This document shows, piece after piece, positions 1 through 61,734 of a stretch of 61,734 nt of DNA (the first letter of the stretch is position 1; each line of letters opens with the position of its first letter). Where the stretch lies: assembly GCA_020434345.1 (NCBI GenBank), contig JAGRAZ010000002.1, forward strand, positions 1-61,734. Reading direction: 5' to 3'. Origin of the DNA: Bdellovibrionales bacterium. GTDB taxonomy: Bacteria > Bdellovibrionota_G > JALEGL01 > JAGRMV01. The notes beneath the pieces are model-generated. The model was not told where the DNA came from. It made no database searches and saw only the letters and a program-made list of their open reading frames with translations. The position numbers and the translations under genes were made by a program.

Positions 1-17923: not shown

Positions 17924-19822
17924 TTATACGTCCTGATGTTCTACGTCTATGACATCGTCTTTGGGACCAGAACCATTGGTTGATCCGTTGGTCTGTGAAG
18001 TCTCCTGAGAAGATCCAGCTTGCTGTGTATTTTTGTACATCTCTTCAGCCATTTTATGGCTCAACGATGTTAGGTTCTCAATTTCTTTTTTCATCGCATC
18101 TACATCACCACTCTCAAGGGCTGTTTTGGCCGATGCCAATGCACCTTCTAATGGTGTAACTTTATCTTGAGGAAGCTTGTCTTTGTTTTCACTCAAGGTT
18201 TTTTCCGTTGTGTAGATCATTGAATCAAGTTGGTTTTTGGTATTAACCTCTTCCTTTTTCTTGCGATCTTCTTCTGCATGTGACTCTGAATCTTTCACCA
18301 TTTTGCTGATTTCGTCATCTGAAAGACCCGATGAATTGCTAATGGTTATCTTTTGCTCTTTGCCTGTAGCTTTATCTTTGGCAAAAACATTGACGATACC
18401 ATTTGCATCGATATCAAATGTCACTTCAATTTGCGGCACGCCGCGCGGTGCAGAGGGAATATCATTGAGTTGGAAACGTCCTAGTGTTCTGTTTCCACTT
18501 GCCATTTCTCTTTCACCCTGAAGCACATGAATATCAACTGAGGGTTGATTATCTGCTGCAGTTGAAAACACTTCAGATTTTTTAACTGGAATGGTTGTAT
18601 TACGATCAATCAATTTGGTCATCACACCACCAAGTGTTTCAATACCCAAAGAAAGAGGTGTCACATCGAGAAGAAGTACATCTTTCACATCTCCTGCAAG
18701 CACTCCACCCTGAACGGCAGCACCATCTGCAACAACCTCATCAGGATTGACTGATTTGCTTCCTTCTTTACCAAAAATATCCTTAATCATTTTTTGTACA
18801 TAAGGAATTCGCGTTGAACCGCCCACCAAAATAACTTCATCAATTTCAGATGCACTTACACCTGCATCTTTAAGACAGTTAACACATGGCGCTTTACTTC
18901 GATCAATCACGGGAGCTGCTAATTTTTCAAACTGTGCACGTGAGAGTGTTACATTTAAATGCTTCGGACCAGAAGCATCTGCTGTTAAAAAGGGAAGATT
19001 GATATTGGTCTCTTGAACAGAAGACAATTCAATTTTTGCTTTTTCAGCAGCTTCTTTCAAACGTTGCATGACCATTTTATCATTTGAAACATCAAGTCCT
19101 TGGTCTTTTTTAAACTCTGCAGCCAACCAGTCAATAATGACTTGATCGACATCATCACCACCTAGGTGCGTGTCTCCGCCAGTTGCTTTTACTTCAACAA
19201 CTTTGTCTCCTACTTCCAAAATTGAAATATCAAATGTTCCACCACCAAAATCATATACTGCAATGACTTGGTCTTTTTTCTTATCCATGCCATATGCAAG
19301 TGCTGCAGCAGTTGGTTCATTGATGATACGTTTTACTTCAAGACCTGCAATTTTACCTGCGTCCTTGGTCGCTTGTCTTTGTGAATCATTAAAATATGCT
19401 GGAACTGTGATAACCGCTTGTGTAATTTTGCTTCCAATATAATCTTCTGCTGCTTTTTTGAGTTTACCCAAAATCATCGCAGAAATTTCTTGTGGACTCA
19501 TTGTTTTGCCATCAATTTCAATCGCTGCCATGCCTTTTTCATCTTTAACAACTTTGTAAGGCACCTTTTTGTCTGCGTCTGTTAGCTCATCAAATCGACG
19601 ACCCATAAAACGTTTCACACTAAAAATGGTTTTTTCTGGATTGGTCACGGACTGACGTTTTGCAACCTGACCTACGGCACGCTCGCCACCTTTAAGAAAT
19701 GCCACAACGGAAGGGGTTGTACGGTTTCCTTCCTCATTTTGAATGACCTTAGCTTCGCCACCCTCCATAATTGAAACTACAGAGTTGGTTGTACCTAAAT
19801 CAATACCGATAATCTTACTCAT
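17924..19822 (-). CDS. dnaK: Chaperone DnaK (Hsp70)
   Basis: [60 protein letters not shown]. Confidence 0.99.
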
Positions 19823-19924
19823 AACGCAAATTCTCCTTATAACTTATTGATATCACAGAACTTTTAATGTCTGCGATCTACAGTACTAAGGTAAGCACGA
19901 TTTCTATAGCGTCAAGGGCTAAAA

Positions 19925-20905
19925 TTACGAGAGAAGTTTTTTTACAGAAGCCGTAAGCATTGGGGCAATTTCAAACATATCCCCCACAATGCCATAATCA
20001 GCATGCTGAAAAATGGGAGCTTCTTTGTCCGTGTTGATTGCAACAATAACTTTACTGGTTCTCATACCCGCCAAATGCTGAATGGCTCCAGAAATACCAA
20101 ACGCAATATAGAGTTTGGGATTGACCACTTTTCCTGTTTGACCAATTTGCATGCTATGAGGTGCATATCCTGCATCCACTGCAGCGCGAGAAGCTCCAAC
20201 ACCGGCTCCAAGCACATTGGCCAACTCTTCCAAAATAGAAAAATTGTTCGCATCCTTAATAGATCTTCCGGCAGAAACAATGACTGAACTTTCTGTTAAA
20301 TCTGGACGATCTGTTTTGCCCGCAATATGTTCTTTACACACCCATTCTGTAAGTGAATCAAACTCAACTGCAACTTGAACAACTTCAGGTTGTGTTACCT
20401 GAAAGCTTTCATATCGATCAAATACATTGGGTCTGCATGTAACAATTGCGCAAACACCATTACGAATTCTTGCCCAAGCGTTACATCTTCCTGAATACAT
20501 GGGTCGTTTTACATTGATTTGGCCATGATCCAATTTGATTTCCACACCTTCAGATACCATCGCACAATCTTTTCTTGCAGTTACACTTGGAAAAAGATCT
20601 TTCCCTTGCGCACTTGCTGTAGCCAAAACCAATGTTGGACTTACTTGGTGTAACACACTACAAAAAGCTTTGGTGTAGTGTGTAGGATGATACTGCGCTA
20701 GTTTTTCATGATCGCACACAAAAACTTTTTTCACACCATAGTTGGCCATTTCTGCAACTACATTTTGTACTGAAGAGCCAAGTACAACTGCACTCACATC
20801 TGAACCTGTATCTTGCGTAAGTCGTAACGCTTGACCCAAAAGCTCAACCGATGTTGATTTAATTTTTTGATCTTTATGCTCAACGTAAACTAGAATTGAC
20901 GACAT
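19925..20905 (-). CDS. etfA: Electron transfer flavoprotein alpha subunit
   Basis: IVSAGRS, VGASRAAVDAG, QIGQTGKVVNPKLYIAFGISGAIQHLAGM. Confidence 0.96.
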   Translation of the reverse strand: MSSILVYVEHKDQKIKSTSVELLGQALRLTQDTGSDVSAVVLGSSVQNVVAEMANYGVKKVFVCDHEKLAQYHPTHYTKAFCSVLHQVSPTLVLATASAQGKDLFPSVTARKDCAMVSEGVEIKLDHGQINVKRPMYSGRCNAWARIRNGVCAIVTCRPNVFDRYESFQVTQPEVVQVAVEFDSLTEWVCKEHIAGKTDRPDLTESSVIVSAGRSIKDANNFSILEELANVLGAGVGASRAAVDAGYAPHSMQIGQTGKVVNPKLYIAFGISGAIQHLAGMRTSKVIVAINTDKEAPIFQHADYGIVGDMFEIAPMLTASVKKLLS

Positions 20906-20915
20906 TTTATCTCCC

Positions 20916-21692
20916 TTATATAACTTTGGCTTCTTCGCGTAAGAGTTTTACAAGCGCGTCAACATTTTCCTGCGTGGCACCTTCAAACATTTTGTTTTTT
21001 CGCTCTGTGCTCGGTAATTCAAAATCTACAATTTCTATGTTGGGTGCAATTTTTTCTAATCCTAGATCAGAAACAGTTATTACATCTAGCTGTTTCTTTT
21101 TTGCCGCCATGATTCCTTTAAGTGAAGCATATCTCGGTTGATTCAAACCTTTAGTACAAGCAATTACTGATTTTGTTGGCACTTGCCAGACTTCTTTAGC
21201 ACCACCCTCAACATCACGTGTAGCTAAAAATGTACCACTTTTCATCTCAAGCTGACTCACAACAGTAACATACGGCCATGATAGTTTTTCTGCGATCATT
21301 TGCGAAACCTGACCATTGTCATCATCTATAGCCTGTCTTCCGGTCAAAACCACATCAATAGATTCCTTTTGCAGCGCTTGACTTAGCACCTTGGCTGTCA
21401 CCAATCCGTCGGCACTACCAACACTATCATCAGAAATAAAAACGGCACGGTCTGCACCCATTGCAAGTGCAGTACGCAGCGTATCTTGTCCTTTGGAACC
21501 ACCATAGGTGAACGCAACGACTTCTATGCTTGCATCTTGATCTTTGTAAAGAAGCGCTTGCTCTAATGCAAACTCATCATAAGGACTTATTACAAACTTT
21601 AAACCATCTTCAACAATGTTTTTTTTATCTGCTGCAACTTGAATTTTTGCTGTTGTATCTGGAACAGACTTAACGCATACACCGATTTTCAT
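20916..21692 (-). CDS. etfB: Electron transfer flavoprotein beta subunit
   Basis: VCVKSVPDT, SPYDEFALEQA, ALAMGADRA, GRQAIDDDNGQV, NQPRYASLKGIMAAKKK. Confidence 0.96.
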   Translation of the reverse strand: MKIGVCVKSVPDTTAKIQVAADKKNIVEDGLKFVISPYDEFALEQALLYKDQDASIEVVAFTYGGSKGQDTLRTALAMGADRAVFISDDSVGSADGLVTAKVLSQALQKESIDVVLTGRQAIDDDNGQVSQMIAEKLSWPYVTVVSQLEMKSGTFLATRDVEGGAKEVWQVPTKSVIACTKGLNQPRYASLKGIMAAKKKQLDVITVSDLGLEKIAPNIEIVDFELPSTERKNKMFEGATQENVDALVKLLREEAKVI

Positions 21693-21706
21693 ATTTTTAT
21701 TTCCTT

Positions 21707-22249
21707 CTAAAAATGCCCTGACACAAAACCTGTAACAACAGGAATATTATCCACCGCATTTGAACTGATCCAGTTCATACGAAGAGCACCACCCAATGAT
21801 AAATTTTTCAAAAGATAAATCTCTAACCCTGTGCTTAACTCAAACATAAAATTACTAAATTGCACATTGGTTTGGTCGCGATATGCTAGACCTGCACTGC
21901 CTCCAAAGTACCATTCAAAAAAACCCAACGGCAATGTGATTCTGGGTCCCATGGAAACAAGTGTATACGTTGTCACATCACCAAAACCCACTTGCGCTCT
22001 CGGACCAATGGCCAAAAATTTATCAAGCTGCACTTCCCCTTCAAATGTAAGCCAAAAAACAGAAGGGTCAATGGCTGTTCCAGCACCCAAACGCGCATTC
22101 CAAGAAATGGGGTCGGGTCTTTCAAGCGTCGGCATTGTTCTGCTTGAAGTTACTGTTGATGTTTCTGGCGCAGGTGCTTGCTCTTCTTGGCCCCACGCAT
22201 GAACTGACCACAAAAGCCCCAAAGCGATAAGAAAAATAAATTTACGCAT
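21707..22249 (-). CDS. Small outer-membrane beta-barrel protein
   Basis: Signal peptide (...VHAWG), alternating amphipathic strands and C-terminal Phe (GFVSGHF). Confidence 0.7.
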   Translation of the reverse strand: MRKFIFLIALGLLWSVHAWGQEEQAPAPETSTVTSSRTMPTLERPDPISWNARLGAGTAIDPSVFWLTFEGEVQLDKFLAIGPRAQVGFGDVTTYTLVSMGPRITLPLGFFEWYFGGSAGLAYRDQTNVQFSNFMFELSTGLEIYLLKNLSLGGALRMNWISSNAVDNIPVVTGFVSGHF

Positions 22250-22889
22250 GTGTTACCTTCTTCCAATCTGCTAAAAATGTTTCAATACCCTTGTCTGTTA
22301 AAGGATGTTTTGCAAACTGCTCCATCACTTTAAATGGAATGGTTGCCACATCCGCGCCCATGAGTGCCGCTTCCAAGGCATGAATTGGATTTCGAATACT
22401 TGCTACAAGAACCTCTGTATCGAACTCGTACTGATCATAAATTTGAATAATTTGTGCAATCAGATCCATCCCGACAGCAGAAATATCATCCAAACGGCCC
22501 ACAAAAGGACTGATGTATGCTGCCCCTGCTTTTGCAGCTAGTAAGGCTTGTAGAGGAGAAAAACAAAGTGTCATGTTGACTGGAATGCCATCTTTAGCAA
22601 GTTCCTTGGTTGCACCCAGTGAAGCAGTTGTCATAGGCAGCTTCACGACGACATTGTCACCATATTTGCGTAACGCTTTACCCTCTTCAACCATTTCTTT
22701 GGTTGAAAGACCCACTACCTCAAGACTCACAGGCCCGGGTACAATTTCACAGATCTGCGCATACATTTGGTCAGGTTTTTTGCCTTCTTTGGCCACCAAA
22801 CTGGGGTTGGTCGTCACCCCGTCCAAAACACCCCAAGAAAGTGCTGTTTTGATTTCATCTATGTTGGCAGAATCAATAAAGAATTTCAC
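22242..22889 (-). CDS. tal: Transaldolase (small Tal/FSA family)
   Basis: FFIDSA, GVTTNPSL, Schiff-base VVKLP. Glu in SLEVV and Phe in SPFVGR are the transaldolase rather than FSA signature residues. Confidence 0.88.
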   Translation of the reverse strand: MKFFIDSANIDEIKTALSWGVLDGVTTNPSLVAKEGKKPDQMYAQICEIVPGPVSLEVVGLSTKEMVEEGKALRKYGDNVVVKLPMTTASLGATKELAKDGIPVNMTLCFSPLQALLAAKAGAAYISPFVGRLDDISAVGMDLIAQIIQIYDQYEFDTEVLVASIRNPIHALEAALMGADVATIPFKVMEQFAKHPLTDKGIETFLADWKKVTHA

Positions 22890-22975
22890 GATTTATCCTT
22901 TTTAAATGTTGTTGAACAACCAATATATAGCCTCATGCAGGATGTCAAGCACTTGGAGAGGACATCCCTGTATAA

Positions 22976-23734
22976 TCACACCGCAAAGTCCATAAAGGCG
23001 AAATCCTTCATAGCTTTTGAGTCCCAGCGTTCACCACAGTCCTCACTGTATAAAAACGATTCATCAGGCGTAGAAGACCCCAATGACAGCATCATTTTCA
23101 TATGCTCAATCACATTGCGCGTCGGGTCTACAACTTCAACATTAAGATAGGACTCAATCCATCGTGATATAATTGTATAATGCGTACATCCCAAGATAAG
23201 ATGCGTGTACCCTTTGTCTTTTAAGATCAAAAGTTCTTTTGACACCTCTTCACGAATTGCATCAAATGGATTGTTTTTCAAAGACTCAATCAACATGGCT
23301 AATTTTGTAAGTGGAAAAACATCAATCTTAGACGCTGGATCATTTTCCATTTGTAACTTTTGAAATCTTTTTGAGGAAAATGTTGCAGGCGTTAGAATCA
23401 AAGCATACTTTGCTTGGCTTGTGGTAAGTTTTGCATGACGCATGTAGGGTTCAATGCCAACAATTGGCAAATGAAACCTACTTCGCAAACCATCAATCGT
23501 CTCAGCAGTAAGCGTATTGCATGCCATTAAAACTGCATCGATTTTTTTACCTAGCAAGTTTTGCATCATGATCTCAATGCGTTCTTTCATAAAACCCTGA
23601 GATTTGCCGCCATAGGGTACGTTTCGTGAGTCACAAACATACAAAAGATTTACGTTTAATTTTTGTTTTTGAATTTCTTGAACAAACGTAAGACCACCAA
23701 TACCTGAATCGATGACACCGATTGTTTTTTTCAT
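22976..23734 (-). CDS. murI: Glutamate racemase
   Basis: IGVIDSGIGGL, PYG.K, catalytic MACNT and LGCTHY; ATG 23734 overlaps the vanZ stop. Confidence 0.88.
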   Translation of the reverse strand: MKKTIGVIDSGIGGLTFVQEIQKQKLNVNLLYVCDSRNVPYGGKSQGFMKERIEIMMQNLLGKKIDAVLMACNTLTAETIDGLRSRFHLPIVGIEPYMRHAKLTTSQAKYALILTPATFSSKRFQKLQMENDPASKIDVFPLTKLAMLIESLKNNPFDAIREEVSKELLILKDKGYTHLILGCTHYTIISRWIESYLNVEVVDPTRNVIEHMKMMLSLGSSTPDESFLYSEDCGERWDSKAMKDFAFMDFAV

Positions 23735-24162
23735 ACACATTTCTTTCGTATAAAAAAAACAACTTGTGTAAAAATTGCTCCAACTGTATCAAGTCCTACA
23801 TCTCGAAGTGAGCCCCCACGAACCAGCGAAAAACTTTGATTGGTTTCATCGAGCACCGCCCAAAATAAACAAAAAACAACAGCATACATGGCTACTCTAA
23901 AATTCCATTTTTTAAGCGGCCTAAGAGACAGTGTAAATCCAAACAATGCAAGCCAAGATAAAATCGCATAATTAAAAAAATGCATAAATTTTCTAAATTT
24001 TATATGAAATAAATACATTTGATCTGCATTTAACCCACTGTAAAAAAAATTCACAACCGTAGCAAAAATCGAATCGGTATTGTTGGAACTAAACCGATCC
24101 GTTGAATAAAACAGAATGAGGAGTGCCCAAAGCAATGCATATTTCCAGTATTGTAATTTCAT
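23731..24162 (-). CDS. VanZ-like membrane protein
   Basis: RK..HF..YAIL..L and A..DE..QSF...RGGS..DV.LD..G motifs; ATG 24162 is coupled to the gshA stop. Confidence 0.8.
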   Translation of the reverse strand: MKLQYWKYALLWALLILFYSTDRFSSNNTDSIFATVVNFFYSGLNADQMYLFHIKFRKFMHFFNYAILSWLALFGFTLSLRPLKKWNFRVAMYAVVFCLFWAVLDETNQSFSLVRGGSLRDVGLDTVGAIFTQVVFFIRKKCV

Positions 24163-25475
24163 TAAAATTGCTTCCAAACCATATCATCAGCAAGAGATAG
24201 GTTTTTAAGCTTTACCTCCGCAGGAGACAAACCTTCGTCTACATAGGGCCGAACATAAGAAAGAAATCTCTGCTCATCATTCACTAAACCACTTTTGGCA
24301 ATCTGGAATATTTCAGCGACATAGTCTTTAACTTTGCGACCAGCAAATGATGCCTGCATACCTTGAACAGATACATCTTTTGTGGCTTTTTTAATATCAG
24401 ACGCGGTTACGTCTTTACACATCTGCAATATTTGGTCTAGGCTTTGTGGGTGATACATAATCCCTTTAATAATTGCAGCACTACTCATGACAAGATCAAG
24501 TGTATTGGAATCAATTGATCTAAACTCCAAATGATTTTTTAAACGAACTTCCGGAAAAGTTGTTGTTAAGTGCAAAAGCCAATCTTGTTCAAGAACGTCT
24601 CCAAAAGGCTTTGTATTCATATACTCTCGAAATGTAAGGTGCCCCACATCAATGTATTTTCCATCTCTGGAAATAAAATACATTGGTATATCCATCATGT
24701 AATCTCGGTATTTTTCAAATGTGAATGTACCGTCAATAAAAAACGGGGGTACGCCCGATCTATTAGGATCCAAACGATCCCAGATCTGCATTCTTCTTGT
24801 ACAGAACCCATTAACCTTCCCATTCTCAAAGAAGCTATTTGCAAACAATGCAGCCAAAATTGGTGACAAAAAGCTGCTGGCTATGATTTTAGATTTACAA
24901 TCACCTTCGCTAAAATAATCATAATTGATTTGAATCGAAGATGTCACAGTCATCATTTCTAAAAAAGCTTCATCCTTTTGGTGAAATTGCCGCATGGCTT
25001 TGTAGCGAGATTTTGGAACCCATTGGGCATTTTCTAATGTTGTGACTGGAGGCACAGCAGTCCGAGCATAAAAGCACGGAAGTTCTCTGCCGATTTCATC
25101 AAAAATAACAACAATACGCTTAATTTCATCTAACGAATCCTGCAATTGAGCATGGGCTGCCGCACTGATCTCAAGCTGCCCCCCGGGTTCAAGGGTAATC
25201 GCGCTTCCACCGTGGGTTAAAGAAATTAACGCATCATGATCAAAAACAGGGTCCCAATTTGTTTTTTCCCGAAATGCAGCAAGCAATTTTTCAATACATG
25301 GCCCGCTTGAACGAAAAGGCAAGGATGTACCCTTTTGTGCGTCTATCACAAACCGCTCAAATTCTATACCAATCAAAAATTCTGACGCAGGTCTTGCCCC
25401 TTTTTCAAAAACCTGCAATAAATCGGAAGGTGTTTTGAGAATTTGAGATTGTGCTTGAGAAACTTCACGACTCAC
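24162..25475 (-). CDS. gshA: Glutamate--cysteine ligase (GCS2, plant/alphaproteobacterial-like type)
   Basis: IGIEFERF, ITLEPGGQLEIS, PKSRY..M, MM..TSSIQINYD, ALFANS, TTFPEVRLK.HLEFR. Confidence 0.85.
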   Translation of the reverse strand: MSREVSQAQSQILKTPSDLLQVFEKGARPASEFLIGIEFERFVIDAQKGTSLPFRSSGPCIEKLLAAFREKTNWDPVFDHDALISLTHGGSAITLEPGGQLEISAAAHAQLQDSLDEIKRIVVIFDEIGRELPCFYARTAVPPVTTLENAQWVPKSRYKAMRQFHQKDEAFLEMMTVTSSIQINYDYFSEGDCKSKIIASSFLSPILAALFANSFFENGKVNGFCTRRMQIWDRLDPNRSGVPPFFIDGTFTFEKYRDYMMDIPMYFISRDGKYIDVGHLTFREYMNTKPFGDVLEQDWLLHLTTTFPEVRLKNHLEFRSIDSNTLDLVMSSAAIIKGIMYHPQSLDQILQMCKDVTASDIKKATKDVSVQGMQASFAGRKVKDYVAEIFQIAKSGLVNDEQRFLSYVRPYVDEGLSPAEVKLKNLSLADDMVWKQF

Positions 25476-25511
25476 ACTTTTAACCTTGAACTCGCGTTCA
25501 TTTTACCTTCC

Positions 25512-25520
25512 TGCTATAAT
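25512..25520 (+). promoter_or_regulatory. Extended -10 promoter (TGC-TATAAT) for rel
   Basis: Perfect TATAAT with TGn, ending 16 nt before ATG 25537. Confidence 0.6.
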
Positions 25521-25536
25521 CGAAATTTATAACTAC

Positions 25537-27684
25537 ATGAGAACGATAGAGACAATACTTTCAGAAGTCAAAAAGGCAAAGAAAAATGCCAATATTGACA
25601 TGATCAAGCGCGCCTTTGCCATGGCTGAAAATGCCCACGAAGGGCAAAAAAGAAAATCGGGGGACCCTTACCTTCTTCATCCCCTTGAGGTTGCCTATAT
25701 TCTTGCCAATAAAAACATGGACGAAGAAAGTATCGTTGCAGGTCTTTTGCATGACATTGTCGAAGACACTGACATCCCTTTAAAAAGCATTGAAAAGGAA
25801 TTTGGCAAAGAAGTCTCTGAAATCGTAGACGGTCTTACTAAATTAAGTAAAATTTCATTCCAAGCAAAAGACGTGCGTCAAAATGAAAGTTTTCGAAAAA
25901 TGCTTTTGGCCATGTCAAAAGACATTCGCGTCATTATTATTAAGCTTGTAGACAGACTTCATAACATGCGAACACTCGATCATATGAGTTCAAATCGTCA
26001 ACAAGCAATCTCTCAAGAAACATTGGACATATACGCACCTATCGCTCATAGACTGGGTATTTCATGGATTAAAACTGAACTTGAAAATCTAGCTTTCAAA
26101 TACCTACACCCTGAAGCCTACGAAAAGCTACGTAAAAACATTCAAAAATCGGAAAAGGAAAACACGCGTTACGTTCAGAAGGTTCTAGAAGTGATTGAAG
26201 ATCGCATGAATGAAAATAAACTAAGCTGCGAAGTTACTGGACGCTATAAGCATTTATTTTCGATTTTTAGAAAAATGGAAATGAGAAATCTTGATTTTGA
26301 GCAAATCACAGACTTAATTGCATTTCGAATCATGGTAGACACAATCCCTCAGTGCTATGAAGCTTTAGGTTATATTCACAGCATTTGGAAACCAGTGCCT
26401 GGTAAATTCAAAGACTACATTGCTCTTCCCAAAGAAAATATGTACCAATCACTACACACTGCAGTCATTGGTCCTGATGGGAGCAGAATCGAAGTACAAA
26501 TTAGAACACACAAAATGCATAAGTTTGCCGAGGAAGGAGTTGCAGCGCACTGGGCATACAAAACTGGTGACAGCTTCAGTCAAGAAGAATTAGAGCAACT
26601 TAATTGGATCAAAAGGATGCTGGAACTTCAAGAGGATCTGCCCGACTCTCATGAATTTATTGAGTCTGTCAAAATTGATCTTTATTCAGATGAAGTCTTT
26701 GTCTTTACACCTCGTGGAGAAGTTATTGAACTTCCAAAAGGAAGCACACCCATCGATTTTGCCTATCGAATCCACACTGAGGTTGGACACCATTGCAAAG
26801 GTGCCCGTGTAAACGAAAAAATGGTTCCCTTACGACATCAACTTCGCAATGGCGACATTGTAGACATTATAACTGATCCAAACATGCTACCTTCAAAAGA
26901 CTGGTTAAACTTTGTTAAGACTTCCAAAGCCAAATCAAAAATCAGATCTGTTTTACGACAAGAACAACGCGATACAGGAAAACTGATTGGACAAGAGATA
27001 CTGGATCGTGAATTACGAAAAATTGATCTTTCAATTACAAAAATTACAGACAACGGAACTTTGAAAAAAATACTTGATCACCTTAAACTCGGCCATATTG
27101 ATGAGTTATTTCTTGGTCTTGGGTACGGAAAAATTGAGTTATCTCATTTTTTACCACTTCTACACGATGAAAAGGAAACCAACGAAAGCATCATCTCAAA
27201 AATATCTTCTACTCTTCCAAGCATTCGAAAAACATCAACCTCTCCTATTTTGGTTGGTGGCAAAGAAAATATATTGATTCGTTTTGGTAAATGCTGCGAT
27301 CCACTCCCGGGCGACCCTATTATTGGATTTGTTACAAGGGGTAAAGGCGTTACCGTTCACAAAAACGATTGTGTTCGACTTTTAGACATGGACCCTGAAA
27401 GAAAAATTGACGTGGACTGGGCACAAAAAGACACAATCACTCGAATTGTAAAAATTAAAGTTATATCTAGAGACACGCCGGGTATTTTGGCAGAAATTTC
27501 AAAAATTATCTCCAAGGGTGGATCAAACATCGCAAGTGCAACTTGCTCAACAACACAGGATCAAATGGCACTCAACATTTTTGAAATTTCCATTCAAAAC
27601 GCCGAACAATTGCGCTTATTGATGGGGAGCATCGAACATCTCGATGGCATCATCTCTGTCGAACGCACCAAATCCAATGCCTAA
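25537..27684 (+). CDS. rel: Bifunctional (p)ppGpp synthetase/hydrolase (long RSH)
   Basis: Hydrolase RKSGDPYLLHP...LLHDIVEDT; synthetase FKDYIALPK.NMYQSLHT, EVQIRT; TGS (VFTP.G...LP.GSTPIDFAY); ZFD CCDPLPGD; ACT domain. Confidence 0.96.
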   Translation: MRTIETILSEVKKAKKNANIDMIKRAFAMAENAHEGQKRKSGDPYLLHPLEVAYILANKNMDEESIVAGLLHDIVEDTDIPLKSIEKEFGKEVSEIVDGLTKLSKISFQAKDVRQNESFRKMLLAMSKDIRVIIIKLVDRLHNMRTLDHMSSNRQQAISQETLDIYAPIAHRLGISWIKTELENLAFKYLHPEAYEKLRKNIQKSEKENTRYVQKVLEVIEDRMNENKLSCEVTGRYKHLFSIFRKMEMRNLDFEQITDLIAFRIMVDTIPQCYEALGYIHSIWKPVPGKFKDYIALPKENMYQSLHTAVIGPDGSRIEVQIRTHKMHKFAEEGVAAHWAYKTGDSFSQEELEQLNWIKRMLELQEDLPDSHEFIESVKIDLYSDEVFVFTPRGEVIELPKGSTPIDFAYRIHTEVGHHCKGARVNEKMVPLRHQLRNGDIVDIITDPNMLPSKDWLNFVKTSKAKSKIRSVLRQEQRDTGKLIGQEILDRELRKIDLSITKITDNGTLKKILDHLKLGHIDELFLGLGYGKIELSHFLPLLHDEKETNESIISKISSTLPSIRKTSTSPILVGGKENILIRFGKCCDPLPGDPIIGFVTRGKGVTVHKNDCVRLLDMDPERKIDVDWAQKDTITRIVKIKVISRDTPGILAEISKIISKGGSNIASATCSTTQDQMALNIFEISIQNAEQLRLLMGSIEHLDGIISVERTKSNA

Positions 27685-27822
27685 CTCGCAGGGAGGTGTA
27701 TCAAAGTGGCTTTGCCACTTTGATAGGGGGGAAGCGTTTCCCCCATCACAAGAAACAGACAGGGGAACATTGAACATCTGGATGGCATTGTATCTGTTGA
27801 ACGCACAAAATCCAACGCATAA
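27625..27822 (+). repeat. Direct repeat of the last 20 rel codons (27625-27684 and 27763-27822)
   Basis: GSIEHLDGIISVERTKSNA* versus GNIEHLDGIVSVERTKSNA*; 50/60 nt identical by manual comparison; offset 138 nt. Confidence 0.9.
27699..27748. repeat. Tandem hairpin insert between the rel 3' repeats
   Basis: Perfect TATCAAAGTGGC-TTT-GCCACTTTGATA followed by GGGGGAA-GCGT-TTCCCCC. Confidence 0.8.
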
Positions 27823-27881
27823 CTAAAATTCTCATTAGCAAAGTAAATAATCTTTTTTTTAAACATATTTTCAATTTATCA

Positions 27882-28005
27882 GAAACCGAGAGATTTTTTA
27901 TTCTGACAAGGCCGCAACCTCTTTTGAAAGCGCAGCGTACATTGCGTTACGTGAGCATTTCAAAAGAAGGTGAGAACGAAGTCAGAGTGAAAAAGATCCG
28001 GTTTC
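27882..28005. repeat. 124-bp imperfect palindrome, Rickettsia palindromic element (RPE)-like
   Basis: Nested arms GAAACCG/CGGTTTC, TTCTGAC/GTCAGAG, ACCT/AGGT and CTTTTGAAA/TTTCAAAAG around the core GCGCAGCGTAC..GTTACGTGAGC. Confidence 0.75.
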
Positions 28006-28008
28006 ATC

Positions 28009-29460
28009 TCACGAAAGCATTTGGGCAAGCTGATCGCCTGTAAGAATTTGTCCATCCAAACCTATTGTCGGAAAATTAGATTCATTACAATTCCATACAT
28101 TTTTAAAATCTGTCTCAATCGGATTGCCTGCCAAACCTATGTTTTCATTTTTACGACTTGCATAGATAAAACCCTGCCTAAGATCCCCGGGCATAGGTTT
28201 TTCTGTAGGTACATAAGACTGTATAAGCGAAACATTCTTCTCAATAAAAAATGGAATAAATCGCGACATCGTATGAAAGATTTCATGCTTTATTTTCTGT
28301 TCATTCAGCGCAAAATCATTTGAAACGAAGTAAGTAATCGCCAAAAGTGCATAGTCCTTTTCAAGACGGTTTAAGTATGTTTTATAATCAGTTGCTTGCT
28401 GATTTGGTAGGTGAAGCATGTACCTGATCACACGCGGAAACTTTCTCTTTTCAGTATCATCAATCTCAATATTTTTTGGAAACACTACACCTTGCGTTCG
28501 TATACCTAACGGCAAATAACTTTTATGAATTTTGTACAAAAAGTATAATCTTTTGCCCGTTTTATACAAATGTGGCTCATGTGCGAGTGATTGAATTTTT
28601 TTATCTTCAGGTTGATAGGCTATAAATCCATTTGCGCTACCATTGATGACCAATTTTGAAAATTCAATGTCTTGTGTGCTTGAACCTTGAAAATGTATTC
28701 GGTGTATCTTATTTCCGGATCGATGTATTTTTTCAATACTAGAAAACGTATCAAAAACAGCGCCCTTTTCTTTGAGATGACTTTTGAGCTTTTGCTTTAA
28801 GCCGTATTGCCCCAAAATCGAGTAATACCCATAATCCTGAAGAAGATGCGTAAGGTGCGTAAAGCGTGAGTGATTACTGTATTCAGACAAATAATAGGAA
28901 AAAACCAACTCAAGAGACTTAATAAAATGTGCATAACCCGGCTTAAGATTGTAAAACGCCATCATTTGATCCAGTGGAAACATTTTCAACATCTGTATTG
29001 ATGTTTTGTTTTTTAGCTTAGACTCCAAATCTTTTTGAAAAAGAAAATTTTTTTCAAAAAGTTGAATTTCCCTCTGATAAATCTGAAAAAATACTTTGTA
29101 ACTTTTTTCCAAATCACGGTGAAGCATTGTATAAATTTCACCGTCAACCTCTTCTCTTAACAACTCTTTCTTAAGTTTTGATGAGTCCTTAAAGAAATTG
29201 ATTCGTTTGTTTTTACAAATAAATTGCGCTGGAACATCCAATGGTAGCATTTGTTGGATTTCATGCGGGTGAAATCCAAGTCGTTGCATCAAAGGCTTGA
29301 TAAAAATACCTGATAGAAATTCACATATGGTGGGATCAAACTGGGTATATGTAGCATGTTCAAAATAATGAACCCTAGCGCCCTTTCTTTGCAAAATTCG
29401 TCCTGCAATCAGCGCTGGCAGTTCGGTTCCAACAACACAAATATCTTTAAAAACCTTCAT
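28009..29460 (-). CDS. FAD/NAD-binding Rossmann-fold protein (phytoene-desaturase/GDI-like superfamily), degenerate
   Basis: N-terminal beta-alpha-beta DICVVGTELPALIAGRILQRKGARVHYFE lacks the full GxGxxG; C-terminal KNVWNC...FPTIGLDG resembles the terminal motif of this superfamily. Confidence 0.55.
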   Translation of the reverse strand: MKVFKDICVVGTELPALIAGRILQRKGARVHYFEHATYTQFDPTICEFLSGIFIKPLMQRLGFHPHEIQQMLPLDVPAQFICKNKRINFFKDSSKLKKELLREEVDGEIYTMLHRDLEKSYKVFFQIYQREIQLFEKNFLFQKDLESKLKNKTSIQMLKMFPLDQMMAFYNLKPGYAHFIKSLELVFSYYLSEYSNHSRFTHLTHLLQDYGYYSILGQYGLKQKLKSHLKEKGAVFDTFSSIEKIHRSGNKIHRIHFQGSSTQDIEFSKLVINGSANGFIAYQPEDKKIQSLAHEPHLYKTGKRLYFLYKIHKSYLPLGIRTQGVVFPKNIEIDDTEKRKFPRVIRYMLHLPNQQATDYKTYLNRLEKDYALLAITYFVSNDFALNEQKIKHEIFHTMSRFIPFFIEKNVSLIQSYVPTEKPMPGDLRQGFIYASRKNENIGLAGNPIETDFKNVWNCNESNFPTIGLDGQILTGDQLAQMLS

Positions 29461-29464
29461 TTTT

Positions 29465-30028
29465 TTAACCCAAAAGAGAGGCGATAGCTTTTTTATACAC
29501 GCGATGCTCTAATTTGTGAACTTTCTCTTCGACGCTTTGAAGGGTATCTGAGGGCAGCACCTCTATGGTTTCCTGCATAATCACCTCTCCAGTATCTACA
29601 CCTGCATCCACATAGTGAACTGTCACCCCAATACGCTTCTCCTTTGCTTCAAATGCCCTCTTAATCGCACCTATTCCGGGATATGCTGGCAAAAGTGATG
29701 GGTGAATATTGATCACACGACTGGGATATTGTGACAAAAAATGGGAAGACAAAATCCGCATATAGCCACAAAGAACTATCCAATCAACAGGGTATGGTCC
29801 TAAAGCATCTAGTATTTTTTGCTCAAAGGCTGATCGAGGTGAAAAGTGAGGAATACAAATGGTGGGAATGTTTCTCTGAGAAGCCCTCACAAGACCTGGC
29901 GCATTGGTTTGATTCGAAAAAACAACCGATACATTTGCATGTAGCTCACCTGATTCGCAAGCCTGTGCCAAACTCTCAAAGTTTGTGCCTTGACCAGAGA
30001 GAAAAATCGCTACATTGGCTTTGTCCAT
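29465..30028 (-). CDS. purN: Phosphoribosylglycinamide formyltransferase
   Basis: AIFLSGQGTNFE, LCGYMRIL, INIHPSLLPAYPG, GVTVHYVDAGVDTG. ATG 30028 is preferred over 30076. Confidence 0.96.
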   Translation of the reverse strand: MDKANVAIFLSGQGTNFESLAQACESGELHANVSVVFSNQTNAPGLVRASQRNIPTICIPHFSPRSAFEQKILDALGPYPVDWIVLCGYMRILSSHFLSQYPSRVINIHPSLLPAYPGIGAIKRAFEAKEKRIGVTVHYVDAGVDTGEVIMQETIEVLPSDTLQSVEEKVHKLEHRVYKKAIASLLG

Positions 30029-30035
30029 CTCCAAC

Positions 30036-31484
30036 TTAGAATAGCCAATTTTGAACAATTTGTGGAAGTATTCCAAACAAAATCAATAAGAATGCTAAAA
30101 ACAAGATAAGCCAAATTCTACGACCTTCTTGTTGAACTTGAAATGTAGTATGTCCATCTTCTAAAAACATATTGGCCAAGATACGGAAATAATACACAAC
30201 TGAAATAATGCTAGATAAAATAGCAAATATGACAAGATAGATACCACCTTGACCTATCACAAAGTAAAATAATTTAAATTTTGCAACAAACCCTGCAAAC
30301 GGTGGCAACCCCGCTAACGATAAAAGTCCAAAGGCAAACCCTAATGCAATCACTGGATGAGAAGTTACCAGTCCCTTGCAGTTATCTACAGTTACGTCTT
30401 GCTTCTCTTCGGATTGAGATATAAGCAAAAACATAACTAAATTTGCAATGACATATATGCAGAGATAGAAAAATAACACTTCAAAAGTTTCGTCATATGA
30501 TTTTCCAAATGTACTTGAAATAAACATAAGTACATATCCCATATGAGAAATGGTCGAATATCCTAAAAGTCTTTTAAAATCTTTTTGATACAATCCACCG
30601 ATACTTCCCCACATCATCGAAAAAATTGAAAATACACCCATTGTAATCATCCATTTTGATGTTACGTGCTCTGGTTCAAATGAATCAAGAACAGGAAACA
30701 TATAAAACAGGCGGATCAACACTCCAACAACAGCAATTTTAGACGCTGTACTCATCCACGCATTGATCGACGCTGGTGCAGCCTCATACACATCTGGAAT
30801 CCAAAAATGAAAAGGGAAAACTCCAAGTTTGAATAAAAGCGACACAACAACAAGACTCAAACCGAACCAGAACGTTTTTGGCAATGTCTGGTATAAAGGA
30901 GATCTAAAAATTTCAAATAATTCATCTATGCGCATTGAGCTTGTAGAGGACCAAATCAATGCAGTTCCATAAATAAAAACTGCAGCTGCAACTGCACCCA
31001 AAAGAAAATACTTAAATGAAGCTTCACTACTTTTACCTTTATGGTGTCCTAATCCCACCAAAACATACAGTGGAATACTAAGTAACTCTAGCCCTACAAA
31101 AAAAACAACAAGATGGTTGGAAAAAATCATAAACAACCCACCACAGGCACTCATTAATAGAAGAGAGAGAACTGCACTCGGATATTCTGCAACCAGTTTT
31201 GTTTGATATGGAATCATCATAACAACAACAAAAAGACTCACAAGCAAAAGCACAGCAAACCAACAACCAAACTTATCGTGCAACAACAATCCATTCATTA
31301 TGTAGACTGGATCGCCAATACAGAACATAGACAAAATTGACAGGAGCAAAAACATACATGTGATTAAAACAAAAAGTGGCTTTTTCTCATTTTGGACAAA
31401 CAAACCCAGTGCAAGCACAACAAATGCTCCCGCTGTAAGCCAAAGGTAGGGACTTATTTGAATTAAGATATCACTACTGAACAC
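30036..31484 (-). CDS. nuoN: NADH-quinone oxidoreductase subunit N
   Basis: VGLELLSIPLYVL, SEASFKYFLLG, FKLGVFPFHFWIPDVYEAAP, LSLAGLPPFAGF.AK. Confidence 0.95.
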   Translation of the reverse strand: MFSSDILIQISPYLWLTAGAFVVLALGLFVQNEKKPLFVLITCMFLLLSILSMFCIGDPVYIMNGLLLHDKFGCWFAVLLLVSLFVVVMMIPYQTKLVAEYPSAVLSLLLMSACGGLFMIFSNHLVVFFVGLELLSIPLYVLVGLGHHKGKSSEASFKYFLLGAVAAAVFIYGTALIWSSTSSMRIDELFEIFRSPLYQTLPKTFWFGLSLVVVSLLFKLGVFPFHFWIPDVYEAAPASINAWMSTASKIAVVGVLIRLFYMFPVLDSFEPEHVTSKWMITMGVFSIFSMMWGSIGGLYQKDFKRLLGYSTISHMGYVLMFISSTFGKSYDETFEVLFFYLCIYVIANLVMFLLISQSEEKQDVTVDNCKGLVTSHPVIALGFAFGLLSLAGLPPFAGFVAKFKLFYFVIGQGGIYLVIFAILSSIISVVYYFRILANMFLEDGHTTFQVQQEGRRIWLILFLAFLLILFGILPQIVQNWLF

Positions 31485-32988
31485 GTCGAACCTCCTTCAC
31501 CACACTGATTTCAACGGGTTGAACATGTTGAATTTTCAATATTTGAAGAAGTGAATTTGGACGAATCCCTAAATACACCATACAAATTACAAGGGCACCC
31601 ATCGCAATAAGCTGTCCCCATTTATAATCTTTAAGCTTTTGATTCTTTTCATTTGTAACAGGACCTAAGAACATATGTTCAAAAAGCTTCAACATATAGA
31701 CAGCGCCCAAAACAACCCCTGAAACTGCGATACCTATAATAACGACAGGTGAAGAAATAACATGTGATTGAAATGCACCCATAAGAATCAAGAACTCACC
31801 CACAAAGCCACAAAGACCGGGAAGACCGATTGCAGCCAGTGTTGTTACAAAAAATATGACTGTGTACCGTGGCATTACCGAAGCAATGCCTCCGTATTGA
31901 CTCATTTCACGGGTGTGTTTCTGATCGTAGATGTACCCAATCATCAAAAATAACGCGCCAGTTGAAAGACCATGCGCAACCAACTGAAACATCGCTCCCG
32001 TAAGTGCTGTTGGATGAAGTGAAAAAATTCCTAAGGTCACAAAACCCATGTGACTTACACTTGAATATGCAATCAGCTTTTTAATATCTGATTGTGCATA
32101 GGCCATCATGGCACCAAACACAATGCCAACCACTGACAGCGCAATCATCCAAGGTGCAATTTGAATCATTGCATCTGGAAATAAAGGGATAGCAAACCGC
32201 AGTATGCCGTATGCACCCATTTTCAAAAGGACGCCCGCTAAAATAACACTGCCTGCCATTGGTGCTTCAACGTGCGCTAATGGCAACCAAGTATGAAACG
32301 GAAACACAGGCACCTTGATCAGAAAAGCTAACAAAAATGCGATAAGAAGCCAGAACTGCTGTGAAGCTGGTACTTTCATGAGCGTCATGTCAACAAGAGA
32401 TGAACTTACCATGCCATGATTTGTCATATTAATGTTATAAAGTGCGATCAAACCAACCAACATAAAAAGCGATCCAAATAAAGTATAAACAAAAAACTTT
32501 TTTGTTGCGTACATACGCTTCTCGCCACCGTACACACCAATAAGAATACACATCGGAAGAAGCACAATTTCCCAAAAAACGTAGAACAAAAATAAATCCA
32601 ATGCACAAAATGTTCCTATCATGGCTGTTTCCAGCATGAGCATGGAAAAAGCGAACTCTTTAACTCTTTTTTGGATAGAATTCCGACTTAGATAAAGTGC
32701 GATAAGCGTTAAGAAGGAACTCAACGTCACCATGACCAGCCCTAGGCCATCGACACCGATATGATAATACACTCCATATTTTTGAATCCAATCAAACCTT
32801 TCTTCCCATTGAAAAATAGTTGGTATCAAAAAATCAAATTGGGTCCACAACATAAGGCTCATTAAAAACGTCACTGCCGCAATTCCAATTGTGATATTCC
32901 AAATATATTTCTGCTTTGATGAAGGAAGGAACAACAAAAGCATTCCACACAAAAACGGGAAAAATATTTGTAAACTTAGAAAACTCAT
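31474..32988 (-). CDS. nuoM: NADH-quinone oxidoreductase subunit M
   Basis: IGVDGL, FYVFWE, IKVPVFPFHTWLPLAHVEAP, LLKMGAYG, LIAYSSVSHMG. Confidence 0.96.
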   Translation of the reverse strand: MSFLSLQIFFPFLCGMLLLFLPSSKQKYIWNITIGIAAVTFLMSLMLWTQFDFLIPTIFQWEERFDWIQKYGVYYHIGVDGLGLVMVTLSSFLTLIALYLSRNSIQKRVKEFAFSMLMLETAMIGTFCALDLFLFYVFWEIVLLPMCILIGVYGGEKRMYATKKFFVYTLFGSLFMLVGLIALYNINMTNHGMVSSSLVDMTLMKVPASQQFWLLIAFLLAFLIKVPVFPFHTWLPLAHVEAPMAGSVILAGVLLKMGAYGILRFAIPLFPDAMIQIAPWMIALSVVGIVFGAMMAYAQSDIKKLIAYSSVSHMGFVTLGIFSLHPTALTGAMFQLVAHGLSTGALFLMIGYIYDQKHTREMSQYGGIASVMPRYTVIFFVTTLAAIGLPGLCGFVGEFLILMGAFQSHVISSPVVIIGIAVSGVVLGAVYMLKLFEHMFLGPVTNEKNQKLKDYKWGQLIAMGALVICMVYLGIRPNSLLQILKIQHVQPVEISVVKEVRRVQ

Positions 32989-32991
32989 GAC

Positions 32992-34872
32992 TCACATCCC
33001 AATAGAAAAATAAATAATAAAAACAATACCGAGCAATAAGAAAAACACATAGCTTTGGGGGATCCCAGTCACCATAGCTGATAAGCCTCTTGCAAAAGAC
33101 ATCACAACAAATTTTATATTTCCAATCAATCCATCAACAATGATCTTTTCGATAAAGTTTGAAATTTTTGAGAGCGATGCCATTGCATATCTACCAAATT
33201 GCATCAGACTCTCATCAACATACCACTGTCGTTGACCTGCAATTTCTAAAGAGGATGGGGTTTTATCTATGACAACAGGTGCTTTCAAAAAATATCTCAT
33301 TGAGAATCCCGCCACCAAAAGCACAAGTACAGATGAAATGATTGCTACAGATGTTTCCGTCATATGCCACAAGGCGTGTCCATGTGCATGGGTTGGAAAC
33401 AGTTTTTCCAACACAGGATAAAAAGAGAAGAATTTCCACCCCCCCACAATTGAAAGAAAGGCGAGAATCCAAAGCGGAATAAGCATTACATTTGGTGATT
33501 CATGTATTTTTTGCGCTTTCACCAAAGAGATACGTGTATTTGACCCAAGAAAAACGAGCGCGATCAGTCTTGTCATATAAAGCGCTGTTAATAGCGCAGA
33601 CAAAAGAACAATAATAAAATACCACGCATTGCCAGTAAGACTTACATGGTGCAGAATATGATCTTTACTAAAAAAACCACTCATCAAAGGAAATCCTATA
33701 ATCGCCAAGTAACCAATCATAAAGGTCACTGTTGTTGCTACCATTCTAGATTTTAGACCACCCATGCGTCGAATATCCTGTTCATGATGCATGCCATGAA
33801 TGACGGATCCGGCACCCAAAAACAACAGCCCTTTAAAATATGCATGTGTGACCAAATGAAAAATACCTGCAGCATATGCGCCCACGCCCATCGCCAACAC
33901 CATAAACCCCAATTGACTTACAGTTGAATATGCCAGAACCTTCTTTATATCGTTCTGAAAAATAGCCACTGTCGCGGCAAAGAATGCCGTAAAAATTCCT
34001 ACGATCGTAACAATATGACTTGCCATGGGTGCAGAAGCGTAAAGGGCTGAACAGCGTCCCAATACATACACGCCAGCTGTGACCATGGTTGCCGCATGAA
34101 TCAAGGCAGACACAGGTGTCGGACCGGCCATTGCATCTGGCAGCCATAGATAAAGAGGAAATTGTGCCGACTTCCCCATACATCCTATAAAAAGTAAAAT
34201 TGCAATCCATTCAATATTGCCGATTGAATGATATGCAAAGTGTTCATGTGTTACAGATGCAATCGGTGAGATTGCAGAAAACTCAAGAGAACCAAATGCA
34301 TGAAGCGCTAAAGCCATCGCCAAAATAAATGCAGCGTCTCCTATACGATTGACAATAAAAGCCTTTCTTCCAGCAAAAGACTTTTCCTGATCCTGATACC
34401 AAAAACCGATTAACAAAAAACTACAAAGACCCACGCCTTCCCACCCAACAAATAAGAGCGGAAGACTACTTGCAGTAATCAATACAAGCATAAAACCGCA
34501 AAAAAGATTGAGATACGAAAAGTACTTTATCACTTTAGGATCTTCATGCATGTACCCCAAAGAATAAAGATGAACCAAAAAACCAATGCCCGTAACCAAA
34601 AGTGTAAGAATAGAAGATAAAGAATCTAAATATAAACGTGCTCTGAAATTATACGTTCCAGCTGACATCCAAGACCCAATATCAAAAACAATAACTTCTT
34701 CTGAACCTAAAACTGAAAATGCCATACCAATTGCTAAAACAAAGCTCACCAAAAGAACCAGACAGGACAAAACAGGATACAACATGTTTTTCTTTTGTGG
34801 TGCTATGATATAACGAGTTCCTAAAGCGATGCTTCCAAGAAAAGGCAGTAATGTCATCCATAAAAGTGGCAT
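32992..34872 (-). CDS. nuoL: NADH-quinone oxidoreductase subunit L
   Basis: FVGWEGVGLCSFLLIGFW, GKSAQFPL..WLPDAMAGPTPVSALIHAATMVTAG, HEQDIR.MGG. Confidence 0.96.
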   Translation of the reverse strand: MPLLWMTLLPFLGSIALGTRYIIAPQKKNMLYPVLSCLVLLVSFVLAIGMAFSVLGSEEVIVFDIGSWMSAGTYNFRARLYLDSLSSILTLLVTGIGFLVHLYSLGYMHEDPKVIKYFSYLNLFCGFMLVLITASSLPLLFVGWEGVGLCSFLLIGFWYQDQEKSFAGRKAFIVNRIGDAAFILAMALALHAFGSLEFSAISPIASVTHEHFAYHSIGNIEWIAILLFIGCMGKSAQFPLYLWLPDAMAGPTPVSALIHAATMVTAGVYVLGRCSALYASAPMASHIVTIVGIFTAFFAATVAIFQNDIKKVLAYSTVSQLGFMVLAMGVGAYAAGIFHLVTHAYFKGLLFLGAGSVIHGMHHEQDIRRMGGLKSRMVATTVTFMIGYLAIIGFPLMSGFFSKDHILHHVSLTGNAWYFIIVLLSALLTALYMTRLIALVFLGSNTRISLVKAQKIHESPNVMLIPLWILAFLSIVGGWKFFSFYPVLEKLFPTHAHGHALWHMTETSVAIISSVLVLLVAGFSMRYFLKAPVVIDKTPSSLEIAGQRQWYVDESLMQFGRYAMASLSKISNFIEKIIVDGLIGNIKFVVMSFARGLSAMVTGIPQSYVFFLLLGIVFIIYFSIGM

Positions 34873-34876
34873 AGCA

Positions 34877-35182
34877 TCATCCTTTCAACTCATTGAGTTT
34901 TTGAACTTCTAGTGGTTTTTTATTTTGATGTAATCGAATTACAATTGACAACCCTATGGCAGCCTCCGCTGCTGCAACTGCAATTACGATTAAAACTACA
35001 ACATGTCCCGTTACGTCTCCAATACTTCTAGCAACGCCGACAAACGCAACGTTTGCCGCATTCAATAGAAGCTCCACACACAAAAAAATTGTTAGCGCAT
35101 CTTTGCGCAAGAAAAGCCCAACCAAGCCAATTAAAAAGAGTGCAAAACTAACCAGAAGCACGTGATCAAGTGGAACAATCAT
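34877..35182 (-). CDS. nuoK: NADH-quinone oxidoreductase subunit K
   Basis: FLCVELLLNAAN, VAAAEAAIGL. Confidence 0.95.
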   Translation of the reverse strand: MIVPLDHVLLVSFALFLIGLVGLFLRKDALTIFLCVELLLNAANVAFVGVARSIGDVTGHVVVLIVIAVAAAEAAIGLSIVIRLHQNKKPLEVQKLNELKG

Positions 35183-35679
35183 GGTTTTTCCTTTTGTGTT
35201 TTCTTTGTAAGCACAACAACACCTATCATTGCCGCAAGCAGTACAATTGAAGCGATCTCAAAAACAAGAACATAGGAACCCAATAAAGATTCTCCAACAT
35301 TAAATACAGAACCAAATTTTTCGTCTACAGGTATATCTGAGAAAGTTGGAACCAAAATCAATGATTTAAATATGAAAAAAATAACCACAATCAACGGAAG
35401 ATGCATCCACTTCATCAAATGTTTTCTGGTTCCTACGATTTGCTCTTCTTGAATATTGAGAAGCATCATCACATACAAAAACAAGACCATGATTGCCCCT
35501 GTGTACACAAGAATTTGGAGCACACCTATGAATGGTGCATGAAGTAAAACAAAAATGCCGGACACAAAAAACAAAGTCGTTACCAAAGACAAACCACTAT
35601 AGATAGGGTTACGGGCAAACACTACACCCAATGAAAACAAAATAGCCAATCCTGAAAACGTATAAAATAAGTATTCCAT
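35179..35679 (-). CDS. nuoJ: NADH-quinone oxidoreductase subunit J
   Basis: NPIYSGLSL, QILVYTGAIMVLFLYVMMLL, FEIASIVLL; ATG 35679 forms a TAATG overlap with nuoH. Confidence 0.94.
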   Translation of the reverse strand: MEYLFYTFSGLAILFSLGVVFARNPIYSGLSLVTTLFFVSGIFVLLHAPFIGVLQILVYTGAIMVLFLYVMMLLNIQEEQIVGTRKHLMKWMHLPLIVVIFFIFKSLILVPTFSDIPVDEKFGSVFNVGESLLGSYVLVFEIASIVLLAAMIGVVVLTKKTQKEKP

Positions 35680-36743
35680 TATACTACCCACATCACGATC
35701 AACATTGTAATCACTATATTTAACAGACTAAGAGGTATAAGTTTTTTCCAACCCAATCGCATGAGTTGATCGTAACGAAACCTCGGCAAAGTCCAACGTA
35801 CCCAAATAAATAAAATCAAAACAAATGACACCTTTGCCATAAACCATGCAACAGGAAGCAACCACCAAAAACCTTGCTCATAAATAGATACACCAGCTAC
35901 TGCAGACAGTTTAGACCAAGATACAAAAGGTAAAAATTCCCATCCACCTAAAAATAAAAGAACCGCGATACAAGAAGCCGTAACCATATTTGCATACTCA
36001 GCCATAAAAAACATTGCGAATTTCATACTTGAATATTCAGCGTGAAACCCAATAATTTCTGTTTCACCCTCTGGCATGTCAAAGGGAAGACGATTGGTTT
36101 CTGCAAAAATAGAAACGACAAAAATCAAAAATCCAATTGGACAGATCAATACGAACCATGCACCTTCACTTTGTAATTGAACAATTTCTGTGAGGTTCGT
36201 TGTACCTGCAACAAGAAGAACAGCCATGATTGCAAGCCCCATAGGAATTTCATAACTGATGACTTGTGCAGCTGCGCGCAGACCACCCAAAACAGGATAT
36301 TTACTATTGGAGGCCCACCCTCCCAAAATAATACTAAAAACGCCAAGTGATGTAACAGATAGAACAAAAAGCACACCTACATCTAGATTTGCAATTGCTG
36401 CAGGCACAACATTTCCATCGATGATTTTCATGCCATAAGGCACAGGTGCAAACGCAAGTATGGCTGGTAACACCGCTGCAAAAGGAGCAAGCAAGAATAA
36501 AAACTTATTGGCTTCTGAGGGCATCAGCTCTTCTTTAAAAATAAACTTCACACCATCGGCCAACCCTTGCAACAAACCCAATGGACCTACTCGGTTGGGG
36601 CCAAGTCTTCCCTGAATAAATGCACTTACACGTCTCTCCGCCCATACCATTAAATACACAATCACACCTAAAATGGTTCCTGTCGTGAGCGCAATACGAA
36701 TAAGCGCTGAAAGCATATTTGAATCAAAAAAAGACAGGCTCAT
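35679..36743 (-). CDS. nuoH: NADH-quinone oxidoreductase subunit H
   Basis: R.GPNRVGP.GLLQ..ADG.K...KE, GWASNSKY, AETNRLPFD..E.E.E, R.RYDQLM..GWK. Confidence 0.97.
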   Translation of the reverse strand: MSLSFFDSNMLSALIRIALTTGTILGVIVYLMVWAERRVSAFIQGRLGPNRVGPLGLLQGLADGVKFIFKEELMPSEANKFLFLLAPFAAVLPAILAFAPVPYGMKIIDGNVVPAAIANLDVGVLFVLSVTSLGVFSIILGGWASNSKYPVLGGLRAAAQVISYEIPMGLAIMAVLLVAGTTNLTEIVQLQSEGAWFVLICPIGFLIFVVSIFAETNRLPFDMPEGETEIIGFHAEYSSMKFAMFFMAEYANMVTASCIAVLLFLGGWEFLPFVSWSKLSAVAGVSIYEQGFWWLLPVAWFMAKVSFVLILFIWVRWTLPRFRYDQLMRLGWKKLIPLSLLNIVITMLIVMWVV

Positions 36744-38011
36744 AATACCGGCAAACTTTCTCTTTTGGGTTGAATGTGTTTCATGCGAGCTAAAAACTCA
36801 TCTGAAAAATATTTGATAAAACTTTGTACTGGTGCTGCATTGGCTTCACTAAACACGCAAATGGTTCGACCCACCGCATTTTTTGTAATCTCTAAAAGCA
36901 AATCAAGGTCAGAGGCTTTACCTTCTCCCTGATCAATTCTTCGAATCAATTTTGCAAGCCAAGGGCTTCCTTCACGACATGGTGTACATTGACCACAAGA
37001 TTCATGCGCAAAAAAATCAGTTAGCGTTCGACATGCTGAAACCATATCTGTTGAATCATCAAGCACCATGACTGCACTCGACCCTGCCATTGATCCAGCT
37101 TGTGCAATACTTTCAGGGTCCATTTTGATATCGCATAGATGCGCAGGCAAAACAGGTGCAGACGCACCTCCCGGAATCACTGCTTTGAGTTTTCTACCTG
37201 AACGTAACCCACCAGCCATTTCAATTAAATCAAGGAGACGAATATCATTGGCTGCTTCATATACGCCGGGTTTCTGCACATGACCACTGACAGCAAATAG
37301 TCGAGTGCCCGGACATTTCTCGCTACCCCATTGCTTGTACCATGCGGCACCATGCTCAATGATAGGTCCAACATTGGCAATGGTCTCAACATTGTTTACG
37401 ATTGTTGGACATTTCCAAAGACCTTCAACGGCTGGGAAAGGTGGTTTAAGACGAGGATATCCACGGTTCCCCTCAAGCGACTCTAAAAGTGCAGTTTCTT
37501 CTCCACAAATGTAGGCACCTGCACCTCGATGAACATAAACATTTAAATCAAATCCCTTGCCTGCAATGTTTTTTCCTAAATACTTTTTCTCATATGCCTC
37601 ATCAATGGCTTTTTCTAAAATTAAGGCCTCATCATTATATTCACCGCGAATATAGATATAACAAGTGTGACATCCCAACGCATAGGACGATATAATAATT
37701 CCTTCTATCAAAAGATGCGGATCCCACTTTAATATTTCACGATCTTTAAAAGTACCGGGCTCACTTTCATCTGCATTGATACATAAATAGACTGGTTTTT
37801 GTGTTCCCTTAGGTACAAAGCCCCACTTTACACCTGTTGGAAACCCTGCTCCGCCTCTCCCTCGCAAACCTGACTCTTTAATGACAGATGTAATTTCATC
37901 TGGCTTCATAGAAAGAGCTTTCGCAACCCTGCTATATCTTCCATTTGCGATTGAAACATCAATTGCTCTTGCTTCAACTTGATTAAAATGTTTGCTTAAT
38001 ATCTTTTCCAT
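36740..38011 (-). CDS. nuoF: NADH-quinone oxidoreductase subunit F
   Basis: GLRGRGGAGFPTG.KW, NADESEPGTFKDR, GAYICGEETALLESLEG, ESCGQCTPCREG. Confidence 0.97.
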   Translation of the reverse strand: MEKILSKHFNQVEARAIDVSIANGRYSRVAKALSMKPDEITSVIKESGLRGRGGAGFPTGVKWGFVPKGTQKPVYLCINADESEPGTFKDREILKWDPHLLIEGIIISSYALGCHTCYIYIRGEYNDEALILEKAIDEAYEKKYLGKNIAGKGFDLNVYVHRGAGAYICGEETALLESLEGNRGYPRLKPPFPAVEGLWKCPTIVNNVETIANVGPIIEHGAAWYKQWGSEKCPGTRLFAVSGHVQKPGVYEAANDIRLLDLIEMAGGLRSGRKLKAVIPGGASAPVLPAHLCDIKMDPESIAQAGSMAGSSAVMVLDDSTDMVSACRTLTDFFAHESCGQCTPCREGSPWLAKLIRRIDQGEGKASDLDLLLEITKNAVGRTICVFSEANAAPVQSFIKYFSDEFLARMKHIQPKRESLPVL

Positions 38012-38486
38012 TTTTCAAATCCGTGATGACATTTTTTACTTTTTCTTGATTGATGTTCTCATGAAATTTTTCAATGTTTACTTGCATACAAGGAGCATTG
38101 CCGCAACACCCTAGACACTCAACTTCGGTAAGCGTAAACTTTCCATCCGGTGTTGTTTCTCCACTAGAAATATGAAGTTCATTTTCAATTGCTTTAACAA
38201 TATCTTGTGCGCCTGCCAAATGGCAGGAAAGCGTTCTACATACTTGAAGATGGTACGTCCCAACTTTTTCGCCATTGTACATTGTGTAAAATGAAATTAC
38301 GCTATCAACTTTTGAACGGCTCACACCTACAGTCTGTGCAACAAGATCACGAACTTCTGCATGCAAATATTCAAATTCTTCTTGTGCAACCCAAAGAACA
38401 GGAAGTAGTGCAGCATCTTTATAAGGATACCGTGAAAAGATAGTTTCAATTTTTTTCTGATTTGTAGATGAAAATTGCAAGCTCAT
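37983..38486 (-). CDS. nuoE: NADH-quinone oxidoreductase subunit E
   Basis: SFYTMY; 2Fe-2S ligands VCRTLSC...VECLGCC..AP. Confidence 0.95.
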   Translation of the reverse strand: MSLQFSSTNQKKIETIFSRYPYKDAALLPVLWVAQEEFEYLHAEVRDLVAQTVGVSRSKVDSVISFYTMYNGEKVGTYHLQVCRTLSCHLAGAQDIVKAIENELHISSGETTPDGKFTLTEVECLGCCGNAPCMQVNIEKFHENINQEKVKNVITDLKNGKDIKQTF

Positions 38487-38965
38487 AAATCATCCCCCTT
38501 ATCTCGCTCTCCCTTAAGTGGGTAATCTTTCCGCTGAGGGTATACATCTGTTTCAGGAGGACTTAAAATTCTTTTGAGATTGGGGTGTCCTTGATATCGA
38601 ATCCCATACATGTCGAAAGACTCTCTCTCTTGCCAATCTGCCCCTTTCCAAAAGGGTGTAATGGATGGAATTGAAAATGTATCTTCAGGCACAATGACAC
38701 GTAGTCGGATGCGATGCTTTTGAGAAGATGAATAAAGATGAACCACACTTTCAAATCGTGGAGTCTTGGGGAAATAATCAACACCACACAGATCAACAAA
38801 ACGATCAAACTGACACTGAGAATCATTAAGTAAAAATTCAATCACTTCATGGGTATGCTTTCCGTCTATCTGAATCCAAAAATCATTGGAGATGACACCA
38901 GATGCACAAATAAACTTCGCAATTTCCTTTTCTATGTGCTTTTGTATTCTTGCATCAACAAGCAT
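38483..38965 (-). CDS. nuoC: NADH-quinone oxidoreductase subunit C (standalone, not fused to D)
   Basis: DLCGVDY, RFE.V.HL, W..A.W.ERE.FDMYGI...GHP.L.RIL, P.RKDYPL; ATG 38965 lies just after the nuoA stop. Confidence 0.93.
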   Translation of the reverse strand: MLVDARIQKHIEKEIAKFICASGVISNDFWIQIDGKHTHEVIEFLLNDSQCQFDRFVDLCGVDYFPKTPRFESVVHLYSSSQKHRIRLRVIVPEDTFSIPSITPFWKGADWQERESFDMYGIRYQGHPNLKRILSPPETDVYPQRKDYPLKGERDKGDDL

Positions 38966-38966
38966 A

Positions 38967-39335
38967 TTACTCCCACTCAAGCGCGCCACGTTTCCACGCA
39001 TAGAAAAACCCAACCACTAAAATAAGCAAAAAAACCACAAATTCAATTGCCAAAAATGTTCCACCCCAAGTTGACAGTTTATGCTTAAAAACAACCGCCC
39101 ATGGGAATAAAAGTGCTGCCTCAACATCCAAAAGTAAAAAAAAGATCGCAATGCGATGAAACTTCACAGGAAACTGTTTGGGTGAACCTACAGCTGGCAC
39201 GCCACATTCATAGGGCTCTTCCTTAATGCCACCTTTAACTGTTGGCCCCAACAAGTGACTCACAATAATCAAGCCAATTGGCACGAGTGTCGCGATGATC
39301 AAAAGAATCAAAACTGGTAGGTAAGAATGAATCAT
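38967..39335 (-). CDS. nuoA: NADH-quinone oxidoreductase subunit A
   Basis: K.EPYECG, FLLLDVEAALLFPWA, W.RGALEW. Confidence 0.96.
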   Translation of the reverse strand: MIHSYLPVLILLIIATLVPIGLIIVSHLLGPTVKGGIKEEPYECGVPAVGSPKQFPVKFHRIAIFFLLLDVEAALLFPWAVVFKHKLSTWGGTFLAIEFVVFLLILVVGFFYAWKRGALEWE

Positions 39336-39473
39336 AGTCCTTTAATTTCGAGGCCTTACTTATTATCCTTCCCTTGGAAAGTCAATCTTTGATCACCGCT
39401 TTGCACCATTGAGAACTGGGCTTTTGAACCTTTCTCGCTGTGCAAATGGCATTGGATCCGCTAGGATAAAAGC

Positions 39474-39866
39474 ATGTGGTTCTGCATTTTACTCACTTTT
39501 ATAAATTTTACTTTTGCCCAGGAGGTAAATGAGCCACTGCCAGAGCCAACCATCATTTTTTCAACCCCGAATGCATCCAATATGGACCTAGAGATGCCTG
39601 AAGAACAACAGGTCGTATTTACATTTGAAGGACAAGACAAACTTCTTGTGCCCAGTCGTGCCACACTCATTTCAGAAAATGGCAAAGAAATTGAGCTTGA
39701 TGCCCAAAAAGGGGTCATCAAAAAAACCCTCCCCTCAAAGCCCTACCTTCTTAAAACTTCCATCAATGGTAAAAAGGACATGACATTTAAAATAGACCTT
39801 TCTAAAAACTTGATGCCACAAGTATTGATAGAACTTTCCATCCCAGCCAAGAAAAAAGTCAAATGA
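39474..39866 (+). CDS. Small secreted beta-rich hypothetical protein (PEGA-like fold possible)
   Basis: Signal peptide ...FTFA|QE, Pro/Glu-rich linker, then predicted beta-strands; sits directly upstream of the kinase. Confidence 0.55.
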   Translation: MWFCILLTFINFTFAQEVNEPLPEPTIIFSTPNASNMDLEMPEEQQVVFTFEGQDKLLVPSRATLISENGKEIELDAQKGVIKKTLPSKPYLLKTSINGKKDMTFKIDLSKNLMPQVLIELSIPAKKKVK

Positions 39867-39913
39867 TTTTTGTAAGTTCTACTTTTTACCGTTAGTATGT
39901 AGGCATAAACAAC

Positions 39914-42463
39914 ATGGGTACTTTTTCTCCACAGTTTTTCGGACCATTTTATCTGATTCGCCAAATCGGCAAAGGCGGAACAGCGGAAGTTTTTTTGGGT
40001 GTTGTCACGCAGTCATTTGATGAAAAAAATCCTCGAAAATCAATGTATGCCATTAAGAGACTGTTGCCCACATTATCTACCGAAAAAAGTTTCATTCAGT
40101 GCTTAACAAGTGAAGCCAAACTTGCAAGCCTACTACAACACCCAAATATTGTTTCTGTTTCTGACCTAGGCAATGTTGGAACCGATTACTATGTAAGCAT
40201 GGAGTGGATCAATGGAAAAAGTCTTTTTGACATCCTTAAAAACGTAAAACAGAAAAAGAAAGCCATATCTACTCATTATCTACTACATATCTGCTTTGAG
40301 ATTTCAAAAGGTCTCGATTTTGCGCATCAAGCAAAGGATAGTGTTGGCCGAAGGTTGGACATTGTTCACTGTGACCTTTCTCCGCATAACATTTTGATTA
40401 GCTACAGCGGGAAAGTAAAACTTTCAGATTTTGGCATTGCCACTGCAGCCAAACAAAAAGAACAGATTATTGGTGATACTGTTTTTGGAAAAATTCATTA
40501 CATTTCACCAGAGCAAATTAGCCATAAAGGGTTTGATTATCGTGCCGATATTTATAGTTTTGGCGTCTTGCTTTATGAGTCTCTCACTTTCACAAAACCA
40601 TTTCGATCCAAATCTCAAATTGAGCTCCAACAGATGATTCGAAAGCAACCTCCTTCATTCGATCATCCAGCTTTTAAAGAAAATCCTAAAATCATGGAGT
40701 TTGCCAAAGCTTGTCTTGAAAAAGATGCCAAAAACAGACCCAATAGCCTTAACGAGTTTCAGGACTTGTATCTAGAAACACATCAAGAACATCAAGTTGA
40801 TGCTAAAAAAGTGGGCCGATTAATGCAGCATCTTTTTAAAAATGTCATTTTTGAAGAAAAAGCCCATTTAAAAAAATCCATAGAAAACTTGAAGGCTGCT
40901 ATAAAAAGAAAAAGTGATCAAGAAGACAAACTTGAATCTCTGAGGCAGCATGATCGCGTAGATAAAACAGAAATACTACCACAGGACCCTTCTGAAGGTG
41001 AAACCAAAGTCTTGTTCAAAGAAGACAGCAAGGAAGGACTGGGCAAAGTCGCACTTGAAAAAAAGAAAGTAATACGTGTCATACCCAAAATACCAATTGT
41101 AGAAGAAGTCTCTGCCCCTCCTCATGCACCTCCATCAAATGATGATGAGAGCATCGACGGCGAAGTAGATGCAAATTTATTTGATGTAGAAGGTGATTCC
41201 CTTACAGATGATCCGCTTCAAGCAAATGTAGATCTAGGTGAATTTAAACAAAATACTGACTTTGATGACGATGAAGAAACATATGTTTCAACAATCAAAG
41301 AAAGAAAAGAACCAAATAAACCTACTTTTCAAGAAAGTGATGACGAGTTTCCTAAAGACTATCAAACAGCAAAACTTGCAGCACCTGCTCCTGAATCTAC
41401 AAAAGAATCATTTAATATGTTTAACACTGTTCCTGAAGGCAACACTTCGGTTTTGAATAATGATAGCATCCCAGATTATTTGGTAGACAGACCTGATGCC
41501 ACAGTTGAAGCCAATCAAAAAACTGTTGAAGCCAACATTCTAGACAGTCCATATAGTAGTGAGGTCTTTTACCAAAGTGAGCAAGCGCCTATTGACCTTC
41601 AAAAAAAAGAAGTACATTTTACCAACAGCCTTAAGCCCATCACTTCCTTTCCCAATGAGGACACATTTAACTTTTCTATTCCAAAATCTTGGATACGACT
41701 TGGTATACCATTTTTACTAATGTTTGCTGTTATCTATCTTGGCGTAAAACTAATCAGAGATTACAAACTATTTCAAAACAATGCACCAATACACAATATT
41801 CAAATTTTTGTTTCTTCCGAAAGCGATGGTATTGAATTTTTTCGTTCAGATCAAACAACACTACAACCAGAATGGTTTCAAACAAAGATTGTGCAACCCG
41901 CAATGCATTTTCTGGATCAAGAATATCGTTTTTATCAAAATCAAGCCTTAGATCTACAGGTGACAACATTACAAATAAAAGCTTCGGATCCGCTTATTTT
42001 AGAAGAAAGTTTTTTAAAACCGTACCAAACGTATAATCAGCTTTTTTCAATTTTTCAAATTCCAGAAGAACAACATCAAAAAGATGATGCTCGACTTTTT
42101 GTTCATCTTTTTCATATGAAAAACGAACACCGAATGTATCCATTTCAGTTTTCAGGTAGATCTCCAGCGCATCAACACTTAACTTTTTTACCCATTAACC
42201 AAAGTATCAACGAAACACAAGTTATGCTTGTACATCAAATCCTTCGTTTAATGGGGGCCAAAGTATTAACCAGTACAAAAGGTCACCCACTCTTCCCTGA
42301 AGGCTATGCAGACCCAACACAAAAACCACTTCATCCACAAAGCAAAGGCGAAATCATGACATTAATGATTCCACAATCACCGACTGAATCATACCTACTT
42401 GACGATCTTTCGTTTGCCAAAGTGGGCAAGTCCACTGCAAAACAAATTGGTTGGGCTAAATAA
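39914..42463 (+). CDS. Hanks-type Ser/Thr protein kinase with acidic linker, one TM helix and an extracytoplasmic domain
   Basis: IGKGGTAEVF, AIKRL, SEAKL, HCDLSPHN, SDFGIA, GKIHYISPEQ, DIYSFG; TM LGIPFLLMFAVIYLGVKLI at about 41700-41757. Confidence 0.93.
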   Translation: MGTFSPQFFGPFYLIRQIGKGGTAEVFLGVVTQSFDEKNPRKSMYAIKRLLPTLSTEKSFIQCLTSEAKLASLLQHPNIVSVSDLGNVGTDYYVSMEWINGKSLFDILKNVKQKKKAISTHYLLHICFEISKGLDFAHQAKDSVGRRLDIVHCDLSPHNILISYSGKVKLSDFGIATAAKQKEQIIGDTVFGKIHYISPEQISHKGFDYRADIYSFGVLLYESLTFTKPFRSKSQIELQQMIRKQPPSFDHPAFKENPKIMEFAKACLEKDAKNRPNSLNEFQDLYLETHQEHQVDAKKVGRLMQHLFKNVIFEEKAHLKKSIENLKAAIKRKSDQEDKLESLRQHDRVDKTEILPQDPSEGETKVLFKEDSKEGLGKVALEKKKVIRVIPKIPIVEEVSAPPHAPPSNDDESIDGEVDANLFDVEGDSLTDDPLQANVDLGEFKQNTDFDDDEETYVSTIKERKEPNKPTFQESDDEFPKDYQTAKLAAPAPESTKESFNMFNTVPEGNTSVLNNDSIPDYLVDRPDATVEANQKTVEANILDSPYSSEVFYQSEQAPIDLQKKEVHFTNSLKPITSFPNEDTFNFSIPKSWIRLGIPFLLMFAVIYLGVKLIRDYKLFQNNAPIHNIQIFVSSESDGIEFFRSDQTTLQPEWFQTKIVQPAMHFLDQEYRFYQNQALDLQVTTLQIKASDPLILEESFLKPYQTYNQLFSIFQIPEEQHQKDDARLFVHLFHMKNEHRMYPFQFSGRSPAHQHLTFLPINQSINETQVMLVHQILRLMGAKVLTSTKGHPLFPEGYADPTQKPLHPQSKGEIMTLMIPQSPTESYLLDDLSFAKVGKSTAKQIGWAK

Positions 42464-42466
42464 AGT

Positions 42467-43084
42467 CTATTTTTTCCAATGATCTGGGTCTTTTTGCCAC
42501 TGAAGAACTTTGCGAACATCTTCATCTTGAAGATAGGAATGTTCTTTTGCATATGCAATTAAGTCTTCTAACTCTAAAATTGTTTTTGCTTTGATTTCTG
42601 ATTCTTTTAGACGATGGGCTGTCGCTTCAAAATGATAAGAGAAAATAGCAACAAGATTTGTTACAAAAACATGCTCATCACGTAACGTATCAAGTGCTTG
42701 CAAGGATGATCCTGCTGTGCTGATGAGATCTTCAACAAGAACTGTTTCATCAACAACAAACTTACCTTCAATTAACTTTGAAGTACCATGGTTTTTTGCT
42801 TTGGTTCGTACATAAATCAAAGAAAGATTGAGTCGATCTGCAATCCAACAGGCCCATGGGATTCCTGCAGTAGCAACACCAGCAATTTGCTTGGTTTCTC
42901 GTGGGACGATGTCACAAAAGGCGTCTACAATCACTTTTCGGATATGCGGATCTGACATAAGCAAACGATTGTCACAATAAATCGGAGATTTGATTCCTGA
43001 AGAGAATGTGTAGGGTTTTTCAGGTGAAAAGGCAACTGCCCCTGTGTCTAACAGGATTTGCATGATTTTTTGCTTATCGGCCAT
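42467..43084 (-). CDS. pyrE: Orotate phosphoribosyltransferase
   Basis: FSSGIKSPIYCDNR, IAGVATAGIP, K.HG....IEG, LVEDLISTAGS. Confidence 0.95.
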   Translation of the reverse strand: MADKQKIMQILLDTGAVAFSPEKPYTFSSGIKSPIYCDNRLLMSDPHIRKVIVDAFCDIVPRETKQIAGVATAGIPWACWIADRLNLSLIYVRTKAKNHGTSKLIEGKFVVDETVLVEDLISTAGSSLQALDTLRDEHVFVTNLVAIFSYHFEATAHRLKESEIKAKTILELEDLIAYAKEHSYLQDEDVRKVLQWQKDPDHWKK

Positions 43085-43186
43085 ACGGTGTAGAATTTTC
43101 TAACGTATGGTTGATCAATTGTCATCTATAAAAGGTTTTCACTCCTTATAAAATAGGATATAAATGCACATCAGGGAGAACCCTGT

Positions 43187-44449
43187 ATGCATAAAAAATA
43201 TCCACTTTATAAACAAGCAACACAGCAATGGCAAAAAGCCGCTGATTTTTTTGAACTTGATCGAGACGTTCGAACCATTCTTTCCGAACCCAAAAATGAA
43301 ATATCGATCAATTTTCCTGTTCGAATGGACAACCATGAATTGCGGTTGTTCAGAGGCCACCGTATCCAACACAACAATATTTTAGGTCCGTTTAAAGGCG
43401 GTATTCGCTTTCATCCCCAAGTGGACCATGACGAAGTCAAGGCGCTTGCCGTATGGATGACATTTAAGTGTGCGCTCGTTGGTTTGCCTTTTGGCGGGGC
43501 CAAAGGCGGCGTCACTGTTGACCCTCGTGAACTTTCAAGCGGCGAGCTTATGCGACTTACACGCCGTTTCACACATGCGCTTGGCAACAACATTGGACCA
43601 GAATACGACATTCCTGCACCAGATGCTGGAACCAACGCTAAAACAATGGCCATTATTATGGATACATTCATGAACGCGCAAAATACAACCAATCGAAATG
43701 CGCAACGACACGTGGTCACAGGTAAGACATTGACAGTGGGTGGATCTTTGGGGCGAGAAAAAGCGACAGGTCAAGGCTTGGTTTATGTCTTAAGCTCTTG
43801 GGCCAAAGAGAACAATTTTGATCTTTCAAAGTGTACCTTTTCTGTTCAAGGGTATGGCAATGTGGGTTACCACGCAGCCAATATTTTAGAGAAGATGGGT
43901 GCATCCATGATTGCAGTGCAAGATCATACGGGATCTATCTTCAATCCAGATGGTATCTCTACGGAGGACTTAAAAAACTTTAATTTATCAGGCAACCCCA
44001 TTGTAGAGTTTGAAAACTGTGAGGTTATAGAGGACCATGAATTTTTGGGACTTCCTGTTGATGTCCTTATTCCTGCAGCCCTTGAAGGACAAATCCATGA
44101 GGAAAACGCTGGAAAAATCCAAGCCAAAGTCGTTGCTGAAGGTGCAAACGGTCCAACAACCATTGAAGGCGAGAATATTCTCAAAGACAAAGGCATTACA
44201 ATTCTTCCAGATCTATTGGCAAATTCTGGTGGTGTCACAGTGAGTTACTTTGAATGGACACAGAACAAGACCAGTTCTCAATGGCCATTAGAAGAAGTCG
44301 ATAGAAAGCTCAAAATCATTATGGATCAAGCGTACGCACAAACATCACAGATCTGTAAAGAAATGAAAACCGACTTTCGTACGGCTAGCTATATTGTGGC
44401 CCTTCGCCGCATTAGCTACGCCTACCAAGAACGCGGTATATTCCCCTAA
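43187..44449 (+). CDS. gdhA: Glu/Leu/Phe/Val dehydrogenase (glutamate dehydrogenase-like)
   Basis: GPFKGGIRFHP, KCALVGLPFGGAKGG, DIPAPD, QGYGNVG, EGANGP, NSGGVTVSYFEW. Confidence 0.9.
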   Translation: MHKKYPLYKQATQQWQKAADFFELDRDVRTILSEPKNEISINFPVRMDNHELRLFRGHRIQHNNILGPFKGGIRFHPQVDHDEVKALAVWMTFKCALVGLPFGGAKGGVTVDPRELSSGELMRLTRRFTHALGNNIGPEYDIPAPDAGTNAKTMAIIMDTFMNAQNTTNRNAQRHVVTGKTLTVGGSLGREKATGQGLVYVLSSWAKENNFDLSKCTFSVQGYGNVGYHAANILEKMGASMIAVQDHTGSIFNPDGISTEDLKNFNLSGNPIVEFENCEVIEDHEFLGLPVDVLIPAALEGQIHEENAGKIQAKVVAEGANGPTTIEGENILKDKGITILPDLLANSGGVTVSYFEWTQNKTSSQWPLEEVDRKLKIIMDQAYAQTSQICKEMKTDFRTASYIVALRRISYAYQERGIFP

Positions 44450-44520
44450 CCTTCTTTTTGTTTGATCCAGAATTCCTGTAAACCGGTTCCCCTGTATTCT
44501 TAAATTCCGAAGAAAAGAAT

Positions 44521-44557
44521 AAAAAAAGGCCCCAAGGGGTAAACCTAGGGGCTTTTT
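44521..44557. terminator. Bidirectional Rho-independent terminator
   Basis: AAAAAAAGGCCCC.AGG-GGTAAA-CCT.GGGGCTTTTT between convergent genes, with an A-tract on one side and a T-tract on the other. Confidence 0.8.
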
Positions 44558-44578
44558 AAAGAATTCTAAATATACGCT

Positions 44579-44755
44579 TTATGCTTTGTAGTTTGATACT
44601 AATGTACGGACGCCGAGCTTCTCAAAATCAACTTCGATTTTGCCTTTTTTGAGGTTCGCAATGACCTTACCTTTACCGAAAAAAGGGTGTTCAATCATCT
44701 CGCCGATTTGAAAACGTTGGTCCATTGAATATTCACGTGTTTCTGTTGCTTGCAT
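44579..44755 (-). CDS. 58-aa standalone Tudor/SH3-like protein (PcrA/UvrD C-terminal or DUF3553-like); not in ORF track
   Basis: MQATETREYSMDQRFQIGEMIEHPFFGKGKVIANLKKGKIEVDFEKLGVRTLVSNYKA*; SD AGGAG upstream, its own promoter and a terminator. Confidence 0.75.
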   Translation of the reverse strand: MQATETREYSMDQRFQIGEMIEHPFFGKGKVIANLKKGKIEVDFEKLGVRTLVSNYKA

Positions 44756-44789
44756 AACTTGCCCATCTCCTTTTTAATTGCTGTGCCCT

Positions 44790-44818
44790 TCTTTACCATA
44801 GAATCGCGATTGCGTCAA
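44790..44818 (-). promoter_or_regulatory. Putative sigma70 promoter for the 58-aa gene
   Basis: TTGACG-17 nt-TAAAGA with TGn extension. Confidence 0.45.
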
Positions 44819-44854
44819 TGGATTCATTGCGCTGCCATACATGTAGTGCATGCC

Positions 44855-46189
44855 TTAGGGTGCAACAACAGCGCGCATAGAATTAGGATATGTGTCTGTA
44901 ATTACTACATTTTGTAGCGTACCCATCCACGCTTTAGGTCCTTCAAAATTGACCGTGCGGTGTGTTTGGGTTTTTCCAGAAAGCCATCCCTCACCTTGCT
45001 TCTTGGGGGTACCATCGACCAGAACTTCCACAGCTTGATCAAGATAGGCTTTGCTATGTCGATCATGGATTTCTTGCTGTAGGGATTGAAGTCGTATCAA
45101 ACGTTCTCCAGCGACTTCTTTTTCTATAAACTGCTCTTTCCATTTGGCAGCCTTGGTGTTGGGCCTTGGTGAATACATAAAGGAATAGCTTTGATCAAAA
45201 TCAAACTCTTTAACTGCATTCAATGTTTGTTGAAAATCTTCTTCCGTCTCTCCGGGAAAACCAACAATGATATCAGTTCGCAATGATAAATTTGGAATTC
45301 GTTTTCGCATATAATCATGCAACCTGCGATATTGGTCTATATGATATTCTCGCTCCATCAAATCCAAAATGCGATCAGACCCACTTTGGATTGGTAAATG
45401 AATATCATTACATAACTCTTTTGTATCAGCGATGACATCAATCATTTCAAAATCAAATACATTTGGATGACTCGTTACAAACCGTACCCGTTCAATGCCA
45501 GAAATTGCAGCCACAGCAGATAGAAGTTTAGAAAACTTCATCTCACCCGTACGATCACTTCCATATGCATTCACATTTTGCCCTAGAAGATTAACCTCTT
45601 TCACACCGTGGTCCGCAAGTATTTCAATTTCACGCAAGATATCTTTGGCAGGTCTACTTACCTCTCGACCCCTGGTAAATGGCACCAAACAAAATGTACA
45701 AAAATGGTTACATCCATTTTGAATGGTTACGTTTTCTCGTACTGCATAGGGCTCTTCTGTTTTATCAAAAGGTAGAAATTTATAATTTTTCCATGAAGTC
45801 AGATCAATTTCCAACGAAGGTGTTTTGGTTTGTTGCACGTTAAAAACTAGATTTGGAAGTTGTGTCCATTGATGCGTTCCAAAAACAATATCAACATAGG
45901 GAAATCTCTCTTGAATTTCTTTACCTTTCATTTGCGCCATGCAGCCCCCTACAGCAATCACCATTTTGGGATTTCGTTCTTTGGCCTTTAACAGGCTTCC
46001 GATGGTCGACATGGCTTTTTGATCTGCTTTTTCTCGAATGGAACACGTATTAAAAAGAACAAGATCTGATGTCGTAGGATCCTCATTCCAGCTGTAGCCA
46101 TATTGATCATGGAAGAGTCGATACGTCCGGTCAGACTCATAGTCATTCATTTGACAGCCATAGGTCTGAATATTGATTGTTTTTGCCAT
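44855..46189 (-). CDS. miaB: tRNA-2-methylthio-N6-dimethylallyladenosine synthase
   Basis: TYGCQMN..DS, NTCSIREKA..K, GGCMAQ, radical SAM GCNHFCTFC.VP..RG.E.SR, C-terminal TRAM domain. Confidence 0.96.
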   Translation of the reverse strand: MAKTINIQTYGCQMNDYESDRTYRLFHDQYGYSWNEDPTTSDLVLFNTCSIREKADQKAMSTIGSLLKAKERNPKMVIAVGGCMAQMKGKEIQERFPYVDIVFGTHQWTQLPNLVFNVQQTKTPSLEIDLTSWKNYKFLPFDKTEEPYAVRENVTIQNGCNHFCTFCLVPFTRGREVSRPAKDILREIEILADHGVKEVNLLGQNVNAYGSDRTGEMKFSKLLSAVAAISGIERVRFVTSHPNVFDFEMIDVIADTKELCNDIHLPIQSGSDRILDLMEREYHIDQYRRLHDYMRKRIPNLSLRTDIIVGFPGETEEDFQQTLNAVKEFDFDQSYSFMYSPRPNTKAAKWKEQFIEKEVAGERLIRLQSLQQEIHDRHSKAYLDQAVEVLVDGTPKKQGEGWLSGKTQTHRTVNFEGPKAWMGTLQNVVITDTYPNSMRAVVAP

Positions 46190-46252
46190 AAGGTCGATCC
46201 TTATAACACACTTTCTAGGGGGGCAAAAGGCCTTACGAACTGCGCCCTACCC

Positions 46253-49200
46253 TTATTGCATAGATGTAGCCTGTATAATAAGACTCTGAATTTCCCTTAC
46301 TTTTGCACAAGAAATACCCCGTACGGCTGACAGATAAAGTAAGGGCTTTCCAGATACTGTGTAATGCCCTGTAAAAATAGGACGCTGCTGTTGATCCAAC
46401 GTGACATCTTCTTTAAAAAACTGAACTTGATAGCAGTCCTCACTGCTATCTTGAGATGTTTCTTCCTCATCTTCATTAGGCATCATATCCATGGCCACTT
46501 TCCAAGCAAGATCAGACTTCTCACGTAAAAATCGATCAGTTTGGTCTTTGTATTTTTTTCGATGCTCACCCATTGCATGTTTTTCATAATCAAGTGCTAC
46601 ATGATCCAAAGAAATCGGATTTTGACGACCATCCATGTGGTTTGCTTTTTCACTTTCTATTTGATTGTTCATGTCTTGCAGTTTTTGACCATGCTCACGC
46701 AGAAACACACCTCGATCTAAATCGTTCCAAATATCTGAAACCAGATAGCTTGCCAGCTCCATACGCACAGGCAAGTCATGAATGTCCATTCTCACATGGT
46801 GGCTTGACGCTGCAGCCTCTGCATAGTTTCTATACGGAACCCACACACTGATTTCCTTTTCAGGACTTGAAATCATATCTAAAACATGATCATCAAAAGA
46901 TCGATTTGCTTCATATTCGTTAGAGGGAAACATAAAGGAAACTGGCACAATGTCAGTACCTACCTCTACGTTGGTTAAAAACGGTACGTGTGCATTGGAT
47001 TCAAAATTTTTGATTTCAGAATGATCTTTTATTGAATTGGCATCCTCATATAACGTAGTCATCATAGAAATTTGTCGAAGAAAACTCTGAAAGACTGCCT
47101 GTTCAAGAATTGTAAATTCGTCTTCATTTTCATACCTTTGTTTTTGGGCAAGTAACGTGACAATTAAACTTCTTCCTCTTGCACGTAGGGCCTTGACCAT
47201 TTGATCCAAATCCAAGACACTTCCCCATTCAATATCTAAAAATGTTCCATTATATGTTCTAGAAAACAATCGCTGATACCAAGATTTTTCCATTTGATAG
47301 TCTGCATCCTGATAGAATTCTTGAACCATCTGTTCTTGAAACTTTTGATGATTTGTTTGGCTCAATTCAATGCAGTTTCCAAATCGTTCGAAATCTTCTA
47401 TCTCAAGGCAGCTTCGATATAAATTGCTTTGTTGATACTGAAGATCCAACATATCTCGCAATACCTTATGGGTTTCAGGCGATAAACTCGCATATAAATT
47501 TTCATATTCCCTTTTTCTTTCTTTTAAGTGCGATAGATGTTCACCCCTTACGTCATCAAGAAAAGAGCGATAATTTTCATAACTAACATCATTACTTCGA
47601 CCCTGTTCTTCTGTTTCATAGGTTCGATCGAGTTTAAGATCCATAAAACCAGCGGCATGCACTCTAGCATTCTCCAATCTTATAGATTCAAGTATCCATC
47701 CTTTATCCATCAATGTACTATGAACAAACGGGTATTGTTCTGCAATTTTCTTTTCATCTTCAATGGAGTCCTGCAAATGCTCTGTCATACTTTTTAACAT
47801 CTGCATTTCTATGTACTGCATATACGCAAATGAAAGTTTATCTGAAACACAGGCAATACTTTCTGGGGATGAAATAGATGTCTGGGTACATCCTTCTGGA
47901 ATATGCTTTTTATCCCTCAGTCCAATGATTTCCCCACTCATCGCAAATGACAAATCCCTCATGTTTTTTTCAAGTGACGTTAGATATTCCTTCTTACGAA
48001 CAACCCCTTCAAAAACATGAGAAATGGCGATCTCAATCCCCAGTTCTACACCAGCCACTGCAGCTCCTGCTATACCACCTTCTAAAAGCATGATTCGCAT
48101 TCCCCTTGCGCCCTTTCGAAACACAGAATAACCCACCCGAAGTGCTGAAGCGACAGGCTTGACAACCAATTGCGCAGACATAAATGAGCCTGCGTTGATG
48201 AAAAGGTTTTTTGCAAACTCTTTATCTTCGAGACCATTGTGCCAGATGATTGTATTTACAATCAACCCTGCCATAAATCCGATTTGATGTTTGACAATTC
48301 TTCTTGCAAATTGAGGACTAAATGCATGCCCCTTGATGGCTTGTGCATTGAGCTCCATCAATGCTTTGTTTTCAAGTCGCACCCCTGCTTTTTTGTATAT
48401 TTGATTTTCAATTTTTTCAGTTAAGGCAACGGCATTACCAGCAGCCAGTGAAAAGGTTATCAGTTTTATAGCTTCTTTAGGCAAACTATTAAACCAAACC
48501 TGAAATCCGTCCAAATCTTCTTTAGGGTCAAGAATATAGCGAAGACTTTGAGAAACCAGTAAAGCCAAAGCAAACTTACCACTCTCAACCAACATCCGTT
48601 GCGAGTAATTTTTTGGATGGTCAATCCAATGATCAACTTTTTGTAGCACGGGTGAAGAAATACGACCTGACAGCCCAGTTTTAGAGGATTGCGCTGCAAG
48701 CTTTTTAAGCCGGTCCATGACATCTACATACGCAAGCGCCTCGTATCCCTTTCGATCCATTTTACTCAAACTTTGAAGTTTTTGGTCCAAGACAGATACC
48801 GCCAGCGTATAATGCTTTCCTTCGATGGGAATGTCAGTAACGGGTACTTTTTCTAAAAGTGTTATCAACTCTAAAGCGTCCATCTTCTGAAGTTTATGAA
48901 GATCAGGAATAACAAATTGATAGGTTCCTTGTTGCTTTTGTGTACTCTTTTGTTCTGATTGCTTTTGCTGATTTGTTATTCTTTCAACATTTTGCCGTAT
49001 TGCATCTTTGGTTGTAAATTCAATTACATCAAGTGTTTTTAACGCTTCAACAATGTTTTGATGATCTTTATGGTTTGGACTATCCATAAACTTCTTATCT
49101 AGATAATCACCTAATCTTTCTTTCAAACGATCTGAATGCTCATATTGCGCACTCAGCAAATACATATTATCGCTACTCCAAAATTTAAATGGAATACGAT

Positions 49201-52200
49201 CAAGAATAAATTCAAAGTCCTTTTGTGTATGTTTTGTTTCCAGTACTTGCTTTACAAGCATAATATGTTGATCATTGCCAAAACCTGTGGGTTGAAACTT
49301 TGTATTATATCCACGGTACAATGAACTATATCGAGGCCTTTGAATAAGTCTCATCCATACTCTTCGATTGGTTCGAGGATCAAGAGTTTCAGCATCAATT
49401 TGATCCATCATGGTTTTGATGATTTTGCTTTTTAATTTTCCGATTCGAATGGCGTTCTCAAGCACAGACATATCTCGCTGGACATATGCTGGGTTTTCAC
49501 CTTCCGCCAACAGTGCCAATATGACACTGTCACCTGCCCCTACCGTTACTGCCGTGGCAAGTCTTGTATAATTATGTTGATTTACGATATTCGCGGGTAG
49601 AATATTTTGCGCAATGTGTTTTAAAACAATTTCATCTGAATAATGATTCAGAAGAAGTGAAATAATGAGATCGTTACCATATGCATTGATTGTATCGTAA
49701 CGAACAAACAAATTTCTACGAACACGCTCAACGTCAGCCTCTGGATACTTTTCTTCAATCATCAAATGGTAAGGTGTTTTCTTCTGACCATCCTCCTGGT
49801 TGATATCGTACCCCTGTGTCACAAGGTAAAAAATATACTCAACTTTGGCATGTTCATGAACAGCTTCATGCAAATACGTTGTACCTGATTCTTGATGACT
49901 ATATCTTGTCGTTGCACCGCTCATTTTTAAGTACAATTCAATTTCTGTATGATCTTGAAGTGTCAACCCCATGTCTGAAAGCACTCTAGGTAGTTCAAAA
50001 TATGGATCAGACTGAATGCCCAATTTTTCCTTTTCTAGCTTGTCATTATGCATTTCTAATTCCCAATGCTTTTCGTCTGGATGAGGTTGCTCCTTTAGCG
50101 GTCCTTTTGAACCATTTCTGGGTTTATCATGTCTAAGACCTTCGTCTACATGCTCTAAAAACGTAGAACGTGAAATAAACCGACTTAAAATTGGCCTAAA
50201 AAGTAAATTTTCGTACCAATTCAACTTGCCAAAGTTCTTTTCATTGGATGTTCCGTTGGAAGAACCATGTAAAGTTGCAATACCATTTTTAGGGGGCTCC
50301 CCTTTTGTCAATCCATGCTCAATATATGGCGCATAGGCCTTTACAAGTTCATTCATATGTAAATTCTCTGCAGACGCGCTTGCTTTTTGGAAAACAGTTG
50401 CAGGTATTTCTATTTCGTTTGCTCGAGCATATTCTACAACCATGGGTAAGTGTTTAGAGGCTACAGCATCTACATTGATTGTTGCATACTCATAGGACAA
50501 AACTTTTATTGCTTTTTCAAGTGCCGATTGACTTAGTATAATTTTTTCTTGGTCAAGGTATGCAAAGTACTTTTCTACACAAACAGTAGGGCCAGACATT
50601 AGTGCGTAATGAAAGGACGTTTGAATTTCAGTCTGTGATAGTGCTATTTTTTCAGCCGTAATGTAATCAAGCGCCTTTTCAAAATGCCCCCATTTGTCTG
50701 CTTGTGAAGCATTTCGCAAAAGATACAATGCCTGATCTAAAGATGTGATGGGCAATGCATACTGTTCGCTGTTCCCTTCAACCACCTCAACTTTGGCTTC
50801 CTCAACTACACGGTTTCCAGAAAGCTCCCTTACTTGCACTGCTACTTCTACATCCAAGCCTTCAAGTCCTAGTATTTTTTCACGTATTTCTTGATGAAAT
50901 GGAGTTTCTGTTAAAACTACTCTCATTTCTTTTGGATACATTGCAACAAGTTCAGTTATGTAGGGTGAAAGACCCGCGCGGCTATACCTACTGCTTACAA
51001 GAAGCATCTGCAGGATGTTTATTGCATAATTTTTATTCGTAAATCTTTTATCTCTTTGTAAAAGTGAAGATAATTCAGATTCATACAATTGCTGTATTTT
51101 TTCTGACACCTCATCTGCTTTGTCGTAGTAGTAGTACGATGACATACGCAAAAGGGTCGCCATTTGCGCAAGTGACAATTTATCCAACTCTATTTCACTT
51201 GTTTTATACAAATGTGATTGCATCAATACCATTTGGATAAGCATTGAGCGAGAGGATCGATTTAGCTGATTCTTGCTTGCTAGATATCGAAGAAACCCCT
51301 CATACATTCCATCTGATTCAATCAAGTATTTTTTCTTAAATTCATTAAGCTTATCACTGTGATTTTCAGTAAAAAAGGATACAAAATAGCTCGCTAGATT
51401 TTCATAGATAAACGTTTTAAACCTTTTGTCTTGCCCATCTATAAAATAATCATAGGATTCAGAATTCATTTTTGACAATAAACGAATATTTTCCATCAAA
51501 TCAATAATGGCTGTATATTTTTCAATATTTCTATTACTTTTTACTTTTGCGGCCTCAATCAAATGCAAATCATATGCTTTCAAAAATATTTTGTTTAAAT
51601 CAAGCTTCAATACATCAAATGCCATCTCCTCACTGCTAACAAATAAGGAAAAAAGCAAATCTCTTCTTACTTTTTGATTACCTTCGACGATTGCACTTGT
51701 AAGCACTTCCTGAAAATTTGGATTTACTTTAAATTCAATTTCAAAATAAGAAAGAATACGAATCAGATTTATATACCGAAGCATATCTCTATTTTTAAAA
51801 TACAATCCAAGCAAACCCTGCACTTGGCGTATGATGTGCTCTTTTTCTATTCTTTGCGAAAGATCAATTGCATTTGGATATGTGTTTTTTTGAACAACAT
51901 ATTTATTTGCACGATTACTTTGTTGATAAAGGTAGATTCTTTCCGTGCCTAATTTATCCTCAAATGCAAGCATGTCTTGCTGCTGAGAGTTAAGTGCATC
52001 TACTCGGTAATTATAAGCTACAAATTTTCCATTCTGTTCAAAATTTTGAGAAAACTCTTGATAAAATGTGTTTACCTCACGTGTGTCCGAAATCCTTGAC
52101 AACACACCTGATTTTGTTCGAAGCGGAATAGCAATTTGTATATCTTTGGCTTTGTAGTATTGTGCCAATACATCTAACAACGGCTGTATATATTGCACAG

Positions 52201-52738
52201 GAACATTTTGTATCCTACTCACAAGAGCAATCGCTTGATCTCCCAACGATTGAGCTGAGCCAAAAGCAATGCTTATTTTTCCGATGACTTTGCCTTCATT
52301 GTTCTCAATAGTGAAATATTCAAATGAACGAGATCTTTCATCATCTGTACTAATATTTGTACGACAAAATCCATCAATAGAGGTTGAAAACACTCTTTCT
52401 TCATAGCTCAAGGGCTTAAGTGTAAAACGAGAAACGCCATCTTCAAGTGTGATCGTAAAAAATGGTGAAAGACGAATATTCTTCTTTTCCTCAGCGTCCA
52501 TAAGGTCAAAAACATCATAAGGCCGAATCACATGGGAGTAGTATTCTGAAACATGATTTAAGTAGGCAAGATACAGAAAGTTTTCATTTGCACCTTCAGT
52601 TGTTGTCACGCCACGGTGTAACATTTCCTGAAAAAGATGTGTAAGGCGTGAGGGATCCGAGTGAAGCTGTGGACTTTGTGCAAACAATACACTTACTTGG
52701 AAAACGAAAAATACCGCTATTCCAATGATCTTCCCCAT
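46253..52738 (-). CDS. Giant (~2161 aa) secreted protein with helical/ankyrin repeats and a hydrophobic helical bundle; unknown function
   Basis: Uninterrupted 6.5-kb ORF; signal peptide MGKIIGIAVFFVFQVSVLFA|Q from ATG 52738; ankyrin-like repeats (GTTYLHEAV, DGQKKTPYH, YTRLATAV, MSVLENAI); G/A-rich hydrophobic helices. Confidence 0.85.
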   Translation of the reverse strand: MGKIIGIAVFFVFQVSVLFAQSPQLHSDPSRLTHLFQEMLHRGVTTTEGANENFLYLAYLNHVSEYYSHVIRPYDVFDLMDAEEKKNIRLSPFFTITLEDGVSRFTLKPLSYEERVFSTSIDGFCRTNISTDDERSRSFEYFTIENNEGKVIGKISIAFGSAQSLGDQAIALVSRIQNVPVQYIQPLLDVLAQYYKAKDIQIAIPLRTKSGVLSRISDTREVNTFYQEFSQNFEQNGKFVAYNYRVDALNSQQQDMLAFEDKLGTERIYLYQQSNRANKYVVQKNTYPNAIDLSQRIEKEHIIRQVQGLLGLYFKNRDMLRYINLIRILSYFEIEFKVNPNFQEVLTSAIVEGNQKVRRDLLFSLFVSSEEMAFDVLKLDLNKIFLKAYDLHLIEAAKVKSNRNIEKYTAIIDLMENIRLLSKMNSESYDYFIDGQDKRFKTFIYENLASYFVSFFTENHSDKLNEFKKKYLIESDGMYEGFLRYLASKNQLNRSSRSMLIQMVLMQSHLYKTSEIELDKLSLAQMATLLRMSSYYYYDKADEVSEKIQQLYESELSSLLQRDKRFTNKNYAINILQMLLVSSRYSRAGLSPYITELVAMYPKEMRVVLTETPFHQEIREKILGLEGLDVEVAVQVRELSGNRVVEEAKVEVVEGNSEQYALPITSLDQALYLLRNASQADKWGHFEKALDYITAEKIALSQTEIQTSFHYALMSGPTVCVEKYFAYLDQEKIILSQSALEKAIKVLSYEYATINVDAVASKHLPMVVEYARANEIEIPATVFQKASASAENLHMNELVKAYAPYIEHGLTKGEPPKNGIATLHGSSNGTSNEKNFGKLNWYENLLFRPILSRFISRSTFLEHVDEGLRHDKPRNGSKGPLKEQPHPDEKHWELEMHNDKLEKEKLGIQSDPYFELPRVLSDMGLTLQDHTEIELYLKMSGATTRYSHQESGTTYLHEAVHEHAKVEYIFYLVTQGYDINQEDGQKKTPYHLMIEEKYPEADVERVRRNLFVRYDTINAYGNDLIISLLLNHYSDEIVLKHIAQNILPANIVNQHNYTRLATAVTVGAGDSVILALLAEGENPAYVQRDMSVLENAIRIGKLKSKIIKTMMDQIDAETLDPRTNRRVWMRLIQRPRYSSLYRGYNTKFQPTGFGNDQHIMLVKQVLETKHTQKDFEFILDRIPFKFWSSDNMYLLSAQYEHSDRLKERLGDYLDKKFMDSPNHKDHQNIVEALKTLDVIEFTTKDAIRQNVERITNQQKQSEQKSTQKQQGTYQFVIPDLHKLQKMDALELITLLEKVPVTDIPIEGKHYTLAVSVLDQKLQSLSKMDRKGYEALAYVDVMDRLKKLAAQSSKTGLSGRISSPVLQKVDHWIDHPKNYSQRMLVESGKFALALLVSQSLRYILDPKEDLDGFQVWFNSLPKEAIKLITFSLAAGNAVALTEKIENQIYKKAGVRLENKALMELNAQAIKGHAFSPQFARRIVKHQIGFMAGLIVNTIIWHNGLEDKEFAKNLFINAGSFMSAQLVVKPVASALRVGYSVFRKGARGMRIMLLEGGIAGAAVAGVELGIEIAISHVFEGVVRKKEYLTSLEKNMRDLSFAMSGEIIGLRDKKHIPEGCTQTSISSPESIACVSDKLSFAYMQYIEMQMLKSMTEHLQDSIEDEKKIAEQYPFVHSTLMDKGWILESIRLENARVHAAGFMDLKLDRTYETEEQGRSNDVSYENYRSFLDDVRGEHLSHLKERKREYENLYASLSPETHKVLRDMLDLQYQQSNLYRSCLEIEDFERFGNCIELSQTNHQKFQEQMVQEFYQDADYQMEKSWYQRLFSRTYNGTFLDIEWGSVLDLDQMVKALRARGRSLIVTLLAQKQRYENEDEFTILEQAVFQSFLRQISMMTTLYEDANSIKDHSEIKNFESNAHVPFLTNVEVGTDIVPVSFMFPSNEYEANRSFDDHVLDMISSPEKEISVWVPYRNYAEAAASSHHVRMDIHDLPVRMELASYLVSDIWNDLDRGVFLREHGQKLQDMNNQIESEKANHMDGRQNPISLDHVALDYEKHAMGEHRKKYKDQTDRFLREKSDLAWKVAMDMMPNEDEEETSQDSSEDCYQVQFFKEDVTLDQQQRPIFTGHYTVSGKPLLYLSAVRGISCAKVREIQSLIIQATSMQ

Positions 52739-52752
52739 AAGGCTATAGGTAC

Positions 52753-52769
52753 AGCAGAGATCGTGCCAA
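52753..52769 (-). promoter_or_regulatory. sigma54-type (-24/-12) promoter for the giant gene
   Basis: TTGGCACGATCTCTGCT: TGGCACG plus GC exactly 10 nt after GG; intergenic if ATG 52738 is the start. Confidence 0.6.
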
Positions 52770-52863
52770 TTCAATCCATTTTAAGTACTTGATTATATTG
52801 AACTATTATTGAATAAATTGGCAATAAGGGGACATCCAAGACCCATGCACAACCATCGACGCC

Positions 52864-55800
52864 CTACCCTCGCGTTTCGACAGCTACTTGGCCTTTATTT
52901 CTTCCAAAAACTTTTTTGGTCAGTTTTGAGAAATCTTCAATGATAGCGTAACCACATGGCACCCATACAAGCGTCAGAATTGTTCCACTTGTTAATCCCC
53001 ATGCCATTGCAAGTGTCATTGGCACAAGCATCGCATCTGATCCACCAACGCCGTAGGCTGTAGGAAGAAGTCCACTGATTGTCGTTAATGAACTCACCAC
53101 AACAGCTCTAAGTCTAAGCCCCGATGCTTTGGTAAGAATTTCATGCAAAGACATTGCGTTTTTCTCTGCCCGCAATTCTTCAATAAAAGTTATCAAAACA
53201 ATACCCGAATTCACAATAATCCCACCCAAACCAATCAAACCGATCATTGCCAAAAAGCTAATGGGTCTTCCATGAATGGCAAAAGCAATAGAAAAGCCAA
53301 CCAACCCCAACGGTATCGTCGTCATGATCACCAACGGTCTGAGATACGAATTGAATAAAAATACAAGAAGCGCAAAAATACCAATGAGTGAAAGAATCAA
53401 AGCATTGAATAAACTCTCCATGGATTCTTTTGTACTTTCTTCTTCTCCACCAAAAATAATACTTACATCCTTATACTCGTGTTGCAATTCTTCAAAGTGA
53501 CGCATCAACCTTTGGTTTGCTTCAAAAGAAGTAATAACATCTGTGTCAATGTTGGCCGTAATTGTTTTGGATCGCTTATAATCATATCGCTTGATATAAG
53601 CTGTCGCAGGCTTGATATCAAAGGTTGCAAAAGAAGACAGTGGCACCAGATATCCTCCACGCCCCATAAGAGAAATCTTTGAAAGATCATCTAAGCTTTT
53701 GCGATATTTATGATCAAAACGAACAACCAAATCTACTTCCTTGTTCCTTAAATTCACATCTGAAACAATTTTTCCAGAGATTGCCGTCCGTATTGCATTG
53801 CCTATTTGCTGGGTATTTAATCCCAATTGATCTGCCTTTTTGTAATCAATCGTTACAAAAACCTCTTCATCACCATACACATCCTGAATGGTCACATCTC
53901 TAAGACCATTCTGGCTTTCCAAAAACTCTTTCATTTGATCAACGACGATCTGTAAATGTTTTCCATCATTTGAACGAAAAGTTGCGTTCACAGGTTCTCC
54001 CACAGGAGGTCCATTGATTGCAGCTTCATACATAATTTCTACATCTTCAGACTGGATCTGTCGTAGCAAAGCAAGAATTTCAGTATGGGGTGTGTTAAAT
54101 TTTGTTTCATCATCAACATAAATAAGAATAATTCCCACATTCTCGCTCTCTTTTTCCTTTGGGTCACTAGGACCCATTGTGGAAATGCCTGATCTAGAAA
54201 CAACATGCGTTGCAGAAGAGCCTAATTTTTCTTTGATGCGTAAAGATAAATTCGTCATCTCTTGGGTTGTTGTTTCAATTGTAGTACCTGCTGGCATTTC
54301 TACCCTTGCAGCGTAAATTTCAGTCTCATCAGGGGGAAAAAGCATAAAAGTATTAAAAACAGACATCAATATGAAGCACCCTATTAATGTCATTGTAAAG
54401 ATTCCAAGTGAAACATAGCGATACTTCACTGCTTTTGAAACAATGTTTTCAAAAACTGGTAAAAATTTGTTTTGAAACCAATCAGATTGAGCTTTTGATG
54501 ACTTGGTTGCCGTTCCATCAAGACGCATTGGAAGCAAAAAAAAGCTTTCAAACAAACTCATCAGGAGTGCAATGCAAACAATAATAGGAATAAATTTGAT
54601 AAACTGCCCCATGATTCCTTTGGTCACAAGCATAGGCAAGAAAGCAGCAATTGTTGTAAATGCTGTTGCTGAAATTGGAAGCCATAAGGTGTGCAAGGAA
54701 GACAATATCGCGTCTCTAGACGACATTCCTTCACCTCGAAGACGTGTATAGTTTTCACTGATGACAACGCTATTATCAACCATCATACCGATTGCAATGA
54801 CCAGCGCTAAAATGGTTATTGCATCTAAGTTCATTCCAAGGACAGGCATAAATGCCAAGGTCGCCATAACCGAAATTGGAAGCGATAAACTTGCTACAAA
54901 ACCAATGCGTCCGGGCAAAAAAAGCAAAAGAAAGAAAACTACCAGAATCAACCCACTCATTGCATTGCTAGACAAAACACCTACTCTATTTTTTACATTT
55001 AGAGCTTCGTTCATATAAACTACAATTTCAAATTCATCTTTGTATTTATCACGAAAGAATTCAATTTTATCGTCAACAGACGAAACTAAATCAATGGTGT
55101 CAGCCCCTGCTTTTTTTGTAGCGATTAAAAGCGTTGCTTCTTTCCCATTGTAACTTGTTAAGACTTTCGCTTCTTCTTCACCATCAACAACATCTGCAAC
55201 ATCTTTTAAATATATATGCTGATTTGAAGAATTAGATCGGATAAGAATATTTTCAATATCTTGCTTATTCTTTATTTTGCCTTCAATTCTTAACAATTGC
55301 TGGGCTGGGCTTGACTCTAAGTGTCCTCCGGGAATATTGACATTCCTGATTTCAACCGCTCGCTGTACTTCTTCAATAGAAATGTAATTCTTTGCTAGTT
55401 TGCTGCTATCCACGTTGATTTCAAAACTACGGTGACGGAAACCTACGGGTCTTACCTCAAGAATATTTTTGTTATCTTCGATCTCCTCTTTTAACAAGTC
55501 AGCGAGCTCATCTCGTTTTCTGTCTTCGTTACTGCCAATAATAGCAATTTCTAGCACTGGAAACTCTTCAGACTTGATCTCTGTAAACAAAGGTGGATCT
55601 TCTAAATCGGTAGGAAGCTGAGCACGGTCAACAGATCTCTGCAAATCAGCCATTAATTTAGTAACATCAGCATTGTCTATATCACCTCTAACAAATATTC
55701 TACTAAGACCAGGTTGGCTGATTGAGCTAATATCTTTAATGCCTGAAACACCTCGTATTTCATCTTCAATAGGTTTTGTAATTTTTGTTTCAATATCTTC

Positions 55801-55971
55801 TGTTGAAGCCCCATCATAAACTGTCACAATCGTTGACATCGCAAAATCGACTGCAGGATAAGATTCTGCATTCAATCGAATCAGTCCACTTAGTCCAAAA
55901 ACAAGAACAAAAAGTGTTAGAACAAGCGTAAATTTTTTATTTTGCAGGAAGAAATTTGCAATTGTAACCAT
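52864..55971 (-). CDS. RND-family efflux permease (AcrB/AcrD/AcrF-like)
   Basis: 1035 aa with two periplasmic loops and a 12-TM pattern; P.VDF, IETKITKPIE, TM4 IGMMVDNSVVISEN, RLRAV..SSLTT, GLLP.A.G.G. Confidence 0.92.
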   Translation of the reverse strand: MVTIANFFLQNKKFTLVLTLFVLVFGLSGLIRLNAESYPAVDFAMSTIVTVYDGASTEDIETKITKPIEDEIRGVSGIKDISSISQPGLSRIFVRGDIDNADVTKLMADLQRSVDRAQLPTDLEDPPLFTEIKSEEFPVLEIAIIGSNEDRKRDELADLLKEEIEDNKNILEVRPVGFRHRSFEINVDSSKLAKNYISIEEVQRAVEIRNVNIPGGHLESSPAQQLLRIEGKIKNKQDIENILIRSNSSNQHIYLKDVADVVDGEEEAKVLTSYNGKEATLLIATKKAGADTIDLVSSVDDKIEFFRDKYKDEFEIVVYMNEALNVKNRVGVLSSNAMSGLILVVFFLLLFLPGRIGFVASLSLPISVMATLAFMPVLGMNLDAITILALVIAIGMMVDNSVVISENYTRLRGEGMSSRDAILSSLHTLWLPISATAFTTIAAFLPMLVTKGIMGQFIKFIPIIVCIALLMSLFESFFLLPMRLDGTATKSSKAQSDWFQNKFLPVFENIVSKAVKYRYVSLGIFTMTLIGCFILMSVFNTFMLFPPDETEIYAARVEMPAGTTIETTTQEMTNLSLRIKEKLGSSATHVVSRSGISTMGPSDPKEKESENVGIILIYVDDETKFNTPHTEILALLRQIQSEDVEIMYEAAINGPPVGEPVNATFRSNDGKHLQIVVDQMKEFLESQNGLRDVTIQDVYGDEEVFVTIDYKKADQLGLNTQQIGNAIRTAISGKIVSDVNLRNKEVDLVVRFDHKYRKSLDDLSKISLMGRGGYLVPLSSFATFDIKPATAYIKRYDYKRSKTITANIDTDVITSFEANQRLMRHFEELQHEYKDVSIIFGGEEESTKESMESLFNALILSLIGIFALLVFLFNSYLRPLVIMTTIPLGLVGFSIAFAIHGRPISFLAMIGLIGLGGIIVNSGIVLITFIEELRAEKNAMSLHEILTKASGLRLRAVVVSSLTTISGLLPTAYGVGGSDAMLVPMTLAMAWGLTSGTILTLVWVPCGYAIIEDFSKLTKKVFGRNKGQVAVETRG

Positions 55972-55973
55972 AA

Positions 55974-57476
55974 TTATCTCTCCGATGGGGTATAGTAGGC
56001 GGTATAAACTTGATTAATTGGGCATGGATCAAGCGTGAATATTTTGAAATAATCCAATAACACTTCCATAACCGCCAAGTGAGAATCAACTTCATTGAGT
56101 GCGTTTTGAAAGAATGCATCTTGCTCTAAAACCAAATCACGAACATCAACCCTAGCTTGCGCATACTTTTTTTGAATACGTTGAACATTGCTTGATAAAG
56201 TTGCACTGTTCTCTTTATAATTTTTTGTAGAAGCAAAAAGCGTATCAATCATAGCTAAAAGCTGACTTTGATGCGCATTAACACTTGCCTGTGTTTCTTT
56301 TTTATTGGTTAAGAAGCTTTCGTACTGTGCACGAAGCTTGGCGCTTTTAACCTTATTTTTTGATTTTCCTAAAGGCACATCAACCATCAAACCAACCTGA
56401 AAACCTGCCTTTGGATTGCTAGAAAAGTCAGAAAACGAATCTTGATACCCTCTATCAACACCTGACATTTGCACTTCGGACTGCAGTGCTACATCAATTC
56501 CATCAAAACTCTCATCAATAATTTTTTGCTGTTCATAATCTTTTTCAATGAGTGCCAATATTTCATCAAGCAAGGTGTGATCCCATGGCGCTTGGTCAAA
56601 TTGCTTTATTGTCATCACACATGCCAGAACAGTATTCACAGCTTTCTCCCGATCATACTCACCCATTTCAATATGCAATGAAGAAAGCGTAGGGATAAAT
56701 TTTTTAATTTCTTGTCTGGCAAGGTCTCTTTGGTATTCCAACGCATAGAGTGTAGCTTGCCTACTTGCAACTTGCGCTTTATACCGATCTGTTTCAGTAG
56801 CATCTGCAATAAACTTATTTTTCCTTGAAACACTATCTTTGTATTGAAGAGATGCAGATTCAAGAAGCTTTTTTGATATCGTAATTTTTTCTTCTATTGC
56901 AACCAAAGACCAATAGACTTTTCGCATTTCAAGTTCAAACGAACGTATTGCAATTTGGTTTTCCAAAGCCATTTTTTTCAATGCCAGTTCTTTGCTTTGA
57001 AGCTTTGCTTGGTCGAGCCGACCAAATAGGTTTTTCCACAAGTCTATTTTAGCTTGAAGATTAATTCCTGTTCGCGTTGCATGATCAATAACATTATCTT
57101 TTGTGCTTGAAAGATCAGAGAATAGATTTGCTTGTACTTCAACGCCTCTTGTAAATCTCTTATAAAGACCTGTCTGAAAACCATGCGTTGGTCCAAAGGT
57201 AGGAATGAAAGAGGCAAGAGCCTTTTCATTTGAGTTTTGATAATAAACTTCGTTTTTCCATATCGGTTGATAAAGGCTACGCTCTTCAAGGGATAGACTA
57301 CTTGATAATTCCTCTTGGGCAGTGAGTTTTGATAAAATCGTCGCGTCTTGATAAATTTTCTCGACCAATCCACTCTCAGTCAGCGTCCAAGAGTCACTTT
57401 GATTTTGTGCACCTGCTAAACCTATGGATAAAACCATTGTTACAAAAAAGCTTAGAACATATTGAAATAATTTCAT
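55974..57476 (-). CDS. TolC-family outer membrane factor
   Basis: Signal peptide from ATG 57476 (SD GGGGA); alternating long helices and beta-strands; VGLMVDVPLG, KKYAQAR.D.RDL; 2 nt upstream of the RND gene. Confidence 0.75.
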   Translation of the reverse strand: MKLFQYVLSFFVTMVLSIGLAGAQNQSDSWTLTESGLVEKIYQDATILSKLTAQEELSSSLSLEERSLYQPIWKNEVYYQNSNEKALASFIPTFGPTHGFQTGLYKRFTRGVEVQANLFSDLSSTKDNVIDHATRTGINLQAKIDLWKNLFGRLDQAKLQSKELALKKMALENQIAIRSFELEMRKVYWSLVAIEEKITISKKLLESASLQYKDSVSRKNKFIADATETDRYKAQVASRQATLYALEYQRDLARQEIKKFIPTLSSLHIEMGEYDREKAVNTVLACVMTIKQFDQAPWDHTLLDEILALIEKDYEQQKIIDESFDGIDVALQSEVQMSGVDRGYQDSFSDFSSNPKAGFQVGLMVDVPLGKSKNKVKSAKLRAQYESFLTNKKETQASVNAHQSQLLAMIDTLFASTKNYKENSATLSSNVQRIQKKYAQARVDVRDLVLEQDAFFQNALNEVDSHLAVMEVLLDYFKIFTLDPCPINQVYTAYYTPSER

Positions 57477-57615
57477 ATTTTCATCCCCAACATGTGTGGC
57501 TTTGATACCGCAGAATGGCATATCAAGCAAAGTTTTTGTGCATCAAGTACAAAGCAAAGGGGTTCTTACATTTTGGCCAAAAGAAGAATACACACTTCAA
57601 TAACAAACATTTATA

Positions 57616-58542
57616 TTAGCTTTGTATCAACGACGCTACAGCAGCTATACTATCAGTCGTTACAATTTTCGCATCTGGATACACCTTTTTCAGATGTCCA
57701 GACACAACTTTTGCAGCCCCCACCTCAACAAAAGTAGCTTTAGGAAAATCAAACGCTAGTTTTGTTAGGGTCTGTGTCCAAAGCACAGGATGATCAATCT
57801 GAGAAACCAAACGATCACGTATTTGATTCTTTTGTGTAATCGTGTCTACATCCACATTTGCTATATAGGGAATGTGTGGATCATTGATCTCTATTGTTTC
57901 AAGTAACTTTTCCATTCTTTGACTTGCTGGCTCTAACAAAGAGCAGTGAAAAGGTGCGCTAACTGGAAGCTCAATACAGCGTTTGGCTCCCTTTTCCTTT
58001 AAGAATTCGCTTGCTCGTCGAACCCCTTCAACAGTTCCACTGATGACAAGTTGACCCGGACAATTATAGTTGGCAGGCTCAACCAACAAACCATCGTTGG
58101 TCACCTCCTCACACACTTGTTCAATGATGTTATCATCCAAGCCCAAAACTGCGCTCATTGTTCCTACACCTAGAGCAACAGCCTCTTGCATGTATTTTCC
58201 ACGATGATGAACGGCCTTTACTGCATCTTCAAATCGCATGGCATCGCTCAATACAAGACAAGCATATTCACCAAGGCTATGGCCCGCCATCATAGAAGGC
58301 ATGATTCCATTTTCCATTAGATACCGACCCATGGCCACTGCCACTGTCAAAATCGCTGGTTGTGCATGGTAGGTTTTGGTTAACTCTTCTTCAGGTCCCT
58401 TTTCCATAAGCTCTGTAATAGAAAAACCCAATGACTGATCAGCTTTTTGAAAAATCTCGTTACATAAAGGAATTTCTTTGAGGTAGTCTCCCATACCTAC
58501 TTTTTGGGACCCTTGTCCTGGGAAAAGAAAAACGTATTGCAT
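57616..58542 (-). CDS. fabD: Malonyl CoA-ACP transacylase
   Basis: FLFPGQGSQ.VGM, AQPAI, GHSLGEY, ANYNCPGQLVISG, LPVSAPFHC.L. Confidence 0.97.
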   Translation of the reverse strand: MQYVFLFPGQGSQKVGMGDYLKEIPLCNEIFQKADQSLGFSITELMEKGPEEELTKTYHAQPAILTVAVAMGRYLMENGIMPSMMAGHSLGEYACLVLSDAMRFEDAVKAVHHRGKYMQEAVALGVGTMSAVLGLDDNIIEQVCEEVTNDGLLVEPANYNCPGQLVISGTVEGVRRASEFLKEKGAKRCIELPVSAPFHCSLLEPASQRMEKLLETIEINDPHIPYIANVDVDTITQKNQIRDRLVSQIDHPVLWTQTLTKLAFDFPKATFVEVGAAKVVSGHLKKVYPDAKIVTTDSIAAVASLIQS

Positions 58543-58557
58543 GAAATACTCCTTTAT

Positions 58558-59082
58558 CTATTTTTGGGTTTTAGCAAGCAACATAAGATAATGTTGCATG
58601 ATCGGATCTTGCCAATCATAAATACCTATAATTTTATCCGTAATCACACCCTTGGCATCGATAATATATGTTTCAGGCACCTTGAATGTCCCCCATGCAT
58701 CTGAAACTTTCTTGTCAAAATCTTGTAAAATTGGAAAAGTAACCCTTATGTCTTTATTAATTGCAAAAAAACGATCTAATGCTTGCTGATTCTGATCCAT
58801 ACTAATAGAGACCAGCTCAACACCTTGTAGCTTTTTGTTGTAGAGTTTTTCTAAAGATGGAATTTCTTCGATACAGGGCTCACACCAAGTCGCCCAAAAG
58901 TTTACAACAACTACTTTTCCGCGATGTTGATAAAGACTAAACACACGACCATCAGAAGCAGGCAATGAAAAGTCAGGAGCACACTGCCCTTCTTTTGTAC
59001 CTACCTTTTGATCACATGCAAAAGACGATGAATAAACAAAAACAAAAGCTACAACAATAGAAAATATAAGCTTAAGTTTCAC
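58558..59082 (-). CDS. TlpA/ResA-family thiol-disulfide oxidoreductase
   Basis: N-terminal signal/anchor, APDFSL, VNFWATWCEPC..EIP, VPETYIID..G. Confidence 0.9.
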   Translation of the reverse strand: MKLKLIFSIVVAFVFVYSSSFACDQKVGTKEGQCAPDFSLPASDGRVFSLYQHRGKVVVVNFWATWCEPCIEEIPSLEKLYNKKLQGVELVSISMDQNQQALDRFFAINKDIRVTFPILQDFDKKVSDAWGTFKVPETYIIDAKGVITDKIIGIYDWQDPIMQHYLMLLAKTQK

Positions 59083-59097
59083 AGAAGCACTACGTTT

Positions 59098-59643
59098 CTA
59101 GTCTTTTTTCGTCGACTTCTTCGTGGTTTTTGTGGTTTTTTTCGCTGCTTTTTTCTTCGGTGCGGTTTTAGATTTTGAAGAGGCTTTTACTGTATCAGCA
59201 GATGAAGCTTCTTTGGTTTTCTTTTCAGAAGCTTTCATTTTAGTTGCTTTAGGTTGCTTCTTCTCTGTCTTTGTAGATGATTTCTTGTCACCTTGAACAA
59301 ATTCAATCAACGCTAGCTTTGCACCATCACCTTGGCGTGTAGTGTACTTGTAAATACGGGTGTATCCACCATTGCGATCCTTGAACATTGGACCCCATTC
59401 TTCAAAAAGCTTCTTAACAGATTCTTTTTTGTAGATTCTACCAGCAACCTGACGTCTTGCATGAAGATCATCTTTTTTTGCTATGGTTACCAAAGGCTCG
59501 ACAATCTTTCGAAGTTCTTTTGCTTTTTCCAATGTTGTTTTAATTCGACCTTCGTCGATCAAATTCGTGGCAAGACCACGAAACAATGCGCGACGCTCAT
59601 CAATACGACGGCCAAATTTTCTTCCTGCTACTCGATGTCTCAT
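59098..59643 (-). CDS. rplQ: 50S ribosomal protein L17 with Lys-rich tail
   Basis: MRH....RK.GR...R.A..R.LA..L...GRI.TT..KAKE, R.GGYTRI.K...R.GD.A. Confidence 0.97.
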   Translation of the reverse strand: MRHRVAGRKFGRRIDERRALFRGLATNLIDEGRIKTTLEKAKELRKIVEPLVTIAKKDDLHARRQVAGRIYKKESVKKLFEEWGPMFKDRNGGYTRIYKYTTRQGDGAKLALIEFVQGDKKSSTKTEKKQPKATKMKASEKKTKEASSADTVKASSKSKTAPKKKAAKKTTKTTKKSTKKD

Positions 59644-59672
59644 AATACAATCCTCTTATACACTTTTTGTAC

Positions 59673-60731
59673 TTATAGTGTTTTTTCAATCTCTACGTTC
59701 TTTTTAGAAACAACAGACCCAGCGTTTTGTCGGATCTTGTTAATCTCTTCAATAACTTCTTGATCTAATTTCATGCCTAAAGAAAAACCCATCTCTGTTA
59801 GAATTTCTTTAATTTCATTAAGTGATTTTCGACCAAAGTTTTTTGTTCGAAGCATTTCACCTTCAGAACGTTGAACCAATTCACCAATAAATTTAATATC
59901 AGCATTTTCTAAACAGTTTGTCGAACGAACTGACAATTCCAACTCATCAACGCGACGAAGTAAATTTTCATTTACACGTGGTTTTGTTTCATCCATTTCA
60001 TATTCAACACTTTTAGGAATTGCTTTTTCTTCATCAAAATTGATGAAAATTTGAAGCTGTTCTTTCAATATTTTTGCTGAATATGCAACTGCATCTTGAG
60101 GCTTTACCGAACCATTGGTCCATACTTCAAGTGTTAACTTATCGTAATCGGTTCTTTGACCAACACGAGCTTGGCTAACATTGAAGTTAACTTTTTCAAT
60201 AGGTGTAAAGATACTATCCATAAAAATAGTATCAACTGGATGACCTTCTTCTTTATTCTCTTCAGAAATTTTGTATCCCTTACCCATTTTTATTGTCATT
60301 ACAGCATCAAACGAACCTTTTTCATTGAGCGTACAAATATGTTGCTCAGGATTTAGAACTGTAATTCTATCATTGGTTTGAATATCAGCCGCTGTTACAA
60401 CGCCGGGTTTGTTAACATGAATTTCAATTTTTTCAGGGCGTTCAGATTCAGAAAGAAAAATAACTTCTTTCAAGTTCAAAAGAATGTCACTAACATCTTC
60501 TGAAACACCTTTAAGTGTTGAAAACTCATGTTTCACACCTTCAATTTTCACAGCAGTAATTGCTGCACCTTGAAGTGATGACAAAAGAATTCTACGAAGA
60601 GAATTACCGATTGTTGTTCCAAAACCACGCTCAAGTGGTGAAACTTGAAACTTACCAAACTTATCAGTCAGCGTTTCGCGGTCAATGTCAATGCCTTGTG
60701 GGTAAATAAGATCTGTCCAATTTTTATACAT
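59673..60731 (-). CDS. rpoA: RNA polymerase alpha subunit
   Basis: [25 protein letters not shown]...[35 protein letters not shown]. Confidence 0.99.
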
Positions 60732-60758
60732 AGCTTCTCCTCTATCAATTATTAATCA

Positions 60759-61151
60759 TCAAACTCTACGTTTTTTAGGTGGTCTGCACCCGTTGTGTGG
60801 AATTGGTGTTACATCTTTAATTGTAGCAACACGAATACCTGAACCCTGTATGGCTCGAATTGCAGCTTCTCTACCTGCACCGGGGCCTTTTACTTTTACA
60901 TCTACAGATCTCACGCCACAATCTTTTGCTTTTTGAGCAGCATCATTTGCAGCGATCTGAGCAGCAAAAGGAGTAGATTTTTTTGAACCTTTAAACCCTT
61001 GTGCACCTGCAGAAGACCACGCTATAACATTACCATTGGGTTCAGTAATTGTTACGAGTGTATTGTTAAATGTCGCTCTAATGTTTACAACACCATGAGG
61101 AACATTTTTTTTATCTTTTTTCTTTTTTGTCGTTTTTGCCTGTTCAGCCAT
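60759..61151 (-). CDS. rpsK: 30S ribosomal protein S11
   Basis: [39 protein letters not shown]. Confidence 0.99.
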
Positions 61152-61176
61152 TGTACTTTCCTCTTATAAAGCTAAA

Positions 61177-61557
61177 TTATTTACCGGGCATTTTAGCGCC
61201 ACGAATTGGACCTTTTGATTTTCCTTTTCGTGTTCTTGCATTTGTTTTAGTTCTTTGTCCGTTAACAGGTAGAGACTTTCTATGACGAATACCTCTATAG
61301 CTACCCAAATCCATCAAACGCTTAATGTTTGCATTTACTTCGCGACGCAGATCACCTTCAACTTTGAAGTTTTGATCAACTACTTCGCGAATACGAATAA
61401 CTTCTGCTTCTGTTAATTCATCTGTTTTTTTAAATTTATCTACGTTTGAAATTTCACAAATCTGTATCGCTGCAGAACGACCAACACCGTGAATATAAGT
61501 TAATGCGAATTCCAAACGCTTGTTACGTGGTAAATCAATTCCTGAAACTCTTGCCAT
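61177..61557 (-). CDS. rpsM: 30S ribosomal protein S13
   Basis: [43 protein letters not shown]. Confidence 0.99.
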
Positions 61558-61568
61558 GGGTAATCCTT

Positions 61569-61682
61569 TTATTTTTGTTTTTGTTTATGACGTGGATTTT
61601 CACAAATCACGCGAACAATACCTTTTCGTTTGATTAATTTGCATTTATCACAAATCTTTTTTAATGAAGCTCTTACTTTCAT
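61569..61682 (-). CDS. rpmJ: 50S ribosomal protein L36 (Zn-binding C+ type); not in ORF track
   Basis: Manual translation [37 protein letters not shown]. Confidence 0.97.
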
Positions 61683-61734
61683 AGTCTCTTTCCTTCAACG
61701 CATTCAATAAAGACGAATGCTCATGTTACAATCT

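What the first reader, a model, noticed from the sequence alone, without database searches (positions are those of the whole stretch)
27625..27822. rel 3' end duplicated with mostly synonymous divergence: gene-restoring integration scar
Seen: the two 60-nt copies differ at 10 positions, 8 of them third-codon positions. Seven changes are synonymous, and the others give S>N and I>V. The stop codon is kept in both. The in-use upstream copy has C at 7 of those 8 wobble sites, while the orphan downstream copy has mostly A/T, as in typical host genes. Known: integrative elements that target gene 3' ends carry a replacement tail. Inference: the functional tail is foreign, the native tail was displaced, and only 78 bp of the element remains. 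rel is an unusual attB target, so a rel-targeting element family may exist.
Basis: partly seen in the sequence, partly recalled or inferred. Interest (0 to 1): 0.65.

Follow-up and report, generated by a model that had tools for sequence, protein, structure and literature searches.

The report
Mobile hairpin element duplicating gene ends
The doubled end of the rel gene brackets one complete copy of a small hairpin-forming mobile DNA element that, in this group of Bdellovibrio-like bacteria, repeatedly sits at the ends of housekeeping genes between two copies of the gene's tail, so the gene stays intact; it is not the last scrap of a large lost island.

Summary
Observation confirmed.

The in-use tail is compositionally foreign, and two close relatives have an empty site. 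But the ~76-nt spacer is not a remnant of a large element. It is a complete member of a dispersed family with a conserved left end and two covarying hairpins. G000 has 17 copies, and 8 of 15 genomes of the order have the family.

In G000, 12 copies are flanked by a 24-69-nt duplication of the adjacent gene end (rel, ftsZ, rho, hemD, nadC and others). Across 9 coding pairs about 36 differing codons are synonymous and about 3 are not, so both copies evolved as coding sequence in separate lineages. Which copy looks foreign varies by locus. lepA carries rearranging arrays of element-plus-tail units in two congeners.

No reverse transcriptase, IS4-type transposase, Cas1, integrase or nuclease tracks the element. 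The best model is insertion-duplication at gene ends followed by homology-driven spread. The creating step is unknown.

This scan has noted the same signature on other DNA.

The parts
25537..27684 (+). rel (bifunctional RelA/SpoT (p)ppGpp synthetase/hydrolase), 715 aa from the ATG; the gene whose end is duplicated
   Evidence: ORF; Pfam RelA_SpoT, HD_4, TGS, ACT on the identical protein P0001 and its homologues
27624..27685 (+). D1: in-use copy of the rel tail (GSIEHLDGIISVERTKSNA*, plus 1 nt after the stop); compositionally atypical (C-ending codons)
27686..27701 (+). Element left end TCGCAGGGAGGTGTAT (family consensus TCGCAAAGGGGTGAAT); purine-rich, Shine-Dalgarno-like; abuts D1 directly
   Evidence: nearly invariant CGCA...GGTG.AT across 18 copies
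27699..27725 (+). Hairpin 1 (TATCAAAGTGGC ttt GCCACTTTGATA); the structure is conserved across the family while the sequence is free to vary
   Evidence: 8 pairs, all with double compensatory changes; z = -3.6
27727..27744 (+). Hairpin 2 (GGGGGAA gcgt TTCCCCC); conserved in both sequence and structure
27745..27761 (+). Variable A-rich right tail of the element (ATCACAAGAAACAGACA); abuts D2 directly. This copy lacks the optional third hairpin.
27762..27823 (+). D2: orphan copy of the rel tail (GNIEHLDGIVSVERTKSNA*), host-typical codon usage, not joined to any gene body

Best explanation
The feature is one complete copy of a small (about 65-100 nt), non-coding, non-autonomous mobile element family of Bdellovibrionales.

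Anatomy: a conserved left end TCGCAAAGGGGTGAAT; hairpin 1 with conserved structure and free sequence; the conserved hairpin 2 GGGGAAAAGCGTTTTTCCCC; often a third palindrome; and a variable A-rich tail.

Shown: copies sit at gene ends. They lie 1-23 nt after the stop codon of the flanking gene in G000 (9 of 12 copies) and 2-6 nt in the metagenome copies. Many are flanked by a direct duplication of 24-79 nt of the target that includes the stop codon, so the gene stays intact and a second, orphan tail lies downstream. Copies are gained and lost between congeners. Some gene ends (lepA) carry arrays of element-plus-tail units. The two tail copies differ almost only synonymously.

Inferred mechanism: an element-plus-gene-end unit enters a resident gene end by homology-dependent insertion-duplication. 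This could be Campbell-type or ends-in recombination, or allelic recombination that stops at the element boundary. One tail copy then derives from another lineage where it was a working gene end. The crossover position decides whether the upstream copy (rel) or the downstream copy (rlmN-like gene) is the imported one. Recombination between the two tails removes a unit cleanly. Conserved housekeeping gene ends act as portable homology arms.

Not identified: the step that first creates a long duplication at a new gene. None of the usual enzymes tracks the element.
For: Dispersed family: and the CM search (17 hits in G000; 8 of 15 genomes of the order; two families).

Structure under selection: (15 of 17 pairs with double compensatory changes).

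Duplications: and (12 G000 copies; L038 69/69, L037 34/34; 8 of 25 copies in other genomes, scores 60-146 against a shuffle maximum of 20-26 for those copies; L094 41/42). Genome-wide, 4 of the 5 tail duplications are at this element.

Synonymous divergence: (54 nt differences, 41 at position 3; 36 synonymous and 8 non-synonymous codons, of which 5 are alignment overhang; the random null gives 18% synonymous with a maximum of 41%). The G008 lepA copies differ by 3 changes, all synonymous.

Mobility and empty sites: rel; the L038 gene and lepA are empty in G000; rlmN and nadC are empty in 5 relatives.

Arrays with unit gain and loss.

Variable polarity: (rel: the upstream copy is foreign-like), against (rlmN-like gene: the orphan is foreign-like, and the in-use tail matches G001's HLNQAKL*).

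Cross-species closeness of elements at non-orthologous loci (92%, against about 71% genome nucleotide identity).

No cognate enzyme: RVT_1, DDE_Tnp_1, Cas1, and no element next to Y1_Tnp, integrase or GIY-YIG loci.
Against: 1. No excised circle, empty allele or donor lineage has been observed.
2. Homology-driven spread does not explain how a duplication arises at a new gene. Young copies with identical tails (ftsZ 43/43, C54 43/43, L038 69/69) look like plain long target-site duplications.
3. Two thirds of copies in other genomes have no detectable duplication. Duplication is therefore either not obligatory or is quickly lost.
4. The orientation rule (gene then left end) is strong in G000 (9 of 12) but weak elsewhere (13 of 31).
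5. All the genomes are MAGs, so absence of an enzyme is not proof.
6. A 140-bp double-stranded circle is physically awkward, so the intermediate may be something else.
Confidence: 0.55

Rival explanations
1. Transposase-type insertion with a long, variable target-site duplication (staggered cuts 24-79 nt apart) by an unidentified trans-acting enzyme. The two tails are identical at birth. Later differences arise because ordinary homologous recombination with element-free alleles of related lineages overwrites one copy or the other, with tracts ending at the element.
For: Young copies have identical duplications that abut the element ends exactly. The duplication length is variable, as in IS1630/IS1634 and 'insertion with long target duplication'. 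The element has defined left and right ends. Arrays arise from repeated hits. Y1/HUH transposases are present in every genome of the order.
Against: No transposase tracks or flanks the element. The element has no terminal inverted repeats. At rel the foreign-looking composition starts at the left edge of the duplication, which an arbitrary recombination tract would not be expected to do. The mosaic tail in G008 fits a crossover inside the repeat. This rival overlaps the best explanation, because it supplies the missing first step.
Confidence: 0.3
2. One reading: a large integrase-bearing island integrated site-specifically into the rel 3' end carrying a replacement tail, then decayed or deleted down to 78 bp (an attL/attR scar, CIME-like).
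For: The architecture (in-use foreign tail, insert, native orphan tail) is that of attL/attR at a gene 3' end. At rel the in-use tail is compositionally foreign. The same genome has two cargo-bearing inserts with duplicated tails (earlier notes; the divIVA one was relocated).
Against: The spacer is a full-length member of a conserved family with 17 copies at unrelated loci. No integrase lies at or near any copy. Relatives have empty rel sites and no island. The left edges of the duplications share no core motif. No copy was found on viral contigs.
Confidence: 0.05
3. Metagenome-assembly artefact: two strain haplotypes of the rel tail were joined in tandem.
For: The genome is a 144-contig MAG with scaffold gaps that repeat their flanks. 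Synonymous-only differences are what strain haplotypes look like.
Against: The same architecture, with the same element family, occurs in independent assemblies from other projects. An artefact would not place a conserved structured element between the copies. The element-to-orphan junction needs real reads. Pair divergence reaches 24%, and the tails can end differently, which is beyond strain level.
Confidence: 0.03
4. The element is primarily a host cis-regulatory or 3'-UTR RNA structure (a translation or stability element placed right after stop codons), and the duplications are incidental.
For: The left end lies 1-23 nt after stop codons and is Shine-Dalgarno-like. The hairpins covary. The family is old and low-copy.
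Against: Presence and absence differ at housekeeping genes between congeners in both directions. There are arrays at lepA, copies at tRNA genes, no Rfam match and no intrinsic-terminator signature. Function and mobility are not mutually exclusive.
Confidence: 0.07

Closest known systems
Insertion with long target duplication (Nobusato et al. 2000, Gene 259:99; Furuta, Abe and Kobayashi 2010, PMC2853133)
   Same: The insert lacks any mobility gene and is flanked by direct repeats of more than 30 bp of the target. The repeats often span a stop codon so the gene survives. A related genome has an empty site. The mechanism is unknown.
   Different: Those inserts are restriction-modification genes, each a one-off, with near-identical repeats. 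Here the insert is a conserved, structured, dispersed 65-100-nt element. The repeats can be up to 24% diverged with codon-patterned differences. Arrays form at one gene end.
Mitochondrial mobile-ORF 'gene hybrids' (Allomyces macrogynus atp6; Glomus atp6/atp9/cox2/nad3; Beaudet et al. 2013, PMC3630166), and the double-hairpin elements of Allomyces mtDNA (own knowledge: Paquin et al. 2000)
   Same: The layout is an inserted foreign C-terminus, a mobile insert and a displaced native C-terminus. Divergence between the two ends is mainly synonymous, and the hybrids are explained by horizontal transfer. The rel locus shows the same polarity.
   Different: The mitochondrial elements encode a LAGLIDADG or GIY-YIG homing endonuclease. 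This element encodes nothing, and no nuclease tracks it. Polarity is variable here.
Integrative elements at gene 3' ends and their gene-less remnants (e14/phage 21 at icd; ICE/IME at rpsI, guaA and others; CIMEs)
   Same: A direct repeat of the gene tail brackets the insert and the gene is restored. tRNA genes are also used as targets.
   Different: There is no integrase and no shared core. Many different targets are used by one small family. The element is complete at 65-100 nt.
REP/REPIN-RAYT elements and MITEs
   Same: Small, non-coding, hairpin-forming, dispersed, long-lived and low-divergence-tolerant. Y1 (RAYT-like) genes are present in all genomes of the order.
   Different: No RAYT is flanked by this element. 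There are no terminal inverted repeats. The target duplication is long and variable rather than absent or 2-10 bp. Copy number is low (4-17).

Membership tests
Insertion with long target duplication (Nobusato/Furuta) | Insert flanked by direct repeats of more than 30 bp that match a single copy in the empty site of a related genome | tested here: met
   rel: 62-nt repeat, with one tail only in G001/L031 and L032. The L038 gene and lepA are occupied in G001 and empty in G000.
Insertion with long target duplication (Nobusato/Furuta) | No transposase or integrase within or beside the insert | tested here: met
   The 76-nt insert has no ORF. The CM search of all integrase and Y1 loci found no element.
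Site-specific integrative element scar (attL/attR, CIME) | A cognate integrase-bearing element at the same target in some genome | tested here: not met
   Relatives' rel sites are empty. There are no viral-contig copies and no integrase next to any copy.
Site-specific integrative element scar (attL/attR, CIME) | A common core sequence at the crossover shared by copies of one family | tested here: not met
   The left and right edges of 12 duplications share no motif.
MITE (DDE-transposon derivative) | Terminal inverted repeats and a short target duplication of fixed length | tested here: not met
   The ends TCGCAAAGGGGTGAAT and ...AYAGA are not inverted repeats. Duplications are 24-79 nt and variable.
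REP/REPIN-RAYT | The RAYT (Y1 transposase) gene is flanked by its own REPs | tested here: not met
   There was no significant element hit in 11 Y1_Tnp loci from 10 genomes (best hit E = 0.022 at 15.7 bits, against about 42-80 bits for the G000 copies). The C144 RAYT has unrelated palindromes.
Homing-endonuclease mobile ORF (mORF gene hybrid) | An endonuclease ORF lies between the inserted and the native C-terminus | tested here: not met
   There is no ORF in the element. A small GIY-YIG gene lies 260 bp from one tandem pair, but 12 other GIY-YIG loci have no element.
Homing-endonuclease mobile ORF (mORF gene hybrid) | The in-use C-terminus is foreign and the displaced one is native | tested here: inconclusive
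   Met at rel by composition. Reversed at the rlmN-like gene. No donor was identified.
Diversity-generating retroelement (VR/TR pair) | Differences confined to template adenines; reverse transcriptase nearby | tested here: not met
   The differences are of all base types and are synonymous. There is no RVT_1 in G000.
Retroelement (SINE-like, target-primed) | A reverse transcriptase present in genomes that carry the element | tested here: not met
   RVT_1 is present in 1 of 7 element-positive genomes. It is absent from G004 (96% complete) and G008 (97% complete).
Known RNA families (Rfam 15) | A match at or near the gathering score | tested here: not met
   The best hits had E = 0.19-0.86, far below gathering scores.

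The most novel reading that the evidence does not exclude
These are a distinct class of selfish DNA with no enzyme of its own. A tiny structured element uses a copy of a conserved housekeeping gene end as a portable homology arm. It enters and leaves genomes purely through host recombination (insertion-duplication in, tail-by-tail recombination out), so it can sit inside the ends of essential genes harmlessly and spread between species. The scan's notes of the same signature in archaea, CPR bacteria and proteobacteria would then be convergent or related members of one widespread and so far undescribed strategy.
Probability: 0.3. Interest if true: 0.85.

Novelty: new variant of a known kind. 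Interest (0 to 1): 0.65.

Why it matters
If the reading holds, it gives a concrete, repeatable system for the long-unsolved 'insertion with long target duplication' phenomenon. The system is one element family with dozens of copies, arrays and empty sites. It also shows that the tail-replacement trick known from homing-endonuclease ORFs in fungal mitochondria is used in bacterial chromosomes by an element that encodes nothing.

In practical terms, orphan gene tails and chimeric gene ends at housekeeping genes (rel, ftsZ, rho, lepA) can mislead annotation, phylogenetic markers and integration-site predictions. The element also marks sites of inter-lineage recombination in an uncultured predator-related clade.

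Tried and rejected
2. Exact-protein look-ups of Rel found nothing. The nearest Rel homologues are only 81% and 75% identical, so no donor or near-isogenic empty site could be found.
3. DGR reading: rejected, because the differences are not adenine-specific and are synonymous, and there is no reverse transcriptase.
4. Retroelement/SINE reading, suggested by the A-rich tail, variable duplication and some 5'-truncated hits: rejected because reverse transcriptase anti-correlates with the element.
5. IS4/IS1634-like transposase and Cas1/casposase-like integrase: no correlation.
6. RAYT or integrase as a linked partner: no element beside any of 15 loci.
7. Homing-nuclease partner: one GIY-YIG adjacency, not systematic.
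8. Phage origin: no copies on viral contigs.
9. Known RNA family or intrinsic terminator: none.
10. Read-through or re-initiation into the orphan tail: the two rel stops are 138 nt apart and in frame, but the element has a TGA in that frame, other loci are out of frame, and there is no conserved small ORF (read from the sequence).
11. Simple neutral decay of the orphan: rejected by the codon pattern.
12. Deciding which rel tail is native by comparing with relatives: uninformative because synonymous sites are saturated.
Full report
**1. The observation**

The rel ORF ends at 27684. Its last 20 codons recur 138 nt downstream. Eight are at third codon positions, 7 codons differ synonymously, there are two conservative replacements (S/N, I/V), and both copies keep TAA. 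The repeat extends one base further on each side (27624-27685 and 27762-27823), which leaves a 76-nt spacer. The local alignment scores 82, against a maximum of 28 in 1000 shuffles. Only 5 of 844 long-ORF ends in the whole genome have their tail repeated within 460 nt.

**2. What the spacer is**

A search of the window's own genome (G000, a 144-contig, 88.6%-complete MAG; the window is contig C67) showed that the spacer is a dispersed repeat. An nhmmer census, end-motif scans and a covariance model found 17 copies.

The element has five parts:
- a nearly invariant left end, TCGCAAAGGGGTGAAT, which is purine-rich and Shine-Dalgarno-like;
- hairpin 1, whose sequence differs almost completely between copies while its pairing is kept;
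- hairpin 2, GGGGAAAAGCGTTTTTCCCC;
- in many copies, a third variable palindrome;
- a variable A-rich tail, often ending AYAGA.

RNAalifold on 18 copies gives 17 pairs, 15 of them with double compensatory changes. The rel copy folds with z = -3.6. It matches no Rfam family and has no intrinsic-terminator signature. The rel spacer is therefore a complete family member, not a fragment of something larger.

**3. The duplication is a property of the family**

In G000, 12 copies are flanked by a direct duplication of 24-69 nt of the adjacent sequence. In 9 of them a long ORF ends 1-23 nt before the left end, on the same strand.

By Pfam the genes are rel, an rlmN-like radical-SAM enzyme, a chlorite-dismutase-family protein, hemD, an SBP_bac_5 protein, ftsZ and nadC. 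I also recognise one as rho from its C-terminal sequence (own knowledge). One copy (C54) has the gene on the other side. Two tandem copies lie beside tRNA-Trp with a decayed partial tRNA copy. Four of the five tail duplications found genome-wide are at this element. The fifth (C62) brackets a different small hairpin.

**4. The two tails evolved as coding sequence**

Over the 9 coding pairs there are 54 nucleotide differences, 41 at third positions. Differing codons are 36 synonymous and 8 non-synonymous. Five of the eight are alignment overhang at the left edge, which leaves about 36 to 3. Several are two-step synonymous changes (Leu CTT/TTG, CTC/TTG), and one pair differs in its stop codon (TAA/TAG).

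Random substitution gives 18% synonymous, with a maximum of 41% in 5000 trials. By my own estimate, a duplication followed by neutral decay of the orphan predicts about 40%. Pair identity ranges from 100% (ftsZ, C54) to 76% (C22). In two pairs the proteins end differently, as orthologues do (HLNQAKMSS*/HLNKS*; KIELI*/KIELVE*). So in the diverged pairs one copy comes from another lineage in which it was a working gene end.

**5. Mobility**

The two closest relatives I could find are G001 (= GCA_041391435.1, same genus, Rel 81% identical) and the L032-L035 lineage (75%). Both keep the rel/483-aa-gene arrangement with one tail and no element.

In the other direction, two genes that carry the element in G001 have empty sites in G000. 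These are an unnamed gene with a 69/69 duplication, and lepA. The rlmN and nadC sites are empty in five relatives.

The family occurs in 8 of 15 genomes of the order, in two families, at 4-17 copies each. It also occurs in six metagenome contigs, where the left end lies 2-6 nt after a stop codon. It was not found on viral contigs. Only about a third of copies outside G000 have a detectable duplication (8 of 25). The same-strand rule is also weaker there (13 of 31).

A G000 copy is 92% identical to a G001 copy at a non-orthologous locus, while the two rel genes are about 71% identical with synonymous sites saturated. This points to horizontal movement or strong constraint.

**6. Arrays**

In G010 lepA is followed by tail, element, tail, element, tail. 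Its congener G008 has a differently composed array at the same place: one unit that G010 lacks and one missing. Its second tail is a mosaic. It has three synonymous differences in one half and shares G008-specific synonymous variants in the other half. G001 has a different subfamily at lepA, with the duplication starting within 2 nt of the same position. G000, G002, G004 and G012 are empty. Units of element plus tail are therefore gained and lost, and crossovers occur inside the repeat.

**7. Which tail is foreign**

At rel the in-use tail has 11 of 19 C-ending codons. That is the maximum over all rel windows (8 elsewhere), and only 0.024% of genome windows reach it. The onset is at the left edge of the repeat. 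The orphan uses host-typical codons.

It is not general. Summed codon-usage log-ratios favour the orphan at three loci, favour the in-use copy at three, and are neutral at one. At the rlmN-like gene the in-use tail matches the congener's ending (HLNQAKL*), while the orphan (HLNKS*) is both the odd one and the less host-like one.

Variable polarity is what a single crossover between a carried tail and the resident tail predicts. A crossover near the left edge makes the upstream copy foreign, and one near the right edge makes the downstream copy foreign. It is not what an element that always brings its own upstream tail predicts.

**8. Enzymes**

G000 has no RVT_1. Across the order, reverse transcriptase is present in only 1 of 7 element-positive genomes and is absent from two that are 96-97% complete. 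IS4-type DDE transposases and Cas1 do not track the element either. Y1/HUH (RAYT-like) genes occur in all 15 genomes, so they do not discriminate. No element lies beside any Y1, integrase or small GIY-YIG locus, except for one non-systematic adjacency at tRNA-Trp. All the genomes are MAGs, so absence is provisional.

**9. Explanation and rivals**

Best supported: a non-autonomous gene-end element that persists and spreads by homology-dependent insertion-duplication and is lost by tail-by-tail recombination. What makes the first long duplication at a new gene is unknown.

The main rival, which is partly complementary, is a trans-acting enzyme that makes long staggered cuts, followed by ordinary recombination that overwrites one tail.

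An assembly artefact is unlikely, because the same architecture recurs in independent assemblies.

**10. Comparison with what is known**

The phenomenon falls under 'insertion with long target duplication' (Nobusato 2000; Furuta 2010, PMC2853133), whose mechanism is unsolved. Its layout mirrors the mitochondrial mobile-ORF gene hybrids (PMC3630166), but without an endonuclease. It fails the defining tests for MITEs, REPIN-RAYT, integrase scars, DGRs and retroelements.

I found no description of this element family, or of small non-coding elements with codon-patterned tail duplications, in four successful literature searches.

This scan has already noted the same signature on other DNA. Two cargo-bearing inserts occur in this same genome. 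Hairpin elements with duplicated guaB, mraY, gyrB, rps10, hppA and atpB tails occur in other phyla. Those are unchecked notes. I used one of them (a GIY-YIG case) as a lead and tested it here, with a negative result.

**11. Verdict**

The feature is a new variant of a known kind, of real interest to mobile-DNA specialists. The mechanism is only partly resolved.

Noticed in passing
window 27880-28005: A second, unrelated dispersed repeat of about 125 nt lies between the orphan rel tail and the downstream gene. G000 has at least 6 other copies (C33, C128, C89, C78, C22, C103), and G004, a different genus, has at least 6, up to 87% identical. There is no Rfam match.
   Followed up: partly
G000:C55:13837-14700 (L109 968-1740): A nest of elements: a partial right end, two tandem full copies, a decayed partial tRNA-Trp copy and the intact tRNA-Trp, followed 157 nt later by a 79-aa GIY-YIG (URI-type) gene. 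The adjacency is not seen at 12 other small GIY-YIG loci in the order.
   Followed up: yes
G000:C62 around 8924 (minus strand): Another gene tail (...CPNCGATTGCS*) is duplicated (25 nt, one synonymous difference) around a different ~60-nt insert with its own hairpin (TCCGCCATAGCGAAAGCGACGGCGGA). A second kind of small insert shows the same footprint.
   Followed up: partly
G000:C56:27615-28758: The divIVA-tail duplication noted earlier by this scan (49 nt, 88% identical) brackets a 1046-bp insert that contains none of this element's sequence. So the tail-duplication footprint in this genome is not limited to one insert type.
   Followed up: partly
G000:C144:30567-31352: A Y1 (RAYT-like) transposase gene is flanked by a pair of 65-nt palindrome-containing repeats (GCAAAGGTGCCAGGC...GCCTGGCACCTTTGC), a classic RAYT-REP arrangement. 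It is unrelated in sequence to the element studied here.
   Followed up: no
G010:C3:253375-253921 (L056/L128) and G008:C15:195462-196000 (L129): lepA carries arrays of tail-plus-element units in two congeners, with different unit content. A diverged element subfamily (left end GTGCAAGGGAGTGAAA) is present there.
   Followed up: yes
G000:C11:32298-32660 and C74:1953-2145: A third repeat family (...GGAAGTCACGCGCAGCCCGAAGGGCGAGCCATGAAGCG...) occurs in both orientations next to an element copy and elsewhere. Several small repeat families co-locate in the same intergenic regions.
   Followed up: no
G000:C71:11852-11951, C122:31433-31532, C135:2118-2217: 100-N scaffold gaps whose two sides repeat the same 43-77 nt. 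These are unmerged overlaps, an assembly artefact to keep in mind when counting repeats in this MAG.
   Followed up: no

What the first reader, a model, noticed from the sequence alone, without database searches (positions are those of the whole stretch)
41760..42463. Ser/Thr kinase fused to a catalytically dead HExxH-metallopeptidase-like sensor
Seen: the extracytoplasmic C-terminus reads LVHQILRLMGA...GHPLFPEGYADPTQKPLHPQSKGEIMTLMIP.S...VGKSTAKQIGW. From recall, this tracks an uncharacterised standalone proteobacterial family (AHELLHT.GATDKY...P.FP.GYAEP...P.YPQ..AEIMAGRIP.S...IG..TA.EIGW), but its HExxH zinc motif is here HQILR. Inference: a pseudo-protease repurposed as a receptor domain that could sense peptides or prey-envelope fragments. 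I do not know of a description of this kinase architecture.
Basis: partly seen in the sequence, partly recalled or inferred. Interest (0 to 1): 0.7.

Follow-up and report, generated by a model that had tools for sequence, protein, structure and literature searches.

The report
Kinase with dead metalloprotease-like sensor domain
A membrane-spanning bacterial Ser/Thr kinase carries, on its outer side, a domain with the fold of ADAM-type zinc proteases that has lost its zinc site. Sister species keep the intact site at the same locus, so a protease module appears to have become a pure receptor.

Summary
Window 39914-42463 (+) encodes an 849-aa Hanks-type Ser/Thr kinase: kinase domain, about 300 aa of acidic linker, one transmembrane helix, then a 235-aa C-terminal ectodomain.

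- **Homology:** the ectodomain is homologous (hhalign 99.8%, E 3.6e-30) to a large family that has no match in Pfam or NCBIfam. The family consensus is HExxHxxGxxD...PQxxAEIM...TAxEIGW.
- **Fold:** AlphaFold models of the window domain (pLDDT 86.6) and of a free-standing intact member (93.6) both match only adamalysin/ADAM/fragilysin metzincin catalytic domains in Foldseek.
- **Dead site:** the window reads HQILRLMGAKV. The catalytic Glu and two of three zinc ligands are gone, while the methionine is kept.
- **Still constrained:** the C-terminal half of the domain is as conserved as the kinase domain.

Loss of HExxH is not general among kinase fusions. About half keep the full motif, including a same-family genome (G010); an intact same-order copy (G006/L003) lies between the same flanking genes as the window's. 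The dead state arose several times inside one kinase-linked clade.

Best reading: a receptor kinase whose pseudo-metzincin cleft binds a periplasmic peptide or protein ligand. The ligand is unknown. This is a new variant of a known kind, of moderate interest.

The parts
39914..42463 (+). Whole gene: 849-aa receptor-type Hanks Ser/Thr kinase with a pseudo-metzincin ectodomain
   Evidence: ORF list and translation. It is the only copy of the ectodomain in the 1.8-Mb genome and one of 12 Pkinase hits (11 above the Pfam cut-off) in it.
39956..40750 (+). Cytoplasmic protein kinase domain (residues 15-279). Motifs read directly: GKGGTAEV, YAIK, HCDLSPHN (a non-RD catalytic loop), DFG, SPE.
   Evidence: Pfam PF00069 E 2.7e-44, 152 bits against a 31.7-bit cut-off. 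NCBIfam PknB-type kinase E 4.5e-62 over the kinase part only. Motifs.
40784..41689 (+). About 300-aa acidic, low-complexity juxtamembrane linker (residues 291-592)
   Evidence: No family hit. It is the least conserved long region: 51% identity to P0005 and 26% to P0007, against 79% and 60% for the kinase domain.
41690..41755 (+). Single transmembrane helix WIRLGIPFLLMFAVIYLGVKLI (residues 593-614)
   Evidence: Translation. A hydrophobic-window scan finds such a helix a short way (about 20-50 residues) upstream of the domain in almost all kinase-fused relatives scanned.
41756..42460 (+). Extracytoplasmic metzincin-like domain (residues 615-849), catalytically dead
   Evidence: AF2 pLDDT 86.6, pTM 0.87. 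The Foldseek PDB top 50 are 49 adamalysin/ADAM/fragilysin catalytic domains plus the O-glycopeptidase OgpA; best hit E 1.1e-4, probability 1.0. hhalign to the intact family 99.8%, E 3.6e-30.
42233..42265 (+). Degenerate zinc-binding motif HQILRLMGAKV, in place of the family's HExxHxxGxxD (Glu to Gln, second His to Arg, Asp to Val)
   Evidence: Translation. Column-by-column alignment with more than 100 family members. It lies at the end of the predicted helix 151-165, followed by the conserved Gly.
42335..42409 (+). PQSKGEIMTLMIPQSPTESYLLDDL: the conserved PQxxxEIM block holding the family's near-invariant Met (presumed Met-turn), followed by a stretch that is nearly invariant in the dead clade
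   Evidence: Translation. P194, Q195, E199 and M201 are invariant across live and dead members. Positions 198-215 are invariant in all five dead-clade sequences except position 211.

Best explanation
The gene encodes a single-pass receptor Ser/Thr kinase. The Hanks-type kinase domain and a long acidic linker lie in the cytoplasm. The C-terminal 235 residues lie in the periplasm and have the fold of a metzincin (ADAM/adamalysin-like) zinc peptidase. The parent family carries HExxHxxGxxD plus a conserved Met. The window's lineage has replaced the catalytic Glu (Gln), the second zinc His (Arg) and the third ligand Asp (Val). It therefore very probably binds no catalytic zinc and cleaves nothing. 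It nevertheless keeps the rest of the cleft region, including the Met block and the segment after it, under constraint as strong as on the kinase domain. The inferred mechanism is that the former substrate cleft now acts as a binding site for a periplasmic peptide or protein segment. Occupancy would change the oligomeric or conformational state of the ectodomain and, through the transmembrane helix and linker, the activity of the cytoplasmic kinase, as in other receptor Hanks kinases. Shown: the architecture, homology, predicted fold, loss of catalytic residues, conservation, and descent from fusion proteins with an intact motif. Inferred: lack of zinc and catalysis, ligand binding at the cleft, and coupling to kinase activity. 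The identity of the ligand is unknown.
For: The kinase domain scores above the Pfam cut-off and has all catalytic motifs. One transmembrane helix separates it from the C-terminal domain. Homology to the HExxH family: phmmer gives 354 hits and hhalign gives 99.8%, E 3.6e-30. Fold: AF2 pLDDT 86.6 (window) and 93.6 (live free-standing member). The Foldseek top 50 for the window model are 49 ADAM/adamalysin/fragilysin catalytic domains plus OgpA; the live member's top 50 are ADAM/adamalysin/fragilysin domains apart from two chains of a chaperone-substrate complex (6o38). Probability is about 1.0 for the top hits and target-normalised TM reaches 0.57. The order of secondary-structure elements matches the metzincin layout, with the motif at the end of the third long helix and Gly right after it. 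The only PDB sequence-profile hits are snapalysin, over exactly this strand-helix-motif region, though at a non-significant E of 0.25. Dead site: HQILRLMGAKV against HELLHTLGATD. Constraint: the ectodomain C-half is 78% and 65% identical to P0005 and P0007, against 79% and 60% for the kinase domain and 51% and 26% for the linker. Gln161 and Arg164 are invariant in all five dead-clade sequences. Ancestry: 12 of 17 genomes of the phylum have exactly one copy, nearly all in 640-940-aa frames (two lie on truncated or unresolved loci). A same-family genome (G010) and four same-order genomes keep HExxH. The intact copy in L003 lies between nuoA and the phosphoribosyltransferase gene, as in the window. 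In the tree, the window clade (SH-aLRT 99) nests inside a 100-supported clade with live kinase fusions. Precedent: catalytically dead ADAM22/23/11 act as receptors for LGI proteins (PMC11266112), and PASTA kinases sense muropeptides through their ectodomain (PMC5786024).
Against: No coordinates could be inspected, so the geometry of the former zinc site and the openness of the cleft are unverified. Foldseek TM-scores are moderate (0.45-0.57) with large rmsd (about 6 A), so similarity is at superfamily level only. No member of the family, live or dead, has been tested biochemically, so even the parent family's peptidase activity rests on the motif and the fold. No ligand, phosphatase, FHA partner or conserved neighbour gene points to a pathway. 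The upstream secreted 130-aa ORF is not conserved. In ADAM22 the ligand binds a surface away from the pseudo-active site (PMC11266112), so binding at the cleft is not guaranteed. The genome is a metagenome-assembled draft, about 89% complete by the tool's estimate, and expression is unknown.
Confidence: 0.62

Rival explanations
1. The dead domain is a structural or anchoring module rather than a ligand sensor. It would hold the kinase at a periplasmic structure (peptidoglycan, an outer-membrane protein, a cell pole or the septum), or mediate constitutive dimerisation, without transmitting a signal.
For: The strong conservation fits any protein-protein interface equally well. ADAM22 uses a surface outside the pseudo-active site and acts largely as a scaffold (PMC11266112). 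The kinase has a non-RD (HCD) catalytic loop; from general knowledge, such kinases often do not depend on activation-loop phosphorylation.
Against: The most invariant stretch of the dead clade is the segment around and just after the Met block, next to the old active-site helix. This suggests the cleft region itself is the functional surface. Receptor-type topology with a variable ectodomain is the usual sensor layout of Hanks kinases (PMC6213207).
Confidence: 0.2
2. The domain is still an enzyme. It would keep hydrolytic activity with a different metal site or mechanism, using His160 together with other conserved residues such as Glu199 or His193.
For: His160 is kept in four of five dead-clade sequences. 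Glu199 is invariant across the whole family. His193 (PLHPQ) and His141 are invariant in the dead clade.
Against: Three of the four canonical residues are replaced (the catalytic Glu and two of the three zinc ligands), one by a bulky cationic Arg that is likely to occupy the metal position. P0007 has also lost the first His (NQILR). Other kinase-fused dead lineages lost different residues: both His in the RExxF, RExxK and RQxxS variants. This pattern suggests repeated relaxation of catalysis rather than a new common mechanism.
Confidence: 0.06
3. The resemblance to metzincins is superficial. On this view the family is a non-peptidase alpha/beta domain that happens to carry an HExxH-like helix, and 'dead protease' is a misnomer.
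For: There is no significant sequence or profile hit to any named peptidase family. TM-scores are only about 0.5.
Against: Two independent models (dead and live members) retrieve almost exclusively the same superfamily among their top 50 hits, at probability about 1.0 for the top hits. The family has the extended HExxHxxGxxD motif, with Gly ending the helix and a near-invariant Met about 30 residues on. The only sub-threshold profile hits (snapalysin, M6 and M7 models) fall on exactly that motif.
Confidence: 0.07
4. The ectodomain is a decaying relic with no function, and only the kinase is selected.
For: Catalytic residues are lost.
Against: The C-half of the ectodomain is as conserved as the kinase domain across genera, and much more conserved than the linker. 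63 columns are invariant among five sequences that are 41-57% identical overall. The frame is intact in every genome.
Confidence: 0.03

Closest known systems
Adamalysin/ADAM (MEROPS M12B) metzincin catalytic domains, and in particular the catalytically inactive ADAM22/ADAM23/ADAM11
   Same: They are the best structural matches of both models. They share the strand-helix order, the active-site helix ending in Gly, and a conserved Met downstream. ADAM22 is a membrane protein whose dead metalloprotease-like domain serves as a receptor for LGI1 (PMC11266112), which is the same functional logic proposed here. ADAM7 likewise shows a Glu to Gln change (HQLGH, PMC11266112).
   Different: There is no detectable sequence similarity (8-13% identity in the structural alignments). 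The third ligand in the family is Asp rather than His. There is no pro-domain, disintegrin or Cys-rich module. The organisms are bacterial, and the domain is fused through a transmembrane helix to a cytoplasmic Ser/Thr kinase, which ADAMs lack. TM-scores are only about 0.5.
Snapalysin (M7) and other 'Asp-zincins' with HEXXHXXGXXD
   Same: They share the extended motif HExxHxxGxxD (defined in PMC3890501). The family profile's only PDB sequence hits are snapalysin 1c7k and 4hx3, over the strand plus motif helix. There are weak Pfam M7 and NCBIfam snapalysin hits.
   Different: All these hits are non-significant (E 0.07-0.26). Snapalysin is a 132-134-aa secreted enzyme, whereas this domain is about 230 aa with an ADAM-like N-terminal subdomain. 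The window's copy lacks the motif altogether.
Receptor-type Hanks kinases with extracytoplasmic sensor domains (for example PrkC/PknB/StkP with PASTA repeats)
   Same: They share the kinase, juxtamembrane linker, single transmembrane helix and extracytoplasmic domain topology. The ectodomain is thought to bind a ligand and modulate the kinase (PMC5786024, PMC6213207, PMC12077195).
   Different: The ectodomain is unrelated to PASTA or to any other sensor domain in Pfam or NCBIfam. The NCBIfam PknB_PASTA model matches only the kinase part and scores far below its cut-off (210.8 against 450 bits).
The free-standing ~257-aa 'hypothetical protein' family of Gammaproteobacteria, Magnetococcales and Desulfobacteraceae genomes
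   Same: It is homologous over about 190 columns, with the same PQxxAEIM and TAxEIGW blocks. An N-terminal hydrophobic helix indicates it is also extracytoplasmic.
   Different: These proteins keep HExxHxxGxxD (83 of 91 non-kinase representatives), have no kinase, and form the sister group of the kinase-linked clade in the tree.

Membership tests
Hanks-type (eukaryotic-like) Ser/Thr protein kinase | Pkinase fold detected above the curated threshold | tested here: met
   PF00069 scores 152 bits against a 31.7-bit cut-off, E 2.7e-44, over residues 15-279.
Hanks-type (eukaryotic-like) Ser/Thr protein kinase | Catalytic motifs: Gly-rich loop, VAIK Lys, catalytic-loop Asp and Asn, DFG, APE-like | tested here: met
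   GKGGTAEV, YAIK, HCDLSPHN, DFG and SPE are read in the translation. The loop is HCD (non-RD) and has Ser in place of the usual Lys of DLKPxN, as in its relatives.
Metzincin / Asp-zincin metallopeptidases | Zinc-binding consensus HExxHxxGxx(H/D) | tested here: not met
   The window reads HQILRLMGAKV. The parent family meets the feature (HELLHTLGATD; 94 of 115 representatives intact). The window's domain is therefore a homologue but not a functional member.
Metzincin / Asp-zincin metallopeptidases | Conserved Met (Met-turn) beneath the metal site | tested here: inconclusive
   A Met (M201 of the domain) is invariant or nearly so across live and dead members, 31 residues after the third-ligand position.
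Metzincin / Asp-zincin metallopeptidases | Catalytic-domain fold: mixed beta-sheet, backing helices, active-site helix, irregular C-terminal subdomain ending in a helix | tested here: met
   AF2 element order is E14-22, H38-61, E68-77, H89-100, E111-119, E140-146, H151-165, then an irregular stretch and H225-230. The Foldseek top 50 are metzincin catalytic domains except OgpA; top hits have probability 1.0, E down to 1.1e-4 and target-normalised TM 0.53-0.57. A live member gives almost the same list.
Metzincin / Asp-zincin metallopeptidases | Zinc binding and peptide-bond hydrolysis | not testable with these tools
   This needs purified protein. From the residues, the prediction is negative for the window and positive for live relatives.
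Named Pfam/NCBIfam kinase sensor or peptidase families | A significant HMM match of the ectodomain | tested here: not met
   No family at E<=10 for the window's domain. No relevant family for 35 members at E<=0.01. Live members give only motif-level hits to the M6 domain model (best E 1.3e-4, far below its cut-off), the M7 Pfam model and snapalysin (E 0.07-0.26).

The most novel reading that the evidence does not exclude
The ancestral protein, still present in sister genera, would be a bifunctional 'protease-kinase' receptor: an active periplasmic metzincin wired through one transmembrane helix to a cytoplasmic Ser/Thr kinase, so that engagement or cleavage of a periplasmic substrate is reported directly as phosphorylation. 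The window's lineage, and at least three or four others, would then have independently converted this enzyme-receptor into a pure binding receptor. That would be a bacterial parallel to the evolution of ADAM22-type pseudo-peptidase receptors, with a natural series of live and dead orthologues at one locus on which to test it.
Probability: 0.3. Interest if true: 0.75.

Novelty: new variant of a known kind. Interest (0 to 1): 0.55.

Why it matters
The ectodomains of bacterial Ser/Thr kinases are the least understood part of these signalling proteins, and only a few sensor types (PASTA and a handful of others) have a known ligand. This work defines a sensor module that matches no Pfam or NCBIfam model.

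- It belongs to a sizeable family (354 hits at E<=1e-3 among 50%-identity representatives) of apparently uncharacterised metzincin-like proteins.
- It is fused to a kinase in a small Bdellovibrionota-related phylum.
- Loss of the catalytic site is strongly enriched in the kinase-fused branch: 13 of 24 against 8 of 91.

Live and dead orthologues sit at the same locus in related genomes. This gives a natural experiment on how an enzyme becomes a receptor, and a defined set of constructs for testing it. It would also justify a new family entry for the free-standing proteins.

Tried and rejected
- **Sequence libraries:** Pfam, NCBIfam and PDB sequence searches with the window's domain alone gave nothing. 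A family profile against PDB gave only non-significant snapalysin hits.
- **Locus search:** The search for related loci with the broad alignment A1 failed because no block was conserved enough. The narrower A2 worked.
- **Upstream ORF as partner:** I tested whether the secreted 130-aa ORF just upstream (39474-39866) is a conserved partner or ligand. It is not. The only other hit is a weak one in the same genus, on a different contig from that genome's kinase gene, and it has no Pfam hit.
- **Non-RD loop:** I tested whether the HCD catalytic loop tracks loss of the zinc site. It does not, because live P0008, P0009, P0012 and P0014 are also HCD.
- **Gene neighbourhoods:** a naive ORF scan of free-standing members in high-GC loci was too noisy to interpret, and I did not pursue it.
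- **Earlier notes:** earlier findings of this scan held nothing on this gene or domain.
- **dN/dS:** I did not attempt it, because synonymous sites are expected to be saturated at 41-60% protein identity.
Full report
**1. What is in the sequence**

Window 39914..42463 (+) is one 849-codon ORF.
- Residues 15-279 are a protein kinase domain: Pfam PF00069, 152 bits against a 31.7-bit cut-off, E 2.7e-44. The NCBIfam PknB-type model matches the kinase part only.
- The catalytic motifs can be read directly: GKGGTAEV, YAIK, HCDLSPHN, DFG and SPE.
- About 300 acidic, low-complexity residues follow, then a single hydrophobic helix, WIRLGIPFLLMFAVIYLGVKLI (residues 593-614).

With the kinase in the cytoplasm and one membrane pass, this last domain must lie outside the cytoplasm.

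**2. The recalled family is real**

The 235-aa domain alone has no Pfam, NCBIfam or PDB sequence match. An exhaustive phmmer search of 1.84 billion cluster representatives found 354 proteins at E<=1e-3 and 43 at E<=1e-10. They fall into three groups:
- 690-880-aa proteins, in which the domain is C-terminal, a hydrophobic helix lies a short way upstream, and the N-terminus is a kinase domain;
- a large group of about 250-290-aa proteins;
- a group of about 380-420-aa proteins.

A word-indexed search with the family profile returned 308 more clusters of about 257 aa. Where named, all are 'hypothetical protein', none has a precomputed Pfam domain, and they come from Thiotrichaceae, Methylophaga, Methylococcaceae, Oceanospirillaceae, Methylophilaceae and 'Deltaproteobacteria'. 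Genome loci add Steroidobacteraceae, Magnetococcales, Nevskiaceae and Desulfobacteraceae.

A profile of the window's own clade aligns to a profile of 38 free-standing members with hhalign probability 99.8%, E 3.6e-30, over 193 columns. VHQILRLMGAKVLTS is placed on AHELLHTLGATDKYD.

**3. What fold it is**

The family motif is the extended HExxHxxGxxD, the 'Asp-zincin' consensus shared with snapalysin (PMC3890501). It is followed about 30 residues later by a near-invariant Met within PQxxAEIM.

At sequence level there are only sub-threshold matches, and all fall on the motif: snapalysin 1c7k and 4hx3 at E 0.25, Pfam M7 at E 0.26, NCBIfam snapalysin at E 0.07, and the M6 domain model at E 1.3e-4 but far below its cut-off.

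Structure prediction is clearer.
- The window's domain, with a 35-row alignment, gave mean pLDDT 86.6 and pTM 0.87. The element order is strand, long helix, strand, helix, strand, strand, helix 151-165, then a long irregular but confident C-terminal part ending in a short helix. HQILR sits at the end of helix 151-165 and the conserved Gly167 directly after it, as in metzincins.
- Foldseek against the PDB returned 349 matches at E<=10. Of the top 50, 49 are adamalysin, snake-venom metalloproteinase, ADAM10/17/22/33 or fragilysin catalytic domains, and one is the O-glycopeptidase OgpA. The best hit has E 1.1e-4; the top hits have probability 1.0 and target-normalised TM 0.53-0.57.
- A free-standing live member (P0058; pLDDT 93.6) retrieved the same superfamily, led by TACE/ADAM17 at E 2.5e-5; only two chains of a chaperone-substrate complex intrude in its top 50.

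The similarity is at superfamily level only: about 10% identity and rmsd about 6 A. I could not inspect coordinates. I therefore treat 'metzincin-like fold' as well supported, and 'Met-turn under the site' as likely but unverified.

**4. The site is dead here, but not in all kinase fusions**

In the window the four key positions read His, Gln, Arg and Val, where the family has His, Glu, His and Asp. The neighbouring DKY is also gone (KVLTS).

The same state (HQxLR or NQILR, with Val or Ile at the Asp position) is found in its four closest relatives: P0005, P0007, L001 and L002/P0006. Gln161 and Arg164 are invariant among them, which looks like a re-used site rather than a drifting one.

Across the representatives of at least 200 aa:
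- 13 of 24 kinase-fused proteins have a degenerate site;
- 8 of 91 proteins without a kinase do;
- Fisher P = 4e-6. This is not corrected for phylogeny.

The other 11 kinase fusions keep HExxH plus Asp or Glu. Loss is enriched there, but it is not a rule.

**5. Evolutionary setting**

The window's genome is a 1.82-Mb draft, 88.6% complete. Its phylum-level group has only 17 species genomes in the collection. NCBI titles of relatives read Bdellovibrionota, Bdellovibrionales or Deltaproteobacteria.
- Twelve of the 17 genomes have exactly one copy of the domain, nearly all in 640-940-aa frames; the copies in G003 and G009 lie on truncated or unresolved loci.
- The copy is dead in the window, in its congener (G011), in one other genus of the family (G008) and in a distant family (G001).
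- It is intact in another genus of the same family (G010, HEMLH..GAKD), in four genomes of the same order (G002, G004, G005, G006) and in G016.
- Gene order is shared. The window has nuoA(-), a small ORF, the kinase(+), a phosphoribosyltransferase(-) and glutamate dehydrogenase(+). L002 (G008) has the kinase, the phosphoribosyltransferase and glutamate dehydrogenase. L003 (G006, intact HEILH) has nuoC and nuoA(-), an ORF, the kinase, an ORF and the phosphoribosyltransferase(-).

These are therefore orthologues, and the fusion predates the loss.

A quick maximum-likelihood tree of 126 domains puts all kinase-linked domains on one side of a branch (SH-aLRT 94). The few short 'non-kinase' rows inside that clade look like gene fragments; for example, P0006 is the truncated call of the L002 gene. 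The window's clade (support 99) nests inside a 100-supported clade with the live P0008 and P0009. Dead forms appear in at least four or five separate places and by different routes, for example RExxF, RExxK and RQxxS variants that keep the Asp.

**6. Is the dead domain functional?**

Identity between the window protein and two dead-clade relatives:

| Region | P0005 | P0007 |
|---|---|---|
| Kinase domain | 79% | 60% |
| Linker | 51% | 26% |
| Ectodomain, C-terminal half (old active-site helix to the end) | 78% | 65% |

Sixty-three columns are invariant among the five dead-clade sequences. These include almost all of GEIMTLMIPQSPTESYLL, directly after the Met. In metzincins this region contributes to the primed side of the substrate cleft; that statement comes from general knowledge, and its placement here is an inference. 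The conservation rules out a decaying relic and points to the former cleft region as the functional surface.

**7. Mechanism proposed**

I propose a receptor kinase in which the pseudo-metzincin cleft binds a periplasmic peptide or an extended protein segment without cutting it. Binding would alter ectodomain association or conformation and thereby kinase output, by analogy with PASTA kinases (PMC5786024, PMC6213207). A second analogy is the dead ADAM22/23/11 domains, which serve as receptors for LGI proteins (PMC11266112).
- Shown: architecture, homology, predicted fold, residue loss, constraint and ancestry.
- Inferred: absence of zinc and of catalysis, binding at the cleft, and signal coupling.
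- Unknown: the ligand and the kinase's substrates.

No conserved partner gene is evident. The upstream secreted 130-aa ORF is not conserved. The genome gives 12 Pkinase hits, so this is one receptor among several.

The rivals are a scaffold or anchoring role, residual enzymatic activity, a fold misassignment, and a functionless relic. They are weighed in the rival section.

**8. Comparison with what is known, and novelty**

The protein is a member of the Hanks kinase family. Its ectodomain is a homologue of a metzincin-like family that has no Pfam or NCBIfam model, but it fails the defining zinc motif, so it is a pseudo-peptidase.

Full-text searches found no description of a bacterial Ser/Thr kinase with a metzincin-like ectodomain. 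A 2024 review of metallopeptidase pseudoenzymes mentions bacteria or prokaryotes only in passing (two occurrences of each term) and, in the passages retrieved, links no pseudo-peptidase to a bacterial kinase. This absence of evidence is limited to the open-access library and to the libraries' release dates. MEROPS and InterPro could not be queried.

I class it as a new variant of a known kind: a receptor Hanks kinase with a new sensor module, and a pseudo-peptidase used as a receptor. Interest is moderate. It would be higher if the live orthologues prove to be active protease-kinases.

Noticed in passing
window 39474-39866 (+): A 130-aa ORF with a signal-peptide-like N-terminus lies 48 nt upstream of the kinase gene on the same strand. 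It has no Pfam hit. The only other match is a weak one (E 1e-4) in the congeneric genome, on a different contig from that genome's kinase gene. It is therefore not a conserved partner of the kinase.
   Followed up: partly
window 40385-40420 (kinase catalytic loop, residues ~158-169): The catalytic loop is HCD (non-RD) with DLSPHN instead of DLKPxN. HCD is shared by part of the clade, both live and dead forms, while other relatives have HRD, HKD or HQD. It does not track loss of the zinc site.
   Followed up: yes
P0081, P0100, P0113 (metagenomic proteins, 315-428 aa): A separate, well-supported clade of non-kinase proteins also has a degenerate zinc motif (HYVTR, NLISR, VAIAR). In P0100 there are weak N-terminal matches to a ribosomal L7/L12 C-terminal-like domain and a B-box/treble-clef zinc finger. 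This may be a second case of the dead domain attached to a cytoplasmic signalling module.
   Followed up: no
L035:3374-4636 and L044:3485-5044: In two gammaproteobacterial loci the open frame of the free-standing HExxH gene runs on into an ABC-transporter ATPase-like sequence (GRNGAGKSSLL). Other loci show FecCD-type permease and GGDEF-like genes nearby. Whether the free-standing family is linked to an ABC transporter was not examined.
   Followed up: no
own genome G000 (1.82 Mb, 144 contigs): There are twelve Pkinase matches (11 above the Pfam cut-off) in a genome of about 2 Mb, an unusually high density of Hanks kinases for this size. The phylum-level group has only 17 species genomes, of 1.4-3.1 Mb.
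   Followed up: partly
G013, G014, G015 (family f4 of the same order): Three genomes that are 90-97% complete lack the domain altogether. The kinase-metzincin gene therefore seems to have been lost, or never gained, in that family.
   Followed up: no
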